Of a stretch of 64,000 nucleotides of DNA, positions 1-64,000 are shown piece by piece. The notes beneath the pieces are model-generated. The model did not search any database, had not been told where the DNA came from, and saw only the letters and a list, made by a program, of their open reading frames with translations. Source of the DNA: an uncultured delta proteobacterium (GTDB taxonomy: Bacteria > Desulfobacterota > Binatia > UBA9968). The translations under genes and the position numbers were made by a program. The stretch is from assembly GCA_963760795.1 (NCBI GenBank), contig CAVXEP010000022.1, positions 96,001 to 160,000 on the forward strand, given 5' to 3'. The number at the start of each line of letters is the position of its first letter. Positions within the stretch are counted from its first letter, which is position 1.

Positions 1-1106
1 TGGTCGCTTTCTTGGCGCTGTCGTTGCCGATGAGTTCGCGGCACAGCCGGGTCAGTTCCGGCACCGCCACCGAGGTATCGGCGGTCATCGGAACATCGAT
101 CGCCTGCAGCGCCTGGAAGTCGTTGGCCCAGGAGTGCACCAACATATCGTTCATCGAGATGCTGGCGATGCGCACGCCCGGGCGTGGTCACGTACTCGCT
201 TTCGCGGGTCTGTTTGCTCACCGTGGTCAAGGCGCCAAACAGATCGCCGACGTCGAGAGCCAAGATAAAATCAGCCTTCTGGAGAATTTCCCGGGCGCCG
301 TCGGTCACATCCAATGGATGCACCGCAGGAAAGTTGAAACGCGCGCCCTTATCGACCACCGGCGCAGCCAGCGACTTCGGCCAACTCGATCAGCATCGGC
401 ACGGCCTTGGGATTGCGGCCGAGCATGTCGGCGACGATCAATGGATTTTTCGCATTGACGAGCATCTCCGCGGCGCGCCGCAGCGCTTCGGGATTGGCCT
501 GCGCCGGCGCTGGCCTAGAGTGACGGCTCACGTCCGGCATGTCGACCAGGTCTTAACCGCGTCTTCTTGAATATCAGCATCGTAGTTAATATAGACCGGC
601 GCGGTCGGATCGGTGGTGGCGATGCGGTAGCCACGGATGAATGAATCGGGCACGTCGGCCAGCGAATAAGGCTGATCGTCCCACTTGGTGTAGTCGCGCA
701 CCTGGTTGCCCTGCACCAACGCGGTGTGGATCCAGTCGATGCGCGGCCGGCGCCGTTTCGTGTTCATCGGCCCAGTGCCGCCGAGCACCAGCATCGGCAC
801 GCGGTCGATGTAGGCGTTGAAGATCGCCATGCTGGCATGCTGCAAACCGACCATGTTGTGGCAGATAGCGATCATCGGTTTGCCTTTCGCCTTGGCATAG
901 CCATGGGCGATGGCCACCGAGATTTCTTCGTGATGGCAGAAGATCACTTCGGGCTTGTAGTTGCCGCCATAGTTGACGATGGAATCGTGGATACCACGGA
1001 AGGTCGCACCGGGGTTGAACGCGGTGTACTCGATGTCATGGGCTTTCATTAGATCGACGACGACATCGGAACCGAATTCCGGTTGTTTCTTTTCTACTCT
1101 GGACAT
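1..1106 (-). CDS. Thiamine pyrophosphate-binding enzyme (acetolactate synthase/benzoylformate decarboxylase-like); several frameshifts, runs off window start
   Basis: ORF 528-1106 has TPP N-domain motifs (FNPGATFRGIHDS, HHEEISVAIAHGYAK); the reading continues in other frames (349-540 NPLIVAD; then ADFILALDV). Confidence 0.85.
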
Positions 1107-1195
1107 TACTAGACTCCTCCCTCTGATTACTGTTTCGCTCTCAATACCAGGAAACCCGCCACCTAGCTAGGGCTGATTTAAGAATTCTCGGCTGG

Positions 1196-2087
1196 CTATT
1201 TCTGCTGTAAAAGACCCTTTTCGTAAAACAATTCCAGGGTCTCCGCCAGGTCGCCGTGGCGCACGCCGCTTGCGCTAGCTTGGCCCAGGTTCAACGCGGC
1301 GATAGCGCGCAAGACCTTTTGCGCCGCCGGCGCCATAAACGAATCGAGACCATGTGAATTGAAGGTGCGTTTCAATTCGTCCATCTCCTCGGCGCGCCGC
1401 CCGGCGTGAATCTGCAAGCCGACGATGCTCGATGAAACCTTGTCAAGCAAACCGGGAAAGCTCTCCTCGTACTGAGCGCGAATTTCGTCCAGCAAGCCAA
1501 ACTTCCGCGCGCCCATGAGCAGCTCGCAAAACAATCCTTGAAACCCCTTGGTCAGCCCGGCGTAAACGACTTTGAACGCCGAAGCCTGATTGGTACCGGA
1601 GCCCAAAATCTTGAGGGGAATGTTGAAAGCTTCGAGCCCGCGCAGCCGCTCAGCCTGCGGCCCGGAAAGATAGACGATCGTGCCTTTGCCCATCTTCGCC
1701 GCGGAACCAATGATACAACCGTCGACGAAATTCACCCCCGCCGGACGTGAGAACTTTGGCGATGGCGTCGGCGGTCATCGGCGAGATCGCGTTGGCATCG
1801 CAGTAAAGTAAATCTTTTCTGCCACTCTTGAGCGCCGCCTTCGCCACTTTGGTGGCGACCTTCTTGGCGGCCGACGGCACGACGATGGATACAATCAGTT
1901 CGGTTTGCTTAACCAAAGCGTTCATCGAAGCGACCGATGCCACACCGGCGTTTTCCGCCCGCTTGCGGCTCACCTCGCCGCGGTCCTTGTCGTAAGTCAA
2001 AACTTCGACGCCGTGGCTCTTGAGCAGTTTGGCCCAATGAAAGCCCATCTCGCCGATGCTCATGATACCGATTTTTTGAAATGCCAT
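1196..2087 (-). CDS. NAD(P)-dependent oxidoreductase, 6PGD/3-hydroxyisobutyrate dehydrogenase-like (DUF1932-type C-terminus); frameshift near 1740
   Basis: N-terminal KIGIMSIGEMG Rossmann motif and YCDANAISP in ORF 1650-2087; FVDGCIIG and ASAFKVVYAGLTKG in ORF 1196-1735. Confidence 0.8.
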
Positions 2088-2533
2088 AATTCGCTTCCTC
2101 CTTGTTGCGACCGACGATCTCTATGCCATATCGGTGGGCGATTTTAAAGACAATGCTTGATTGGCCGATCCATCTATTCGAGGAACTTTCCCACGCCGCG
2201 CGGTTTACGACAAAGACGGCATCGACGCCGATGACCTGGCATTCTAAAAAAAATGGAAACGCGAAAGCCTCAGTCGACAACGGCGGCGGTATCGCCATTT
2301 CTGTATTGAAATAATGTCAAATCTACCTGCGCCATGAGGTGGTCGCGGAGCCGCGAGAGTCATACAGGGTTTACTTGCGAAAATTCACCTTAGACGGTGC
2401 CATGGCGCTTAGCCTTATGGTTATGAAGCGATTCGAGGAATTGATAGTCGGGGCGGACACAATAACTGCGGCAACCATCTACAATGCCGTTATGCGGGTA
2501 ACGTCGAGAATGGAAGACGGGCAGATAGGACTA

Positions 2534-2700
2534 ATGGAAAATCAAGAAAAGTAATTCACCACGGCCAGCTAATGGACTTCCTGGAAATATCGCGCAGCAC
2601 GGTTTATCGGCTCATGGTCAAGGGTATGCCGAATCCTGGTGGGGAGCGTTCATAGGATTCCAGTGAATTGGATGACTGGAAAACCGAGCGGAAACAAACT
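2534..2700 (+). pseudogene. Degraded excisionase/AlpA-like HTH gene
   Basis: Manual translation from 2572 gives MDFLEISRSTVYRLMVKGMP, a typical Xis/HTH_17 motif; stop and frameshifts flank it. Confidence 0.5.
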
Positions 2701-2940
2701 GAATAATAGAGAAACGGCGAAGGTGCCGCGCACGCTGTTGCACAAATCCCTGCGGGCTCGCCTGGGTTGTACCTAAATAGACTCGCGGGCGTCGTTCTCG
2801 GTAAGGCTTTTTGTTGGGCATGATAGACGGCAAATCTTTGTTTGGTTTGGCAAATACCTCCTTTGTATTTGTCTCATTTGGGCCACTCCTATAGAGCCAC
2901 CTGCATAGCTTCCCCGCGCCGGATTCTTTTAATGTCCGTC

Positions 2941-3204
2941 TTAGGGGCTGCGTCGGATTCTTTCGATATGGGGCGAGATGGGGCCACCGCTGGTGTGCAT
3001 GGTGAAGTCGTTTTTATTTATTTTTCTCTTGGCATTTCTAATCCTCTCTTGGATAATTTCGATAATAATTGAGCCGATAAATGCGTAAATGAAAATGGAA
3101 GTAAGCAGTAGGAATGCTCCGAGTACTACAATGAACGGCGCAAAGGTAATGATAACAGCTGCCCAAAGTAAAATCTTAGGAGCTATGTCAAAATAAAATT
3201 CCAT
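2941..3204 (-). CDS. Small membrane protein
   Basis: 87 aa ORF with a long hydrophobic stretch; AT-rich island DNA. Confidence 0.45.
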   Translation of the reverse strand: MEFYFDIAPKILLWAAVIITFAPFIVVLGAFLLLTSIFIYAFIGSIIIEIIQERIRNAKRKINKNDFTMHTSGGPISPHIERIRRSP

Positions 3205-3479
3205 TTCAAATTCCCTTTCCTAGTTCGATGCCGAACCATGTGACCGATAGCCCGGTCGGTGCCAAAAAACTCGATCAACAACCAGGCGTTTTTTTTCCAT
3301 AGTTTGATCGCGTTGACCCGCTGAAATTTTTCATCCCCATACTGGCCGCGCTGGAGATGGCATTTACGACATAAAGGAATCACTGTTAAATCGTTGCGCT
3401 TTCTTCCCGGTTCCTCTGGCTTTGACAGCAATGCTTTTCGGCATAACCATGTGTCGTTGGTAAAAACAAATACGCGCAT
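3183..3479 (-). pseudogene. HNH/DUF968-like phage protein remnant
   Basis: VIPLCRKCH motif resembles the HNH-family C-terminal PLCxxCH; N-terminal half of the motif not evident. Confidence 0.4.
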
Positions 3480-3712
3480 TTCAGTGCTGCAGTCGAGGCG
3501 ATTTTCACAGGCAAACTCCGTTATTGCAGTGTTGGTAACGCAGCATATGTGCCACTGGCAAGCTTGACAGTGAATGGGGAGCCATGCTCTTAAGATGCCG
3601 TTGAAGGGAGGTGCAAGCGTGCCCGAGGGATCTCCAACGGTTTACCGCCGGGCAGGGACGGGGACGAAATCACCGCGGAATTCTATGAAACTGGCCATAG
3701 TGGCCGTAGGCA

Positions 3713-3850
3713 TTGGGCACATTGAGCGCACACAACAGTCTTATGAACCTTCGGAGCGTCGGGGCCATGCTAGTATTTTTCAGTTATTTATGGTGCCCGG
3801 AGCCGGACTCGAACCGGCACAGCGCTTTCGCACCGAGGGATTTTAAGTCC
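3713..3850. repeat. 138-bp direct repeat of 6813-6950, containing the 3' 60 nt of tRNA-Leu (att junction)
   Basis: Identical by eye from ttgggcacattgagcg to ggattttaagtcc, offset 3100. Confidence 0.95.
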
Positions 3851-4304
3851 GAGTCACCTTTCGCCAGACAATTTCACGTGGACGATAACGAGGCGAACTC
3901 TGAAGGTTTTACGGCTGGTGTGTGCGCTTCGGTGCTATTGGCTTTTGGTAGTTTGGGCACAGTGACGGGCACAGTTTGGGCACACTGGCCGTAGGCCAGG
4001 GGGGAGGGGGTTCGCTCCGGTTCATGATTAACGTTTGACCCTGCTAGAAGTTAAACGAAACTCTAACGGTAGGTACGCGACAACCAACCCATTCCCAACG
4101 GGATCAGTCTCAAACGCCATGACAATGGGAATCGTGGAAGTTACTTCTTTGGCGAAACCGGTGATTCACGGCCCAAATAATAATGTTGTTGCGCAAAATA
4201 AGCCAGGGCCATTGTCAGGAATCTTCGTGCCTGCCGGGCTATGACAATGACCCTGGTGGTATTTCCCCAAACTCTCCCTCGGATCGGCTCGGCGAGGATC
4301 CCCA

Positions 4305-5168
4305 TTATTTTAAAGAAAGTTGCTGCGGCTCGCCGTAAATAAAGTCATCCATCATCACGATATCGTTCTTCTCATTATCATCCGGTCCCGGAGCTGCATT
4401 GCCGGTTGTGATCCGGACTCGCGCAATGGTCGCGTCGTCGAATACGATGCCGAAGAAGGAAAGACTTGCATCGCCCGGCGAGGCCGGAACGAAACTGCTG
4501 AATATTAGCTTGCCGTCCTCGTCGAAGTACTCCATCAGCGTGCTGGCCTTACGAGGACTCCCGCGCCTCTCGCCAGGGCCGATCCCATTTGGTTCGTCAA
4601 CATCTGTGAAGACCGCGCCGAAGCCACGGACCGTTGCTGGAAAAGCGCCGTTGAAGCCCGGCACGAAGAACAAGGCTTCGGTTATGTTGCTGCCTACCGG
4701 GGTGAATAGGCGCAAAGGGCTGAACGTGCTAAACGTGGTGCCATAGGTCGGATTGGTAAAAAGCCCTGCGAGGCCGTCTTGGGGCCCGCCCGATGGAGGA
4801 GCCTGCGAGAGGCCCACCCCCGGGGTCGTGAACTGGCCGCCGCGGGTATTCAGGAACACATTAAACGGCGTTACGGGATCTGTAGTTGCGTCGACACCAC
4901 CACCGCCATCCCAGTTGATCTCGCGGCGACCACTTGTGAGCGGCCCTGCCGTATTGCCGTTGTTGGGTTCTCCTAGAGCTGCACGGAACTCATCGACCGT
5001 ACCCTCAATCGAGTCTGCGGTTGGCCCGGCTGCCTGGAATACAACCGGCGGAACAAGGTTCTTGGATTTTTTGGCTTGCGTCTCCGCAGCCTGGCAAACT
5101 GGCAATAGCATCATGACCGACAACAAGCCTAAGGCGACTACGACAGCTAAAAGTACATGTCTTTTCAT
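4305..5168 (-). CDS. Secreted conserved hypothetical protein (PEP-CTERM-associated-like domain)
   Basis: 287 aa, signal peptide, REINWDG and DIVMMDDFIYGEP motifs; aaggag RBS upstream. Confidence 0.75.
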   Translation of the reverse strand: MKRHVLLAVVVALGLLSVMMLLPVCQAAETQAKKSKNLVPPVVFQAAGPTADSIEGTVDEFRAALGEPNNGNTAGPLTSGRREINWDGGGGVDATTDPVTPFNVFLNTRGGQFTTPGVGLSQAPPSGGPQDGLAGLFTNPTYGTTFSTFSPLRLFTPVGSNITEALFFVPGFNGAFPATVRGFGAVFTDVDEPNGIGPGERRGSPRKASTLMEYFDEDGKLIFSSFVPASPGDASLSFFGIVFDDATIARVRITTGNAAPGPDDNEKNDIVMMDDFIYGEPQQLSLK

Positions 5169-5900
5169 GATTGCACTCCTTCATTCTATATTCTTTGAAA
5201 TGCCTCATGTCCGTTCCTCCTACTTCACTCCCGCCGGTGCGCGGCAATTCCGTTCGGGCTCGCCGTGTGCTGCGTGCCTGAAGATATTCTCCTCCTTTCA
5301 TGGAACAGCCGGTTAGCTTCGTGCTGACACTATCATCGAATTGAGTCGGGTCAAGTTAATTTTCGGTGAAGCACGCAAAAAGTTCGATAGGGAAATAGTG
5401 GATTCGCGTTTCGATATTCCTTAGCGAGCCTAAGGAAAATCGATTCAACGCCGTAGAGCGGTGGCATACAAATACAGCAGACACCTGGTAACTTTATAGC
5501 TCCAGCGTCCGCTGAAAGCTTCAATAAGCCGCTTGGCACCGGTCCCATCGATTTGAAGGCTCGGCTGAAATGTCCCCGGAGTGGCCTTGCCGATGAGATC
5601 AAGCACGCCGTCCCGCCGGCCTTCCCACTTGCTGAGCGGTTTTTCCCAATAGCCGCCTAACAAATCCTCGACAATCTGCAAAAGATCGAACTCGTTTTGC
5701 TGCTCGGTACCCGCGTTAAGATTATTGAAATCTTATGATTTCTGTTATCCTGTCCGAGCACAGTGCGAGTTTAGGTAAAAGCCTTCTGCCTTCGTAATAA
5801 GTGTTTTTGTGGGGCATGAGGTATAAAATGAGCGCTGAATCGACCGAGGTGACCACGTCTTACCAACCGACAGAGCAAGAACGGTCCGCGCTCGAAGCTC

Positions 5901-6784
5901 ATGCCGGCAGGAAGGAAAACGCCAACATCGCCACGGCTCAAAACGTGGGTTAAAGACAACATCCCGCAAATGGCGGTGGATCACCCAAGCGTGATGGCTT
6001 ACTTCGGCGACTTCAAAGCGCATGAAGTGGGCACGGATTTGATAAAGCGTTACGTTGCCATGCGCCAGGATCAAGGCGCGGCAAGCGCAACCATCAACCG
6101 CGAGCTGTCCGCTATCAAGCGAATGTTTAGCCTAGGAATACAAGCCGAAAAGATTTTCCGAAAGCCTTACGTTCCGATGCTGCAAGAGCACAATGTCAGG
6201 CAAGGTTTTTTTGAGCGCGCCGAGTTTCTCACCCTTCGCGCTGCGCTACCGGACTACTTGAAGCCCGTTGTGACGTTCGCCTACTTCACCGGCTGGCGCC
6301 GTGGCGAGATAACCGGACTCAAGTGGAATTATTCGATCTTGCGGCGAAGTCAGTGCGGATCGAAGGCGAATCAACCAAGATCCACAAGGCGCGGACAATC
6401 GCGCTGGACGGTGAATTGCTCGAAGCGATTCAAGGCCAATGGGATAAGCGCAAGGTGGCCGAAATTCCAGGTCAGTCCCCTGCTCTGATTTGCCAGTATG
6501 TCGTTCACCGCAATGGAAAGCCTGTCGGTGACTTCCGCGACACATGGGACAAGGCGCTGAAAGTAACCGGGCTTGCGGGTAAGATACTTTACGACTTCCG
6601 GCGCACAGCGGTTAGAAACATGAATCGCGCCGATGTCCATGAGCGGGTGGCGATGACGGTAAGCGGCCACAAGACGCGCAGCGTGTTTGATCGGTACGTT
6701 ATAGTCAGCGAAGACAATCAGCGCGAAGCAGCGCGTAAGGTTTGGGAATACGGCACGAAGCGGCGGCGAAGGTTGTCGCGTTGA
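5901..6784 (+). pseudogene. Tyrosine integrase A; N-terminus apparently missing, frameshift near 6330
   Basis: TINRELS, TGWRRGEI, YDFRR (H replaced by Y), SGHKTRSVFDRY across ORFs 5901-6488 and 6323-6784. Confidence 0.85.
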
Positions 6785-6890
6785 GATCGAATCAATAATC
6801 GGTTGGCACAGTTTGGGCACATTGAGCGCACACAACAGTCTTATGAACCTTCGGAGCGTCGGGGCCATGCTAGTATTTTTCAGTTATTTA

Positions 6891-6979
6891 TGGTGCCCGG
6901 AGCCGGACTCGAACCGGCACAGCGCTTTCGCACCGAGGGATTTTAAGTCCCTTGTGTCTACCTATTCCACCATCCGGGC
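6891..6979 (-). tRNA. tRNA-Leu(UAA)
   Basis: Reverse complement GCCCGGATGGTGGAATAGGTAGACACAAGGGACTTAAAATCCCTCGGTGCGAAAGCGCTGTGCCGGTTCGAGTCCGGCTCCGGGCACCA: acceptor stem, TAA anticodon, long variable arm, CCA end. Confidence 0.97.
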
Positions 6980-6990
6980 TAGCTTTAATT

Positions 6991-8150
6991 TCAACCACTT
7001 ATGGCCTCTGCGAGGTCTTCCACTTTTTCATGTCTGCACCCTGTCTGCATTTTCGCGAAGGATTCGGTCAAGTGATGGTCCTTTACGTTCACATAGCGGT
7101 CATGCATCTCGAAGGATGAATGGCCCGATGCCGCCATGACCGCCTCGCGTGGAATGTCAGCCATAGACCAGCGAGTGATGCAGGTATGCCGGAAATCATG
7201 CGGCTTCAAATCAGAGATGCCCGCCTTATCCCTCGCCATCTCGAAGGCTGTGCGGATACTTCGGATCGGCCTACCGTTGCGAGTAAATACCCGATTCGAG
7301 ATATTGGCTACCTTGGACTGCTCCGCCCTTAGTTCATCGAGTACCACCCGAAGCGCCGGCGAGATTGGCACCGTCCGCTTCTTCTTATCCTTAACATAGT
7401 CAGCCGACAACCAGATAAAACCGGCTTTCTCGTCTACCATCGCCAAAGTTAATTTTATCGCTTCACCGGACCGCAGGGCAGTTTCAAACAATGCTATAAG
7501 GACGGGCTGCACAGGCCGGGCTGAATTTTCCAGTAGCCCGCGGTATTCCTCATCGGTTACGATCCTATCTCGTTTGAGTTCCTTCTCACTCTCGAGTTTT
7601 ATCCGCGGCACTTTTTCGATAATGTCATCATCCGCCGCTAAGTTCAGCAAGTAGCGAAGAAAAGCTAATTCTCGATTCACCGTGGAAAACTTTATCTTCG
7701 TATCGGCTACAGGCTTGCCCCTGCGCATTTTTGGTTCCGCTGACCGCTTGGAGCGATACTCCATGACCTTACTTCGGTCAATATCCGAAAGCAGCATGTC
7801 ACCGAAGAATGTCTTGAGTGTCTTAAATGACCGCTTCTCGCGCTCCACGCCGCCCGCCCGCTTATGAGGGTCTACCTTACTTTTGAAATAATCGGCGCCG
7901 TATGCGCCAAAGGTAAGCCCTACTTGCGGCTTTTCCTTATCCGCGTCGAAGTCCTCGCGGCGAATATTTCGCGCTTTCAAGACGGCTAATTCGTCCTTGG
8001 CTGTCTTTAAGTCATCGCCAAGTGGGAATGTTCGCCGCTTGCCGGTCCAATCCTAAACGCACCGTAATAATTAGTGCTCCAATCACCATTGGCGATTTGG
8101 TACTGCCGCTTGTACAGATTCTTAGCAATGCGTTTCATCTGCGCTTTCAT
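6991..8150 (-). CDS. Tyrosine integrase B; frameshift near 8055
   Basis: TVNRELA, TALRSGE, HDFRH, SGH, DRY catalytic set intact; N-terminal MKAQMKRIAKNLYKRQY read manually from 8150. Confidence 0.9.
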
Positions 8151-8160
8151 TGGCGAGCTC

Positions 8161-8346
8161 CTAGCGGGTTTTAGCTGCGGCCCTCGCAGCTAACTTTGTC
8201 AGTGCCTTCAAATTGGCACCACGCGGTTTATGCACCCCTGTTTCCCACCGGGCTACGGCTACTTGAGACGCCCCGATAGAATCCGCCAATTGCTGCTGCG
8301 TCATGCCTAAGGCATCTCTGATGTTTTTTACCTGCTTTGGCGACAT
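8161..8346 (-). CDS. XRE/Cro-family HTH protein
   Basis: IRDALGMTQQQLADSIGASQVAVARWETG; directly upstream of integrase B. Confidence 0.9.
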   Translation of the reverse strand: MSPKQVKNIRDALGMTQQQLADSIGASQVAVARWETGVHKPRGANLKALTKLAARAAAKTR

Positions 8347-8637
8347 GACGGTCTTTATATCAAACGATATAAGCCATGTAAAGCCATTCGACCTAAGATG
8401 TCCGCTTTTTTAACCACTTCTCGACTTCCACCGGATCGAATCTGATTATTTTTTTCGCTTACCGGATCGTAAGGGGATTTAAGGAAGATCACTTGAATAA
8501 GCCATACGCAGCACTGTGGATTCACTGACTTGAAGCAGCTCGCTAATCTCCTTTGGTTTATGCAATCGGTTCACGCTTTTGCCCTCGTCAACTTCCAGCA
8601 CTCATTCTTGATTTGCGTATCGGTAATGCGAATAGCG

Positions 8638-9274
8638 CTATTCCACTCCCGTTCGTACCTTGAGAAGTCTTTTGATTTCCCGTATTTCATCATTCATCGT
8701 AGGTTGCTGCTTACCCGAGAAGTCCATTTCTGTGATTATTTCCGCCAGCTGCGAGGGCTGATAATTGCCAGAGACGGAGATCGTCGTCGCGATATGTTTA
8801 TGGGCCAAAGTTTTGGCTTATGGCTTTGATCTCTTCGCCGTTCTTGCATGCCTTGAAAGCCAGGTTGATAGCGAGATGCCTGAACGTATGTGGTGGGTAA
8901 TAGGGAAGGCCAGCTTGCTGCGCACGCCTACGAAAAATGACCCTGACTCTGCCAGCGCCATGCCAGTAGGCCGGTTCGACTTCGGTTGACGACTCGAAGC
9001 TTAGCTTATCCGTCCCCTGGTCCGCCTTGGCGCGAGGAAATAGCGGGTCTTGCGAACCGAAGCCCTTCGCCTTGAGATGCTTCGACCAGTCGATAATGTA
9101 ACCAAGCAGCTTCTCATCGAAGGCAAATATCGTCGTAGGTATAAGTTTGGCGAATTTGGTCTTCACTCCCAGTCTAGGGTTCTGTACGATTAATAGCTTG
9201 GCTTCGTCAAAGCAGCCCAGTGGCAGGACGATATTGATCGGGCTGTCTTTGATCGGCGCATTGTGGCATTTCAA
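8638..9274 (-). pseudogene. Third tyrosine recombinase, C-terminal fragment
   Basis: PHTFRH and ISQNFG(H); after a frameshift near 8803 reads KHIATTISVSG, with no Tyr at the expected catalytic position; N-terminus absent. Confidence 0.7.
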
Positions 9275-9361
9275 TCGCCCGTGGTTTTAGGCTACTGGCG
9301 CTGATCACTTACCCGCTACCGCACCCAAATCCGGCGCCCTCTCGGCGTCAATTCTCTTGGC

Positions 9362-9407
9362 TCGGCGCCTTGCTTTCGCGCTTCTACGTGCGGTAGAAGA
9401 ACGCTCC
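9362..9407 (+). promoter_or_regulatory. Reiterated promoter-like element, copy 1 (CGGCGCC-TTGCTT-N18-TAGAAG)
   Basis: TTGCTT 9370-9375, TAGAAG 9394-9399; 40/46 identical to 13901-13946; followed by GGAGG RBS and ATG 9423. Confidence 0.6.
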
Positions 9408-9422
9408 CCATGGAGGTTCGAC

Positions 9423-10066
9423 ATGAAACAAGCAATCAAGATACCGTTCGGGTTTATCCTAGTATTGTTGCTATCCAATTTGGCCGCCGCAACCTCCCAC
9501 GAGAACGCTTCATCCGCAGTAGCGCCGCCATGTACAGTGGCATTGCAACATACGTTTGCGTACAGGAGTAACCGCACGTTCACCAGAACTGTAAAGCAGG
9601 TCGGGGAGTTGTGCGTAGTCGGCAACTCCTATTTCGATAAGGCTGGGTGCTAGTTAAGCTGATCGCACCTGACGGTCGTGAGATAACTTCGCCGGACCTC
9701 CAGTTTCCCCAAATCGGTAAAGAGTGGCTTTCGTTTCCTTTAGTCGTAGGTAAAGAGTGGCAACATTCAGTCCGCACGCTTCAACAAATAACACGTGCCG
9801 TTCGGTCGTATGTCGATTGGTACAAGGTGGTTTCCACAGATCGGATAACAGTTCGAGCAGGTACATTTGAGACTTACAAAATAAAGTACGAGCAGCGGAC
9901 GGGGCAAGGCGTCGGGGTAAGATATTTCTGGTATTCGCCAGATGCTGAATACTACGTCAAACATCAATATGCCGGTGACGAAAGCACTCCATCTGACTTC
10001 TGGGTTAACGTTGAAGACTACGAGCTACTCTCGATTCGCCGTCCAGGAAGCAAAACAAAACAATAA
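9423..10066 (+). CDS. Secreted hypothetical protein; probable frameshift near 9640
   Basis: RBS plus signal peptide MKQAIKIPFGFILVLLLSNLAAA; continues in ORF 9647-10066 (ITVRAGTFETYKI motif). Confidence 0.6.
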
Positions 10067-10099
10067 TAAATACGGTCAGGCGTTCACCCAGCGGAAAGC

Positions 10100-10420
10100 T
10101 TGATCCCAATGCCTTCAATGACGGAACAATACAAAGACCTTTGGATTTCCGGCCATGCCACTCCCGGCTATCCCGGCGGCAATAACTCGACGCCTGGTGC
10201 CACCGTTTTGTATCAGCGCCCCGACAATTCAGTGGTGGAGCTAACGACACTGAATGTACACAACTTCGAGTTAGAGAACCGCGAGGTTGCCGAGTTGATC
10301 GGTCTGGAACTCGCTAGGCTGATCGTTGACACTTGCTATCCTGAACTTCAGCGCGAGCGGCAGGAAATAGAGCAAAAAGAACGACGGCAAATCCGACATC
10401 GCCTTATCGACGTTAATTGA
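10100..10420 (+). CDS. Hypothetical protein
   Basis: 106 aa ORF; a fragment paralog lies near 13947-14002. Confidence 0.55.
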   Translation: MIPMPSMTEQYKDLWISGHATPGYPGGNNSTPGATVLYQRPDNSVVELTTLNVHNFELENREVAELIGLELARLIVDTCYPELQRERQEIEQKERRQIRHRLIDVN

Positions 10421-10429
10421 AATACGTGG

Positions 10430-10447
10430 GGCGTAGGGCTCGGCGCC
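10430..10447. repeat. GGCGTAGGGCTCGGCGCC junction motif, copy 1
   Basis: Identical to 11651-11668; lies between converging stop codons (10420 and 10449). Confidence 0.75.
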
Positions 10448-10448
10448 C

Positions 10449-10721
10449 TCATTTCGGCTTCTGTGGGATTTTAATTATTTCATCTGCCATGCCGCGAAAT
10501 CGAGGTTTATATCTCTCATCAAGTGCGTCAATCCTCGAAATTACCTCGGCCCCCAAACGGTCTATCCAGTCTTTGAATTCTTCATCGCTGAGCCAATCTT
10601 CGTTTCGCCGCTCCTTGTTGTCTACCTCATCGATAATTGCTTGAGCTTCGCGCTTGTAGTTATCCAGCAATACCTGAAAAAGATCCTCAAACCCCATTTT
10701 GGGGATATAGAGTTCATCCAT
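10449..10721 (-). CDS. Hypothetical acidic/helical protein
   Basis: 90 aa ORF with protein-like composition; stop abuts the junction motif. Confidence 0.5.
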   Translation of the reverse strand: MDELYIPKMGFEDLFQVLLDNYKREAQAIIDEVDNKERRNEDWLSDEEFKDWIDRLGAEVISRIDALDERYKPRFRGMADEIIKIPQKPK

Positions 10722-10812
10722 AACCAGATAACTCCAAAAAACGCTTCCATATCTCGGGTTCGCTCCGAGGTCAAGCCCCGCCTCACGGGGATGGAAAAAC
10801 CAGGGCGCTGGA

Positions 10813-10842
10813 TTGCTTTATCTCTGTGACGTGCGGTAGAAG
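10813..10842 (+). promoter_or_regulatory. Reiterated promoter-like element, copy 2
   Basis: TTGCTT-N18-TAGAAG with the shared acgtgcgg spacer; ATG at 10849. Confidence 0.6.
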
Positions 10843-11002
10843 GCGGCGATGGATGACCAAGCACTCCGCCAACTGTGCGCTGACCTTAATGCGAAGTCAG
10901 ATGAGGATTTGGCCAATTTTCGCGCAGGGAAGGCGAGGTGGAAAAAGAAAAAGGGAGGAGTATTGGAATTTTATCTGGCCTAACGTTTTTGTTGGAGGTC
11001 AT

Positions 11003-11233
11003 ATGCTCGTACAGGTTACATACCAATCGAAACTTGACGCGGCTAATAAAGCGACCGAATTTACTCAGACAGCCTTTTTTGAAGCCGAAGGTCTCCCCGA
11101 GAAACCAACCGTTGTTAATAAATTGAAAGAAATGAGTGTCGATTTTGCCGAAGACACCCTCATAATAGCGGCCTACATTGATGAAGATGCGGACACGATA
11201 CGAAGCAACGGCTTTAGTGTAACCGAGCTCTAA
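11003..11233 (+). CDS. Small hypothetical protein (76 aa)
   Basis: GGAGG RBS before ATG 11003; hairpin downstream. Confidence 0.6.
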   Translation: MLVQVTYQSKLDAANKATEFTQTAFFEAEGLPEKPTVVNKLKEMSVDFAEDTLIIAAYIDEDADTIRSNGFSVTEL

Positions 11234-11237
11234 AAAA

Positions 11238-11269
11238 GAATGGGCCAGGAGTGGCAACCTGACCCATTC
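11238..11269. terminator. Hairpin after ORF 11003-11233
   Basis: gaatggg-c-cagg ... cctg-a-cccattc, preceded by an A-run. Confidence 0.45.
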
Positions 11270-11650
11270 ACTCTACGGTGGGAACTTCTCCGCCCCGCCA
11301 CACGGCAGTTATAATATTCGCTTTGTCCTTATTTTCCAAGGAAAAAATCTCTCCGAGTTATCCACTTCTCAAGCCGTACCGTTCGGCGATAATAGGTTCG
11401 AACGAAAAAGTTGGCAGCGGGAGGTGTGGGAGTCCAAACGCTTTGTCATTATCACGGTTTCGTTGGCGGCTATCGGCCTTTTTCTCTATTTCACTGGGTG
11501 AGGAGCCGGGTTCTTATCAACGTTCTACGGCGCTTTCCTCTCCCTCATTAATTTAGCCCTGTAATTCAACTTCATTGATCGGATAACCCCTGATTCGTCT
11601 TCAAACGGCAAACCCCGAAATCGACTTATCGACGGTACTAAGAATCCGCG

Positions 11651-11668
11651 GGCGTAGGGCTCGGCGCC
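11651..11668. repeat. GGCGTAGGGCTCGGCGCC junction motif, copy 2
   Basis: Identical to 10430-10447; overlaps a minus-strand TAG ending ...FQVVEVIILSVE. Confidence 0.75.
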
Positions 11669-11758
11669 TACTCGACCGAGAGAATGATAACTTCCACTAC
11701 CTGAAATTTCAGCTCACCACAGATTAACTCGTTGTCTCACAAATCTGACAAGGTGCTT

Positions 11759-11788
11759 TTGCTTTGTCGCTTTTACAGGCTGTAGAAA
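11759..11788 (+). promoter_or_regulatory. Reiterated promoter-like element, copy 3 (diverged)
   Basis: TTGCTT-N18-TAGAAA upstream of ORF 11816. Confidence 0.5.
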
Positions 11789-11815
11789 GCGAAGTGTCAG
11801 AATAACAGCAAATTT

Positions 11816-12007
11816 ATGAATAAAGACGACTTAAAGCTTAAAATCCTTGAGCAATGGGCCCGATATTTGCCCAATCCAAACCGCGCCGAGTATCAAGACA
11901 AATTAAAGTTCTATGCCTGGCTCAAGGACGCTTACTCGGAACCGATTCAATGGGGGGGCTGGAACCGAAATGGAACGCTGGCAAAATATTCAAGCCTGGT
12001 TAAATAA
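11816..12007 (+). CDS. Small hypothetical protein
   Basis: 63 aa ORF behind promoter-like copy 3. Confidence 0.5.
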   Translation: MNKDDLKLKILEQWARYLPNPNRAEYQDKLKFYAWLKDAYSEPIQWGGWNRNGTLAKYSSLVK

Positions 12008-12205
12008 ATGAAAAGACTCTAAACCATGAGGCGTATTCCGACACTGTTGCTGTTAGTTGGGCTTGTTCTCACTCCGGTCGCGTTATGGAGCGTAATTTCA
12101 GCTTATCCATGCTAGAGACGGCCGAATTACGGCTTGAAAAATCACAGCGATACCATTTATGAACCTCAAAAATTCATGCAAATCGATCATTTGTGATCAG
12201 TTCTC

Positions 12206-13579
12206 CTATGGAACGAGAAGATGAGCACTTGCAAAAACGGAATTTTCGATCAGTGAGACGACAACGTTATGAAGATTTGGGCCACCACCGCTCCCTGTGT
12301 GTTCTTGCGGACGATATTGCGTCTCCCATTTCAGGAGCGGACGTACGACCCCTCCCCACGTGTCGGTCCAGTCGCCGCGGGCTGAATCACCATCCAGGGT
12401 GTCGTCATACACCTGAAATGCCACTACATCACGTTCGTATGCGTGGATGATCGTCGGATTTAGACTACCAATACCTACGCTGACATACATCGAGCCTTCG
12501 GATAATAAGTTACCGGGAATCCATGCTGTGCTTATGTATCTTCCCTTCGGGCGTGGGCGTCTTCGCCAAACGGCGTCATGATCCACTGCTGAAAAGGCCT
12601 CGACGCCCTGTTCGTTATAAAACTCATAAAAAGGAGACAGCACGTGCCCCCCCCGAAGCACTTCATACTCCATATCGATTCCGATTGGCTGGCGGATGTC
12701 CATTGCATCGCTAATCTGTCCATGTCCTGTCCGCACCCGCACGGCCCGCAGCCGCACGTTTTTGCCGCCTGGTGCTCGTGCCGGATCATGCCATTCTCGT
12801 GATGCGGTAGTGCCCTGTCCGGAGTTTAGATACGTACTAACAACTTTGTGCGGCGTACCATCGTCCACAATCCTGCCTTCATCCAAAACAATCGCTCGCC
12901 CGCAAAGCCGAGTAATCGCCGGCATGCTGTGAGACACAAATAAAACTGTCCGCCCTTCTTGCCCGAAGTCCTGCATCCGGGTTAAGCACTTCTTCTGAAA
13001 ACTCGCATCGCCGACAGCCAGCACCTCATCAACGATTAAAATCTCTGGCTCCAGGTGTGCCGCAACGCCAAAGGCCAGACGTACATACATGCCGCTTGAA
13101 TACCGCTTCACGGGTGTATCGAGGAACTTTTCTACTCCAGAGAAATCCACGATCTCGTCGAACTTGCGGTCGATTTCCGCTTTCTTCATCCCTAGTATGG
13201 CGCCGTTCAGGTAGATGTTCTCGCGGCCCGTGAGTTCACCATTGAAACCTGTGCCCACTTCCAACAAGCTCGCTACCCGTCCGTGAATCTCCGCCCGTCC
13301 TGCCGTTGGCTCAGTGATTCGCGAAAGTAACTTGAGCAATGTGCTTTTCCCAGCTCCGTTACGTCCGATGATTCCAAGCACTTCGCCGCGCTGGACTTCA
13401 AAGGACACGTCCTTTAAAGCCCAAAAAGTCTCGGTATGACCACGCGAGTGTCCGTTTCGCCGGAACAGGGATTTGATATTGTCCGAGAGCTGATCACGCA
13501 GGGTATCATGGCGATATCTTCCTACAGCGATCTCGTATTTTTTGGACAAGTTCTCTAATCGAATGGCAACGTTTGACAT
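12206..13579 (-). CDS. Polysaccharide ABC exporter ATP-binding subunit (Wzt/RfbB) with C-terminal Wzt_C domain
   Basis: GRNGAGKST Walker A, YSSGM signature, ILIVDEVLAVGD Walker B, TFWALKDVSF. Confidence 0.92.
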   Translation of the reverse strand: MSNVAIRLENLSKKYEIAVGRYRHDTLRDQLSDNIKSLFRRNGHSRGHTETFWALKDVSFEVQRGEVLGIIGRNGAGKSTLLKLLSRITEPTAGRAEIHGRVASLLEVGTGFNGELTGRENIYLNGAILGMKKAEIDRKFDEIVDFSGVEKFLDTPVKRYSSGMYVRLAFGVAAHLEPEILIVDEVLAVGDASFQKKCLTRMQDFGQEGRTVLFVSHSMPAITRLCGRAIVLDEGRIVDDGTPHKVVSTYLNSGQGTTASREWHDPARAPGGKNVRLRAVRVRTGHGQISDAMDIRQPIGIDMEYEVLRGGHVLSPFYEFYNEQGVEAFSAVDHDAVWRRRPRPKGRYISTAWIPGNLLSEGSMYVSVGIGSLNPTIIHAYERDVVAFQVYDDTLDGDSARGDWTDTWGGVVRPLLKWETQYRPQEHTGSGGGPNLHNVVVSLIENSVFASAHLLVP

Positions 13580-13900
13580 AGTTTTAAGTCACTTAAACTA
13601 ATTAGTTCTCACTGAAAAAGTCAGAAAGTTCTTGGGTGTAAATACTGGATTGATGTAGACGAAGACATGCGCAGAGCAATATCGCAGCAGCTGAGTTTGT
13701 GCAAGCCGATTTCTACAATTTTAGCTTCAGTGCCACGGCCGCAGCCCTAAGCTCTTTCTGGAGATTTACTGGCTATTAGGTTACCAGCTGCCTCGTTACC
13801 GTGACATCGATTGTATGACCCCTGTATTGGATCTTCATTGGCCGTAGCGCGCGATACACTCTAACATGAAGTGCGAACGGGCACTGTCTAGTATTCACAG

Positions 13901-13946
13901 TCGGCGCCTTGCTTTTACGCTTTGACATGCGGTGGAAGAACGCTCC
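13901..13946 (+). promoter_or_regulatory. Reiterated promoter-like element, copy 4
   Basis: tcggcgccTTGCTT-N18-TGGAAGaacgctcc; 6 mismatches to copy 1. Confidence 0.6.
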
Positions 13947-14341
13947 GTGATCTGTGGTGCCGCAATAACTCGACGCCTGGCGCCTGCGTATTATATCAGC
14001 TGGCAGTTACTTACAGCCTAATGTTTTCGGCTTCCAGGTGTGTTGACGCTTTCGTCCTTCTCCCCAACAGGATCTTCCGAGAGGCTTCTCTTTTCGCACA
14101 TTGAACACAATTGAGTCTCGCCCATGCAAATACAGCAAGCGAAGTCTTCTTTAATTCGGCTATCTAGTCTGATACATGGATGTCCGCACTTTGTTCCGAC
14201 ATCAACGCCACGAGTATTTCTATCCATAAATTTTCCCTAAAAAGAGTGTTTCAACCAAGTGTGCGAACTCCACGCCCAACGACCCACCGAGTGAAGTTGT
14301 AGTTATCACGTTCTTCTGGACTGGACGTCATGATTGCCTAC

Positions 14342-14737
14342 TCAATCGAGCAGCTCCTTAGGCACATTCCCGCCGTTGGCGGCGATTTGCGCCAGAACGG
14401 TCTTGTGCAGCCAAATATTCATCTTCGCCGAATCCCCCATGAGATCCGCCGGGCAGCCCAGCTCCGTAGCCAGCTCCTTGCGCGCCGCAAAGCTGCTATC
14501 GATCTCGAGCAGCTTCAGCAGGTCGACGATGGAAGTGCGCCAGTTCAGCTTCTGCGGGTTAGCTGCCGCGCGCTGCTCCAGCTGCGCGACGACATCGACG
14601 ACCGCGACCGGCCTGGGCGGCGGCGGTGCTGCCTGACCAGCAGTGGGGCTTGCCGCCGAGGTGGGAGGCGGCGTAGCAGGGTTAACGTCCTTGCTGCCGA
14701 TGCCCAATTTCTGAAGTATATTGCTGAAGAATCCCAT
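14342..14737 (-). CDS. DUF3597-family protein
   Basis: LNWRTSIVDLLKLL, ARKELATEL, MNIWLHK, NGGNVP motifs; gaggag RBS. Confidence 0.9.
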   Translation of the reverse strand: MGFFSNILQKLGIGSKDVNPATPPPTSAASPTAGQAAPPPPRPVAVVDVVAQLEQRAAANPQKLNWRTSIVDLLKLLEIDSSFAARKELATELGCPADLMGDSAKMNIWLHKTVLAQIAANGGNVPKELLD

Positions 14738-15271
14738 GGCGATCTCCTCATCTTATTTTGCCTGATTGGAAGCATTAAGCATGGACAGTGAGTCCGTGTT
14801 TATTCATCACATCCTAGCAGCGAGGGCATCATCGCTTCGCCCCAGGTTATAATCGGTGTTACAGGCATCAAAATCCTCATTATCTATAAAACTGCTTGAG
14901 TCAGTTGATCACGAAGGCATGCGTACACCGCCCGTCACCCCTCGATTACGATTGATAATTTCCAATGCCAGTTCAGTCTGATCGGCAGCGTCCACTAAGA
15001 GCAGCACCTGCTCGCCGTCAAGTTCTGGGACGCCGAGAGTCTCTTGCGCATTATGAATAGAGCAACTAAAGCAACGAACGTACCAACCTTAAATGTCTGG
15101 TAGAGTAATAAAGTGTCTTGGATGTGACCCAAAGACAGGTCAATTTTCCCGAAGATGAAACGGAGCACGTGTGTCCGCATGCGAATGAAGACAAGTGTTA
15201 TAAGCAAATCGTAGATAAAGCACTGTCACGGTTGGCTCGCCCGCGATCGCTGCGAGATGTGTCCGCCACCA

Positions 15272-15470
15272 TGCTCAGGTATATCGCCCGATCCTGTCCC
15301 AAGTGCCACGACTATTTCGGCATATTCGTGAACCAAGAGCTGACGAGTAACGGCGAGCATCCGATCAACGCTTATTGTGCGGCTATCAGTTCAAAAGCTG
15401 GCGGTTAATTGAGGGTCGGAAGCGCAAGATCCACGAATATCCCGGCAGGATGCCAAAGGTGTTCAGCTAG
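15272..15470 (+). pseudogene. Small CxxC zinc-ribbon-like protein, frameshifted
   Basis: MLRYIARSCPKCHDYFG...INAYC; the frame breaks near 15380. Confidence 0.35.
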
Positions 15471-15701
15471 TGGACCGCTACTTAGCGCCGTTCCCGCCCC
15501 CCGGAAACTACCGTTCAGTCATTGCCCCAACGTCCGGCGCCCGTTGCAGTAAAAACAATGAAAACTGTCTAATTCGAGACAGCGCCCACCCGCATTACAC
15601 GATAGAGAGGTTCTATGAAAAAGCCCATTTCGGCCCTCATGGTCGCGCTGTTACTGGGCACCACCAGCGCCGGTCCTTGACGTGCGGTAGAAGGCGACGC
15701 T

Positions 15702-16148
15702 ATGGCTCAAGCAAAGAAGACCTATCCCGTTATCCAACCGAACGTGCCCGGAACTTTCTTAATGCCGCAGCTATTTCGCTTCGGAAGAGCCGATGATCAG
15801 CCCAAGATAGCCTTGGTATGGGTACGAGGCGAGAGCCCGGCCGGTGTTCAATTGATGCTCCGGCTATCCCACCGGGCTTGCGCTTCGTTTTTACAGTCTG
15901 AAAACGCCGATGCCGCTCTTTTGCGGGACGAGCTAGAGCTTGAAGTTGTAACTCTTCCGCCAGACGTGAAGGAATGCGCATTTCCTTTGTTGTTAGCCTA
16001 TAAGGGGCTTTTGTGCGTTGACGAGACCGGTTACATCGTGGAGTTTTCCGGAGAACGCTCCGATCAGCGGATACTGATTTCAATGTCTTCACAGGCATAC
16101 AAGAGTCTCCTTCATCACCTCAAGAAACTATTCCCCCACCGTGACTGA
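15702..16148 (+). CDS. Hypothetical protein, probably leaderless
   Basis: 148 aa ORF starting 8 nt after the TAGAAG of a partial promoter-like copy 5 (gacgtgcggtagaaggcg, about 15679-15696); no RBS. Confidence 0.6.
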   Translation: MAQAKKTYPVIQPNVPGTFLMPQLFRFGRADDQPKIALVWVRGESPAGVQLMLRLSHRACASFLQSENADAALLRDELELEVVTLPPDVKECAFPLLLAYKGLLCVDETGYIVEFSGERSDQRILISMSSQAYKSLLHHLKKLFPHRD

Positions 16149-16298
16149 AAAATCCGGCGCCCTCTCCGGCGTCAATTCTCCCGGCTTCCACCAGGATTCA
16201 CCGCGCCCCCAGCGCTCCGCGGCCTGCTCGCTTCGTAGAAAAAATTCTTGAAAACCCCGGACTCCCCGGAATACAAGATTCGCGTCTAGGAGGTGTCT

Positions 16299-16743
16299 AT
16301 GAGCAATACTATTAACCCTAATCCTGACGGTGATTTTCCCACTCCGGGTTTTTGCATTAGGTGAAGTCTTCAAGATCGAGACTTCCGGGACTGAGTACTG
16401 CGGGGATAACGATTTTGAGAGGCTCAGCGCCACAAACAAGGTGGATCTTTGGGTCCAAGTCGTAAGCGATGAGCAGTTGACAGTTTCGACGACAGCTAAC
16501 TTTGCACCAGGCACGACGTTCACGATGCGCGGCTACACGTATTTGACCGGAGCTACTGCCGCGGCTTTTGTGGCAGGCGTTCATTTCGTCGACGATTCTT
16601 TTGCGACAATTCAAGGTACGGCGAAGTTCGATCGGCGAACCGGCGGTGTTACGAGTCTAACCGGGACTTTCATTCAAAGCGATGTGTTCTTCCCGAACTG
16701 CTTCTCTTCGGGGAAGTTCACCAGCAATAAGATTAGCGGGTAA
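16299..16743 (+). CDS. Secreted hypothetical protein; probable 1-nt indel just after ATG
   Basis: AGGAGG RBS; signal-like AILLTLILTVIFPLRVFA in frame with ORF 16330-16743; TTGAAA-N18-TACAAG upstream. Confidence 0.6.
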
Positions 16744-16854
16744 TTTCTTTCGGTTGTCGCCACAGAGTGAAACCCGTTTTCTACTTTAGAAGAAAATAGA
16801 AACGCACCGAGGCGCGCCGACACATCAAAAGCGAATCTAATCAAGCCGGTGGAT

Positions 16855-16880
16855 TGGTGCGAGGAGAGGGATTTGAACCC
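16855..16880 (-). repeat. 3'-end fragment of a different tRNA (probably a Leu isoacceptor); att remnant
   Basis: Reverse complement GGGTTCAAATCCCTCTCCTCGCACCA: T-arm, acceptor 3' strand and CCA. Confidence 0.7.
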
Positions 16881-17177
16881 GTACGACAAACCGGGCGTCC
16901 GATTCGATCTATTTTAGATAAAAATAGATGGCGACTGGAGTGGGGGAGGTTGCCCTGTCGAGTACGCGGCGAAAGCTGTATGGGGGCACCCACTCCCGGG
17001 TCGAATCCAAAACCGGCGAATCCATGTCTGCCATGTCTGCATTTCCACGCGGAAACGCGACTGAATAAAGACCTATGTGCGGAATGTGAAGAATGTGCGG
17101 AATTGAAATTGGAAGCAGAAACAAGGGCTTGACTGTAACCGCTTGACCCTGCACGACTTCTTACTTTCGCAGCGTAC

Positions 17178-17220
17178 GGATTTTAAGTCCCTTGTGTCTA
17201 CCTATTCCACCATCCGGGCT
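17178..17220 (-). repeat. Orphan 5' half of tRNA-Leu(UAA); island boundary
   Basis: 43-bp exact repeat of 6938-6980. Confidence 0.95.
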
Positions 17221-17274
17221 GAGACGGGAGCGGCGAGAATAATTTCTAGCACAAAACTCCTACGTGGAAAATGC

Positions 17275-17300
17275 GAAGGCCTCTCGCGGGAGAGGCCTTC
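17275..17300 (-). terminator. Hairpin terminator downstream of hppA
   Basis: gaaggcctctc-gcgg-gagaggccttc perfect 11-bp stem. Confidence 0.75.
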
Positions 17301-17318
17301 TTTAGTTGAACTGTTTTC

Positions 17319-19448
17319 TTAAACAAACAATGGCGCCAAGACCAGTGTGATCGTCGCCAACAACTTGATTAAGACGTGCAAGCTCGGCCCCGCGGTATCC
17401 TTGAACGGATCGCCCAAAGTATCGCCGACGACCGCGGCCTTGTGCGGATCGGAACCTTTGCCGCCACCGGCGAACTGGCCGCTCTCGATATATTTCTTGG
17501 CGTTGTCCCAGGCGCCGCCGCTGTTGTTGAAAAACGTCGCCAGCAAGATTCCCGTAATCGTACCGACCATCAAGAACGCCGCCACAGCCTCGGCACCGAT
17601 GCCGAACATACGGAAAACCAGACCGACGGCCACCGGCATGGTCACCGCGAGCAAACCGGGGACGACCATTTGCTTCAAAGCGCCGACCGTGACGATATCG
17701 ACGCAGCGACGGTAGTCGGGCTTCACCGTGCCCAAGAGAATGCCGGGATTTTCTCTGAACTGCCGGCGCACCTCGTTGATGACATAATAGGCCGCTTTAC
17801 CCACGGCTCGAATTGCGAAGGACGAGAACAGAAAAACCAGCATCGCGCCGAGCAAGCCGCCGACGAACACTTCCGGCTTGGCGATGTTGACGACTTCCAA
17901 CGGATGGCCGTAATGGGCCACTTCATCGAGATAAGCGGAGAATAGCAGGAACGCAGCCAGCGCCGCCGAGCCGATGGCGTAGCCTTTGGTCAGCGCCTTG
18001 GTCGTGTTGCCAACCGCATCCAAGCGATCCGTCTTGTGGCGCACTTCTTCGGGCTGGCCGCTCATCTCGACGATGCCGCCGGCGTTGTCGGTGATCGGGC
18101 CGAAGGTGTCCATGGCAAGAATATAAGCCGCAGTGCCCAGCATACCCATGGTCGCCACCGCGGTGCCGAACAGGCCGGCTTTTTCCACGCCGCTGTTCAG
18201 TCCAAGATAGTAGGAGGTGATAATCGCCACGGAAATCACCAGTACGGGAATCGCCGTGCACTCGAGTCCCACCGCGATGCCGGCGATGATATTGGTCGCC
18301 GGGCCGGTCTTCGACGCCTCGGCGATTTCGCGCACCGGTCGATACCTGTACTCGGTATAATATTGAGTAATGTAAACGAAGGCCTGAGCCATCAAGATAC
18401 CGACCACGCCGCAGAGGAAAAAATAAAACCAAGCCGACTCTGCTGCAGGATATTTCGCGACATCGACGGCGAGCAAGTATTTCGCGGTAAAAAAGAAACC
18501 GACAATTGCCAACGCGCTGGTGACATAATAGCCCTTGTTAAGCGCCGCCATGGCATCGCCGTCTTCTTTTGTCTTGACCACCATGATGCCGATGATCGAA
18601 GCAACCAAGCCGAGCGCGCGCGCCACCAGCGGGAAAAGAATTCCTTTCAAACCGAAATAGGGAAACAAGCCGACGCCGAGAATCATCGCGCCGATATTTT
18701 CAGCAGCAGTCGACTCAAATAGATCGGCACCACGACCGGCGCAATCGCCGACGTTGTCGCCGACCAAGTCGGCGATGACCGCAGGGTTGCGCGGATCGTC
18801 TTCCGGAATACCGGCTTCGACTTTACCGACCAGATCCGCGCCGACGTCCGCCGCCTTGGTGTAGATGCCACCGCCCAACTGGGCGAAAAGCGCGACGAAC
18901 GACGCGCCGAAGCCATAACCGACGATGGTGAACGGAATTTTTTGCGGATCATGTCCGAGCGCGTCGAGCAACGCGTACAGACCCCCGACGCCGAGAAGGC
19001 TCATGGCGACGACGAACAAGCCGGAAACCGCGCCGCCGCGCATGGCGATCTGCAACGCTTCGTTGAGACTGGAACGAACCGCAGAGGCCGTGCGTATATT
19101 AGCGCGAATCGAAACCCACATGCCGACATAACCCGCGATCAGCGAACAGGCCGCGCCGAGCACGAAAGAGAGCGTCGTCCAAAAAGCCGTTTCCATGGGC
19201 GGCACCGGGTCAGCCTTGCTCGGCGTGCGCACGAAGGCGTAGAGGACAAAAATCAAGACCGCCAAGACCGCGGACAAAATGATGATGGTGCGGTTTTGCC
19301 GCGACATAAAAGCCTCGGCGCCCTCTTTGATGGCGTCCGAGATGTCCCGCATCTTTTGCGTGCCGGTGTCCTTGCTCAGCACCTGGCGCGCCAGGTACAC
19401 CGCAAAAGCCAGCGACAGACAACTAATCACTATAACAAATGGAATCAT
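17319..19448 (-). CDS. hppA: Membrane-bound pyrophosphatase, K+-independent H+-translocating type
   Basis: GGGIYTKAADVGADLVGKVE, DNVGDCAG, GNTTKA (Lys at the K+-dependence position), GDPFKDT. Confidence 0.95.
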   Translation of the reverse strand: MIPFVIVISCLSLAFAVYLARQVLSKDTGTQKMRDISDAIKEGAEAFMSRQNRTIIILSAVLAVLIFVLYAFVRTPSKADPVPPMETAFWTTLSFVLGAACSLIAGYVGMWVSIRANIRTASAVRSSLNEALQIAMRGGAVSGLFVVAMSLLGVGGLYALLDALGHDPQKIPFTIVGYGFGASFVALFAQLGGGIYTKAADVGADLVGKVEAGIPEDDPRNPAVIADLVGDNVGDCAGRGADLFESTAAENIGAMILGVGLFPYFGLKGILFPLVARALGLVASIIGIMVVKTKEDGDAMAALNKGYYVTSALAIVGFFFTAKYLLAVDVAKYPAAESAWFYFFLCGVVGILMAQAFVYITQYYTEYRYRPVREIAEASKTGPATNIIAGIAVGLECTAIPVLVISVAIITSYYLGLNSGVEKAGLFGTAVATMGMLGTAAYILAMDTFGPITDNAGGIVEMSGQPEEVRHKTDRLDAVGNTTKALTKGYAIGSAALAAFLLFSAYLDEVAHYGHPLEVVNIAKPEVFVGGLLGAMLVFLFSSFAIRAVGKAAYYVINEVRRQFRENPGILLGTVKPDYRRCVDIVTVGALKQMVVPGLLAVTMPVAVGLVFRMFGIGAEAVAAFLMVGTITGILLATFFNNSGGAWDNAKKYIESGQFAGGGKGSDPHKAAVVGDTLGDPFKDTAGPSLHVLIKLLATITLVLAPLFV

Positions 19449-19480
19449 GACTCCTCCTCATCCCTTGAAACAAACTTAGT

Positions 19481-20209
19481 TCAATCCGTTTTGCGCCAAA
19501 CATAAGCCACGCCGATACTCACCACGTACAACACCAACATCGGCAGCGCCAATAAACTTTGATTAATAATATCCGGTGTCGGCGTCAGCATCGCCGCTAT
19601 CACGAAAATGGCGATGATGGCGTAGCGAAATGAGCTGATCATCAAGCGATAATTCCACAATCCCAACCGCACCAGGAAAAAGGTAAAGACCGGCAGCTCA
19701 AAGGTCACGCCGAACGCCAAGACCATCCGGAAAAAAAACGTAAAATACTCGCCGATCCTGATTGCCGGCGTTACTCCCATAACGTTGTATTGCTCGATAA
19801 AATATTTAAAAGCCACGGGGAGAACGATTCGATAGCAAAAATAACTGCCGCCAAGAAAAAACAAGGTCGCGCAAACCACGAACGGCAGCACGAGTTTTTT
19901 TTCGCCACCGGATAAACCCGGCGCGATAAATCGCCAGATTTGAAAAAAAATATACGGACAGGAAAGCAGCACTCCCGCCGCGATGGCGACTTTGATCTCG
20001 CTGAAAAAGGCTTCGGTGACGCCGGTTCCTATCAAGCTCTGCCCCGGCTGCAGATTTGCCCGCAAAGGCGCAACCATAAAGTCAAAGATTGCGTTGGAAA
20101 AGAAGTAGCAAACCACCGAGCCGACAAAAACCGCGATCACCGAGCTAAGTAAACACCAACGGAGCTCCTCAAGGTGCTCCGTGAGAGTCATATTAGTATG
20201 GATCGCCAC
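19481..20209 (-). CDS. tatC: Twin-arginine translocase subunit TatC
   Basis: MTLTEHLEELR, WRFIAPGL, FELP, LTPTPD. Confidence 0.95.
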   Translation of the reverse strand: MAIHTNMTLTEHLEELRWCLLSSVIAVFVGSVVCYFFSNAIFDFMVAPLRANLQPGQSLIGTGVTEAFFSEIKVAIAAGVLLSCPYIFFQIWRFIAPGLSGGEKKLVLPFVVCATLFFLGGSYFCYRIVLPVAFKYFIEQYNVMGVTPAIRIGEYFTFFFRMVLAFGVTFELPVFTFFLVRLGLWNYRLMISSFRYAIIAIFVIAAMLTPTPDIINQSLLALPMLVLYVVSIGVAYVWRKTD

Positions 20210-20235
20210 GCGTCAGAACTAAGCACCGAAATTGC

Positions 20236-20270
20236 AAAAAAGGGGAAGGTATTCCCCTTCCCCTTTTTTG
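20236..20270 (-). terminator. Probable intrinsic terminator
   Basis: aaaaaaggggaagg...ccttccctttttt inverted repeat with A/T tails. Confidence 0.6.
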
Positions 20271-20296
20271 GTTGGCCAAGATAAGCTCGAAAGATC

Positions 20297-20530
20297 TTAC
20301 TTGGTTTTTGCCTCTTCTTTCTTCTCCATTGGCTTCTCAGCGGCCTTATCGGCTGCCGGAGCGCCATCCTTGGCCGGCTCAGCGGCCGGCGGCGGTGCTG
20401 GCTCCACTGGCGCTGCCGGAGCTGGCGGCGGCGGTGGCGGTGCTGGCTCCTCCTTCTTGCCACAACCCACAACTGTCAAAGTAAGAGCAAACAACGCAAT
20501 CGCCGACAATGAAACAAATTTGTTCCGCAT
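20297..20530 (-). CDS. Small Pro/Ala-rich lipoprotein
   Basis: aaggaggtg RBS, signal peptide, VVGC lipobox, low-complexity tail. Confidence 0.75.
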   Translation of the reverse strand: MRNKFVSLSAIALFALTLTVVGCGKKEEPAPPPPPPAPAAPVEPAPPPAAEPAKDGAPAADKAAEKPMEKKEEAKTK

Positions 20531-21206
20531 ATCTTTGTTCACCTCCTTTCCCGTCACACATCCCTAGATTTAGTAGCGTTAGTGAATTTTTATTACATAT
20601 GTGGCGCGAAGTTTCAAGTAATCTGCGGACATATATCGTTGCCGGAAAGGAGTTCCAAGGCAAGAAATTTAAGCGACGGCCAAGGACAGATCACCGAATG
20701 GTCAGCGCAAGAGCGTAAGCGACCTGCCAATCGGTAGAGTATGAATGACGACGATTTATTTGCGGCTATCGTGCGCCAACTCTCCTCGATATCGACAACG
20801 ATTGTGCATATCATGTGGATAACTGCCGCGCACTTGCACGGCGCATTGCGAGAAATGCGCTTGCGCAGCCTTTTGCTCAAATTCACAGCTAAATATTAGC
20901 CAACAAATCAGCCATTTGGCATCTTGAGTCAATTTCGCCCCAAGCATCTGCAGAATTAACCATTCGCAGGTTCTTACCCGCGTCGTTCCGGTCCATGGCA
21001 GCGCACGAGCGCAGCGCTTGGCACCTGAACAGACAGCCATTGCCGACTACTTGCTTGCCGAAGCTTCGATGAGAAAGATTTTTGGACAAGAATTTATCCG
21101 GTGAAACCCGCGCGCCATGGCGGCCCATGGCTGAACAGCCAATTGCATTGACTCTCACGGTGGCCGATGTTACAAAAGGTCACGCTAATCTTACTGGAGG
21201 CATTCC

Positions 21207-21479
21207 TTGGCAGATCATCCGTCAGTTGAAAAACGCTATCGGCAAAGCGTCAAACGGCGCACGCGCAACATCGAAATCAAGTCAAAATTGCGCACGCTGA
21301 TGAAAAAAACCCGGCTCGCCATCGAGACGAAAAACCACGAGGCCGCGACCAGCCAAATCCAGGATGTGAACAAAGCCCTCGGCAAAGCCGTGAGCAAAGG
21401 TATCGTCAAGAAAAACACCGCTTCGCGGTGGCTCTCCCGCCTCTCCCGCTCCGCGAACCGCAGCAAATCGGCGAGTTAA
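21207..21479 (+). CDS. rpsT: 30S ribosomal protein S20
   Basis: ADHPSVEKRYRQS...KGIVKKNTASR; GGAGG RBS, TTG start. Confidence 0.95.
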   Translation: MADHPSVEKRYRQSVKRRTRNIEIKSKLRTLMKKTRLAIETKNHEAATSQIQDVNKALGKAVSKGIVKKNTASRWLSRLSRSANRSKSAS

Positions 21480-21605
21480 AGAACTTCCCTGCAACGACAT
21501 CCGACAACCATCCATCGGCGGTGACGCGAGTTGCCGCCGATTTTATTTTACCGACAATGCCACGGTCGGGAATCGGCAGCCGATCCGAGGTGCGGCCAGC
21601 CGCGC

Positions 21606-22229
21606 TTAAAACATCTCCATGATCCGCTGGTGCAGCTCCTTGGCGAAGCGCTCCATCAGCCGGTTGCGGACATCCCTGCGCTCGCCTTCAGTCAATTGAA
21701 TATCGGTCATGCCCCGGACATCGCTGGAGTTTAGCGTGGCGTTGCGGAACTCGGATGAGGTGGTCACCACCGCGGCGCGCGAGCCGTCATGCAGTTCCGC
21801 CAAGCGCACACCCTGACCGCGCCAGAGAATCTCATTGGGCTCGCGCCGCCTCAGAGTAGCGTCCAAGACCAGTATCGATTCATATTGCAGCACCTCGTCG
21901 CGCCGGTTCACTGACGCCACCGAGCTCTCGATCGAACGAACCACGCCGCTAAGTATGATATCGGCCTGGTCCGCAAGATCGACGACCCGGAGCTGGCCAC
22001 GGCGGTAGAACTCACCGCGCAGCGCTGAGGTCAGCTCCTTTTCCGTACCGATATCCCGGCTGCGATTGATAAAAGGTTCGACGAAAACCGTCTGGGCATC
22101 CTTGGGCAGCAGCGACGATTGACCGACCCACTGGTAGCCGCACGCGCTGAACAGCACCAGCCCGGCGCCGGCCAGCACTAGCCGCCAACTACGCGATTGC
22201 CAAACCGACGGATTTAGCATTCTTAACAT
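21606..22229 (-). CDS. lptE: LPS assembly lipoprotein LptE family
   Basis: FSACGY lipobox; position immediately downstream of leuS. Confidence 0.75.
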   Translation of the reverse strand: MLRMLNPSVWQSRSWRLVLAGAGLVLFSACGYQWVGQSSLLPKDAQTVFVEPFINRSRDIGTEKELTSALRGEFYRRGQLRVVDLADQADIILSGVVRSIESSVASVNRRDEVLQYESILVLDATLRRREPNEILWRGQGVRLAELHDGSRAAVVTTSSEFRNATLNSSDVRGMTDIQLTEGERRDVRNRLMERFAKELHQRIMEMF

Positions 22230-22232
22230 GGC

Positions 22233-24831
22233 TCACCCCTCCACCACGATGTTGACTAAACGGCGCGGCACGTAAACCACCCGCTTGATATTTTTCCCGT
22301 CGCAAAAACTTATCACTCTGGCATCCGCCATGGCACTGGCCTCGATGCGCTCTTGGGTTATGTCGGCGGGCACGGTCATCTTGCCGCGGACTTTACCGTT
22401 CACTTGCACGACGATCAACAACTGCTCCTCTTCGAGCGCAGCTTCGGAATAACTCGGCCATGCCACATGATCGAGACGCTCGTCATGGCCCGACTGCTCC
22501 CACAGCTCGCTGGCCACATGCGGTACGAAAGGCGCCAACAACAGCATGATCGACTCCAGCCCCTCGCGGAGGATCGCGGCGCCCGCCGCCTTTTTGGCCG
22601 GCTCTTGAGCCACGGCGCTGAGGGCGTTGAACAGCTCCATGATCGCGGCGATAGCTGTGTTGAAATGAAACCGGCCGTCGATATCGTCAGAAACTTTTTT
22701 GATGGTTCGATGAATCTTCCGGCGCAGGTCGCGCAGTTCGGCATTTGGTTCTTCGCCGGCCCCTGCCACATTCGCAACAGACCACAAGTCGCGATGTTGG
22801 TGTACCAAGCGCCACAATCGAGTGAGAAAGCGGTAGGCGCCTTCGACGCCCTGATCGCTCCACTCGAGGTCCTTTTCCGGCGGCGCGGCAAATAGGGTAA
22901 ACAGCCTGGCGGTATCGGCGCCGTAGGCAGCGATCAATTCTTCCGGATCGATGATGTTCTTTTTCGACTTGGACATCTTCTCGACCCGGCCCTTGTCCAC
23001 AGCTCGGCCACAGTGCGGACATTGCCAACCGTCTTTTTCTGACCTGATCAATTCATTGGGCAACAGCCAACCATGCTCCGCACACTTATAGGTTTCTTTC
23101 GACACCATTCCCTGGGTTAGCAAGTTAGTAAACGGCTCATCGACATGGGTCAGGCCGAGGTCACGCAACGCCTTGGTGAAAAAGCGCGCGTAAAGCAGAT
23201 GCAACACGGCATGCTCGACACCACCAATATACTGATCCACCGCCATCCAGTAGCGTCCTCGCTTGACGTCCACTGGAGCAGCTTCGGTATCAGCCGACGT
23301 GTAGCGCAAGTAATACCAAGACGAGTCGACAAAGGTGTCCATGGTATCGGTCTCACGCCGCGCCTTGCCGCCGCACTGTGGACAATCGACGTGCAGAAAC
23401 GCCGCGCTTTCTTGCAACGGCGAACCGCCTTTACCGGAGAACGGCACGTCCTTGGGCAGCTCCACCGGCAAGCGGTCCTCAGGCACCGGCACGGCGCCGC
23501 ATTTGGCACAGTAAATAATCGGTATCGGCGTGCCCCAATAACGCTGGCGCGACACACCCCAGTCGCGCAGGCGAAAGCGAATCGCTTTCTTGCCAAAGCC
23601 CCGGGCTTCGGCAAAGGCCGCGATCTTTTCCTTGCCGGCGACGTTTGGCGTGCCTGAAAACTCGCCGCTATCGTACATCACGCCTTCGTCGACGTAGGCT
23701 TCTGCCAATCCGCTGGCGGTCAGCTCCTTGTCTTTGGGTTGAATGACCACACGAATCGACAGCGAATATTTTTTGGCGAACTCGAAATCGCGCTGGTCAT
23801 GGGCCGGCACCGCCATCACCGCGCCGGTGCCGTATTCCATCAAGACAAAGTTAGCCAAATAGATCGGCATGTTTTCCCCGGTAAACGGATTGCGGCAGTG
23901 GGCGCCGGTGAACACGCCTTCCTTTTCGCCTTCGTCGGCGCCGCGCTTGGCCTGGCTAATGTTTTTAAAGCGCTCGATAAACTGCTTCACGGCGTTTTCT
24001 TGCGCGGTTCCCGCCGACAATTGCAATGCCAAGCGGATGTTCCACCGCCAACGAGACGAAGGTGGCGCCAAAGATCGTGTCGGGCCGGGTGGTAAATATT
24101 TTGAGCGCGCCGTTGTGACCGACCAGCGGAAATTCGATCTCGGCGCCAATCGATTTGCCGATCCAATTGCGCTGCATGGTCAGAACTTTATCCGGCCAAC
24201 CGGTCAACTGGTCGAGATCTTTGAGCAACTCTTCGGCATAGTCGGTAATACGAAAAAACCACTGCTCCAACTCTTTTTGCGCGACGCTGGAATCGCAGCG
24301 CCAACAAGCGCCGTCGATTACCTGCTCGTTGGCCAGCACGGTGGCGCAGGACGGACACCAGTTGACGAAGGAACTTTTTTTGTAAGCCAGCCCCTTTTTG
24401 TAGAACTGCAAAAAGATCCATTGATTCCAGCGGTAATATTCCGGCTGGCAGGTGGCCAGCTCACGGTGCCAATCGTAGGACAGACCCATGCGCTGCAACT
24501 GGGTCTTCATGTAGAGAATATTTTCCTGGGTCCAGGCTTGCGGATGCACCTTACGCTCGATGGCGGCGTTCTCCGCCGGCAGGCCGAAGGCATCCCAACC
24601 CATCGGATGAAGAACATTGTAACCGCGCATGCGCTTGCAGCGCGCCACCACATCGCCGATGGAATAGTTGCGCACATGGCCCATGTGAATGCGCCCGGAG
24701 GGATAAGGAAACATCTCAAGGACATAATACTTGGGCTTGGCGGGGTCTTCGATGACGTGAAACGCTTGCTCCTCGGCCCAGATTTTTTGCCACTTCTCTT
24801 CGATCGATTTGGCTTGGTAACGCTCATCCAT
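22233..24831 (-). CDS. leuS: Leucyl-tRNA synthetase; single frameshift near 24033
   Basis: [31 protein letters not shown] across ORFs 23965-25017 and 22233-24149. Confidence 0.95.
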
Positions 24832-24841
24832 GACCGACGAC

Positions 24842-25252
24842 CTATGCAGATTTACCGGCGCTCGATTTGGCGATTTGATCGAGCACGCCATTGATGAAAC
24901 CGGCCGAATCCTCGCTGCCGAAGCGCTTGGCGATCTCCACCGCCTCGTCGAGGCTAACCGGCACCGGAATATCCGGGCAGAACACCACTTCGTAGGCCGC
25001 CAAGCGCAACAGCTCATGTTCGACTTTGGCGAGCCGCGCCAATGTCCAGTTCTCCGTGGACTGATCGATCAAGCGGTCGAGCTCCGGCCGCTGGCTGACC
25101 ACGCCGGAAACCAACCGGCGGGCAAACTCCTTGGCCTTGGCGCCGCCTTCAAAATGCTGCAGGAACAAGTCCACCGCGGCCATGGAGGAGTCGCCGGTAA
25201 TTTCGATTTGATAGAGCGCTTGGAGAGCTAGTTCGCGCCCTTTGCGGCGCAT
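24842..25252 (-). CDS. nusB: Transcription antitermination factor NusB
   Basis: [30 protein letters not shown]. Confidence 0.95.
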
Positions 25253-25336
25253 GGTGCGCGGGGCGATGGGTGCAGTGTCGGATGAATCCTGTGACAATGG
25301 TCGCTCGCGTTGACTGGCGGAGAAGCACACGGAAAG

Positions 25337-25804
25337 TTAAGCTACCTGTCGGAGCACGTTGACCATCTCGACGGCAACCAGCAGGGCCTCATAACCTTTG
25401 TTGGCATCTTTGCTGCCGGCGCGGTCCATCGCCTGTTGGACATTGTCGGTGGTCAGGACACCGAATCCCACCGGGATCTTGTAGGTCTTGACCGCGTCTC
25501 CCACCCCTTTCGTAACCGCCTCACAAACATAGTCAAAGTGCGGCGTATCGCCACGAATCACCGCGCCCAAACAGACCAGCGCGTCGTATTTGCCGCTGGC
25601 CGCCATCTTGTCGGCGACGATGGGAATCTCAAACGCTCCCGGCACCCGAACGACGGTCAAATCGCCATCCGCGCCGCCGTGGCTGGAAAAACCGTCCAGC
25701 GCGCCTTCGAGCAAGCGCTCGGTGACGAAACTGTTGAAGCGGCTGACGACGATGCCGATCTTCAACCCCTGGGCATCCGGTTTTCCTTCGAGAATATTGG
25801 CCAT
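25337..25804 (-). CDS. ribH: 6,7-dimethyl-8-ribityllumazine synthase
   Basis: [27 protein letters not shown]. Confidence 0.97.
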
Positions 25805-25826
25805 GGAGAAATGCCGTCCGCCGGGC

Positions 25827-27053
25827 TTAGCGCTTGGCGCTTTTGTCGTCGAGATTCGACAGCATATGGCCGAGCTTATGCTGCTTGGTGCGCAGGTAAT
25901 GAATGTTGGTCTTGAGCGGCTGGGCTTCCAACGGCACTCGCTCGATCACTTTCACGCCGTAATTTTCCAAACCGGAAATCTTGCGCGGATTGTTGGTCAA
26001 GAGCGACACGTTTTCGACGTGCAAATCGCGCAGGATCTGCGCGCCGATGCCATAATCGCGCAGGTCCTCTTTAAATCCCAACTCGAGATTGGCTTCGACG
26101 GTATCGCGCCCCTGGTCCTGCAGCGCATAGGCTTTGATCTTGTTAGTGAGACCGATGCCACGCCCTTCTTGATGCATATACACCAAGACGCCGCAACCTT
26201 GGTCGTCGATCCGCCGCAAGGACTCGCGAATCTGATCGCCGCAATCGCAGCGTTCGGAACCGAAGACATCACCGGTCAGACATTCCGAATGCAAACGCAC
26301 CAGAACCTTCGAAACTTTGGAAATATCGCCTTTGACCAACGCCATATGCTCGGCGCCGTCCACCGCATTGCGGTACACGATCGCTCGATATTGGCCGCCA
26401 TGCAGCGTCGGAAAGGCTTCTTCGGCGACGCGGCGCACTAAGCTTTCATTACGCAGCCGGTAGGCGATCAGGCTCGCCACCGAGAGAATTCTTAGACCAT
26501 GACGCTGCGCCAATAATTCTAACGAAGGCAACAGCGCCACCGAACCATCTTCATCCAAGATTTGGCAGATCGCCCCCGCCGGCTTGAATCCGGCAAGCCT
26601 GGCGAGATCCACCGAAGCATCGGTGCGACCTGAGCGAGCCAAGACACCGCCGCTGCGGGCCTGCAGTGGCTGGACATGGCCCGGTACCATGAGATCTTCA
26701 TGCTTGGTATGGTCGGCAACGACAGCACGAATCGTGTGCGCCCGCCCCTGGGCGGAAACCCCATGCACGCCTGGCAAATTGACCGAGAACGCCGCGCCGC
26801 AAAGGAGACCAGACAGCCGGCTATTTTCTTCAGGTACCAAAGGCACGCCCAATTCGCGGACGCGCTCGTCGGTCAAGGTCACATAAATGATCCCCCGGCC
26901 ATGATGCATCATGAAATTGATGCTTTCGGGCGAAACCCTTTCCGCAGCCATGCACAAGAATCCGTCATCCTCGGGGGTGTCCTCGTTGATCAGGATCACC
27001 ATCCGGCCGGCGCCGATATCTTCCAGGCCCTGTTCGATTGTCGCGATCGCCAT
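25827..27053 (-). CDS. ribBA: RibBA-type protein: intact GTP cyclohydrolase II with a degenerate DHBP synthase domain
   Basis: [29 protein letters not shown] intact; N-domain motifs altered. Confidence 0.9.
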
Positions 27054-27083
27054 GATTTGATTAAATTAATTTAAAACGAAACC

Positions 27084-27677
27084 TTAGCTGGGTTTTGCCA
27101 GGAAACTATGAACATATTTACCGATTAAATCGGTTTCGATGTTGACCTTATCACCAAGCCTACGGCCCTGCAAATTAGTGTGCTGCAAGGTAAACGGAAT
27201 GATCGCCACGGCAAAACGCTGGCGCCGGCACTGGTTGACTGTGAGACTGATGCCGTCCACCGCCACCGAACCCTTTGAGACCAGTAAACGCCCCAACTCA
27301 TTGGCGACTCGAAAAGTAAAGATGGTAAAGTCCCCCTGCTTTTCAATCGCCGCGATGGTGCCGACGCCATCAACGTGTCCCGTGACCAAATGGCCGCCGA
27401 GTCGCTCGTTCAAGCGCATCGGCTGCTCGAGATTGACCAGGCTACCGGGTTTGAGCGCGCCCAAGTCGGTGCATGCCAGCGTCTCTGGTGACACGTCAAC
27501 GGTGAACGCGTTTTTGAGTTTCTTGACGACGGTCAAGCAGGCGCCATTGACCGCGACGCTCGCCCCCATGGCCATCTTTCCAACCGGCAATTTGGTTCGC
27601 ACCGTCACAACCGCCGAACCGTTGCGCAAACGCAAGGCGGCGATCTTGCCAACATCTTCGATCAACCCGGTAAACAT
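27084..27677 (-). CDS. ribE: Riboflavin synthase
   Basis: MFTGLIE, NGACLTV, GGHLVTGHVDG. Confidence 0.95.
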   Translation of the reverse strand: MFTGLIEDVGKIAALRLRNGSAVVTVRTKLPVGKMAMGASVAVNGACLTVVKKLKNAFTVDVSPETLACTDLGALKPGSLVNLEQPMRLNERLGGHLVTGHVDGVGTIAAIEKQGDFTIFTFRVANELGRLLVSKGSVAVDGISLTVNQCRRQRFAVAIIPFTLQHTNLQGRRLGDKVNIETDLIGKYVHSFLAKPS

Positions 27678-27680
27678 TCG

Positions 27681-28797
27681 TTAACCAAACCTCATAAATA
27701 TCCCGATAGCAATAAATCTTCGCCGGACCGGCGCATGTGCGAAGCGCCGGAGCGTTAGCGCCCGCGCCATTTTGCCAACGCCAAGCGGTCCGATCATCGC
27801 CCGGCCATCAGCTCCGACGATTTTCGGCGCGTAGAACAGTTCCATTTTGTCGACGATCTTGTTCTTGAGCGCCGATGCCGCCACCTTGGCGCCGCCCTCG
27901 ATCAATACGGTAACAACGCCGATGCCGGCGAGTTTGCGCAACAGCGGCCGCCACGCCACCTGATCATTGCGGCTGGGCAAGCGCCAGACGGTCAACGCCC
28001 AACTTTTCCAACGCCCGCACTTTTTTCACTGGCGCCTGCTTCGTAGCCGCGATGATGGTTTTGCCGGCGTCGGGCAAATGCAATAGCTGCGCCGTTGGCG
28101 CAATCCGCAGCCGGCTATCGAGCACCACGCGGTAAGGATTGCGCCCACCGGCAATGCGGCAAGTTAGCAGCGGATCGTCGGCGCGCACCGTGCCCGCGCC
28201 GACCAGCACAGCGTCCATTTCATTGCGCCAGCGGTGCACCCGCGCGCGCGAGTGCTCGCTGCTGATCCAACGGGCGTCGCCGCTGGCGCTGGCGATCTTG
28301 CCGTCGAGCGTCGCCGCCAATTTGACCGTGACGAAGGGAAACCGTTTGGTGATGAATTTGGCGAAGGGTTCGATGAGCTCGGCGCATTCTTCTAGGCACG
28401 AACCTTCGGACACTGTGATACCGGCACGGCGCAATTGCTGGAAGCCTCGCCCGGCGACCAAAGGATTGGGGTCCTTGATACCGGCAACTACTTGACGGAC
28501 CCCGGCGGCGATCAGCGCCCGTGTGCACGGCGGTGTGCGTCCTTGATGGCTGCAAGGTTCAAGGGTGATATAGAGTGTCGCCCCCTTGGCCTTGGCGCCG
28601 GCTTGTTTGAGCGCATTGATTTCGGCGTGCGCGCCACCGGCAAAATGGTGATAGCCGGCGCCGACGATCTTGCCGCCACGCACGAGCACCGCCCCGACCA
28701 TCGGATTGGGGCTAGTTCGTCCCGCGGCCCGGCGCGCCAAACGACAGGCTTGGCGCAGATAGCGCTGCTCTTGCTCGGATCCTCGGGCGCCGGCCAA
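27681..28797 (-). CDS. ribD: Riboflavin biosynthesis deaminase/reductase; frameshifts near 27990 and 27735
   Basis: PNPMVG, HAE, LEPCSH, TPPC, then LIEGG in ORF 27681-27995. Confidence 0.92.
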
Positions 28798-28799
28798 CG

Positions 28800-29303
28800 C
28801 TATTCCCTTCTCGGGCGTGAGTCGCCGGGTTTGGTGTGCGGCCCACTCTTGCGCTCTTTGATCAGTTCTTCGAGTTCGACCATGAATTCGCCGATGTCTT
28901 TGAACGACCGGTACACCGAGGCAAAGCGCACATAGGCCACTGGATCGGTATCATGGAGTTCGCGCATGAGCGCTTCACCGATAACCGAACTGATGATTTC
29001 TTTTTCGCCGCGCTCTTGCAACGTGCGTTCAATGCGGTCGGCGATCGCTTCAATGGTATTGATGCTGACCGGCCGCTTCTCGCAGGCGCGCTTGAGACCA
29101 TTGATGATCTTGACCCGGTCATAGCCTTCGCGCCGGCCATCCTTCTTGACCACCAGCGGCATCATTTCCTCAACCCGCTCGTAGGTGGTGAAGCGCCGGG
29201 TACAGCGCTCGCACTCGCGCCGGCGGCGCACCATGTTGCTGTCCTTACTCAAGCGCGAATCGATCACTCGATTCTCGATCTCATGGCAAAAGGGACACTT
29301 CAT
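28800..29303 (-). CDS. nrdR: Transcriptional repressor NrdR
   Basis: [25 protein letters not shown]. Confidence 0.97.
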
Positions 29304-29317
29304 AGTTTAAAAAGTCG

Positions 29318-29402
29318 AGGATGGAGGATCGAAGATCGAATGTCTTACTTGGCCATCCTCGATCGTCGATCTTCGGCCTGCTATCCTCTATCTCAATCCT
29401 CC
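29318..29402. repeat. Intergenic heptamer-based palindromic repeat
   Basis: ggatgga/ggatcga/agatcga units opposed by atcctcg/atcgtcg/atcttcg units; similar element at 51333-51387. Confidence 0.6.
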
Positions 29403-29423
29403 CTCAGCGACCCAAACCGACGG

Positions 29424-30677
29424 CTAAGCCTTCGCTAAACGGTGCGGATAGACGGGAAATTTCTTACACAGCGCGCCGACATCGTCGGCCACTGCGCGAA
29501 GTTTGCTTTCGTCACCCACGGCGCCCAACGCCCGGGCGATCAAGGCACCGATCTGGGTCATTTCTTTTTCTTTCATGCCGCGGCTGGTCACCGCCGGTGT
29601 GCCAATGCGTATGCCACTGGTGACAAACGGCGAGCGGGTATCGAAGGGAATGCCGTTCTTGTTGACGGTGATGCGCGCATTGTCCAAGGTCTCCTGGGCA
29701 ACTTTGCCGGTGATCTCCGATTTGCGCAGATCCACCAGCATCAGATGATTGTCGGTGCCGTCGGAGGTCAAACGAAAACCATTGGCCATGAGCGCTTGCG
29801 CCAAAGCCTGGGCATTTTTGACGATTTGTTGTTGATAGATCTTGAACTCCGGGCTCAACGCCTCTTTGAGCGCCACCGCTTTGGCGGCGATCACATGCAT
29901 CAACGGTCCGCCCTGCATGCCGGGAAAAACCCGGCTGTCAACAATCTTCGCATGCTCCGATTTACACAGCATCATGCCGCCGCGCGGCCCGCGCAAGGTC
30001 TTGTGGGTCGTCGTGGTGACGAAATCGGCGTAGGGCACCGGACTCGGATGCAGCCCCGCCGCTACCAAGCCGGCGATATGCGCCATGTCGACCATTAATA
30101 ACGCGCCAATATCATCGGCGATCTTACGAAAGCGCGGAAAGTCGATGATGCGAGGATAAGCGCTGGCGCCGGCGATGACCAACTTGGGCCGATGCTCCCT
30201 GGCCAGCCGTTCGACCTCATCGTAGTCGATGGTTTCAGTCTTCTCGGAAACGCCGTAGGGAATCACGTTGTAGATAAAACCGGAAAAATTTACCGGACTG
30301 CCCATCGACAAATGGCCGCCGTGAGCCAGGTTCATGCCGAGATAGCTGTCGCCCGGTTTCAACACCGCAAGGTAAACGGTCATGTTGGCCTGGGAGCCGG
30401 AGTGCGGCTGGACATTGGCGTGTTCGGCGCCGAACAGCTCTTTAGCCCTGGCGATCGCCAGTGATTCGACTTCGTCGACAAACTCACAGCCGCCGTAATA
30501 TCGTTTGCCCGGATAACCCTCGGCATATTTGTTGGTCATCACCGAGCCCTGAGCTTCCAGCACCGCTTCGCTGACGACGTTTTCCGAGGCGATGAGTTCG
30601 AGATTACCCTCCAAACGCCGGGTTTCCCGTTGAATTGCGGCGAACACATCCGCGTCTACCTGTTCGAGAAATGACAT
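29424..30677 (-). CDS. glyA: Serine hydroxymethyltransferase
   Basis: [35 protein letters not shown]. Confidence 0.97.
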
Positions 30678-30696
30678 GACTTTTCCTTTGAAAAAT

Positions 30697-31167
30697 TTAC
30701 GGTTTTGGCTGATCTTTAGAGCCCTTGGCAATTTCCTGCTCAACCTGAGTAATCTTATCGACCCGGTGCTGGTGGCGGCCGCCGGCAAATTCCGTGGTTA
30801 GCCAGGTATTGATAATCGCTTGCGCCAATGGTGCGGCGGTTCTGGCGCCGCTTAGAACCAAAATATTGGCATCGTTATGCTCTCGGCTCGAACGCGCGCC
30901 ATCAACATCACCTACCAACGCCGCGCGCACGCCAGGAAATTTATTAGCGACGATGGACATGCCGATGCCGGTGGTGCAGATCAACACACCGCGCTCGGCT
31001 TGGCCGGCGGACACTCGTTCGGAGACTCCCCTGGCATAGTCGGGATAGTCCACCGACTCCCGGCCCTGGGTGCCAAGATCGCAGACCTCCACGCCCGTGG
31101 CGCGCAGGTAGCCGACGAGAAAATCTTTTAACTCCACACCGCCGTGGTCACAGCCGATGGCGATCAT
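30697..31167 (-). CDS. rpiB: Ribose 5-phosphate isomerase B
   Basis: GCDHGG, VDYPD, CTTGIG, HNDANIL, GGRH. Confidence 0.95.
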
Positions 31168-31342
31168 GATGTCACGCTGTCCACGCCTGAGATCATAGCC
31201 CGACGCAATTCAGAAAATGCCAAATGCCAAAGCTCAGGCAACGAGTAACCTGCGCTTCAGCGACTCGAATACGATATTGCAGTGACAAAGTCCGCGGCGC
31301 TGGCCGCCGGTTCACTGAGCAGCGGCGTACGGACAAAGGCGG

Positions 31343-31579
31343 TTATCGATGCGCCTCGATGTAGGTGATGATGTCCTGAACGGTCTTGATCTTCTCGGCG
31401 TCTTCGTCGGAGATTTCCATCTCATATTCCTCTTCCAGCGCCATCACCAGCTCGACGATGTCCAACGAGTCCGCGCCCAAATCCTCGATGAACGAAGCCT
31501 CCGGGGTTACCTCTTCGGCACTTACGCCGAGTTGCTCGCAAACTATTTCCTTCACTCTATCCTTAATCGATCCCGCCAT
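31343..31579 (-). CDS. acpP: Acyl carrier protein
   Basis: [19 protein letters not shown]. Confidence 0.97.
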
Positions 31580-31604
31580 CTTCACTTACCTCCTCTTAAT
31601 ATCC

Positions 31605-32351
31605 TTACATGTATAGTCCGCCGTTGACGTTAAATACTTGGCCGGTCACATAGCTGCCGGCAGGTCCGGCTAGAAACACAACCATATCGGCGACTTCCTG
31701 GCAAGTGCCGAAGCGCCCCAAGGGAATGGAACGGAGAAAATCCTCGCGCAAGTTATCCGGCAAGCGCACCGTCATATCGCTATCGATGAAACCCGGCGCA
31801 ACCGCGTTGACGGTAATGGCGCGCGACGCCAATTCCCGCGCCATCGCTTTGGTAAAGCCGATAATGCCGGCTTTGGACGCGGCATAAAGCGACTGCCCGA
31901 CGTTGCCGGTTTGGCCAACCACCGACGACAGATTGACGATACGTCCCGCCCGCTGCTTGATCATTTGGCGCGAGACGACTTTGGTGCACAGGATCGTGCC
32001 TTTAAGATTGGTGCCGATGACTTGATCCCAATCGCTTGACTTCATGCGCATCAGCAAACTATCCGCGGTGACCCCGGCATTGTTGACCAGGATATCGAGG
32101 GTTTTATGCGCGTCGACGATATTTTTAACCGCGACTGCAACCTGGGTCTCATCGGCTATGTCGAAAGCACTGAGCTCGCCGTTACCACTAGCGGCCTGCA
32201 ATAAGCTAAGCGTCTCTTCCGCCGCTGGCTGGTTGACTTTGTAATTGATCACCACATGGGCGCCGGCTTGGCCGAGGGCCAGTGCAATCGCCCTACCGAT
32301 TCCCCGGCTAGCGCCGGTGACCAACGCGATCTGACCTTGAAGATTTGCCAT
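31605..32351 (-). CDS. fabG: 3-oxoacyl-ACP reductase
   Basis: TGASRGIG, NNAG, YAASK; fab cluster context. Confidence 0.95.
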   Translation of the reverse strand: MANLQGQIALVTGASRGIGRAIALALGQAGAHVVINYKVNQPAAEETLSLLQAASGNGELSAFDIADETQVAVAVKNIVDAHKTLDILVNNAGVTADSLLMRMKSSDWDQVIGTNLKGTILCTKVVSRQMIKQRAGRIVNLSSVVGQTGNVGQSLYAASKAGIIGFTKAMARELASRAITVNAVAPGFIDSDMTVRLPDNLREDFLRSIPLGRFGTCQEVADMVVFLAGPAGSYVTGQVFNVNGGLYM

Positions 32352-32352
32352 G

Positions 32353-33285
32353 CTAAGCGACTTTCAGGTTTGGCAGATCCTGCGGCGTTTCGAAATTACC
32401 GGTTTCCAGCGCCGGCGCGATACGCTTGTTCAAGCCCTTGAGCACCTTGCCGGGGCCGATTTCCAAGGCGCGTTGACAGCCCAACGCGGACAGCTGCTTA
32501 ACCGACTCTTCCCAGCGCACCGGCCGCACCGCTTGTTCGACGAGCAGATCTTTGACGCGCTGGCAGTTGCGATTGACCGCCGCTTCGACATTGGTCACCA
32601 CACCGATCGTAAATGGATTGACCGTAATGTTTTGCAAGACTTGCCTCAGGCCATCGGCCGCGGGCCGCATGAGCTCGCAATGAAACGGCGCGCTCACCGG
32701 TAAGTCGAGGGCGCGCTTGGCACCACGCTCCTTGGCCAAGGCCATGGCACGAACCACAGCATTCTTAGCGCCGGCGATGACAATTTGCCCGCCGCCGTTA
32801 TAATTGGCTGGTGCGACGACTTCGTTCTGGCTGGCGTCGACACAGAGACTGCGCACGGCATCCATCTCCAAACCGAGGATCACCGCCATAGCCCCCTGAC
32901 CGGCGGGCACCGCCTGCTGCATCAACCGGCCGCGCGCGCGGACAACTGTCACCGCGTCACGAAACGCCAACGCGCCGACCGCCACCAATGCGCTGTACTC
33001 ACCAAGGCTATGGCCCGCGACATAGGCCGGGCGCAGATCAGTTTCCGCTTCGAGCACGCGCAGCGCGGCAACCGACATAGTGAGAATCGCCGGCTGGGTA
33101 TTTTCGGTGAGCTTTAAATCAGCATCAGGTCCGGTAAAACACAACCGGCTTAGGGAAAAGCCGAGAGCCTCGTCGGCTTCGGCAAACACCTGCTTCGCGG
33201 CGCTGAACTGATCGCAAAGATCCTTGCCCATACCGACGCTTTGCGAGCCCTGGCCGGGAAACACGAACGCTATATTACTATTCAC
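32353..33285 (-). CDS. fabD: Malonyl-CoA-ACP transacylase
   Basis: FPGQGSQ, GHSLGEY, VSAPFH. Confidence 0.95.
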   Translation of the reverse strand: MNSNIAFVFPGQGSQSVGMGKDLCDQFSAAKQVFAEADEALGFSLSRLCFTGPDADLKLTENTQPAILTMSVAALRVLEAETDLRPAYVAGHSLGEYSALVAVGALAFRDAVTVVRARGRLMQQAVPAGQGAMAVILGLEMDAVRSLCVDASQNEVVAPANYNGGGQIVIAGAKNAVVRAMALAKERGAKRALDLPVSAPFHCELMRPAADGLRQVLQNITVNPFTIGVVTNVEAAVNRNCQRVKDLLVEQAVRPVRWEESVKQLSALGCQRALEIGPGKVLKGLNKRIAPALETGNFETPQDLPNLKVA

Positions 33286-34396
33286 CACCGCGCCTCCGTC
33301 GGTCATCGCCAACCCCAGGCTCGGTCTTATCTCCCAATAATTCGATTTTTGACTTAACCCGTTCCCAAAGCTTGCGCGGTAGACCGTCTTTCTTGGCGCC
33401 CTCGGCGTTTTCTACCTCGCCCAAGGCATGGGCAATATGGCGATTCATCTCATGGTCGACGGCATCGCGCGCCAAACGAATCGCGCTCTTGATCGCCAGT
33501 GGACTGGAGCCGCCATGGGCGACGATCGCCACGCCGTCCAATCCGATCAGCGGCGCGCCGCCATACTCGGCGTAATCCAATCTTCGATAAGCCGTGCGCA
33601 ACGAATTGCGGCTCATCAGGTATCCGACCTTACTGGAAAGATTATGTTGAAAAGCGCCTTTGAGAATTTCGCCGGCAAAACTCGCCACGCCTTCCATGGT
33701 CTTAAGCGCAACATTGCCGGTGAACCCGTCGCACACCACGACGTCGACCTTGCCGTTAAAAATGTCCCGCCCCTCGACGTAGCCGATATAATTGAGTGCG
33801 GTGGCGCCCAGCAGCGCGCTGGCGGCGCGGGTCAATTCCGTGCCCTTGCTCGCCTCTTCGCCATTGCTCAACACGCCAACCCGCGGCTTGGTCACGCCTA
33901 GGACGGTTTCGGCATAGATCGACCCCATGAGACCAAAATGCAACAGATGTTTGGGTTTACAATCGACATTGGCGCCAGCATCGACGATTACCGTGCCCCT
34001 GCCAAGACTCGGAGCGACGACCAGAATCGCCGGCCGCGCCACCTGTGAAAGTGTGCCCATGACAAACATGCCGAGTGCCATCATCGCACCGGAGTTGCCG
34101 GCGCTGACCACCGCATCGGCGTCGCCGCGCTTCATCATTTCGAAAGCGACCCGCATGGATGAATCTTTTTTCCGCAGTGCGATGCTGGGGGATTCCTGCA
34201 TCGGCACCACTTCGGATGCCGGCGCGATGGCTATTTGCGGGGCACCAGGGTGCTCGGCGAGTTCCGCCGCGATAGTGTCGGGCGGACCGACCAGGACAAT
34301 TTCAACGCCGAGTTGTTGACGGGCGAGCAACACCCCTTCGATTACAACTCCGGGGGCTCGGTCTCCGCCCATCGCGTCAACGGCGATCTTCGGCAT
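33278..34396 (-). CDS. plsX: Phosphate acyltransferase
   Basis: IAVDAMGGD, SAGNSGA, DGFTGNVALK. Confidence 0.95.
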   Translation of the reverse strand: MPKIAVDAMGGDRAPGVVIEGVLLARQQLGVEIVLVGPPDTIAAELAEHPGAPQIAIAPASEVVPMQESPSIALRKKDSSMRVAFEMMKRGDADAVVSAGNSGAMMALGMFVMGTLSQVARPAILVVAPSLGRGTVIVDAGANVDCKPKHLLHFGLMGSIYAETVLGVTKPRVGVLSNGEEASKGTELTRAASALLGATALNYIGYVEGRDIFNGKVDVVVCDGFTGNVALKTMEGVASFAGEILKGAFQHNLSSKVGYLMSRNSLRTAYRRLDYAEYGGAPLIGLDGVAIVAHGGSSPLAIKSAIRLARDAVDHEMNRHIAHALGEVENAEGAKKDGLPRKLWERVKSKIELLGDKTEPGVGDDRRRRGGE

Positions 34397-34414
34397 AGCT
34401 GGCGGAAAGGAAAT

Positions 34415-34597
34415 TTAGGTGTTTTCGGTTTGGATCACGGCGCGGCCGCGGTAAAAGCCGCAGTGAGCACAGGCGCGATGGGGCAACACCGTCTCGCCGC
34501 AGTTAGCGCAGGCACTCCATTGCGGCGCGGTCAAATGGTCATGGGCACGGCGTTGGTTTTTCACTCGTTTCGAAGTGCGTCTTTTAGGTACCGGCAT
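34415..34597 (-). CDS. rpmF: 50S ribosomal protein L32
   Basis: MPVPKRRTS, CANC...PHRACAHCG. Confidence 0.95.
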   Translation of the reverse strand: MPVPKRRTSKRVKNQRRAHDHLTAPQWSACANCGETVLPHRACAHCGFYRGRAVIQTENT

Positions 34598-34655
34598 TTG
34601 ATTCGTCCTATCTTTCCCTGCCTCTGGCGGCAGCTACTTTTTAAAAAACAATATT

Positions 34656-35192
34656 TCAACTGCCCAGTTTTAACGTCCGAAACACCGCCATGCGCGGATC
34701 CCCCGTCGGCGACGCGCAGGAGCAGGATTCACCGTTGAGATTGATCCCACAAGTGCTGCACAGACCGCGGCAGTTCTCGCCACACAACGGTTGCGTCGGC
34801 AACGCCAAGATCGCCTGCTCGGCGATCAACGGCGACAGATCGATCTCGTCCCCCGAGTAATAGCTCAATGCCAAATCGTCGCGATGGAGCTCTTCAGCTT
34901 TGCGCCCGGCTTTGGCCCGATCGGGGATCAGCACGAATTCAAAGGGCTGATCTAAGTTAAACATAAATTCTTCGGCACAACGCCCACACAAGCCGCGCAA
35001 TTGGCCGCTCAACCGTCCGTCAAAAAACAAATCGGCCGCCGCACGATAGTAGCGAAGTTCGACCTCCAAGGACGCGGGAAAGCCAAATTCACGGACGCTG
35101 CTTTGGCTATAAATTTTATTGAGTTCCTCACCACTTTCGGAGAATGCGATCTCTTTGGGGGTTTGAGGAATCTCGTCGATGGAGATTTTCAT
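34656..35192 (-). CDS. yceD: YceD/DUF177 protein
   Basis: CGRC, LCGENCRGLCSTCG, DPR; upstream of rpmF. Confidence 0.9.
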   Translation of the reverse strand: MKISIDEIPQTPKEIAFSESGEELNKIYSQSSVREFGFPASLEVELRYYRAAADLFFDGRLSGQLRGLCGRCAEEFMFNLDQPFEFVLIPDRAKAGRKAEELHRDDLALSYYSGDEIDLSPLIAEQAILALPTQPLCGENCRGLCSTCGINLNGESCSCASPTGDPRMAVFRTLKLGS

Positions 35193-35671
35193 CGGCGATA
35201 ATGCGGGCCAATTAGTAGTTATTCAATATCGGCAATCCCTCGGGATGTCAAGCCGAGTGCTCCTGACAGTGACTCAAAAGTGCATGATTTATTCAGCACT
35301 TCCACGATAATTACGGAGTCGCACCGAGGCTCCGCAGAGAAACTTGCAGCGGCCGTCATCGGCTTGTGAATTCATCGCCATTTTGTTAACCAGTTTTTGT
35401 CCGGCCCATGAACATCCCCACCCACTTTCACGACCATTGGCGTGGCAAGCGCGATAAGTCCTGCGATCGCGTGCTGCGTACCGACTTTGCCGCGATGGTA
35501 TACAACAAGATCGGCCTGCGCTCGATTTCACCTGCCCCAATCGCGATGGCAACGTCGCCGTGGGCGATTCAACGCGAACTGATACGCCGCGACGGCTGGC
35601 CACAGCCGGCTCTATACAAAGCCAGAATTTCGGACTAGCCTACCGAGCATATCCAGCGAAGGAGTAGAACT

Positions 35672-36574
35672 TTGAACGGCCATATTGGATTGATTCATTC
35701 GCTCGTACCGGCGACGGTCGATTTGCAGGTCTCCATACCGGAGAGCCACCCATCGGCGCGCAATCTTGGCGCTGAACGGGTCGGTTCGGGCACCATCATC
35801 GATCCCAGCGGCTACATTCTCACGGTTCACTATGTAACCATCGGCGCCGCGTCGATCACCGTCACCCTGCCCGATGGTGAAGAGTATCCAGGACAGGTTG
35901 TCGGGCAAGACCAAGAGTCGGGTCTGTCGTTGGTCAAAATTCCCGGACGCGATCTGCCCTTTCTCAAAATGGCGGCGGCGGACTCGCTGGCTCTCGGCCA
36001 AGAGGTGGTCATGGTCGCCAGCAGCGGTAAAGTCGGCCGGCGCGTCAGCGGCGGCTATGTCAGCTCCATGGCTGGTTACGACGGCGAATGGGAATACATG
36101 ATCGACAAATCGATCCGCGTGACCGCGTTTAATCCCGGGTTTGGCGGCGGCACTTTGGCCAATTTCAAGGGCGAACTGGCGGGCATCGTCTCGCTCAACT
36201 TAAACGAGGTCGGCAAGTTCACGATGGCGATCCCCGTCGCATACTACCAAACCTATGAACAGGAGCTAAAACAGCATGGCCAGGTGCTTAGCCGGCCGCG
36301 CCGGCCTTGGCTGGGAATCTATACTCAGGGTGTCGCCGGCCTGGTGGTCATCGTCAATGTAACCGGCAACGGACCGGCGGCCAAATACGGCCTCAAAGCC
36401 GGCGATGTGATCTTATCGGTGGAAAACAACAAGATCCGTTCCCGCCAGGAGCTTTACCGAGAGATGTGGAAAAAGCGTCCGGGAGAACGGATCTTGTTTC
36501 GCGTTATCCGCGATGACGAAGCCGTCGATGTCGAAGTGATCGGCGGCGACCGCGCCGATCGTTACCGCACCTAG
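35672..36574 (+). CDS. HtrA/S1C-like trypsin-PDZ protein lacking the catalytic serine
   Basis: GSGTII, ILTVHYV, NPGFGGG where NxGNSGG is expected, C-terminal PDZ (PWLGI, GLKAGD); aaggag RBS. Confidence 0.8.
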   Translation: MNGHIGLIHSLVPATVDLQVSIPESHPSARNLGAERVGSGTIIDPSGYILTVHYVTIGAASITVTLPDGEEYPGQVVGQDQESGLSLVKIPGRDLPFLKMAAADSLALGQEVVMVASSGKVGRRVSGGYVSSMAGYDGEWEYMIDKSIRVTAFNPGFGGGTLANFKGELAGIVSLNLNEVGKFTMAIPVAYYQTYEQELKQHGQVLSRPRRPWLGIYTQGVAGLVVIVNVTGNGPAAKYGLKAGDVILSVENNKIRSRQELYREMWKKRPGERILFRVIRDDEAVDVEVIGGDRADRYRT

Positions 36575-37047
36575 TCGTCGCCGCCGACTTTCTGAATCTC
36601 ACCCTTGCCGGTAATCTTGATCCCGAGCGCCGGCGTATAGGCGTCCGGTTCGTAATTGATCATGCCTTTGTCGGTGGCGGCGAGATCGCTCAGTTTCACG
36701 TTAGCGCCGGCTTTTTCGATTTTGGTTTTTTCATCGACCCCGACCACCTCTTCGCGCACTTTCCCTTTGCGCTCCATCTGGAACGTGATCGTCCGTTGGC
36801 CGACGGCGCTGATCACGCCTTCAACTTCGACAGCTTTGGTCTTGGTCGCCTTCACCGCTTCGGTCTTTGCACCATCGGCTTTTGCCGGGGCTGGAGCCGG
36901 AGCCGCCGCCGGCGGTTGCGGCGCCGATGCGGCCGGTTTTGGCGCTGGCGCAGCCGGTTTATCATCCACCGAGCTGCAGGCAAAGATGATTAAACTCGCA
37001 AACAGGGCGCCGCCAGACCAGGTTGCGCATTGAACTAACTTATTCAT
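36571..37047 (-). CDS. Hypothetical lipoprotein
   Basis: gaggaaaggg RBS, IFAC lipobox, Pro/Ala linker, beta-rich domain. Confidence 0.7.
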   Translation of the reverse strand: MNKLVQCATWSGGALFASLIIFACSSVDDKPAAPAPKPAASAPQPPAAAPAPAPAKADGAKTEAVKATKTKAVEVEGVISAVGQRTITFQMERKGKVREEVVGVDEKTKIEKAGANVKLSDLAATDKGMINYEPDAYTPALGIKITGKGEIQKVGGDD

Positions 37048-37202
37048 TCCCTTTCCTCCTCAAGCCCAAGAATCAAGATTGTTGTCCAAAATAATTCGCA
37101 ATAATTTCTTCAGCTTAAAACATACTTCCGTTTGAATTGTCAAGGCGATGGGACATCACCGACCTTTGAGAATCACGGCAAAAAGAACTATTTAATAATC
37201 TC

Positions 37203-37631
37203 ATGACGATAAATTTGACCAACCTCACGAGCTATCGGGTGATCTACGGCGACACCGACCAAATGGGCGTGGTTTATTACGCCAATTATCTGCGCTGGTT
37301 CGAACGCGGCCGTTCGGAGTTTTTGCGCCAGATTGGCTTACCCTACGCAACCATCGAAGCAGCCGGCCTCCACTTTCCAGTGGCCGAAGTCACCTGCCGC
37401 TATGCCCAGTCGGCGCGTTACGACGATGTCATCGACATCGCCACGACACTGGTCGACCTAAGCCGAGTCTATCTGGTTTTTGATTACCAAATTTCCCGCC
37501 AAGCCGACCAACTCAGCCTCGCCACGGGATCGACCAAGCACGCCTGCATCGACCACGAGGGCCAGGTGAAACGTCTTCCGAAAATGCTCTTGGACGCAGT
37601 CGAGGTAGCGACGCGAAATAGCCAGGACTAG
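37203..37631 (+). CDS. YbgC/FadM-family acyl-CoA thioesterase
   Basis: YGDTDQMGVVYYANYLRWFERGR. Confidence 0.9.
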   Translation: MTINLTNLTSYRVIYGDTDQMGVVYYANYLRWFERGRSEFLRQIGLPYATIEAAGLHFPVAEVTCRYAQSARYDDVIDIATTLVDLSRVYLVFDYQISRQADQLSLATGSTKHACIDHEGQVKRLPKMLLDAVEVATRNSQD

Positions 37632-38791
37632 CGCAGCGTTTCGCCCTGTAACCGTGCGATCGCCGCGACAATCTCGGATCGTACTGCGTCGTCGCCTTCG
37701 AATTCCAAGCGGCGCTGGAGCGCGTCCCCCGCAGGGACGGTACCAATCTCTCCTAAAGCCCAAGCCGCATGACTGCGCACCAACGGTTCGCTATCGTCGA
37801 GTGTGGCGATCAACGCCGGCACCGCTTCTTGACATTTCAAGTTGCCAAGCGCCACCGCGACATTGCGTAAAAAGCCGCGGCGCTTGGCGCGCAGGATCGG
37901 ACTGCCACGGAAGCGCTGGCGGAATTCAGCTTCGGTCAACGACAGGAGCGGGATCAGTTGCGGCGCCAATAGGCCCGAGCGCGGACCGAACGCCGTCTCG
38001 GCGGTCGCCTGCGCTTTGACATTGTAAGGACAGACATCCTGGCAGATATCGCAGCCAAAAATGTGGTTCCCCACCAGCGGTCGCAGATGGCGCGGCATGG
38101 CGCCCTTGAGCTCGATGGTCAGATAAGAAATACAGCGGCGCGCATCGAGAACATAGGGCCCGACAAAGGCGTTGGTTGGGCAAGCTTTGAGACACAAATC
38201 GCATTGGCCGCAGCGGTCGCGCATCGGTCGGTCGTAGGCCAACGGTAGATCGACAAACAGCTCGCCGAGAAAAAACCACGAGCCCCGTTGCGGCGAAATC
38301 AAATGGGTGTTCTTGCCGATCCATCCGAGGCCGGCGACACCGGCGAAATCTCTTTCTAACACCGGTCCGGAATCGACAAAGGCGCGCCCTTCTATGGATT
38401 CGCCGCAAAGCGCACGAATGGTTTCGAGCAACCGCTCTAAGCGCGCTTTAATAATCTCGTGATAATCATCGCCCCAGGCATAGCGTGAGATCCAGCCCTC
38501 CGAGTTGTCCGGCATCGCCGGCCGGGCAAACGGCGTGTAGTAATTCATGCCGACGGAAATAATCGACTGCGCCCAGGGCACCAGCTCGTGGGGATCGCGG
38601 CGTAGCGCTTCGGTGCGGCTCAGGTAGCCCAGCTCGCCGGCAAAACCGTCGCGCAGCCAGCGCGCGAAGGATTCGCCGTGGGGCGGCAACTGAACCGGCG
38701 AGATGCCGGCGAGCGCGAAACCCAGTTCCTGCGCCGCCGCTTTAATATGAGCGGACAGAGTTGCGCGCGCAGTGTCGGGCGAAGAGTTCAT
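37628..38791 (-). CDS. queG: Epoxyqueuosine reductase
   Basis: ISRYAWGDDYH, GWIGKN, CGQCDLCLKACPT, GCDICQDVCP, C-terminal HEAT repeats. Confidence 0.95.
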   Translation of the reverse strand: MNSSPDTARATLSAHIKAAAQELGFALAGISPVQLPPHGESFARWLRDGFAGELGYLSRTEALRRDPHELVPWAQSIISVGMNYYTPFARPAMPDNSEGWISRYAWGDDYHEIIKARLERLLETIRALCGESIEGRAFVDSGPVLERDFAGVAGLGWIGKNTHLISPQRGSWFFLGELFVDLPLAYDRPMRDRCGQCDLCLKACPTNAFVGPYVLDARRCISYLTIELKGAMPRHLRPLVGNHIFGCDICQDVCPYNVKAQATAETAFGPRSGLLAPQLIPLLSLTEAEFRQRFRGSPILRAKRRGFLRNVAVALGNLKCQEAVPALIATLDDSEPLVRSHAAWALGEIGTVPAGDALQRRLEFEGDDAVRSEIVAAIARLQGETLR

Positions 38792-38854
38792 GAACCGAGA
38801 TTCGCGACGGTGCAGCGCTGTTGGCAACGACCATCGCCTAGCGCGGCGCAGCCG

Positions 38855-39075
38855 CAAGCAAAGTTAACAAGAAATTTCACCACAGAGTTCACAGAGCAGA
38901 AGATTTGCATTCGGAATATTTCCCGCCAAGCCAGCAAGGCCGCGAGTGATCTAAGAAAGATTTCCCCCAAGGGTCGAAATGACAACAATTCCGAACTTGG
39001 CGACTTTGCGACTTTGCGGGAGGAACATCTGAATCCAAGAATTTGCCGCCAGCGAAATTCACACGGCGCAGATGG
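38855..39075. repeat. Composite intergenic dispersed repeat
   Basis: 38972-39003 matches the reverse complement of 54552-54583 at 31/32; cacagag units also at 44538-44566. Confidence 0.65.
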
Positions 39076-39086
39076 AACAGTCGCGC

Positions 39087-39530
39087 TCAGTGGTAGGATG
39101 TTTTGCTATCCGGCGCCGCGCTCACGTCGTCGAGCAACGTCTTGCGCCCAGCAAAGCCATCTTCGATTCGATGATAGTGCGCCACGCTGGCTTCGCCGAT
39201 CTGCCAACAGAGAAACACCACTTCCGAACCGAGCATGCAGGGAAAGTCAATCAATCCCTGCTCGACGCCTTTGCACACGCAGCCATGGCCGTTAATCGCC
39301 GTCACCCAATCCTTGATCTGCGTGACCAGTTTCAGGACCTCGCCATCCTCGCGCAATCGTTCCATCAGATTGGCCGCGTCGGGATCGAGCTGCTCGCGCC
39401 GAATCACCGCCTCGCTGACGCCCTTCAAGCGCCGGATATTTTCCAGGATTTGCTCCACCAGCGGCCGCAGCACCGGCAAGAGTCCGTTGGCTTCGTTGAC
39501 CGTGAAGAGTCGAGGAAAATTGGCGTCCAT
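39087..39530 (-). CDS. DUF2203-family protein
   Basis: FTVNEANGLLP, GLIDFP, LCWQIGE, GFAGR. Confidence 0.88.
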   Translation of the reverse strand: MDANFPRLFTVNEANGLLPVLRPLVEQILENIRRLKGVSEAVIRREQLDPDAANLMERLREDGEVLKLVTQIKDWVTAINGHGCVCKGVEQGLIDFPCMLGSEVVFLCWQIGEASVAHYHRIEDGFAGRKTLLDDVSAAPDSKTSYH

Positions 39531-39589
39531 GTATGGCTTCTTTCAAACTCTCGCCGGGCTGGGCGCGTTAAAGAACCCCGCGCCGGCGC

Positions 39590-40885
39590 TTACAGCTTCA
39601 TGCCTTCGCGGATTTTCCGCAGCAGCGCGATGTTGTCCGAGTGGCCGGTCATGCGCGCGTGAATCGCGCCGCGAATCGGCCGGCCGAGCAAATAGAAATC
39701 GCCGAGGATATCGAGAATCTTATGGCGCGCGAATTCGTCGGCGAAACGCAGCTCGGTGTTGACGATCTTCTCGTCGTCGATCAGGATAAAATTGCTCAAC
39801 CGTCCGCCGTTGGCCAGACCCATGGTTTGCAGCTTGGCGATGTCTTTGAGAAAGCCGAAGGTCCGCGCCGGTGCGATCTCCTCGCGAAACGATGCGGCGC
39901 CGCGATGACGATAGGTATACTGCTGTTCGCCGACCGGATTGGGATAGCACAGCTCATAGTGCACCGAGAAGCTCTCCGCCGGTTCGATGGCGATGGACTC
40001 GCCGCCCTTGGCTTCAACCCGATAGGCGCGGTCGATAACGATCTCAGCGGTTTCTTCATCTTCCTGCTGAATGCCGGCTTCGTCGATGGCCTGGCAAAAC
40101 TCCAGCGCCGAGCCGTCGAGAATCGGCACTTCGCCGTGAACTTTGATGAGCAGATTGCCGATCCCATAACTGTGCAGTACCGCGAGCAAGTGCTCGACGG
40201 TGCCAACGGCGAATCCTTGGGTACGCAATGAGGTCGCGTAACCGGTGGAGCCGACGTAGTCCAAATGCGCCGGCACCGTGACTTCGCCGGAAATACCGGT
40301 AAAGCGAATTCCGCTGTTGGGCGGCAACGGATGCAAAATCAAGCCGGTCTTCACGCCCGAATGGAGCCCTTGGCCGGATAGCACGACGCTTTTTTTCAAG
40401 GTCCTTTGCTTGACGTTGCTCGACGCCACGCCCACCGACGACGCGTCGCCGCCCTTAGTCGCGGCAGTCTTCCTCTTGGCTCGGCTTAGCTGGCCCAGGG
40501 TATTCGACGACTCACCCAAAGCGCGCTGCACGGTCAGGAGCAGGCCGTCCAGGGAAACCGGCTTTTCGAGAAAATCGAAGGCGCCGAACTTCGTCGCGGT
40601 CACCGCCGTGTGAATATTGCCATGACCGGAAATCATCACGACATTGAGGTCCGGCTCCTGAAACTTGATTTCCTTGAGCAAGCCGATGCCATCGACCTGA
40701 GGCATCCAGATGTCTAGTAAAACAAGCTCGGGCCGTTCTTTACGAATCAGGTCGAGCACTTGTGTGCCGTCGCGGGTATCGATGACGCGGTAGCCTTCGT
40801 CGCGCAGCGCTTCGCGCACCGACTCGCGCACATCGTCTTCGTCGTCGACGACTAAAATCGTTTTGTTAACCGCCAGCTCGTCCAC
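39590..40885 (-). CDS. lpxC: Fusion of an NtrX-like receiver domain and LpxC (UDP-3-O-acyl-GlcNAc deacetylase)
   Basis: REC: VVDD, LLDIWMP, ISGHG, FLEKP. LpxC: QRTL, GLHSG, TVEHL, EVPILDGSA, APARTFGF, RHKILD, TGH. One 431-aa ORF with GGAGG RBS. Confidence 0.92.
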   Translation of the reverse strand: MDELAVNKTILVVDDEDDVRESVREALRDEGYRVIDTRDGTQVLDLIRKERPELVLLDIWMPQVDGIGLLKEIKFQEPDLNVVMISGHGNIHTAVTATKFGAFDFLEKPVSLDGLLLTVQRALGESSNTLGQLSRAKRKTAATKGGDASSVGVASSNVKQRTLKKSVVLSGQGLHSGVKTGLILHPLPPNSGIRFTGISGEVTVPAHLDYVGSTGYATSLRTQGFAVGTVEHLLAVLHSYGIGNLLIKVHGEVPILDGSALEFCQAIDEAGIQQEDEETAEIVIDRAYRVEAKGGESIAIEPAESFSVHYELCYPNPVGEQQYTYRHRGAASFREEIAPARTFGFLKDIAKLQTMGLANGGRLSNFILIDDEKIVNTELRFADEFARHKILDILGDFYLLGRPIRGAIHARMTGHSDNIALLRKIREGMKL

Positions 40886-40897
40886 TCACCCTCCAAG

Positions 40898-43108
40898 TTA
40901 CGAATGTACCGCTCGTTTAGCAACCTCCGAAGCGGGGAACTCAATGCTAAAGCGAGTCCCCCTGGGTTCGTTGGGCAATGCCCGAATATAGCCGCGATGA
41001 TCCTCGATGATTTGACTGACGATGGTCAGGCCCAGGCCAGTGCCGTTTTCCTTGGTGGAAAAATACGGTTCGAATATTTTCGAGCGCGTCTCCGGCGCCA
41101 AACCGCTGCCGTTATCGGCCACTTCCAACGTCACCACGTCCCGCCCACGATTGTAAACGGTCGATAACTTGATCTCACCGTCATCTTGCACCGCCGCCAC
41201 CGCGTTGTCGAGCAGATTGATCAGCACTCGCTTGATCTGGTCGCGGTCCAAATCTAACGCCGGAATCACCCCGGAGCTAAAATGAAATTGTATACCTTTG
41301 TGCCCTTCATTGAAAAGAAACAGCGACTCGCTGACGATCTCATTGAGATCCTGGGTCACTAGCTTAGCCGACGGCAGCCGCGCGAATTGGGAAAACTCAT
41401 TGACCAGGCTTTTCAGCTCTTCGACCTGCTGAATGATCGTCGTCGTGCATTTATCCAAAATACCGCCGTCGCCGCCGAGCATGCTGGCGTAGCGCTTGCG
41501 CAGCCGCTCGGCCGACAGTTGGATCGGCGTTAGCGGATTTTTGATCTCATGGGCGATGCGCCGCGCCACTTCGCGCCAGGCTTCCATGCGCTGCACTTTC
41601 TGAATTTGCGTAATGTCTTCGAGAAAAACCATGACCCCCAACGCCGAACCGTCGTCGTCGCGCAGGGTCGCCGCCGTCACCACCGCCGTCAGTTGTTGAT
41701 CGATCAGCGGGATCTTGATATCGCGCTCGATCTTCTCCAAGTCCTTGACGCTGTCGATGATCTCGGCCACCACCCGCAGCGGCTCCGACTGTAAAACATC
41801 GCGGTAGTTTTTCGCCAAGGCCTGCTCGGCTTTAACTCCGAGCATCTGCTCGGCCGCCTTGTTCCAAGTGGTGATATTTCCCGCCGGGTCCACCGACACG
41901 ACTCCGGCGGCGATGTTGGCGAGCAGGGTTTGCACCACCTTGCCGCGCCGTTCCAGTTCCAAGGTGATCTGCTTCAGGTCGCCGGTCATCTGATTGAACG
42001 ACTGGACTAAGACGCCGATCTCATCATCGCCGCTGGCCTCAATCTTATAATCCCAATTCCCCTGGGCGACTTCATGGGTACCCTCGGCGAGCTGCTGAAT
42101 CGGCACGGTGATGCCCTTGGAAAGATAAAATCCCCACCAAGTGGCCGAAAACATGATCACCAAGGTGATCAGAAACAGCGTCAAGATGTAACTGTTCTTA
42201 ACCGGCGCCTTGAGAAAGGTTAAATATTTGTACTGCTCGTAGGACTGCGAGATTTGCGCCGCCCGTTTGGTCAGACTCTTGGGCACATGATAGTCGACCA
42301 CGGCGACGCCGACGATGCGCTTTTCCGCGCCGAAGATCGGCGCGCCGCCGCGGATCACGTCGCCTTCGCCCAACGGCTGGGTCCAAGTCACGCCGATGCC
42401 GCGCAACGCCCGCGCCAAAAACTCATCGTCGGGTTTTAAATCCACAGCGTTTTTCGACTTGTCGCTCACCGCGACGATCGCCTCGCTCTGCGCCGAATAG
42501 ATCTCCACCGTGCCGAGGTTATACTCGCGCTGTTTGTCCTCGACGAGCCGGCGCAACTCAGCCCGCCGCGCGTTCTCAAAAAGTTTCTGCTCGGTGATTT
42601 TCTCACTCAACCGGCGGGCAAAAAACATCGCGTTGTTGGCGGAATTTTGATAATAGGTCTGGCCGATTTCCAAAGACCCCTGAAGAGCGCTTTCCACCTT
42701 GGAATCGAACCAGCGGTCGAAGGAATGGGTCAACAAGCCGCCGGCGATAGCGAACAACAACAGGCTCGGCACGATCGACAGCGCGACAAAAGCCAAGACC
42801 AGGCGCGACTGCAAGCGTGAGCCAAGCAAGCGGCGACGGCGCTCAAAGACCAGCTTGACCAGATTGCGCACGACCAGAAAAACCAACAGCACCAGCAGAA
42901 TGATGTTGATATTGATGATGAAGAAAAACACGATGTTGCTGCCGAGGGAATTCTCCAGCGAGATGTCCGGTGATTGCACTTCGAAAAAGATCAACGCCGC
43001 CACCATCAGCGCCGCCACCGCGATGACGATGCCCTCGCGCTTGCGCCGTTTGGCCTCTTCGGCTTTAATGCTGTCTTGGCGACTATGAGTTGGGTTTAGG
43101 GATTCCAT
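40898..43108 (-). CDS. NtrY-like membrane sensor histidine kinase (HAMP, PAS, HisKA, HATPase)
   Basis: Multiple N-terminal TM segments, AWREVARRIAHEIKNPLTPIQLSAERL, NLLDNA, DNGSG, GTGLGL. Confidence 0.92.
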   Translation of the reverse strand: MESLNPTHSRQDSIKAEEAKRRKREGIVIAVAALMVAALIFFEVQSPDISLENSLGSNIVFFFIININIILLVLLVFLVVRNLVKLVFERRRRLLGSRLQSRLVLAFVALSIVPSLLLFAIAGGLLTHSFDRWFDSKVESALQGSLEIGQTYYQNSANNAMFFARRLSEKITEQKLFENARRAELRRLVEDKQREYNLGTVEIYSAQSEAIVAVSDKSKNAVDLKPDDEFLARALRGIGVTWTQPLGEGDVIRGGAPIFGAEKRIVGVAVVDYHVPKSLTKRAAQISQSYEQYKYLTFLKAPVKNSYILTLFLITLVIMFSATWWGFYLSKGITVPIQQLAEGTHEVAQGNWDYKIEASGDDEIGVLVQSFNQMTGDLKQITLELERRGKVVQTLLANIAAGVVSVDPAGNITTWNKAAEQMLGVKAEQALAKNYRDVLQSEPLRVVAEIIDSVKDLEKIERDIKIPLIDQQLTAVVTAATLRDDDGSALGVMVFLEDITQIQKVQRMEAWREVARRIAHEIKNPLTPIQLSAERLRKRYASMLGGDGGILDKCTTTIIQQVEELKSLVNEFSQFARLPSAKLVTQDLNEIVSESLFLFNEGHKGIQFHFSSGVIPALDLDRDQIKRVLINLLDNAVAAVQDDGEIKLSTVYNRGRDVVTLEVADNGSGLAPETRSKIFEPYFSTKENGTGLGLTIVSQIIEDHRGYIRALPNEPRGTRFSIEFPASEVAKRAVHS

Positions 43109-43147
43109 CGGCGCGGCCGAGCTAACGGCGAGAAAACTGGCAAATTT

Positions 43148-43360
43148 TTAACGTTTGAGCAAGTAAACCACAAGCGAAATCACGATACTGACGACAATGC
43201 AGGTGGTCAGCGGGAAATGGAAACTAAAGCGTTCCCGCTGGATATGGATATCGCCCGGCAGGTGGCCAAGCCATGGCAACCGGTCGGAAACCGACACCAG
43301 CACACCGGCGATAACGATGACGATGCCAAGATATATGAGAGTCTTGCCTAACCCGGCCAT
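43148..43360 (-). CDS. DUF2905 small membrane protein
   Basis: LGHLPGDI, FHFPLTTCI. Confidence 0.9.
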   Translation of the reverse strand: MAGLGKTLIYLGIVIVIAGVLVSVSDRLPWLGHLPGDIHIQRERFSFHFPLTTCIVVSIVISLVVYLLKR

Positions 43361-43393
43361 AATTCAGATCTCAAATCGCACCGTCAGTTAATC

Positions 43394-44422
43394 TCATTCA
43401 AACAAATCCGGCTGGCCTTTGCCGGTGGCGGGCTTGGCCGCGCCCGGTTGCCGGCCAAAATGTTCGTAAGCCAGCACGGTAGCCACCCGGCCGCGCGGTG
43501 TCCGTTGAATGAATCCGGCTTGGATCAAAAATGGCTCGTAGACATCCTCGATGGTATCCTTCTCTTCGCCGATGGCAGCAGCCAAAGTCTCCACGCCCAC
43601 CGGCCCACCGGCAAACTTGTCGATCATCGCCAGCAGCAACATGGTATCCATCTTATCGAGGCCCAGGCGATCGACCTCGAGCATTCTGAGCGCCTCCACC
43701 GTCACCGCTTTAGTGATCTTACCGTCGCTTTTCACCTGGGCGTAGTCGCGCACCCGGCGCAGCAAGCGGTTGGCGATACGCGGCGTGCCGCGCGAGCGGC
43801 TGGCGATCTCGGTGATGCCGTCTTGATCTTGCTCGACGCTGAGAATCGCCGCCGAGCGCTTGAGAATGCGCGCCAGCGATCCCGCATCGTAAAAATCCAG
43901 ACGGAAACTCTGGCCGAAGCGGTCGCGCAGTGGCGAAGTAATCAAGCCCGAGCGCGTGGTTGCGCCGATCAAAGTGAATTTTTTAAGCGGCAACTTGATC
44001 GACTTGGCCGCCGGGCCCTGGCCGACCATGATGTCGATCTCGTAGTCTTCCATGGCCGGATACAGAACCTCTTCGACCACATGGTTGAGGCGGTGAATTT
44101 CGTCGATAAACAAGACGTCGCCATGGTCGAGGTTGGTCAAAAGCGCCGCCAGATCGCCGGCGCGCTCGATGATCGGCCCCGAGGTGGCCTTGATGTTGAC
44201 GCCCATCTCGCGGGCGATGATATAGGCGATGGAAGTTTTGCCCAGCCCCGGAGGGCCATGGAAAAGAATATGATCGAGGACATCACCGCGCGCCTGCGCC
44301 GCGGCGATGGCGACTTTGAGATTTTCTTTGACCCGTTCTTGGCCGACGTACTCGTCAAAGCCGCGCGGCCGCAAGCTCAGCTCGAATCCGGAATCGTCGT
44401 CGGTGCGATGGCCGTCCAACAT
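43394..44422 (-). CDS. ruvB: Holliday junction branch migration helicase RuvB
   Basis: [31 protein letters not shown]. Confidence 0.97.
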
Positions 44423-44585
44423 GGTCAGTGTGCGCTCGTTCTACAAACCCGGAGGGCGGGTCCCGGCCCTACATTCGGATGCGAATTTCATGTGCTCTTT
44501 GCGTTCCTTGCGGCCAATCTTGCGGATCCAAATCATCCACTCTGTGAACTCTGCGTCCTCTGTGGCGAAACTTATTCTCCTCTTT

Positions 44586-45182
44586 TTAGTGCCCCATCCG
44601 CTGCAAGGTCTCGCGCAGGACATCTTCCAGCGATAGCGAGTCGTTCTTGAGCACATCGCGGACAGTTTTTTCAATCTCCGGTTTTTTATATCCTAGATTG
44701 ATCAAGGCCGAAACCGCGTCCAGCATCTTTTGCGAAGACGCTTCGGGTTTCGCCGTGCTATCAAGGGTCGCCGGGGTGAACGTCAAGAACTTATCCTTCA
44801 ACTCGACAATCATGCGCTCAGCCAGCTTCTTGCCCACTCCGGGGATCGACACCAAACGCACCTGGTCACCATTGCGCAACGCCCGCGCCAATTCCTCAGC
44901 CGGGATGCCCGATAAGATATTGAGCGCGAGCTTGGGGCCGATACCCGACACACCCATGAGCAGCAGAAACACCTGCTTCTCGGCGAGATCGTGAAAGCCG
45001 AACAACTGCAGCGCGTCTTCGCGCACATGGGTATGAATCTGCAAACTCATCGGCGCGCCGAGATCCGGCAAGCGGTAAAAAACATTGAGCGGGATGAAAA
45101 CCAGATAGCCGACACCGCCAACATCGATGACCACTTCGCCGGGCTGCTTTTGCGCGAGTTTGCCGCTGATTTGCGCGATCAC
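44586..45182 (-). CDS. ruvA: Holliday junction binding protein RuvA
   Basis: GVGY, HVRED, VSGIGPK, PGVGKKLAER. Confidence 0.97.
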   Translation of the reverse strand: MIAQISGKLAQKQPGEVVIDVGGVGYLVFIPLNVFYRLPDLGAPMSLQIHTHVREDALQLFGFHDLAEKQVFLLLMGVSGIGPKLALNILSGIPAEELARALRNGDQVRLVSIPGVGKKLAERMIVELKDKFLTFTPATLDSTAKPEASSQKMLDAVSALINLGYKKPEIEKTVRDVLKNDSLSLEDVLRETLQRMGH

Positions 45183-45224
45183 GTCAAGCCCACGGGTAGG
45201 GTTAACGAATTGTCCATCGGCCGT

Positions 45225-45795
45225 TCAACGAACGCGACCACCCCGCGGCCGCAGGGGCGTCGGCATTTTCGTCATCACCTCGGCAACCCGGCTGGTGAAC
45301 GCTTGCCGGTTGAGATGGCAGATCGCGGCGGCAAGAGCGTCCGCGGCATCCGCCGGCACCGGTCCCGATACTTTCAATATGGATCCGATCATCATTTGCA
45401 CTTGCTGCTTGGTGGCGTGGCCATAGCCCACCACCGCCGATTTTATCTCCACCGCGCTATACTCGTGAACCTCGACATCTTGCTCAGCCGCCGCCAGCAG
45501 CGCGACGCCGCGCACCTGGCCGAGTTTCAAGGCGCTTTGGACATTTTGCGCAAAGAAAACTTTTTCCAGGCTGACGCCGTCCGGGTGAAACTCGCGCACG
45601 ACATTTCGCCAGTTCGGTGTAGATCCGGCGCAGGCGGCGCGCTTGGGGCTCGGCGCTTGAGGAATTTATAGTGCCATGGCCCATATGGCGCAGCGCGTTG
45701 CCGATAACCTGGACAACCCCCCAGCCGGTCGCCATGGTTCCCGGATCGATGCCCAGGATGATGCGCGGCAGTGGTTTGTTGCCGGGGTCCGCCAC
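45225..45795 (-). CDS. ruvC: Crossover junction endonuclease RuvC; frameshift near 45603
   Basis: ILGIDPG in ORF 45484-45795; EKVFF, LGQVRG, DAADALA in ORF 45225-45599. Confidence 0.92.
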
Positions 45796-45800
45796 TGCGG

Positions 45801-46547
45801 CTAGCTCACCTTGTCCATCAGCTCATCGGGGATGTGAAAGTTGGCCGCGACATTTTGCACGTCGTCATGATCTTCCAGTTCTTCGCTGAGTTTTAAGACT
45901 TGCTCGACATTTTTGGCGTCGACGTCGACGGTATTCTTGGGCACCAGGCTAACCTGAGCGCTGGCGATGGTGATTTTTTCCTGGTCCAGCCGTTCTTTGA
46001 CTTTTTCGAAATCCTCGGGCGGGGCGATCACCTCGAAGACCTCGCCCTCGTCGCGGACATCTTCGGCGCCGGCATCGAGAGCGATATCCATCAAGCGGTC
46101 CTCGTCGATCTGCGTCTTGTCGACGGTGAGGATGCCCTTCTTATCGAACATCCAGCCGACGCAGCCGGTCTCACCCATGTTGCCGCCATGCTTGGAAAAC
46201 ATCCGGCGGATCTCCGACACCGTGCGATTCTTGTTGTCGGTCAACACCTGGGCGATGATCGCCACGCCGCCCGGACCATATCCTTCGTATTGAATCTCTT
46301 CGTAGGTAACGCCTTCGAGCTCGCCGGTGCCTTTTTTGATCGCGCGCTCGATATTATCACTCGGCATACTGCTGCCGCGGGCGGTGAGTACCGCCGTGCG
46401 CAGACGCGGATTGGCATTGATATCGCCGCCGCCCATGCGTGCCGCCACGGTGATTTCCTTAATCAGCTTGGTAAAAATTTTGCCGCGCTTGGCATCCTTG
46501 GCGGCTTTCTTATGCTTGATCGTGCTCCATTTAGAATGGCCGGACAT
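45801..46547 (-). CDS. yebC: YebC/PmpR-family protein
   Basis: [28 protein letters not shown]. Confidence 0.97.
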
Positions 46548-46700
46548 ACTTCAATCACTCCCTAGTAAGGTGCCGACAAGCTAACACAAAGCCTGGACCG
46601 GGTAAACTAGTCCAAGACCACACGATGCGGTGCGACGAACGGGTTAAATCTGCGCCGCGATACTTTTTTCCAATCGGCTTTGCTGTATAATTAGCAAACG

Positions 46701-47357
46701 ATGAACCTGACCCAGCGCTTTTTGGTAATCGCCTCATTGCTAGTCAGCGCCTGTTCGCTACCGCCGTCGCGGGTTCGCGTTCCAGTGCCGCCGGCTGCCG
46801 ATTCGCGCGTCAGCCAAACCGGCATCGCTTCATGGTACGGCCCCGGCTTTCACGGCAAGGCCACCGCCAGCGGCGAGATTTATAATCAAAACGACATGAC
46901 CGCAGCGCACCAGACCTTGCCCTTGGGCTCCAAGGTGATGGTCACCAACATGGAAAACGGCCGCAGCGCCGAAGTGTTGGTCAACGATCGCGGACCGTTC
47001 GCCAAAGGAAGAATCATCGATCTTTCCTACGCCGCCGCCCAGTCGGTAGACATACTAGGACCTGGGACCGCGCTCGTGCGCGTCGACGTACTCGACAGCC
47101 CGGTGCCGCTGCGGTCGATGCCCTCGGCCCTCGATTACACGCTGCAATTGGGTTCCTTCTCCCAGTTGGAAAATGCCCAGCGGTTGCGCGACCGCATCGT
47201 CAAGAGTTTCGACAGCGTCATGATCACGCCGTTGCAATCGAAGGACATCACCTACTACCGGGTTCATCTGGGCAACTTCTCCAATCGGACTGCCGCCGAA
47301 GACATGGCCAAGCGATTGAGCCAAGCCGGCTACTCGGTGATCATCAGAGAGAAATAG
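46701..47357 (+). CDS. rlpA: RlpA-family lipoprotein lytic transglycosylase with SPOR domain
   Basis: VSAC lipobox, GIASWYG, TAAH, VNDRGPF, IDLS; QLGSF SPOR motif. Confidence 0.92.
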   Translation: MNLTQRFLVIASLLVSACSLPPSRVRVPVPPAADSRVSQTGIASWYGPGFHGKATASGEIYNQNDMTAAHQTLPLGSKVMVTNMENGRSAEVLVNDRGPFAKGRIIDLSYAAAQSVDILGPGTALVRVDVLDSPVPLRSMPSALDYTLQLGSFSQLENAQRLRDRIVKSFDSVMITPLQSKDITYYRVHLGNFSNRTAAEDMAKRLSQAGYSVIIREK

Positions 47358-47504
47358 GTGAATGGCACCAGTTCCGCTGGGTCGTTGCCGCGCATGAGCC
47401 ATGTCCTGCTGTTATTCGGACGCCACCGCCGAGGCAGCATGGCAAGATTTAGAAGTTGACACCGCGCCGGAGGGTTGGCGTTTCGATTCTGCCCGCGGCC
47501 CGGC

Positions 47505-48422
47505 TCAATTGTCGCTGCGCAAAAAAAATCGGCCCGCTTCTTTTTTGACCTTGCCGTCGCGCTCGAGCTTTTCCAGATGCGCCTGCACGGAAAACTCAGC
47601 GACCCGTTTGAGCGCCGCCGAAACATCGACGTAGATCGATTCGGTGATATCGCCGATGGTGTTGCGATTGGCGCGCAACGCCGCGATTACCTGCTGCTCG
47701 CGCCCCAACCGGTGCTTGATGTACTCGCGCACCTTGGCTTCCGGTTTGCCGATCAGCGGACCGTGGCCCGGCAGGATCACGCTCATCTCGAAGCCAAGCA
47801 AACGCTCCAGCGTCCGCATGTAATCGCTCATGTTGCCGTCCGGCGGATGGATCACCGCGGTGCCATAGCCGAGGATATTATCGCCGCTGAACAAGACCTT
47901 ATCGCCGCCTTCGTAAAAGCAACAGTGGCCCGACTCATGGCCCGGCGTGTGCAACACGCGTAACTCGCCGCCGCCGAAGTCGATCTGGTCATTGTCGTCG
48001 TATTGAAAATCTTCACCGCCGAGATAGCCCTTGCGCGAGCGATGGATGCCGAGTTTGGCGCCGCAGCGCTTGCGTAGCGCCAAGGCGCCGCCGGTGTGAT
48101 CGCTGTGAATATGCGTGAGCAAAATCTTATCGATTTTTTTCACGCCCATGGCCTCGGCCTGCTCGATGATGCCGTCCATGTTCGAGTCGGCGCTGAGCGC
48201 GACGTCGATGACCAAGCCCGACTCCTTGCCGACGATATACTGATTAGTCCCCTGCAAGGTCATGAGTCCGGGATTATTGGCGGTGAATTTACCGATAAAG
48301 TCAGGCGTAGCCATAGGATTTCCTTCCGCGGCAAGCGCGCCGCTGCGCAGAAACGAATGGGCAAAAAAAAGCGCCAGCGAGGTTTTCCCTAATGTCGCCA
48401 GCGCTTCTCTTCGTGTAATCAC
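47505..48422 (-). CDS. Metallo-beta-lactamase-fold hydrolase (LACTB2-like), possible Tat signal
   Basis: THIHSDH, TPGH, SGD, PGHG; TRREAL at the N-terminus. Confidence 0.88.
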   Translation of the reverse strand: MITRREALATLGKTSLALFFAHSFLRSGALAAEGNPMATPDFIGKFTANNPGLMTLQGTNQYIVGKESGLVIDVALSADSNMDGIIEQAEAMGVKKIDKILLTHIHSDHTGGALALRKRCGAKLGIHRSRKGYLGGEDFQYDDNDQIDFGGGELRVLHTPGHESGHCCFYEGGDKVLFSGDNILGYGTAVIHPPDGNMSDYMRTLERLLGFEMSVILPGHGPLIGKPEAKVREYIKHRLGREQQVIAALRANRNTIGDITESIYVDVSAALKRVAEFSVQAHLEKLERDGKVKKEAGRFFLRSDN

Positions 48423-48542
48423 GAATGTTGTCTAATTTGCAAGCTATATTCTTACCACGAAGGACACGAAGAGCACGAAGTTCGGATTTTTTATTCACCG
48501 AACCCTACGTTTCCTTTGTGCCTTCCTGGTGAATACTTCCGA

Positions 48543-51236
<2,694 letters not shown>

Positions 51237-51420
51237 GAGCGCTCCTTAAGTAAAGACTGGTAGGCCTTATTTTGTAGCGAGCGTCACGGGATAAAGCAAC
51301 AGGGAGGGTGACGGGTTATTCGGGGTCCGGGTGGAAGATCGATGATGGAGGATCGAGGATAGCGTGTCGATCCTTGATCCTCGACTCAAAACACCCGAAT
51401 ACGCCGAACGGAAGCAATGT

Positions 51421-54271
51421 CTACGCATGCTTAATCTGCCGCCGCGCCGCCACCGCATCCATGATCGCTTGGCTGACATCTTCGACGGCGCGTTCTTTGG
51501 GGAGGCAGGTCACCGCCCCGGACGCTTGCATCGCCCGGACCACATAGTCCTCGGTGCCGAAGGATATCCCGATGACGATGGTCGATGGCCGGTCATGCAT
51601 GACTTTTTCGGTCGCCTCGATACCATTCATGTTCGGCATATTGACGTCCATGATCACGACCTGCGGTTCGAGCAGCCGCGCCAGGGCCAGCGCTTCCGCC
51701 CCGTCGCTTGCCTCGCCGACGACAGTGAAGGCGTCGTGCTCTTCCAACACTCGGCGCAACCCCTGGCGGAGCATTTTGTGATCGTCGACGATCAGAATCT
51801 TGATCGCCTGCTCGATAACCGGCGCCGTCGCGCTCGGCAACAAAATCGGCTCAACCATTTTGGCCGAGGCCACCGCCTTTCGATCCATCGGCAAAACGAT
51901 CAACACCCCAGTTCCCGCTCCCGGAGTAGAATTGATTTCGACAGCTCCGCCGCGCAGTTCCACCCGCTCGTGAATGCTGAACAAGCCGAAATGGCTGCGG
52001 CCGTCGCCGTTGGCGCGCACGGTTTGCGCGTCAAACCCTTTGCCGTCGTCGGTCACCGCGAGAGACACGCGATCGCCGTCGCGTCCATAAGCTAGCGTCG
52101 CGCGGTCAGTGAAGCCATGCTTGACGACGTTCCACAGCAGTTCGCGAGCGCACTGGAACAGGAACACCGCGTCATCCTGCGCCAGCGAGAAGCCATCGGC
52201 CGGTCCGTCGACCTCGACGCGCAAGCCATGCCGGGCCATTTGCTCGCCGAGCCAGCGGAACGCCGCCGGCAAGCCCAGATCGTAGAGCACCGGCGGACTC
52301 AACTCGGCGATCAGCGAGCGCGTGTACTTGATCGAATCGTCGACCGTTTTATCGAGGTTGCCCAAGATTTCCTTAAACGAAGCGCCATGGGCCTGGTCGC
52401 CCAGCAGTTCGCGCACGCGCCACAGGTACAGGTTGACCACCGCCAACGACTGCGCCAAGGTATCGTGCAGATCCACCGCCAGGCGGCGCCGCTCGCGCTC
52501 CTCGGTCATGGTCAATTCGGCGACCAGCGCGCGCAGTCGGGCACGCGACTCGGCGAGTTCTTGCGTGCGCTGCGCGACGCGCCGGTCGAGTTGCTCGTTC
52601 AAATTTCGCAGCGCTTCCTCCGCCGCTTTGCGCTGCGTGATATCGAAATTGATACCGGCAATGTGGGTTGGCGTGCCGTTACGATCGCGCCGCAAGCCGC
52701 CATAGCCACTCAACCAAATCATCATGCCATCGGGGCGCAAAAAGCGGTATTCACACTTGTAGTCCTGGCCGTCGCTGCTCGGATCTGCTAATCGCTTCTT
52801 TCAAGATGGGCAGATCCGCGGGATGAACATGGGCAAGAAACAAGTCAAGGTTGATGGCCCGGTCCTTGGCGATTCCGAATATTTCGAAATCCCGGTCGTC
52901 CCAAGTCATTTCTCCGCTGCGCAAATCCCGCTCCCAAGTGCCCATATGGCCGACCGCCAGCGCATGTTGAAGCCGCTCCTCGCTGGCACGCAGAGCTTCT
53001 TCGGCGCGCATCCGCTCGGTAATATCGAGCACCGCGCCGAGGGTACGCACAGGCTTGCGAGCATCCCCAGTGCCGTCGAAAAAGGTTTGCGCCCGATTCA
53101 AGATCCAGCCGATGCTGCCGTCGCGCCGAACCACGCGGCACTCATATAACAAGCGCCCGTCGCCGGCTGGGTCACGAGCCCGCCGCCTTGCCAGGTTGAC
53201 GATTTCCCTATCGTCAGGGTGGATTTGCGATAAAAAATCGCCGACGCGCTCCTGCCGATCTCCGGGCAAGTCGATTATTTTTCTTAAAGTCGTCGAGAAA
53301 TACACCCCGTCCGCCACATGATCGCGCTCGAAAATGCCAATGTCGGCGACATCGACGGTGTGGCGCAACAGGGCCTCCGTCTTCGTCAACGATGCGACCG
53401 CCTGCGCCAACTCCGCCGTCCGTTCCTCGACGCGCCGCTCAAGCTCAGCGTGCGCTTGGCGCAACGCGTCTTCGGTGCGCTTGCGATCGTTGATGTCCTG
53501 GATGACGCTGATGAAATGGCTCGGGGTACCAGACGCGTCGCAATGCAGCGAGGCCGTCAGATTCACCCAAACAAGCTCTCGATCTTTGCGGATATAACGC
53601 TTCTCCATCGAGAACGTGGTGATCTCGCCGGCCATGAGTTGCGTCCTTAATGCCAAGTTCAGTTGGAGATCATCCGGGTGGGTAAGGTCTTGGGCCGCAA
53701 GCGATCGCATCTCCTCGGCGGAGTATCCGGTAATGTCGCACACCTTCTGATTCATCCGTAACCAACGGCCGTCTAATCCCACATGCGATATGCCGACCGA
53801 GGCTTGTTCGAACGTCACCCGATAAAGTTGCTCGCTCGCGCGCAGCGCGTCTTCGGCGCGCGTTCGATCGCCGATGTCGTGGAAGACGCTGAAAGAATGT
53901 CTCGGCGCGCCGGACTCGCCTTCGAGACGGCGGCGAGTATTGTGCAGCGCCGCGGACATCGCGCTGATCGATACTCCGACCAGGGCAAACAACCCGAGAG
54001 TGAGCAGATTGGCGGTTTCAGCTAATGCAGGTAAACCGCCCGGCTCAAAGATCGCGAAGGCAGCTAGAATCAAGCTCAGAGCGGTGGCCAACAGGCCGGG
54101 CCCAATCCCGCCGTTCAAAGCGCTCAACGTGATGGCCAAGGTAAACAGCAACACCCGGTCGCGCTCGCCAAGCAATGGCTGTAAGCCCGCTCCAGCCTCA
54201 TAAATCAATCCGGTCATGACGATCGCTACCAGATAGCGCCAGCGGTGCAGTTTGGTCAGCGCGGTTATCAT
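51421..54271 (-). CDS. Hybrid sensor kinase: TM (DUF4118-like), PAS x3, HisKA_3, HATPase, REC; frameshift near 52760
   Basis: HPDD PAS motifs, RLAVDLHDTLAQ, DDGKGFD, IVDDH...MDVNMP. Confidence 0.85.
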
Positions 54272-54765
54272 GTGAAATCTCCGTGATCTTGGCGGCGAAA
54301 TTTTTTAGCGCTAGCTATTTATTACTTCGCCAGCTCCATATCCAGGTAAGATGACTTCTCGCATGATCGGATAGCCAAGCGGGCGGGTTTCAAACCCGTA
54401 CCGACATTTTAGAAATCCTATTGCGCCCTGGTTGCCATAGCTGAAAGTTTGCGCGGCTCCGGCGCAAAATTTCGGGTGATCTGGAATTCTCGACGTGAAG
54501 AATTGACTGCCACCAACCATGTCCTGAGCGAAGGACGAAGAGGCGTAAAGTTCGCCAAGTTCGGAATCGTTGTCATTTCGACCACTCGGCGAACTCAGGG
54601 CAAATTGGTATAAAATCCCGTGCATCGCTCGCACCGGCCTTGGTCCGTTACCCTTGCGGCCTTAGCGCCGTCGCAGGCGACTTGCCGAGTTTCGGTTGCG
54701 GCTACGCCGCGCTGCGTTCTTCGCGGTAAAAACTCTATCGCATGCGAAACCGGAGCAACACCAAC

Positions 54766-57700
54766 TTAATCTGACGCCACGCCGCGCCGCTCCTCCACCG
54801 CGTCGACGATCGCTTGGTGAATATCCTCCGCCGCCCGTTCCTTGGTAACGCAGGTGAAGGCGCCGGCAGCTTTCATCTTTTGCGCTACCTCCGCACCGTT
54901 ATCGAAGGACAGTCCAACCACGATCGTCGACGGCATTTCTTGGAGAATTAACTTGGTCGCTTCGATGCCGTTCATGCGCGGCATGTTGACGTCCATCACG
55001 ACCACGTCGGGTCTAAACTCGCGCGCCAACTCGACGCCTGCCAAGCCGTCATTGGCTTCGCCGACCACCGTAAGGTCGGGGTATTCCTCGATCATTTGGC
55101 GCATGCCCCGGCGCACCACCGTATGATCGTCCACCAGCGCGATACGTAACTGTTTTCCGTTCCCCAGGACCGCGCTGGTTTGCACGGTGCCATGGGCAAG
55201 CGCCGGCGCCATTTCGCTTGGCGGCGCCGGCAAGGTAAATCGTACCCTCGTTCCACGCCCCGGCTGCGATGTCACTTCGAGTTTGCCGCCGGACAACTCC
55301 AATCGTTCGCGGATGCTAAACAGTCCGAACTTCTCCACGCCGTTACCGTTTGCGTGCAGACTCTCTACGTCAAATCCCCGGCCATCATCAGCGACTTCGA
55401 TAGTCAACTCACCATGCTCGATTTTATAGGAAACCAGCGCTTGATTGGCCTGCGCATGCTTGACGATATTCCACAGCAGCTCGCGCGTGCATTGATAAGC
55501 CAGCACGGAACATTCTTCGTCCAAGACGAATCCTTCGGCCGCGCCGCTAATCTCGATCTTGAGTCCATGCCTTTCCTGCTGTTGGGCGGCGAGCCAGGTG
55601 AGCGCCGCGGGCAATCCTAGTTCGTAAAGCATCCGCGGACTCAGTTGGGCCATCAGCGAGCGCGTATAAGCGATCGATTCGTCCACCGACTCCATCGCCT
55701 CGGCCAAGCGTTGCTTCAACGCGTCACCCGCGGCGAGCCTTTCCGCCCGGCCGATATTCAATCGGCTGACGGTCAGCATCTGCGCCAGATAATCGTGCAG
55801 CTCCACGGCCAGCCGGCGCCGCTCACGCTGCTCGGTCTTGGTGATGTCCGCCACTAGCGAGCGCAGGCGCGTTTGCGACTCGGCCAATTCCCGCGTTCGT
55901 TCGACGACCCGGCGATCCAGGTCTTCGGTCAGTTTGCGCAACGCTTCTTCCGCGCGTTTGCGCTCGGTGATATCGAGTACGGCACCGACGGTGCGCGCCG
56001 GCCTGCGGCCGTCGCCGCTGCCTTCAAAAAAAACTTGCGCTCTAATCATAATCCAGCCGAGGCTGCCGTCGCTCCGAATAACCCGGCACTCCAGGGAAAA
56101 TTGGCCGTCGCCCGCGCGCTCACGGGACCGCTGCGCGGCGATGACTGTCGTCCGGTCATCAGGGTGTATTTTAGCCATAAATTCGCCCAGGCTACCCTTC
56201 CGATCTTCAGACAATGCCAATATTCTTCTTAACATGGGCGAGTAATGCACTTCATCGGAATCATGATCGCGCTCGAATATCCCGAGGTTCGCCACGTCGA
56301 CAGCCTGGTGCAGCAACGCCTCAGTTTTCTTTAAGGTAGCGACGGCCTGCTGCAACTCGGCGGTTCGCTCCTCAACGCGGAGCTCAAGCTCGTCATAGGC
56401 CTGACGGAGCGCCTCCTCAGCTCTTTTTCGCTCGGTAATGTCGAGCACCGTACCCGCCATGCGCAGCTCATTGCCGCTCGCATCGCGGAACAATTCGCCG
56501 CGCCAATGAACGAAACGAATCTCGCTATTCGGATGCACGACCCGAAACTCGATATCGCAGTGGGTTGTCCCATTGAATGCCAAGCGCAAATACTCCTGGA
56601 CTCGCGACCGGTCGTCGGGATGAATCCGGTTGACCCAGCTATCGTAACTCGACGCGACCGAACCGGGCTCGTAACCGAGAAGACGATAGTTTTCATCAGA
56701 CCAAGTGTTTCGGCCGGTTTGGAAATCCCACTCCCAGCTGCCAAGGTGAGCGATCGCCTGGGCATCAACAAGATGTTGCTCGATCTGGCGCAACGCTTCC
56801 TCTGCCAGTTTGCGCTCGGTGATATCGGTCGAGGCGCCGAGCACCTGGGTCGCGCGGCCCGTCTCATCCAGTAGGGGTCGTTTAACGGTTTGCAGCCACC
56901 GTTGCCGGCCACTCGAGTCCGTGATGGTTTGTTCTGGTATGAACATTTCTTGCAGCGTGTCCATCACTTGAAGATCCATTTTGCGGTTATACTCCACCTC
57001 GGCGGCATTGGAGTTGAAGTCCGCGTCGGTTTTGCCGACAAGGTTTTCCACGGTGGTGCCATAGGCATCTGCCAAAGCTTTGTTCACCAGTCTATAACGT
57101 CCCTGGTAATCTCGGACAAAAATAAAGTTCGGATCGGTATCGATAATCTGGCGAATCTGGTCATGCGACTTTTGCAGTTGCTGATGAGCCTGGTAGCGGT
57201 CAACCTCGCCGCCGATCCATACCGCCATGAGCCTGAGAAAATCCTTATCGGAATCGCTAAATTGTCCTCGATACGGCAATGGGCCGTAAAAGCAGAGGGT
57301 GCCGTAGAGCGCGCCGTTGATGACTATTTTGGTTCCCATGAACGATTCCACACCCAGGGTGAGGTAACCGGCATGGTGGCGCCATGCCGAGGCGGCGATA
57401 TGCTCGTTACAAAGCGGCTCATTTGCCTCGACAACATAGCTGCAATAGGAAACACGTAGCGGTAATCTCATTCCTGGCGAAAGGTTGCCGTCCGGAGGAT
57501 GAGCGCAGAGAATTTCCAGCTCGTCACCCTGGAGAAATGTCAACACCCCAGAAGGGAAGATCAAAACGCGCGCAGCCGAACGCAAGCAGTGCGCGCACTC
57601 GCTCAGCAAAGGAAAGTTCAATGGCGTTGGTTATCTCGTACAGCCGACGGATGCTCTGTTCGCTGGCAGTAACCGCCAACTCCGCCTGCTTGCGCGCGGT

Positions 57701-60544
57701 GATGTCGAGCACGCTTCCCACGGATCGTAGGGCTCGTCCGTCGTCGTCGTAGAAGGTCTCACCGCGTTGGTCCACCCATTTGACGCGGCCATCGGCCAGC
57801 AGCACGCGGTGAGTAATTTGGTACGGCGCGTGGTCGCGCTCGGAATCGCTATAAGCTTGATCGACCGACCGCCGGTCATCGGGGTGGACCAGGTTGAGAA
57901 ATGATTTAGCTGAGGCGCCAAACAGAGTCGGATCGATTTCAAAGATGCGAAAAATTTCGTCAGACCAGTCGAGACGATTTGTCAGCAGGTCTAACTCCCA
58001 ACTGCCCATCTGCCCGATGCGCTCCGCCTCGACCAACTGGCGATCCCGTCGCCGCAGCGCTTCCTCTATCTGTTTGCGATCAGTAATGTCGCGCATGATG
58101 GCGCAATTATACTCCTCGTCTTCATACACTATGTAGTTGACGGTAAGTTCGGTCGTCAGAGGCCTGCCGTCCTTGGTCCGATGAGTGGATTCGAACTTTA
58201 ACGAGCCATTTTGCTTGAGATCTTGCCAGTGCGCCGGCCACACTTCGGCAGGGAAGCTCGGATTGATCTCGGGCACTGTCTTGCCAACAAGCTCCTCACG
58301 GGCGTAACCGAGTATCCTGCACGCGGCATCGTTTGCATAAACAATTTCGGCCGACGGGAGAATCCAGAATATCCCGTCCACGGCGCGGTCCATGCTAAAT
58401 TGCGTGAGCCGGAGCGATTTTTCCGTGCGCTTACGCTCAGTGATGTCGCGCAGCGACAGTGATACGCCAACCAGCTTACCGCTGGCGTCCCGAACCGGCG
58501 ACTGAGCCACTGAAACATCGATCACCTTGCCATCTCGTCCGAGGCGCACCGTGTCACGGGGTAACGACTGAACTCCTTGGTTGATCTCGCTCGCCGTTGC
58601 GCCACCTCAGCCAGCTTGTCAGGCGGAATCAGAAAATCGATGTTTTTCCCAACAACCTCATCGGCCTTGTAGCCAAACAACCGTTCGGCAGCGGGATTCC
58701 AAGTAAGAATCTTAAGGTCGAGATCCCGGCTAACGATCGCGTCCCCTGAGTTCTCAACGATCGCCGCCAGCCGGGCGCGCTCTAGTTCGTTGCGCTTCCG
58801 CCGAGTAATATCGGTGAGGATTCCGTCCCACACCATGCTACCATCGGGCTGGCGCGGCTCGGGCACCGAATGGCCCCTGAGCCATCTCAGCGAACCGTTC
58901 GATAAACGGAAACGCCCCTCAAACTCCCATGGCAGCATCGTCTGCGCGGAACGCACAATGGAGGCTGGTCAACGCTGCTTGATCCTCGGCAAGCATGGCA
59001 TTCCAAAATAGCGAGAAGTCATTCACCACCGCCGCCGCCGAGTGTCCAATGAGATCTTGAATACCGTCACTTATCGACATAAAACCTTGAGTGCCGTCGG
59101 CGCTCAGCTGGTATTGGTACACCGCTCCAGGAATGGTGTCGGTGATCCGGCGCAATTTTTTTTCGCTTGCCAACAACGCCTGTTCGGCGGCTTTGCGCTC
59201 GCGCAGGTCCATCGCGATGCCGCCGAGCAATCGGCTGCCGTCGGCATCGACAATGGGAAACTTCAGTACCCACCAGTCCTGGGGTCGGCCGTTCTTGTCC
59301 AGTACCGTCTCGAAACCCTCGGTCGCGTGACCGGCTTCGAGAGCGCGTCGATCACTGGCGGCAAACATATCGGCGTTGTCACGTGGCCAGAGCTCGGCGT
59401 CAGTCTTGCCGCGCCAGTCGACGGTATAGAGATCCTCCCAAGTCTTGTTCACATAGACATAGCGGCCAAGCTCATCTTTGATGAACGCAATTGTCGGGCT
59501 TCGGTCCATGAACGCCCGAAAGCGTTCTTCGCTTACGCGCAATGCTGTTTCCGCCTGAATGCGCTCCGTGATTGTCGCGTCGAGCGCGGCGGCGGTATTC
59601 TTCCAGCGTACTCGCAATCTACGCTCATGCAGGTAGGCCAAAAGAAGCAACACTATCAGTCCGACGGCAGGGACCAGGTATTTTAGAATACTCTCCATGG
59701 TTAGCGGCGCAGGCTCCAGGCGACCGAACCATTTGCCGTAGAGCACGTCGTAGGCGCCGCTAGCGCGGACGTTGGCCAAGCCGTCGTTGATCCGGGCCAA
59801 GAGTTCGGCGTTGCCCTTGCCCACGGCGAATGCGAAATCCTGCTGGTAACCCACTTTGAGTTGGAGCGGCTGGATATTGGCGAGCTTCAGTTCCCGGATG
59901 GTATTGAGGCCGACCAGCCGCCCAACCAACATGGCGTCGTGCTTGGTGGAGGTCGCGAGCAACTTCATGCCGCTGGCGGCCGTGTCGACCAGCGTTAGAT
60001 TGCGCCAACTGCGCCGGCGCGCATACTCCTGGGCCAGATCTGCTCTTATAATGATCAGCGACTGGCGCGCCAGGTCATCCTCGGACTTGATTCGGCTGTC
60101 ACCTGTGCGGGTAAAGACTGCGCCGGCCATCTTGACATGCGGCACGGAAAAATCGGCGAAGCGCCGGCGCTCATCGGACTGCGCGAGATTGATCAGCACA
60201 TCGATCTCGCCGCTCTTAAATTGATCGAGTAGCTGGTGAAAGGGGCCGGTCTTAATCGTCGCGTCCAGGCGTGCCTCGCGGGCGACCGCCTCCCACAACT
60301 CGGCGGTAAAGCCATCGGCCCTGCCATCTTCGCGCACCAACGCAAAGGGTGGAAAATCGAGCTCGCTGCCGACGATCAAAGGCGTCTTCGGCGACGAATC
60401 GGCGGCCAGCGCCAACGGAACCGCCGACAGACAAAGCGCCAATACCGAGCATCCAATGCGCCGCCGAAGCGACCTTGGCACCGCAACACGGGAAGCGATC
60501 ACAGACCCGTGGCCATGCATGACAGACTTGATTGTTGAAATCAT
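54766..60544 (-). CDS. Giant hybrid sensor kinase: periplasmic amino-acid-binding domain, many PAS, GAF, HisKA_3, REC; frameshifts near 58965, 58560 and 57540
   Basis: Four overlapping ORFs with continuous domain content; DFPPF binding-domain motif, RLAVELHDYLAQ, DDGRGFD, VMDVNMP. Confidence 0.8.
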
Positions 60545-60724
60545 CAGGCGCTCCCCCAGAGTTCATGGTTGAGTCGATTACTGAATCTACCGGGGCCTGG
60601 CCGGGTTGGCAAGAAAACTTTTGGGTTTTCCCAATCATCGGGTGGTTATTTTCTTGACGGTGCGGATTGTTATCGACTACAAAGCCTCAAGAAGATTTTT
60701 CCTGATCAGGAAAGGAAGCCAATC

Positions 60725-62183
60725 ATGGCCGACGAAAACACCCTCAGCCGCCGTAAATTTATCGGCGCAGTCGCCGCAGTCGGAGCCGTAGGGCTGTCCG
60801 CGTGCGCGACGAATTCGCAACCTTCCTCGCGTTTGTGGGCGGCGGATCGCACCTCCGGCAAGCTCCCGCCGCGCGGCGAGTTCGTCGTGCGCAATGCCTA
60901 CATCGTCACCATGGACCCTAAGTTGGGCGACATCCCCAACGGCGATGTCCATGTGCGCAATGGCGCGCTGGTCGCTGTAGGCGCGAATTTGAATGCGCCC
61001 GGCGCCGAAGTCATCGACGGCCGCAACCGCATCGCTTGCCCCGGCTTCATCGATACCCACTTTCATCTCTGGGGCAGCTTCGCCCGCGGCGTGGTCGCCG
61101 ACGGCGACTTCGATTACTTTCCGGTCATGAGCAAGTTGGGTCCGGTGATGACGCCGGAGGACGCCTACGCCAGCGCTCGGCTCGGCATTACCGAAGCGAT
61201 TTATTCCGGGCTGACGACGATTCACGATTGGTCGCATAATATTATCGACGGCAGGTACGCCGACGCCGACCTGCGCGCGCTGCGCGACTGCGGCATCCGC
61301 GCGCGCTTTTCCTACGGCTACAGCCGCAACTTGCAGGCGAAACCCAAAGAGACCGCCGATTTCAACGACATCGCGCGGGTCAAGCGGGAATGGATGGGCG
61401 CGTCCAACGAAGGTCTTTTGACCATGGGCTTCGCCTCCCGCGGCGCCGGCGACACGCCGCCGGAGGTTTACCGTAAAGAATGGGAGTACGCCCGCAGCCT
61501 CGGCTTGCCGATCACCCAGCATGCCGGACGCTCTCTGGCGGAGATCAAGCGCTTCCGACGCATCGAAATGCTCTACAACGACAAGCTTCTGGGCCCCGAC
61601 GTTCAGCTCATTCACACCTACAGCGCGTCGGAAAAAGAACGGGCCATGATGGCGGAGACCAAAGTGCACAATAGCATCGCGCCTTACACCGCCTCGCGCT
61701 TGGCCTCTGGACTGCCCTACCTCGGCGATTTATTGAAGCGCGGCGTGCAGTGCAGCTTATCGGTGGACACCACGACGGTGGGCGGCAACGCCGACATGTT
61801 TAGCATCATGCGCTTGATGCTTCAGCTCAATCACCTGCGCTCGATGGACGTGATGGAAGTGCAGCCGCGCAGAGTTTTGGAACTGGCCACCCTCGACGGC
61901 GCAAAAGACCTCGGCATCGCCGACCGCACCGGCTCGCTGACGCCGGGCAAGCGCGCCGATTTAATTTTAGTGCGAACCAATGACATCAATGTCGCGCCAT
62001 TCATCAATCCGGCGCTGTCTACTCGTCCAGCAGGCCAATCCGTACAACGTCGACACCGTCGTGATAGACGGCAGAATTCTCAAACACAAAGGCGAGTTGG
62101 TCACCATCGACACCGAGGAGGTGATTAACAAAGCGGCGGAAGCCTTCCACGCGGCCAGAAAGAGAGCCGGTGGCCCGTACTGA
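60725..62183 (+). CDS. Amidohydrolase-family Tat lipoprotein; frameshift near 62020
   Basis: LSRRKFIG Tat motif, LSAC lipobox, PGFIDTHFH, GSLTPGKRAD; C-terminus NVDTVVIDG in ORF 61980-62183. Confidence 0.85.
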
Positions 62184-62207
62184 TCGCCACCGAATCCGTC
62201 AGCCCCT

Positions 62208-63200
62208 ATGCGAAGTCGCGCGCCGTCCTTGTTGCTGGTTTGGATCGTTATCGGATCGATAGCGATTTGCGCCCATGCCCAGGAGACGCTGCGCGTACCC
62301 TACGGCGTGACCACATCATTGCAGCATCTGCCGGTGCTCGTCGGCAAAGACAGCGGTCTGTTCGCCAAGCAGGGTCTCAACGTCGAGCCCATTCATATCC
62401 GCGGCGGCGCGCTGATCACCACCATGATCATGAGCGGCACCGTGCAGTTCTCCGGCGCCGGAGCCGAATCGGTGGTTTCGGCGCGCATCGAAGGCGGCGA
62501 CGTTGCGCTGATCGCCTGCCCCGCCGATACCGATGTGGTTTACTTTGTCGCTCGGCCGGAATTCAAAACCGCGCAAAGCCTCAAGGGCAAGAGCAGCGCC
62601 GTCACCCGGCTCGGTTCGACGACTCATTTCTATTTGCGCGCGGCGCTGCGCTCCCTGGGACTGGACCCGGAAAAAGACATGACGATTCTCCAACTGGGCG
62701 GCGGCAGCGAAATCGTCACGGCAATGCGCAGTGGCAGAGTCGCGGCCGCGGCGCTCCCCTACCGCAATACTTACAGCCTGATTCAATCCGGCTGGCCTCT
62801 CTTGGTCGATCAATCGACGGCAAATTTCGTCTATCCATCGTCCTGCGTTGCCACTAGCCGGAGTTATATCAAGAACAATCCGGCCATCGTCGAGCGTTTT
62901 CTCAAAGCCTATGTCGAAGCGACGCGGCTAATCAAGAAAGACAGCGCCTTGGTCGAACAGGTCATTAAGAAATGGCACCGCGAAACCGACGCCGCCTTTA
63001 TCAAAAAGACCGCCGAAGTTTACGCGCGGATTTTTAAGCCAATCCCCTACGTTTCCGATCAAGGGTTAGACATCGTGGTCAAAGAGATTGCCGGGCGGCG
63101 CCCAGTATCGAAAGAGTTTTTCGGCAGACCGGAACTGTTCCGCGATCACGGCCCACTGGACAGACTCGTCAAGGACGGTTCGCTCGAACGCGCTCCGTAA
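62208..63200 (+). CDS. ABC transporter substrate-binding protein (NMT1/THI5/SsuA-like)
   Basis: Signal peptide, GLFAKQGL, LKGKSSAVTRLGS, GLDPEKD. Confidence 0.85.
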   Translation: MRSRAPSLLLVWIVIGSIAICAHAQETLRVPYGVTTSLQHLPVLVGKDSGLFAKQGLNVEPIHIRGGALITTMIMSGTVQFSGAGAESVVSARIEGGDVALIACPADTDVVYFVARPEFKTAQSLKGKSSAVTRLGSTTHFYLRAALRSLGLDPEKDMTILQLGGGSEIVTAMRSGRVAAAALPYRNTYSLIQSGWPLLVDQSTANFVYPSSCVATSRSYIKNNPAIVERFLKAYVEATRLIKKDSALVEQVIKKWHRETDAAFIKKTAEVYARIFKPIPYVSDQGLDIVVKEIAGRRPVSKEFFGRPELFRDHGPLDRLVKDGSLERAP

Positions 63201-63295
63201 CGCGGGAACGGGCTTAAGGAGCTGAGAGTAAGTAGCTCTGCGGTCCCGGACTCCGCACTCTTTACTCCAGACTACTTAGTCGTGACTTTTTAAGG

Positions 63296-64000
63296 CTACT
63301 TTCCGCCAAACACCTTGGCTAAAAACCCTTCCTTCTCCAATTCAGCGACATACTTGTACAAGACATAATCCTTCGCTTGTATATCTCTGGCCTCAGGGCG
63401 GTTCCTTTTTAAGATCTGCGCGGTGAACTCGACGCCTTCGAGGGTCGGATAAGGTTTGGTCGGAAAGGTTTTACTGTAGTAGCGGTAGGTTTCTTCCAGC
63501 TGGTCTTTTTGCTTCTCCGGGTCGAGGCGCAAGTATTGGCCAATGGATTTTAAAACTTGTGGCTTCTTCGCCGGATCTTTCCACAGGCTCAGTCCTTCGA
63601 TAAGCGCGCGCAAGGTGCGCATGGTCAGGTCGGGATTACGATCGAGAAAATCCTTGGTGGCGACAATCAGTTGGTGGGCGTAGGGAACCCCGGAGTCCGA
63701 CAGATCGATGACTTCGTTGAAACCCAATTGCCGGCCGGCCAGATTGAGCGGCGGGCTGACGATGGCGGCATCGACCACTCCAGCTTTCAACGCCGCGAAG
63801 CGCTCGCTCTGACCGCCGCCCTGCAAAATAATCACATCCTTGTCGGGCTTGAGTCCATATTTCTCCACCGCGGCGCGCGCCGCCGTATCGGACGACGAGC
63901 CGTAGCGACTGATGACGATCTTCTTGCCGCGCAAGTCCGCCGGCGCCTTGATCTCGGGGCGGGAAAGAATAAGGAACGGGAAGGTGTTGATCATGCCGCC
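63296..64000 (-). CDS. ABC substrate-binding protein (NMT1/SsuA-like), 5'-partial
   Basis: DLRGKKIVISRYGSSSD, GLKPDKDV; the open frame runs off the window end. Confidence 0.85.
   Translation of the reverse strand, partial: GGMINTFPFLILSRPEIKAPADLRGKKIVISRYGSSSDTAARAAVEKYGLKPDKDVIILQGGGQSERFAALKAGVVDAAIVSPPLNLAGRQLGFNEVIDLSDSGVPYAHQLIVATKDFLDRNPDLTMRTLRALIEGLSLWKDPAKKPQVLKSIGQYLRLDPEKQKDQLEETYRYYSKTFPTKPYPTLEGVEFTAQILKRNRPEARDIQAKDYVLYKYVAELEKEGFLAKVFGGK

Follow-up and report, generated by a model that had tools for sequence, protein, structure and literature searches.

LpxC is the committing enzyme, and the control point, of lipid A (LPS) synthesis and a long-standing antibiotic target. Response regulators with an enzyme as output are known, among them CheB, PleD/WspR and RpfG; in CheB one polypeptide carries a receiver at its N-terminus and a hydrolase at its C-terminus, with a flexible linker between them, and the receiver blocks the active site as long as it is not phosphorylated. 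The controls described so far for LpxC are regulated proteolysis (FtsH/LapB/YejM), Lon, PA-type activators and transcription (PMC12444477). Two-component systems that act on lpxC have been reported in two settings. In Desulfovibrio, the kinase DVU2931/Dde_3000 and the sigma54 activator DVU2934/Dde_3003 form a pair aimed at LpxC, lpxC being described as the single target of DVU2934 (PMC3333781) and as the one strongly upregulated gene when the kinase Dde_3000 is mutated (PMC4045070); a gene order lpxC-kinase-activator was noted by Rajeev et al. in S. fumaroxidans (PMC3333781). In R. sphaeroides, NtrYX lowers lpxC expression (PMC7240162; PMC12444477), and loss of ntrYX was reported to raise lpxC mRNA 8.8-fold and to increase LPS (PMC7240162). 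No paper describing a receiver-LpxC fusion, or control of LpxC by such means, was found in the literature searched; this agrees, as does a 2025 review (PMC12444477), with an earlier note on this DNA, which knew of no characterised example.

The locus described here lies in a 64,000-nucleotide stretch of DNA (the window) from an uncultured soil bacterium of the Binatia, in which LpxC is fused to a receiver and encoded directly behind a sensor kinase; all its features are on the minus strand. The fusion gene (nt 39590–40885) starts with GTG and codes for 431 aa plus a stop. The earlier note had read this single ORF as a receiver, a flexible linker and a complete LpxC with no AAA+ or HTH output domain, and Pfam domains and motifs bear it out on each point. 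The receiver (nt 40529–40858, residues 10–119) matched Response_reg (PF00072) with an E value of 2.1e-30 (105.6 bits, cut-off 30.2) and retains the acidic pair D14/D15, the phospho-acceptor D58 (LLDIWMP; codon nt 40712–40714), S86, the switch aromatic F105 and K108. It is followed by a variable linker (nt 40409–40528, residues ≈120–159), predicted to be disordered, residues 127–153 having pLDDT < 50 in the AlphaFold model. The LpxC deacetylase domain (nt 39611–40408, residues 160–425; Pfam E 1.4e-82) covered profile positions 1–266 of 268 of PF03331 (277.7 bits, cut-off 27), and the whole protein scored 250 bits against the lpxC equivalog TIGR00325 (cut-off 187). The residues E231/H232 (VEH), T342/F343, H388/K389/D392 (HKILD), D396 and H415 (GH) are all present. 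In P. aeruginosa LpxC the aligned counterparts of H232, H388, D392, E231, H415, T342 and K389 lie in the motifs VEH, TFGF, HKILD and GH; in E. coli numbering the zinc ligands and catalytic residues of the enzyme are H79, H238, D242, E78, H265, T191 and K239. The model of the fused protein matched solved LpxC chains at E ≈1e-32, with target-normalised TM scores of 0.84–0.96 and rmsd of 1.3–2.1 Å.

The best family and structure matches of the receiver were to NtrX, the nearest solved structures being the NtrX receivers 4d6x and 5m7n (E ≈1e-29). The protein itself was ruled out as an NtrX: it reached 138.5 bits against the equivalog NF051870 (cut-off 600), over model positions 3–156 only, and it has neither an AAA+ nor an HTH module, no family of either kind being matched at E ≤ 0.01 in Pfam and GAFTGA, Walker B and HTH being absent. 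No sigma54-type activator of the host genome reaches the NtrX cut-off either. A DUF2203 gene (nt 39087–39530; Pfam E 3.4e-32) follows 59 nt downstream on the same strand, as it does immediately 3' of the fusion in 7/10 loci of order-level relatives, and may share one operon with the kinase and the fusion.

The kinase (nt 40898–43108, 736 aa) is NtrY-like, with Pfam NtrY_N (33.5 bits, cut-off 23.2), HAMP, PAS, HisKA and HATPase_c all above their cut-offs; no NtrY model was found among the best 25 of 98 NCBIfam families. Hydropathy places hydrophobic segments at ≈23–49, 53–90, 99–130 and 301–329, the last two enclosing a loop of ≈170 aa, followed by HAMP (329–379), PAS (393–499), HisKA (511–579; H520 in the H-box HEIKNPL) and HATPase (621–726). 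The genome has no second kinase of this type; the runner-up shares 28% identity with it across a portion of the sequence. Its stop is separated from the GTG of the fusion by exactly the 12 nt that the earlier note had given (nt 40886–40897, CTTGGAGGGTGA), a spacer containing a GGAGG ribosome-binding site. The junction is also crossed (nt 40479–41400) by a contig of an RNA library, no more than a weak hint as the library may contain DNA.

The fusion is genuine and accounts for the only LpxC that the genome has. The note had asked for a check of the linker, where an indel might have joined separate genes: contigs from three DNA studies cover nt 40392–40518 and show no indels, and both domains were present in all of the best 120 of 7935 database matches (E ≤ 0.001). 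Within the same order LpxC was found in 40/41 genomes, in a frame that was always of fusion length except at contig ends. A second lpxC, which the note had also wanted looked for, was not found: the host genome (88.9% complete) has one LpxC locus, the fusion, with lpxA, lpxB and lpxK located elsewhere, and from this sole locus and these companions the fused protein is predicted to be the deacetylase of the lipid A pathway. In a phylum sample of 200 genomes, 47 with the fusion and 153 without, the fused gene was the only LpxC in 45 of the 47; the other two (G074 and G239) keep a canonical LpxC alongside, so the fusion need not be essential there.

The origin of the fused gene can be read from its relatives. 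In the phylum of the window, a stand-alone lpxC lies within 1.4 kb upstream of the kinase, on the same strand, at 34/84 loci, the order described for S. fumaroxidans (PMC3333781), and in 8/8 loci examined the kinase is followed by a complete activator, in which Walker A, Walker B and GAFTGA/GSFTGA are all present; the tie to the Desulfovibrio genes rests on published gene-order descriptions. An ortholog-level match to this operon activator was found in 133/153 genomes without the fusion vs 0/47 with it, at an ortholog/paralog cut-off of 1e-130 that was chosen after the score gap had been seen. The window receiver is 46–57% identical to the receivers of the operon activators and at most 42% identical to other receivers of its own genome, shares with the former a DIW(M/L)P, SGH, EKP signature, and reaches a mean identity to them of 72% over alpha4-beta5-alpha5. 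Forms intermediate in architecture also exist. Among 46 representatives scanned, 15 were REC-AAA-lid-LpxC (one also with HTH_8) and 22 REC-LpxC. The protein P0137 is REC-HTH_8-LpxC. In the long fused forms the N-terminal part (5–447) matches the whole NtrX model at 323–344 bits, while GAFTGA or a canonical Walker B was found in 0/16 of them. The tree of LpxC domains separates the fused forms from the rest by a starred branch (99/93) and pairs long with reduced forms, as starred sisters, on three occasions. Nested inside the fused clade are two "stand-alone" LpxC proteins, P0201 and P0226, which represent either receiver loss or truncated gene calls.

The absence of the activator wherever the fusion occurs, taken with the intermediate forms, thus points to an lpxC regulator that first joined LpxC in one protein and afterwards shed its transcription modules. 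The comparison shows that the fused gene descends from, and replaces, the sigma54 activator of the lpxC-kinase-activator operon, and the tree that AAA+ and HTH disappeared on at least three separate occasions. We put at about even the chances of the fuller account, in which a transcriptional circuit collapsed into a protein, an lpxC-activating sigma54 activator being fused to the product of its own target and losing ATPase and DNA-binding functions at least three times. The remark in the earlier note that the fusion sits where NtrX normally does therefore holds in the evolutionary sense, since fusion genomes have no activator following the kinase, and fails on the identity of the ancestor, a GAFTGA-bearing sigma54-type activator and not NtrX proper.

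In an alignment of 59 diverse family members, down to 33% identity, D15, S86 and K108 are kept in 59/59, D58 in 58/59 (N in the exception) and D14 in 56/59 (E in three), so that the receiver residues that the note had found retained are conserved in 56–59 of 59. E231, H232, H388, K389, D392, D396 and H415 are kept in all 59 members, and the zinc/catalytic set including T342 in 57–59. Judging from this alignment, the phospho-acceptor site and the catalytic site are both under evident constraint. The kinase has been kept as well: it is present in 47/47 fusion-bearing genomes, with the limit that the sampled genomes are interrelated and the counts are not independent events. It lies directly upstream of the fusion at 9/10 order-level and 3/3 class-level loci. 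Across the phylum sample, listing genomes with both genes, 13/38 fused loci adjoin the kinase, always as kinase then fusion, and 25/38 do not. Where the kinase stands apart, no receiver gene was found within ≈3.5 kb in 12/12 loci, and the kinases of G074 and G239 likewise have none nearby. These observations bear on the reading that the receiver no longer regulates LpxC and is a frozen accident retained for co-expression, perhaps a phosphate sink or signalling elsewhere. Functional decay in the lineage is real, the transcription modules having degenerated after fusion as the lack of GAFTGA in the long forms attests, and P0201 and P0226 may be members that have lost the receiver. A receiver without use should however have gone the way of the AAA+ module, whereas the phospho-acceptor pocket stayed intact in all but one member while AAA+ and HTH were repeatedly shed. 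The kinase, too, was kept throughout, with no further receiver close to it at the loci inspected; we regard this reading as very unlikely.

We favour, as somewhat better than an even bet, a two-component system whose output domain is LpxC itself and whose activity would be controlled by phosphorylation through docking and release of the receiver. The membrane-bound NtrY-like kinase, with its extracytoplasmic loop, HAMP and PAS, would phosphorylate D58 of the receiver, which, flexibly tethered, would dock on or release LpxC according to its phosphorylation state and change its activity in the manner of CheB. As the best reading we infer a phosphorylation switch that probably acts on lipid A synthesis at the protein level, and we likewise infer that catalysis rather than stability or location would be affected. 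As to the sign, we lean towards activation of LpxC by phosphorylation, by analogy with the Desulfovibrio phospho-activator that turns lpxC on. The linker is the least conserved part of the protein (identity 0.39 vs 0.85–0.88 in the two domains among close homologues), and its length ranges across the family from ≈29 to 121 aa, with ≈340 aa in forms keeping AAA and HTH; rigid coupling is thus excluded, and any docking must tolerate very different tethers.

The receiver might instead set the amount of LpxC, phosphorylation exposing or hiding a degradation signal or recruiting a protease in the way of RssB or CpdR, so that the two-component system would trigger proteolysis. Regulated proteolysis is the best-known control of LpxC, and in E. 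coli it acts through FtsH/LapB/YejM on a C-terminal degron (PMC12444477). The fused proteins have no such tail: it has a median of 7 aa (0–18) in 43 fused vs 19 aa (4–42) in 35 stand-alone proteins, and just 6 residues follow the LpxC domain of the window protein, so proteolysis would need a different handle. A search for LapB with PF18073 matched only RadA. The disordered linker could serve as an initiation site for a protease, yet, unconserved as it is, it is a poor fit for a specific degron, and no protease or adaptor partner is indicated in the sequence. In addition, the AlphaFold model of the window protein has a pTM of 0.85 despite the disordered linker, against ≈0.6 that our own arithmetic gives for two domains with no defined relative placement, and this one value, the only structural hint of docking, may reflect a defined receiver-LpxC contact. 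Control of LpxC amount seems to us unlikely.

Phosphorylation could also drive receiver dimerisation of the NtrC-family or PleD type and alter location (for instance bringing LpxC to the membrane close to LpxA and LpxD) or cooperativity with no direct receiver-LpxC contact. The receiver is of the NtrC/NtrX class, as its match to 4d6x and 5m7n and its alpha4-beta5-alpha5 similarity to the operon activators indicate, the ancestral long forms had a AAA+ module of the oligomerising kind, and a tether of highly variable length is compatible with such a model. In the species studied so far, however, LpxC is active as a monomer, hence there is no obvious reason for dimerisation to alter its activity, and we consider this quite unlikely.

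Control of LpxC activity by its own receiver would set the system apart from its nearest counterparts. The Desulfovibrio pair is likewise a kinase and a regulator aimed at LpxC, but acts on transcription via sigma54 (PMC3333781, PMC4045070), whereas the window regulator has lost AAA+ and HTH and is fused to the enzyme. The kinase shares the architecture NtrY_N-HAMP-PAS-HisKA-HATPase with NtrY of Alphaproteobacteria (R. sphaeroides, C. crescentus, Brucella); there the partner is NtrX, a DNA-binding regulator with a large regulon, while here it is a REC-LpxC protein. CheB, with the same arrangement of receiver, linker and hydrolase in one polypeptide, is our working model, although its output is a signalling enzyme and that of the fusion is LpxC, an essential enzyme of envelope biosynthesis, and the two have no sequence relation beyond the receiver. 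The bifunctional LpxC-FabZ protein (NF009667; P0249 and P0263) is also a natural LpxC fusion; its partner, however, is a pathway enzyme at the C-terminus instead of a signalling domain at the N-terminus, and the LpxC domains of P0249 and P0263 group in the tree with stand-alone LpxC.

If the favoured reading is true, receiver-LpxC would represent a new mode of LpxC control, in which a membrane sensor switches the enzyme directly and in a signal-dependent way, and the sensor domain of the kinase would point to the envelope signal that sets LPS synthesis. On the fuller account, to which we give about even chances, this would also be the first two-component system with an essential envelope-biosynthesis enzyme as its output, and LPS flux in Binatia and many related lineages would be governed chiefly by it, in place of proteolysis of the FtsH/LapB type. 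The family shows stepwise, with living intermediates, how transcriptional control may give way to post-translational control through fusion and domain loss.

The REC-LpxC gene (nt 39590-40885, minus strand) opens with a GTG codon and codes for a 431 aa protein, in which Pfam recognizes a receiver (residues 10-119, E 2.1e-30) and an LpxC domain (residues 160-425, E 1.4e-82, spanning positions 1-266 of the 268 in the profile). Upstream of it, on the same strand, lies the NtrY-like kinase gene (nt 40898-43108, 736 aa, with Pfam domains NtrY_N, HAMP, PAS, HisKA and HATPase_c), and the 12 nt spacer between the two genes, CTTGGAGGGTGA on the minus strand, contains a GGAGG site. The earlier note, which described a single 431 aa receiver-LpxC ORF 12 nt behind an NtrY-like kinase, was, as a description, borne out in every particular. 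The protein scored 250 bits against the NCBIfam lpxC equivalog TIGR00325 (cut-off 187), and alignment with P. aeruginosa LpxC found the VEH, TFGF, HKILD and GH motifs all present. The top receiver match was the NtrX model, at 138.5 bits and over model positions 3-156 only (NCBIfam cut-off 600). No AAA+ or HTH family, linker remnants included, was detected in REC-LpxC by Pfam at E <= 0.01, as had been noted from the sequence, nor was any such remnant found at E <= 5 in P0121, the cluster representative nearest to it.

An artefact is ruled out for REC-LpxC. Searched against 5.8 billion clustered proteins, it gave 7935 scored matches, and both Pfam domains co-occurred in all of the best 120 of them (72-99% identity, 422-446 aa), for which the sources mainly give names of Candidatus Binatia or "Deltaproteobacteria bacterium" MAGs. 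When the linker (nt 40392-40518) was checked on other sequence data, it was spanned by contigs of three independent soil DNA studies, and no insertions or deletions were seen across the covered parts of nt 39400-41400. A 988 nt contig from an RNA library spans the kinase-receiver junction, a weak hint that kinase and fusion are co-transcribed. Within the order, LpxC was present in 40 of 41 genomes, counting the window's own and the unpublished G004, and was not found in G019 (91% complete).

Conservation was assessed on 59 aligned members, with identity to the window protein down to 33%. In the receiver, D15, S86 and K108 were kept in 59/59, D58 in 58/59 (a single N, in P0141) and D14 in 56/59 (three E); in the LpxC domain, E231, H232, H388, K389, D392, D396 and H415 were invariant and T342 was kept in 57/59. 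Among close homologues, identity was 0.39 in the linker versus 0.85-0.88 in both domains.

The check for another lpxC found none, the fusion being the single LpxC locus in the window's genome (88.9% complete), where lpxA, lpxB and lpxK are grouped on a different contig. Only one NtrY-like kinase is present, the runner-up match covering part of the length at 28% identity, and sigma54-type activators are numerous, none of them reaching the NtrX cut-off. Ahead of the operon (nt 43109-43393), no TGGCAC-N5-TTGCW sigma54 promoter was found with up to 2 mismatches, a pattern with 32 matches in the whole window and an expectation of 32.6, and sigma70 and terminator scans of the same interval gave nothing useful. 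A 16-mer, TGGCGCGGGCGTTGCG, occurs twice on the minus strand, in the kinase gene (nt 42402-42417) and in the ruvA gene (nt 44875-44890), both copies having been seen among the chance-level sigma54-pattern matches. No Rfam match lies in or near the fusion locus, the sole one in the window being a tRNA (nt 6894-6979, minus strand). A DUF2203 gene (nt 39087-39530, minus strand) follows the fusion after 59 nt and may be part of its operon; it holds the same position in 7/10 loci of order-level relatives and was not detected in three class-level loci. The flanks, also on the minus strand, carry queG for epoxyqueuosine reductase downstream (nt 37628-38857, Pfam) and, upstream (nt 43394-46547), ruvB, ruvA, a ruvC-like ORF and a YebC-like gene, named from translations only; a kinase preceded by ruvB recurs in one class-level relative (L023). 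Searching the genome for LapB by its zinc ribbon family PF18073 retrieved the RadA/Sms zinc ribbon (G000:C5:18415-18489, locus L036) and nothing else; since PF18073 also matches Gram-positive control genomes, this is a poor test of LapB and not evidence of its absence.

A search of 1.84 billion cluster representatives returned 1818 of them at E <= 1e-30, with source names that include Nitrospinota, Candidatus Entotheonellia and Deltaproteobacteria MAGs. Architectures were scanned in 46 of 150 listed representatives, long ones being chosen: 22 were REC-LpxC, 15 were REC-sigma54 AAA-lid-LpxC (P0138 with HTH_8 too), six, which are probably truncated gene calls, were AAA-LpxC lacking the receiver, two were LpxC-FabZ and one was unrelated. 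With the threshold relaxed, P0137 (491 aa) proved to be REC-HTH_8-LpxC (HTH_8 25.7 bits, cut-off 22), and in P0126 HTH_8 fell below threshold. The N-terminal region (5-447) of the long forms, which retain an AAA+ module between receiver and LpxC, matches the NtrX model in its entirety at 323-344 bits, top among the activator models; Walker A is kept in 14/16 long forms, and GAFTGA or a canonical Walker B in 0/16.

A contig profile search with alignment A1 matched mostly stand-alone LpxC, and five loci (L047, L048, L072, L093 and L124) were matched beyond the LpxC part, of which only L047 and L048 are fused; fusions in Nitrospira/Nitrospiraceae and in an Escarpia endosymbiont (L072, L093, L124) were ruled out, the ORFs being separate. 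A kinase-receiver-LpxC triple fusion in class-level relatives was likewise discarded, because kinase and fusion lie in different frames; the open frames of 1007-1423 aa that run across both genes in L023-L025 (genomes G150, G183 and G116) are due to a G+C content of 67-75%.

In an unrooted maximum-likelihood tree, obtained with a careful search on 80 LpxC domains (43 fused, 35 stand-alone and 2 LpxC-FabZ), a starred branch (99/93) separates all 43 fused domains, along with the nominally stand-alone P0201 and P0226, from the rest. The window LpxC is sister to P0121 (100/99), and long forms come next to this pair at weakly supported branches (80/71, 81/88). Every one of the 16 long forms belongs to a group of 31 that also holds 10 intermediate and 5 short forms (89/95, without a star). 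On three occasions a starred branch joins long to reduced forms as sisters (P0144 and P0137, P0125 and P0126, P0127/P0146 and P0141), indicating that loss of the AAA+ module was repeated. As to P0201 and P0226, these receiver-less LpxC proteins of 283-290 aa are nested in the fused clade with starred support, and reflect either secondary receiver loss or gene calls truncated at contig ends.

An operon made of lpxC, an NtrY-like kinase and a sigma54 activator is widespread in the window's phylum, for which 200 genomes were sampled; these are related to one another, so that counts are not of independent events. Such gene order was found in 8/8 stand-alone loci examined (L039-L046), where the activators are complete and bear Walker A, Walker B and GAFTGA or GSFTGA. 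It looks like the published lpxC-dedicated system of Desulfovibrio. For S. fumaroxidans, the same order is mentioned by Rajeev et al. (PMC3333781). LpxC of the fused clade occurs in 47/200 genomes, with architecture checked by Pfam or tblastn in 18 of the 47 and the others classed by identity and match range, and it is the sole LpxC in 45 of them. The NtrY-like kinase (E <= 1e-60) is found in 182/200 genomes, including 47/47 with the fusion. Considering loci with both places listed, and with fused and stand-alone classes drawn partly from match ranges, stand-alone lpxC precedes the kinase on the same strand, at no more than 1.4 kb, in 34/84, and the fusion directly follows the kinase in 13/38.

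A match to the operon activator (E <= 1e-130, a value set afterwards at a gap in the score distribution, with one operon activator as query) was obtained in 133/153 genomes without the fusion versus 0/47 with it. In 12/12 fusion-bearing genomes whose kinase is apart from the fusion, neither a receiver nor an activator gene was found closer than about 3.5 kb to the kinase. In two genomes, G074 (L026/L037) and G239 (L027/L038), an orphan REC-LpxC (Pfam 247-279 bits) coexists with a canonical LpxC (369-374 bits); the canonical gene is just upstream of an NtrY-like kinase, in the orders lpxC-kinase-lpxK and lpxC-DUF4390-kinase-NAD kinase, and no regulator gene adjoins the kinase. The window receiver shares 46-57% identity with the receivers of operon activators and at most 42% with any other receiver of its own genome; a DIW(M/L)P, SGH, EKP signature common to it and the activators' receivers is absent from the 7 of 8 own-genome receiver paralogues that could be aligned. 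From activator distribution, gene order and receiver likeness, we conclude that the fused gene descends from the activator of the operon. A possible route is a tandem duplication of lpxC-kinase-activator, which would place the 3' end of the activator beside an lpxC copy.

No paper describing a receiver-LpxC fusion was found in full-text searches outside subscription journals, as judged from the listed titles and the openings of abstracts; the term "REC-LpxC" is absent from the full texts searched, none of which joins Binatota and LpxC. The portion consulted of a 2025 review, "The regulation of lipid A biosynthesis" (PMC12444477), attributes to NtrYX a transcriptional influence only, and the words "receiver", "response regulator", "fusion", "fused" and "Desulfovibrio" do not appear in that portion.

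An AlphaFold model built from the 59-sequence alignment reached a mean pLDDT of 87 and a pTM of 0.85, with pLDDT below 50 only at residues 1-4 and 127-153, and its LpxC part superposes on solved LpxC structures. Since by our own arithmetic a pTM of about 0.6 is expected with the receiver unplaced relative to LpxC, the model suggests a defined receiver-LpxC contact. Control might alternatively bear on the dimerisation, the location or the stability of LpxC; as regards stability, the C-terminal tail present in about half of stand-alone LpxC is absent from the fused proteins, so that an E. coli-type degron is not available to them. The receiver's phosphorylation pocket and the kinase persisted through decay and several losses of the transcription modules; the receiver must therefore still act, and nothing but LpxC is attached to it. 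Because the tether varies so much in length, a CheB-like mechanism, in which the receiver would dock on LpxC and leave it again, is favoured over a signal passed along a rigid linker.
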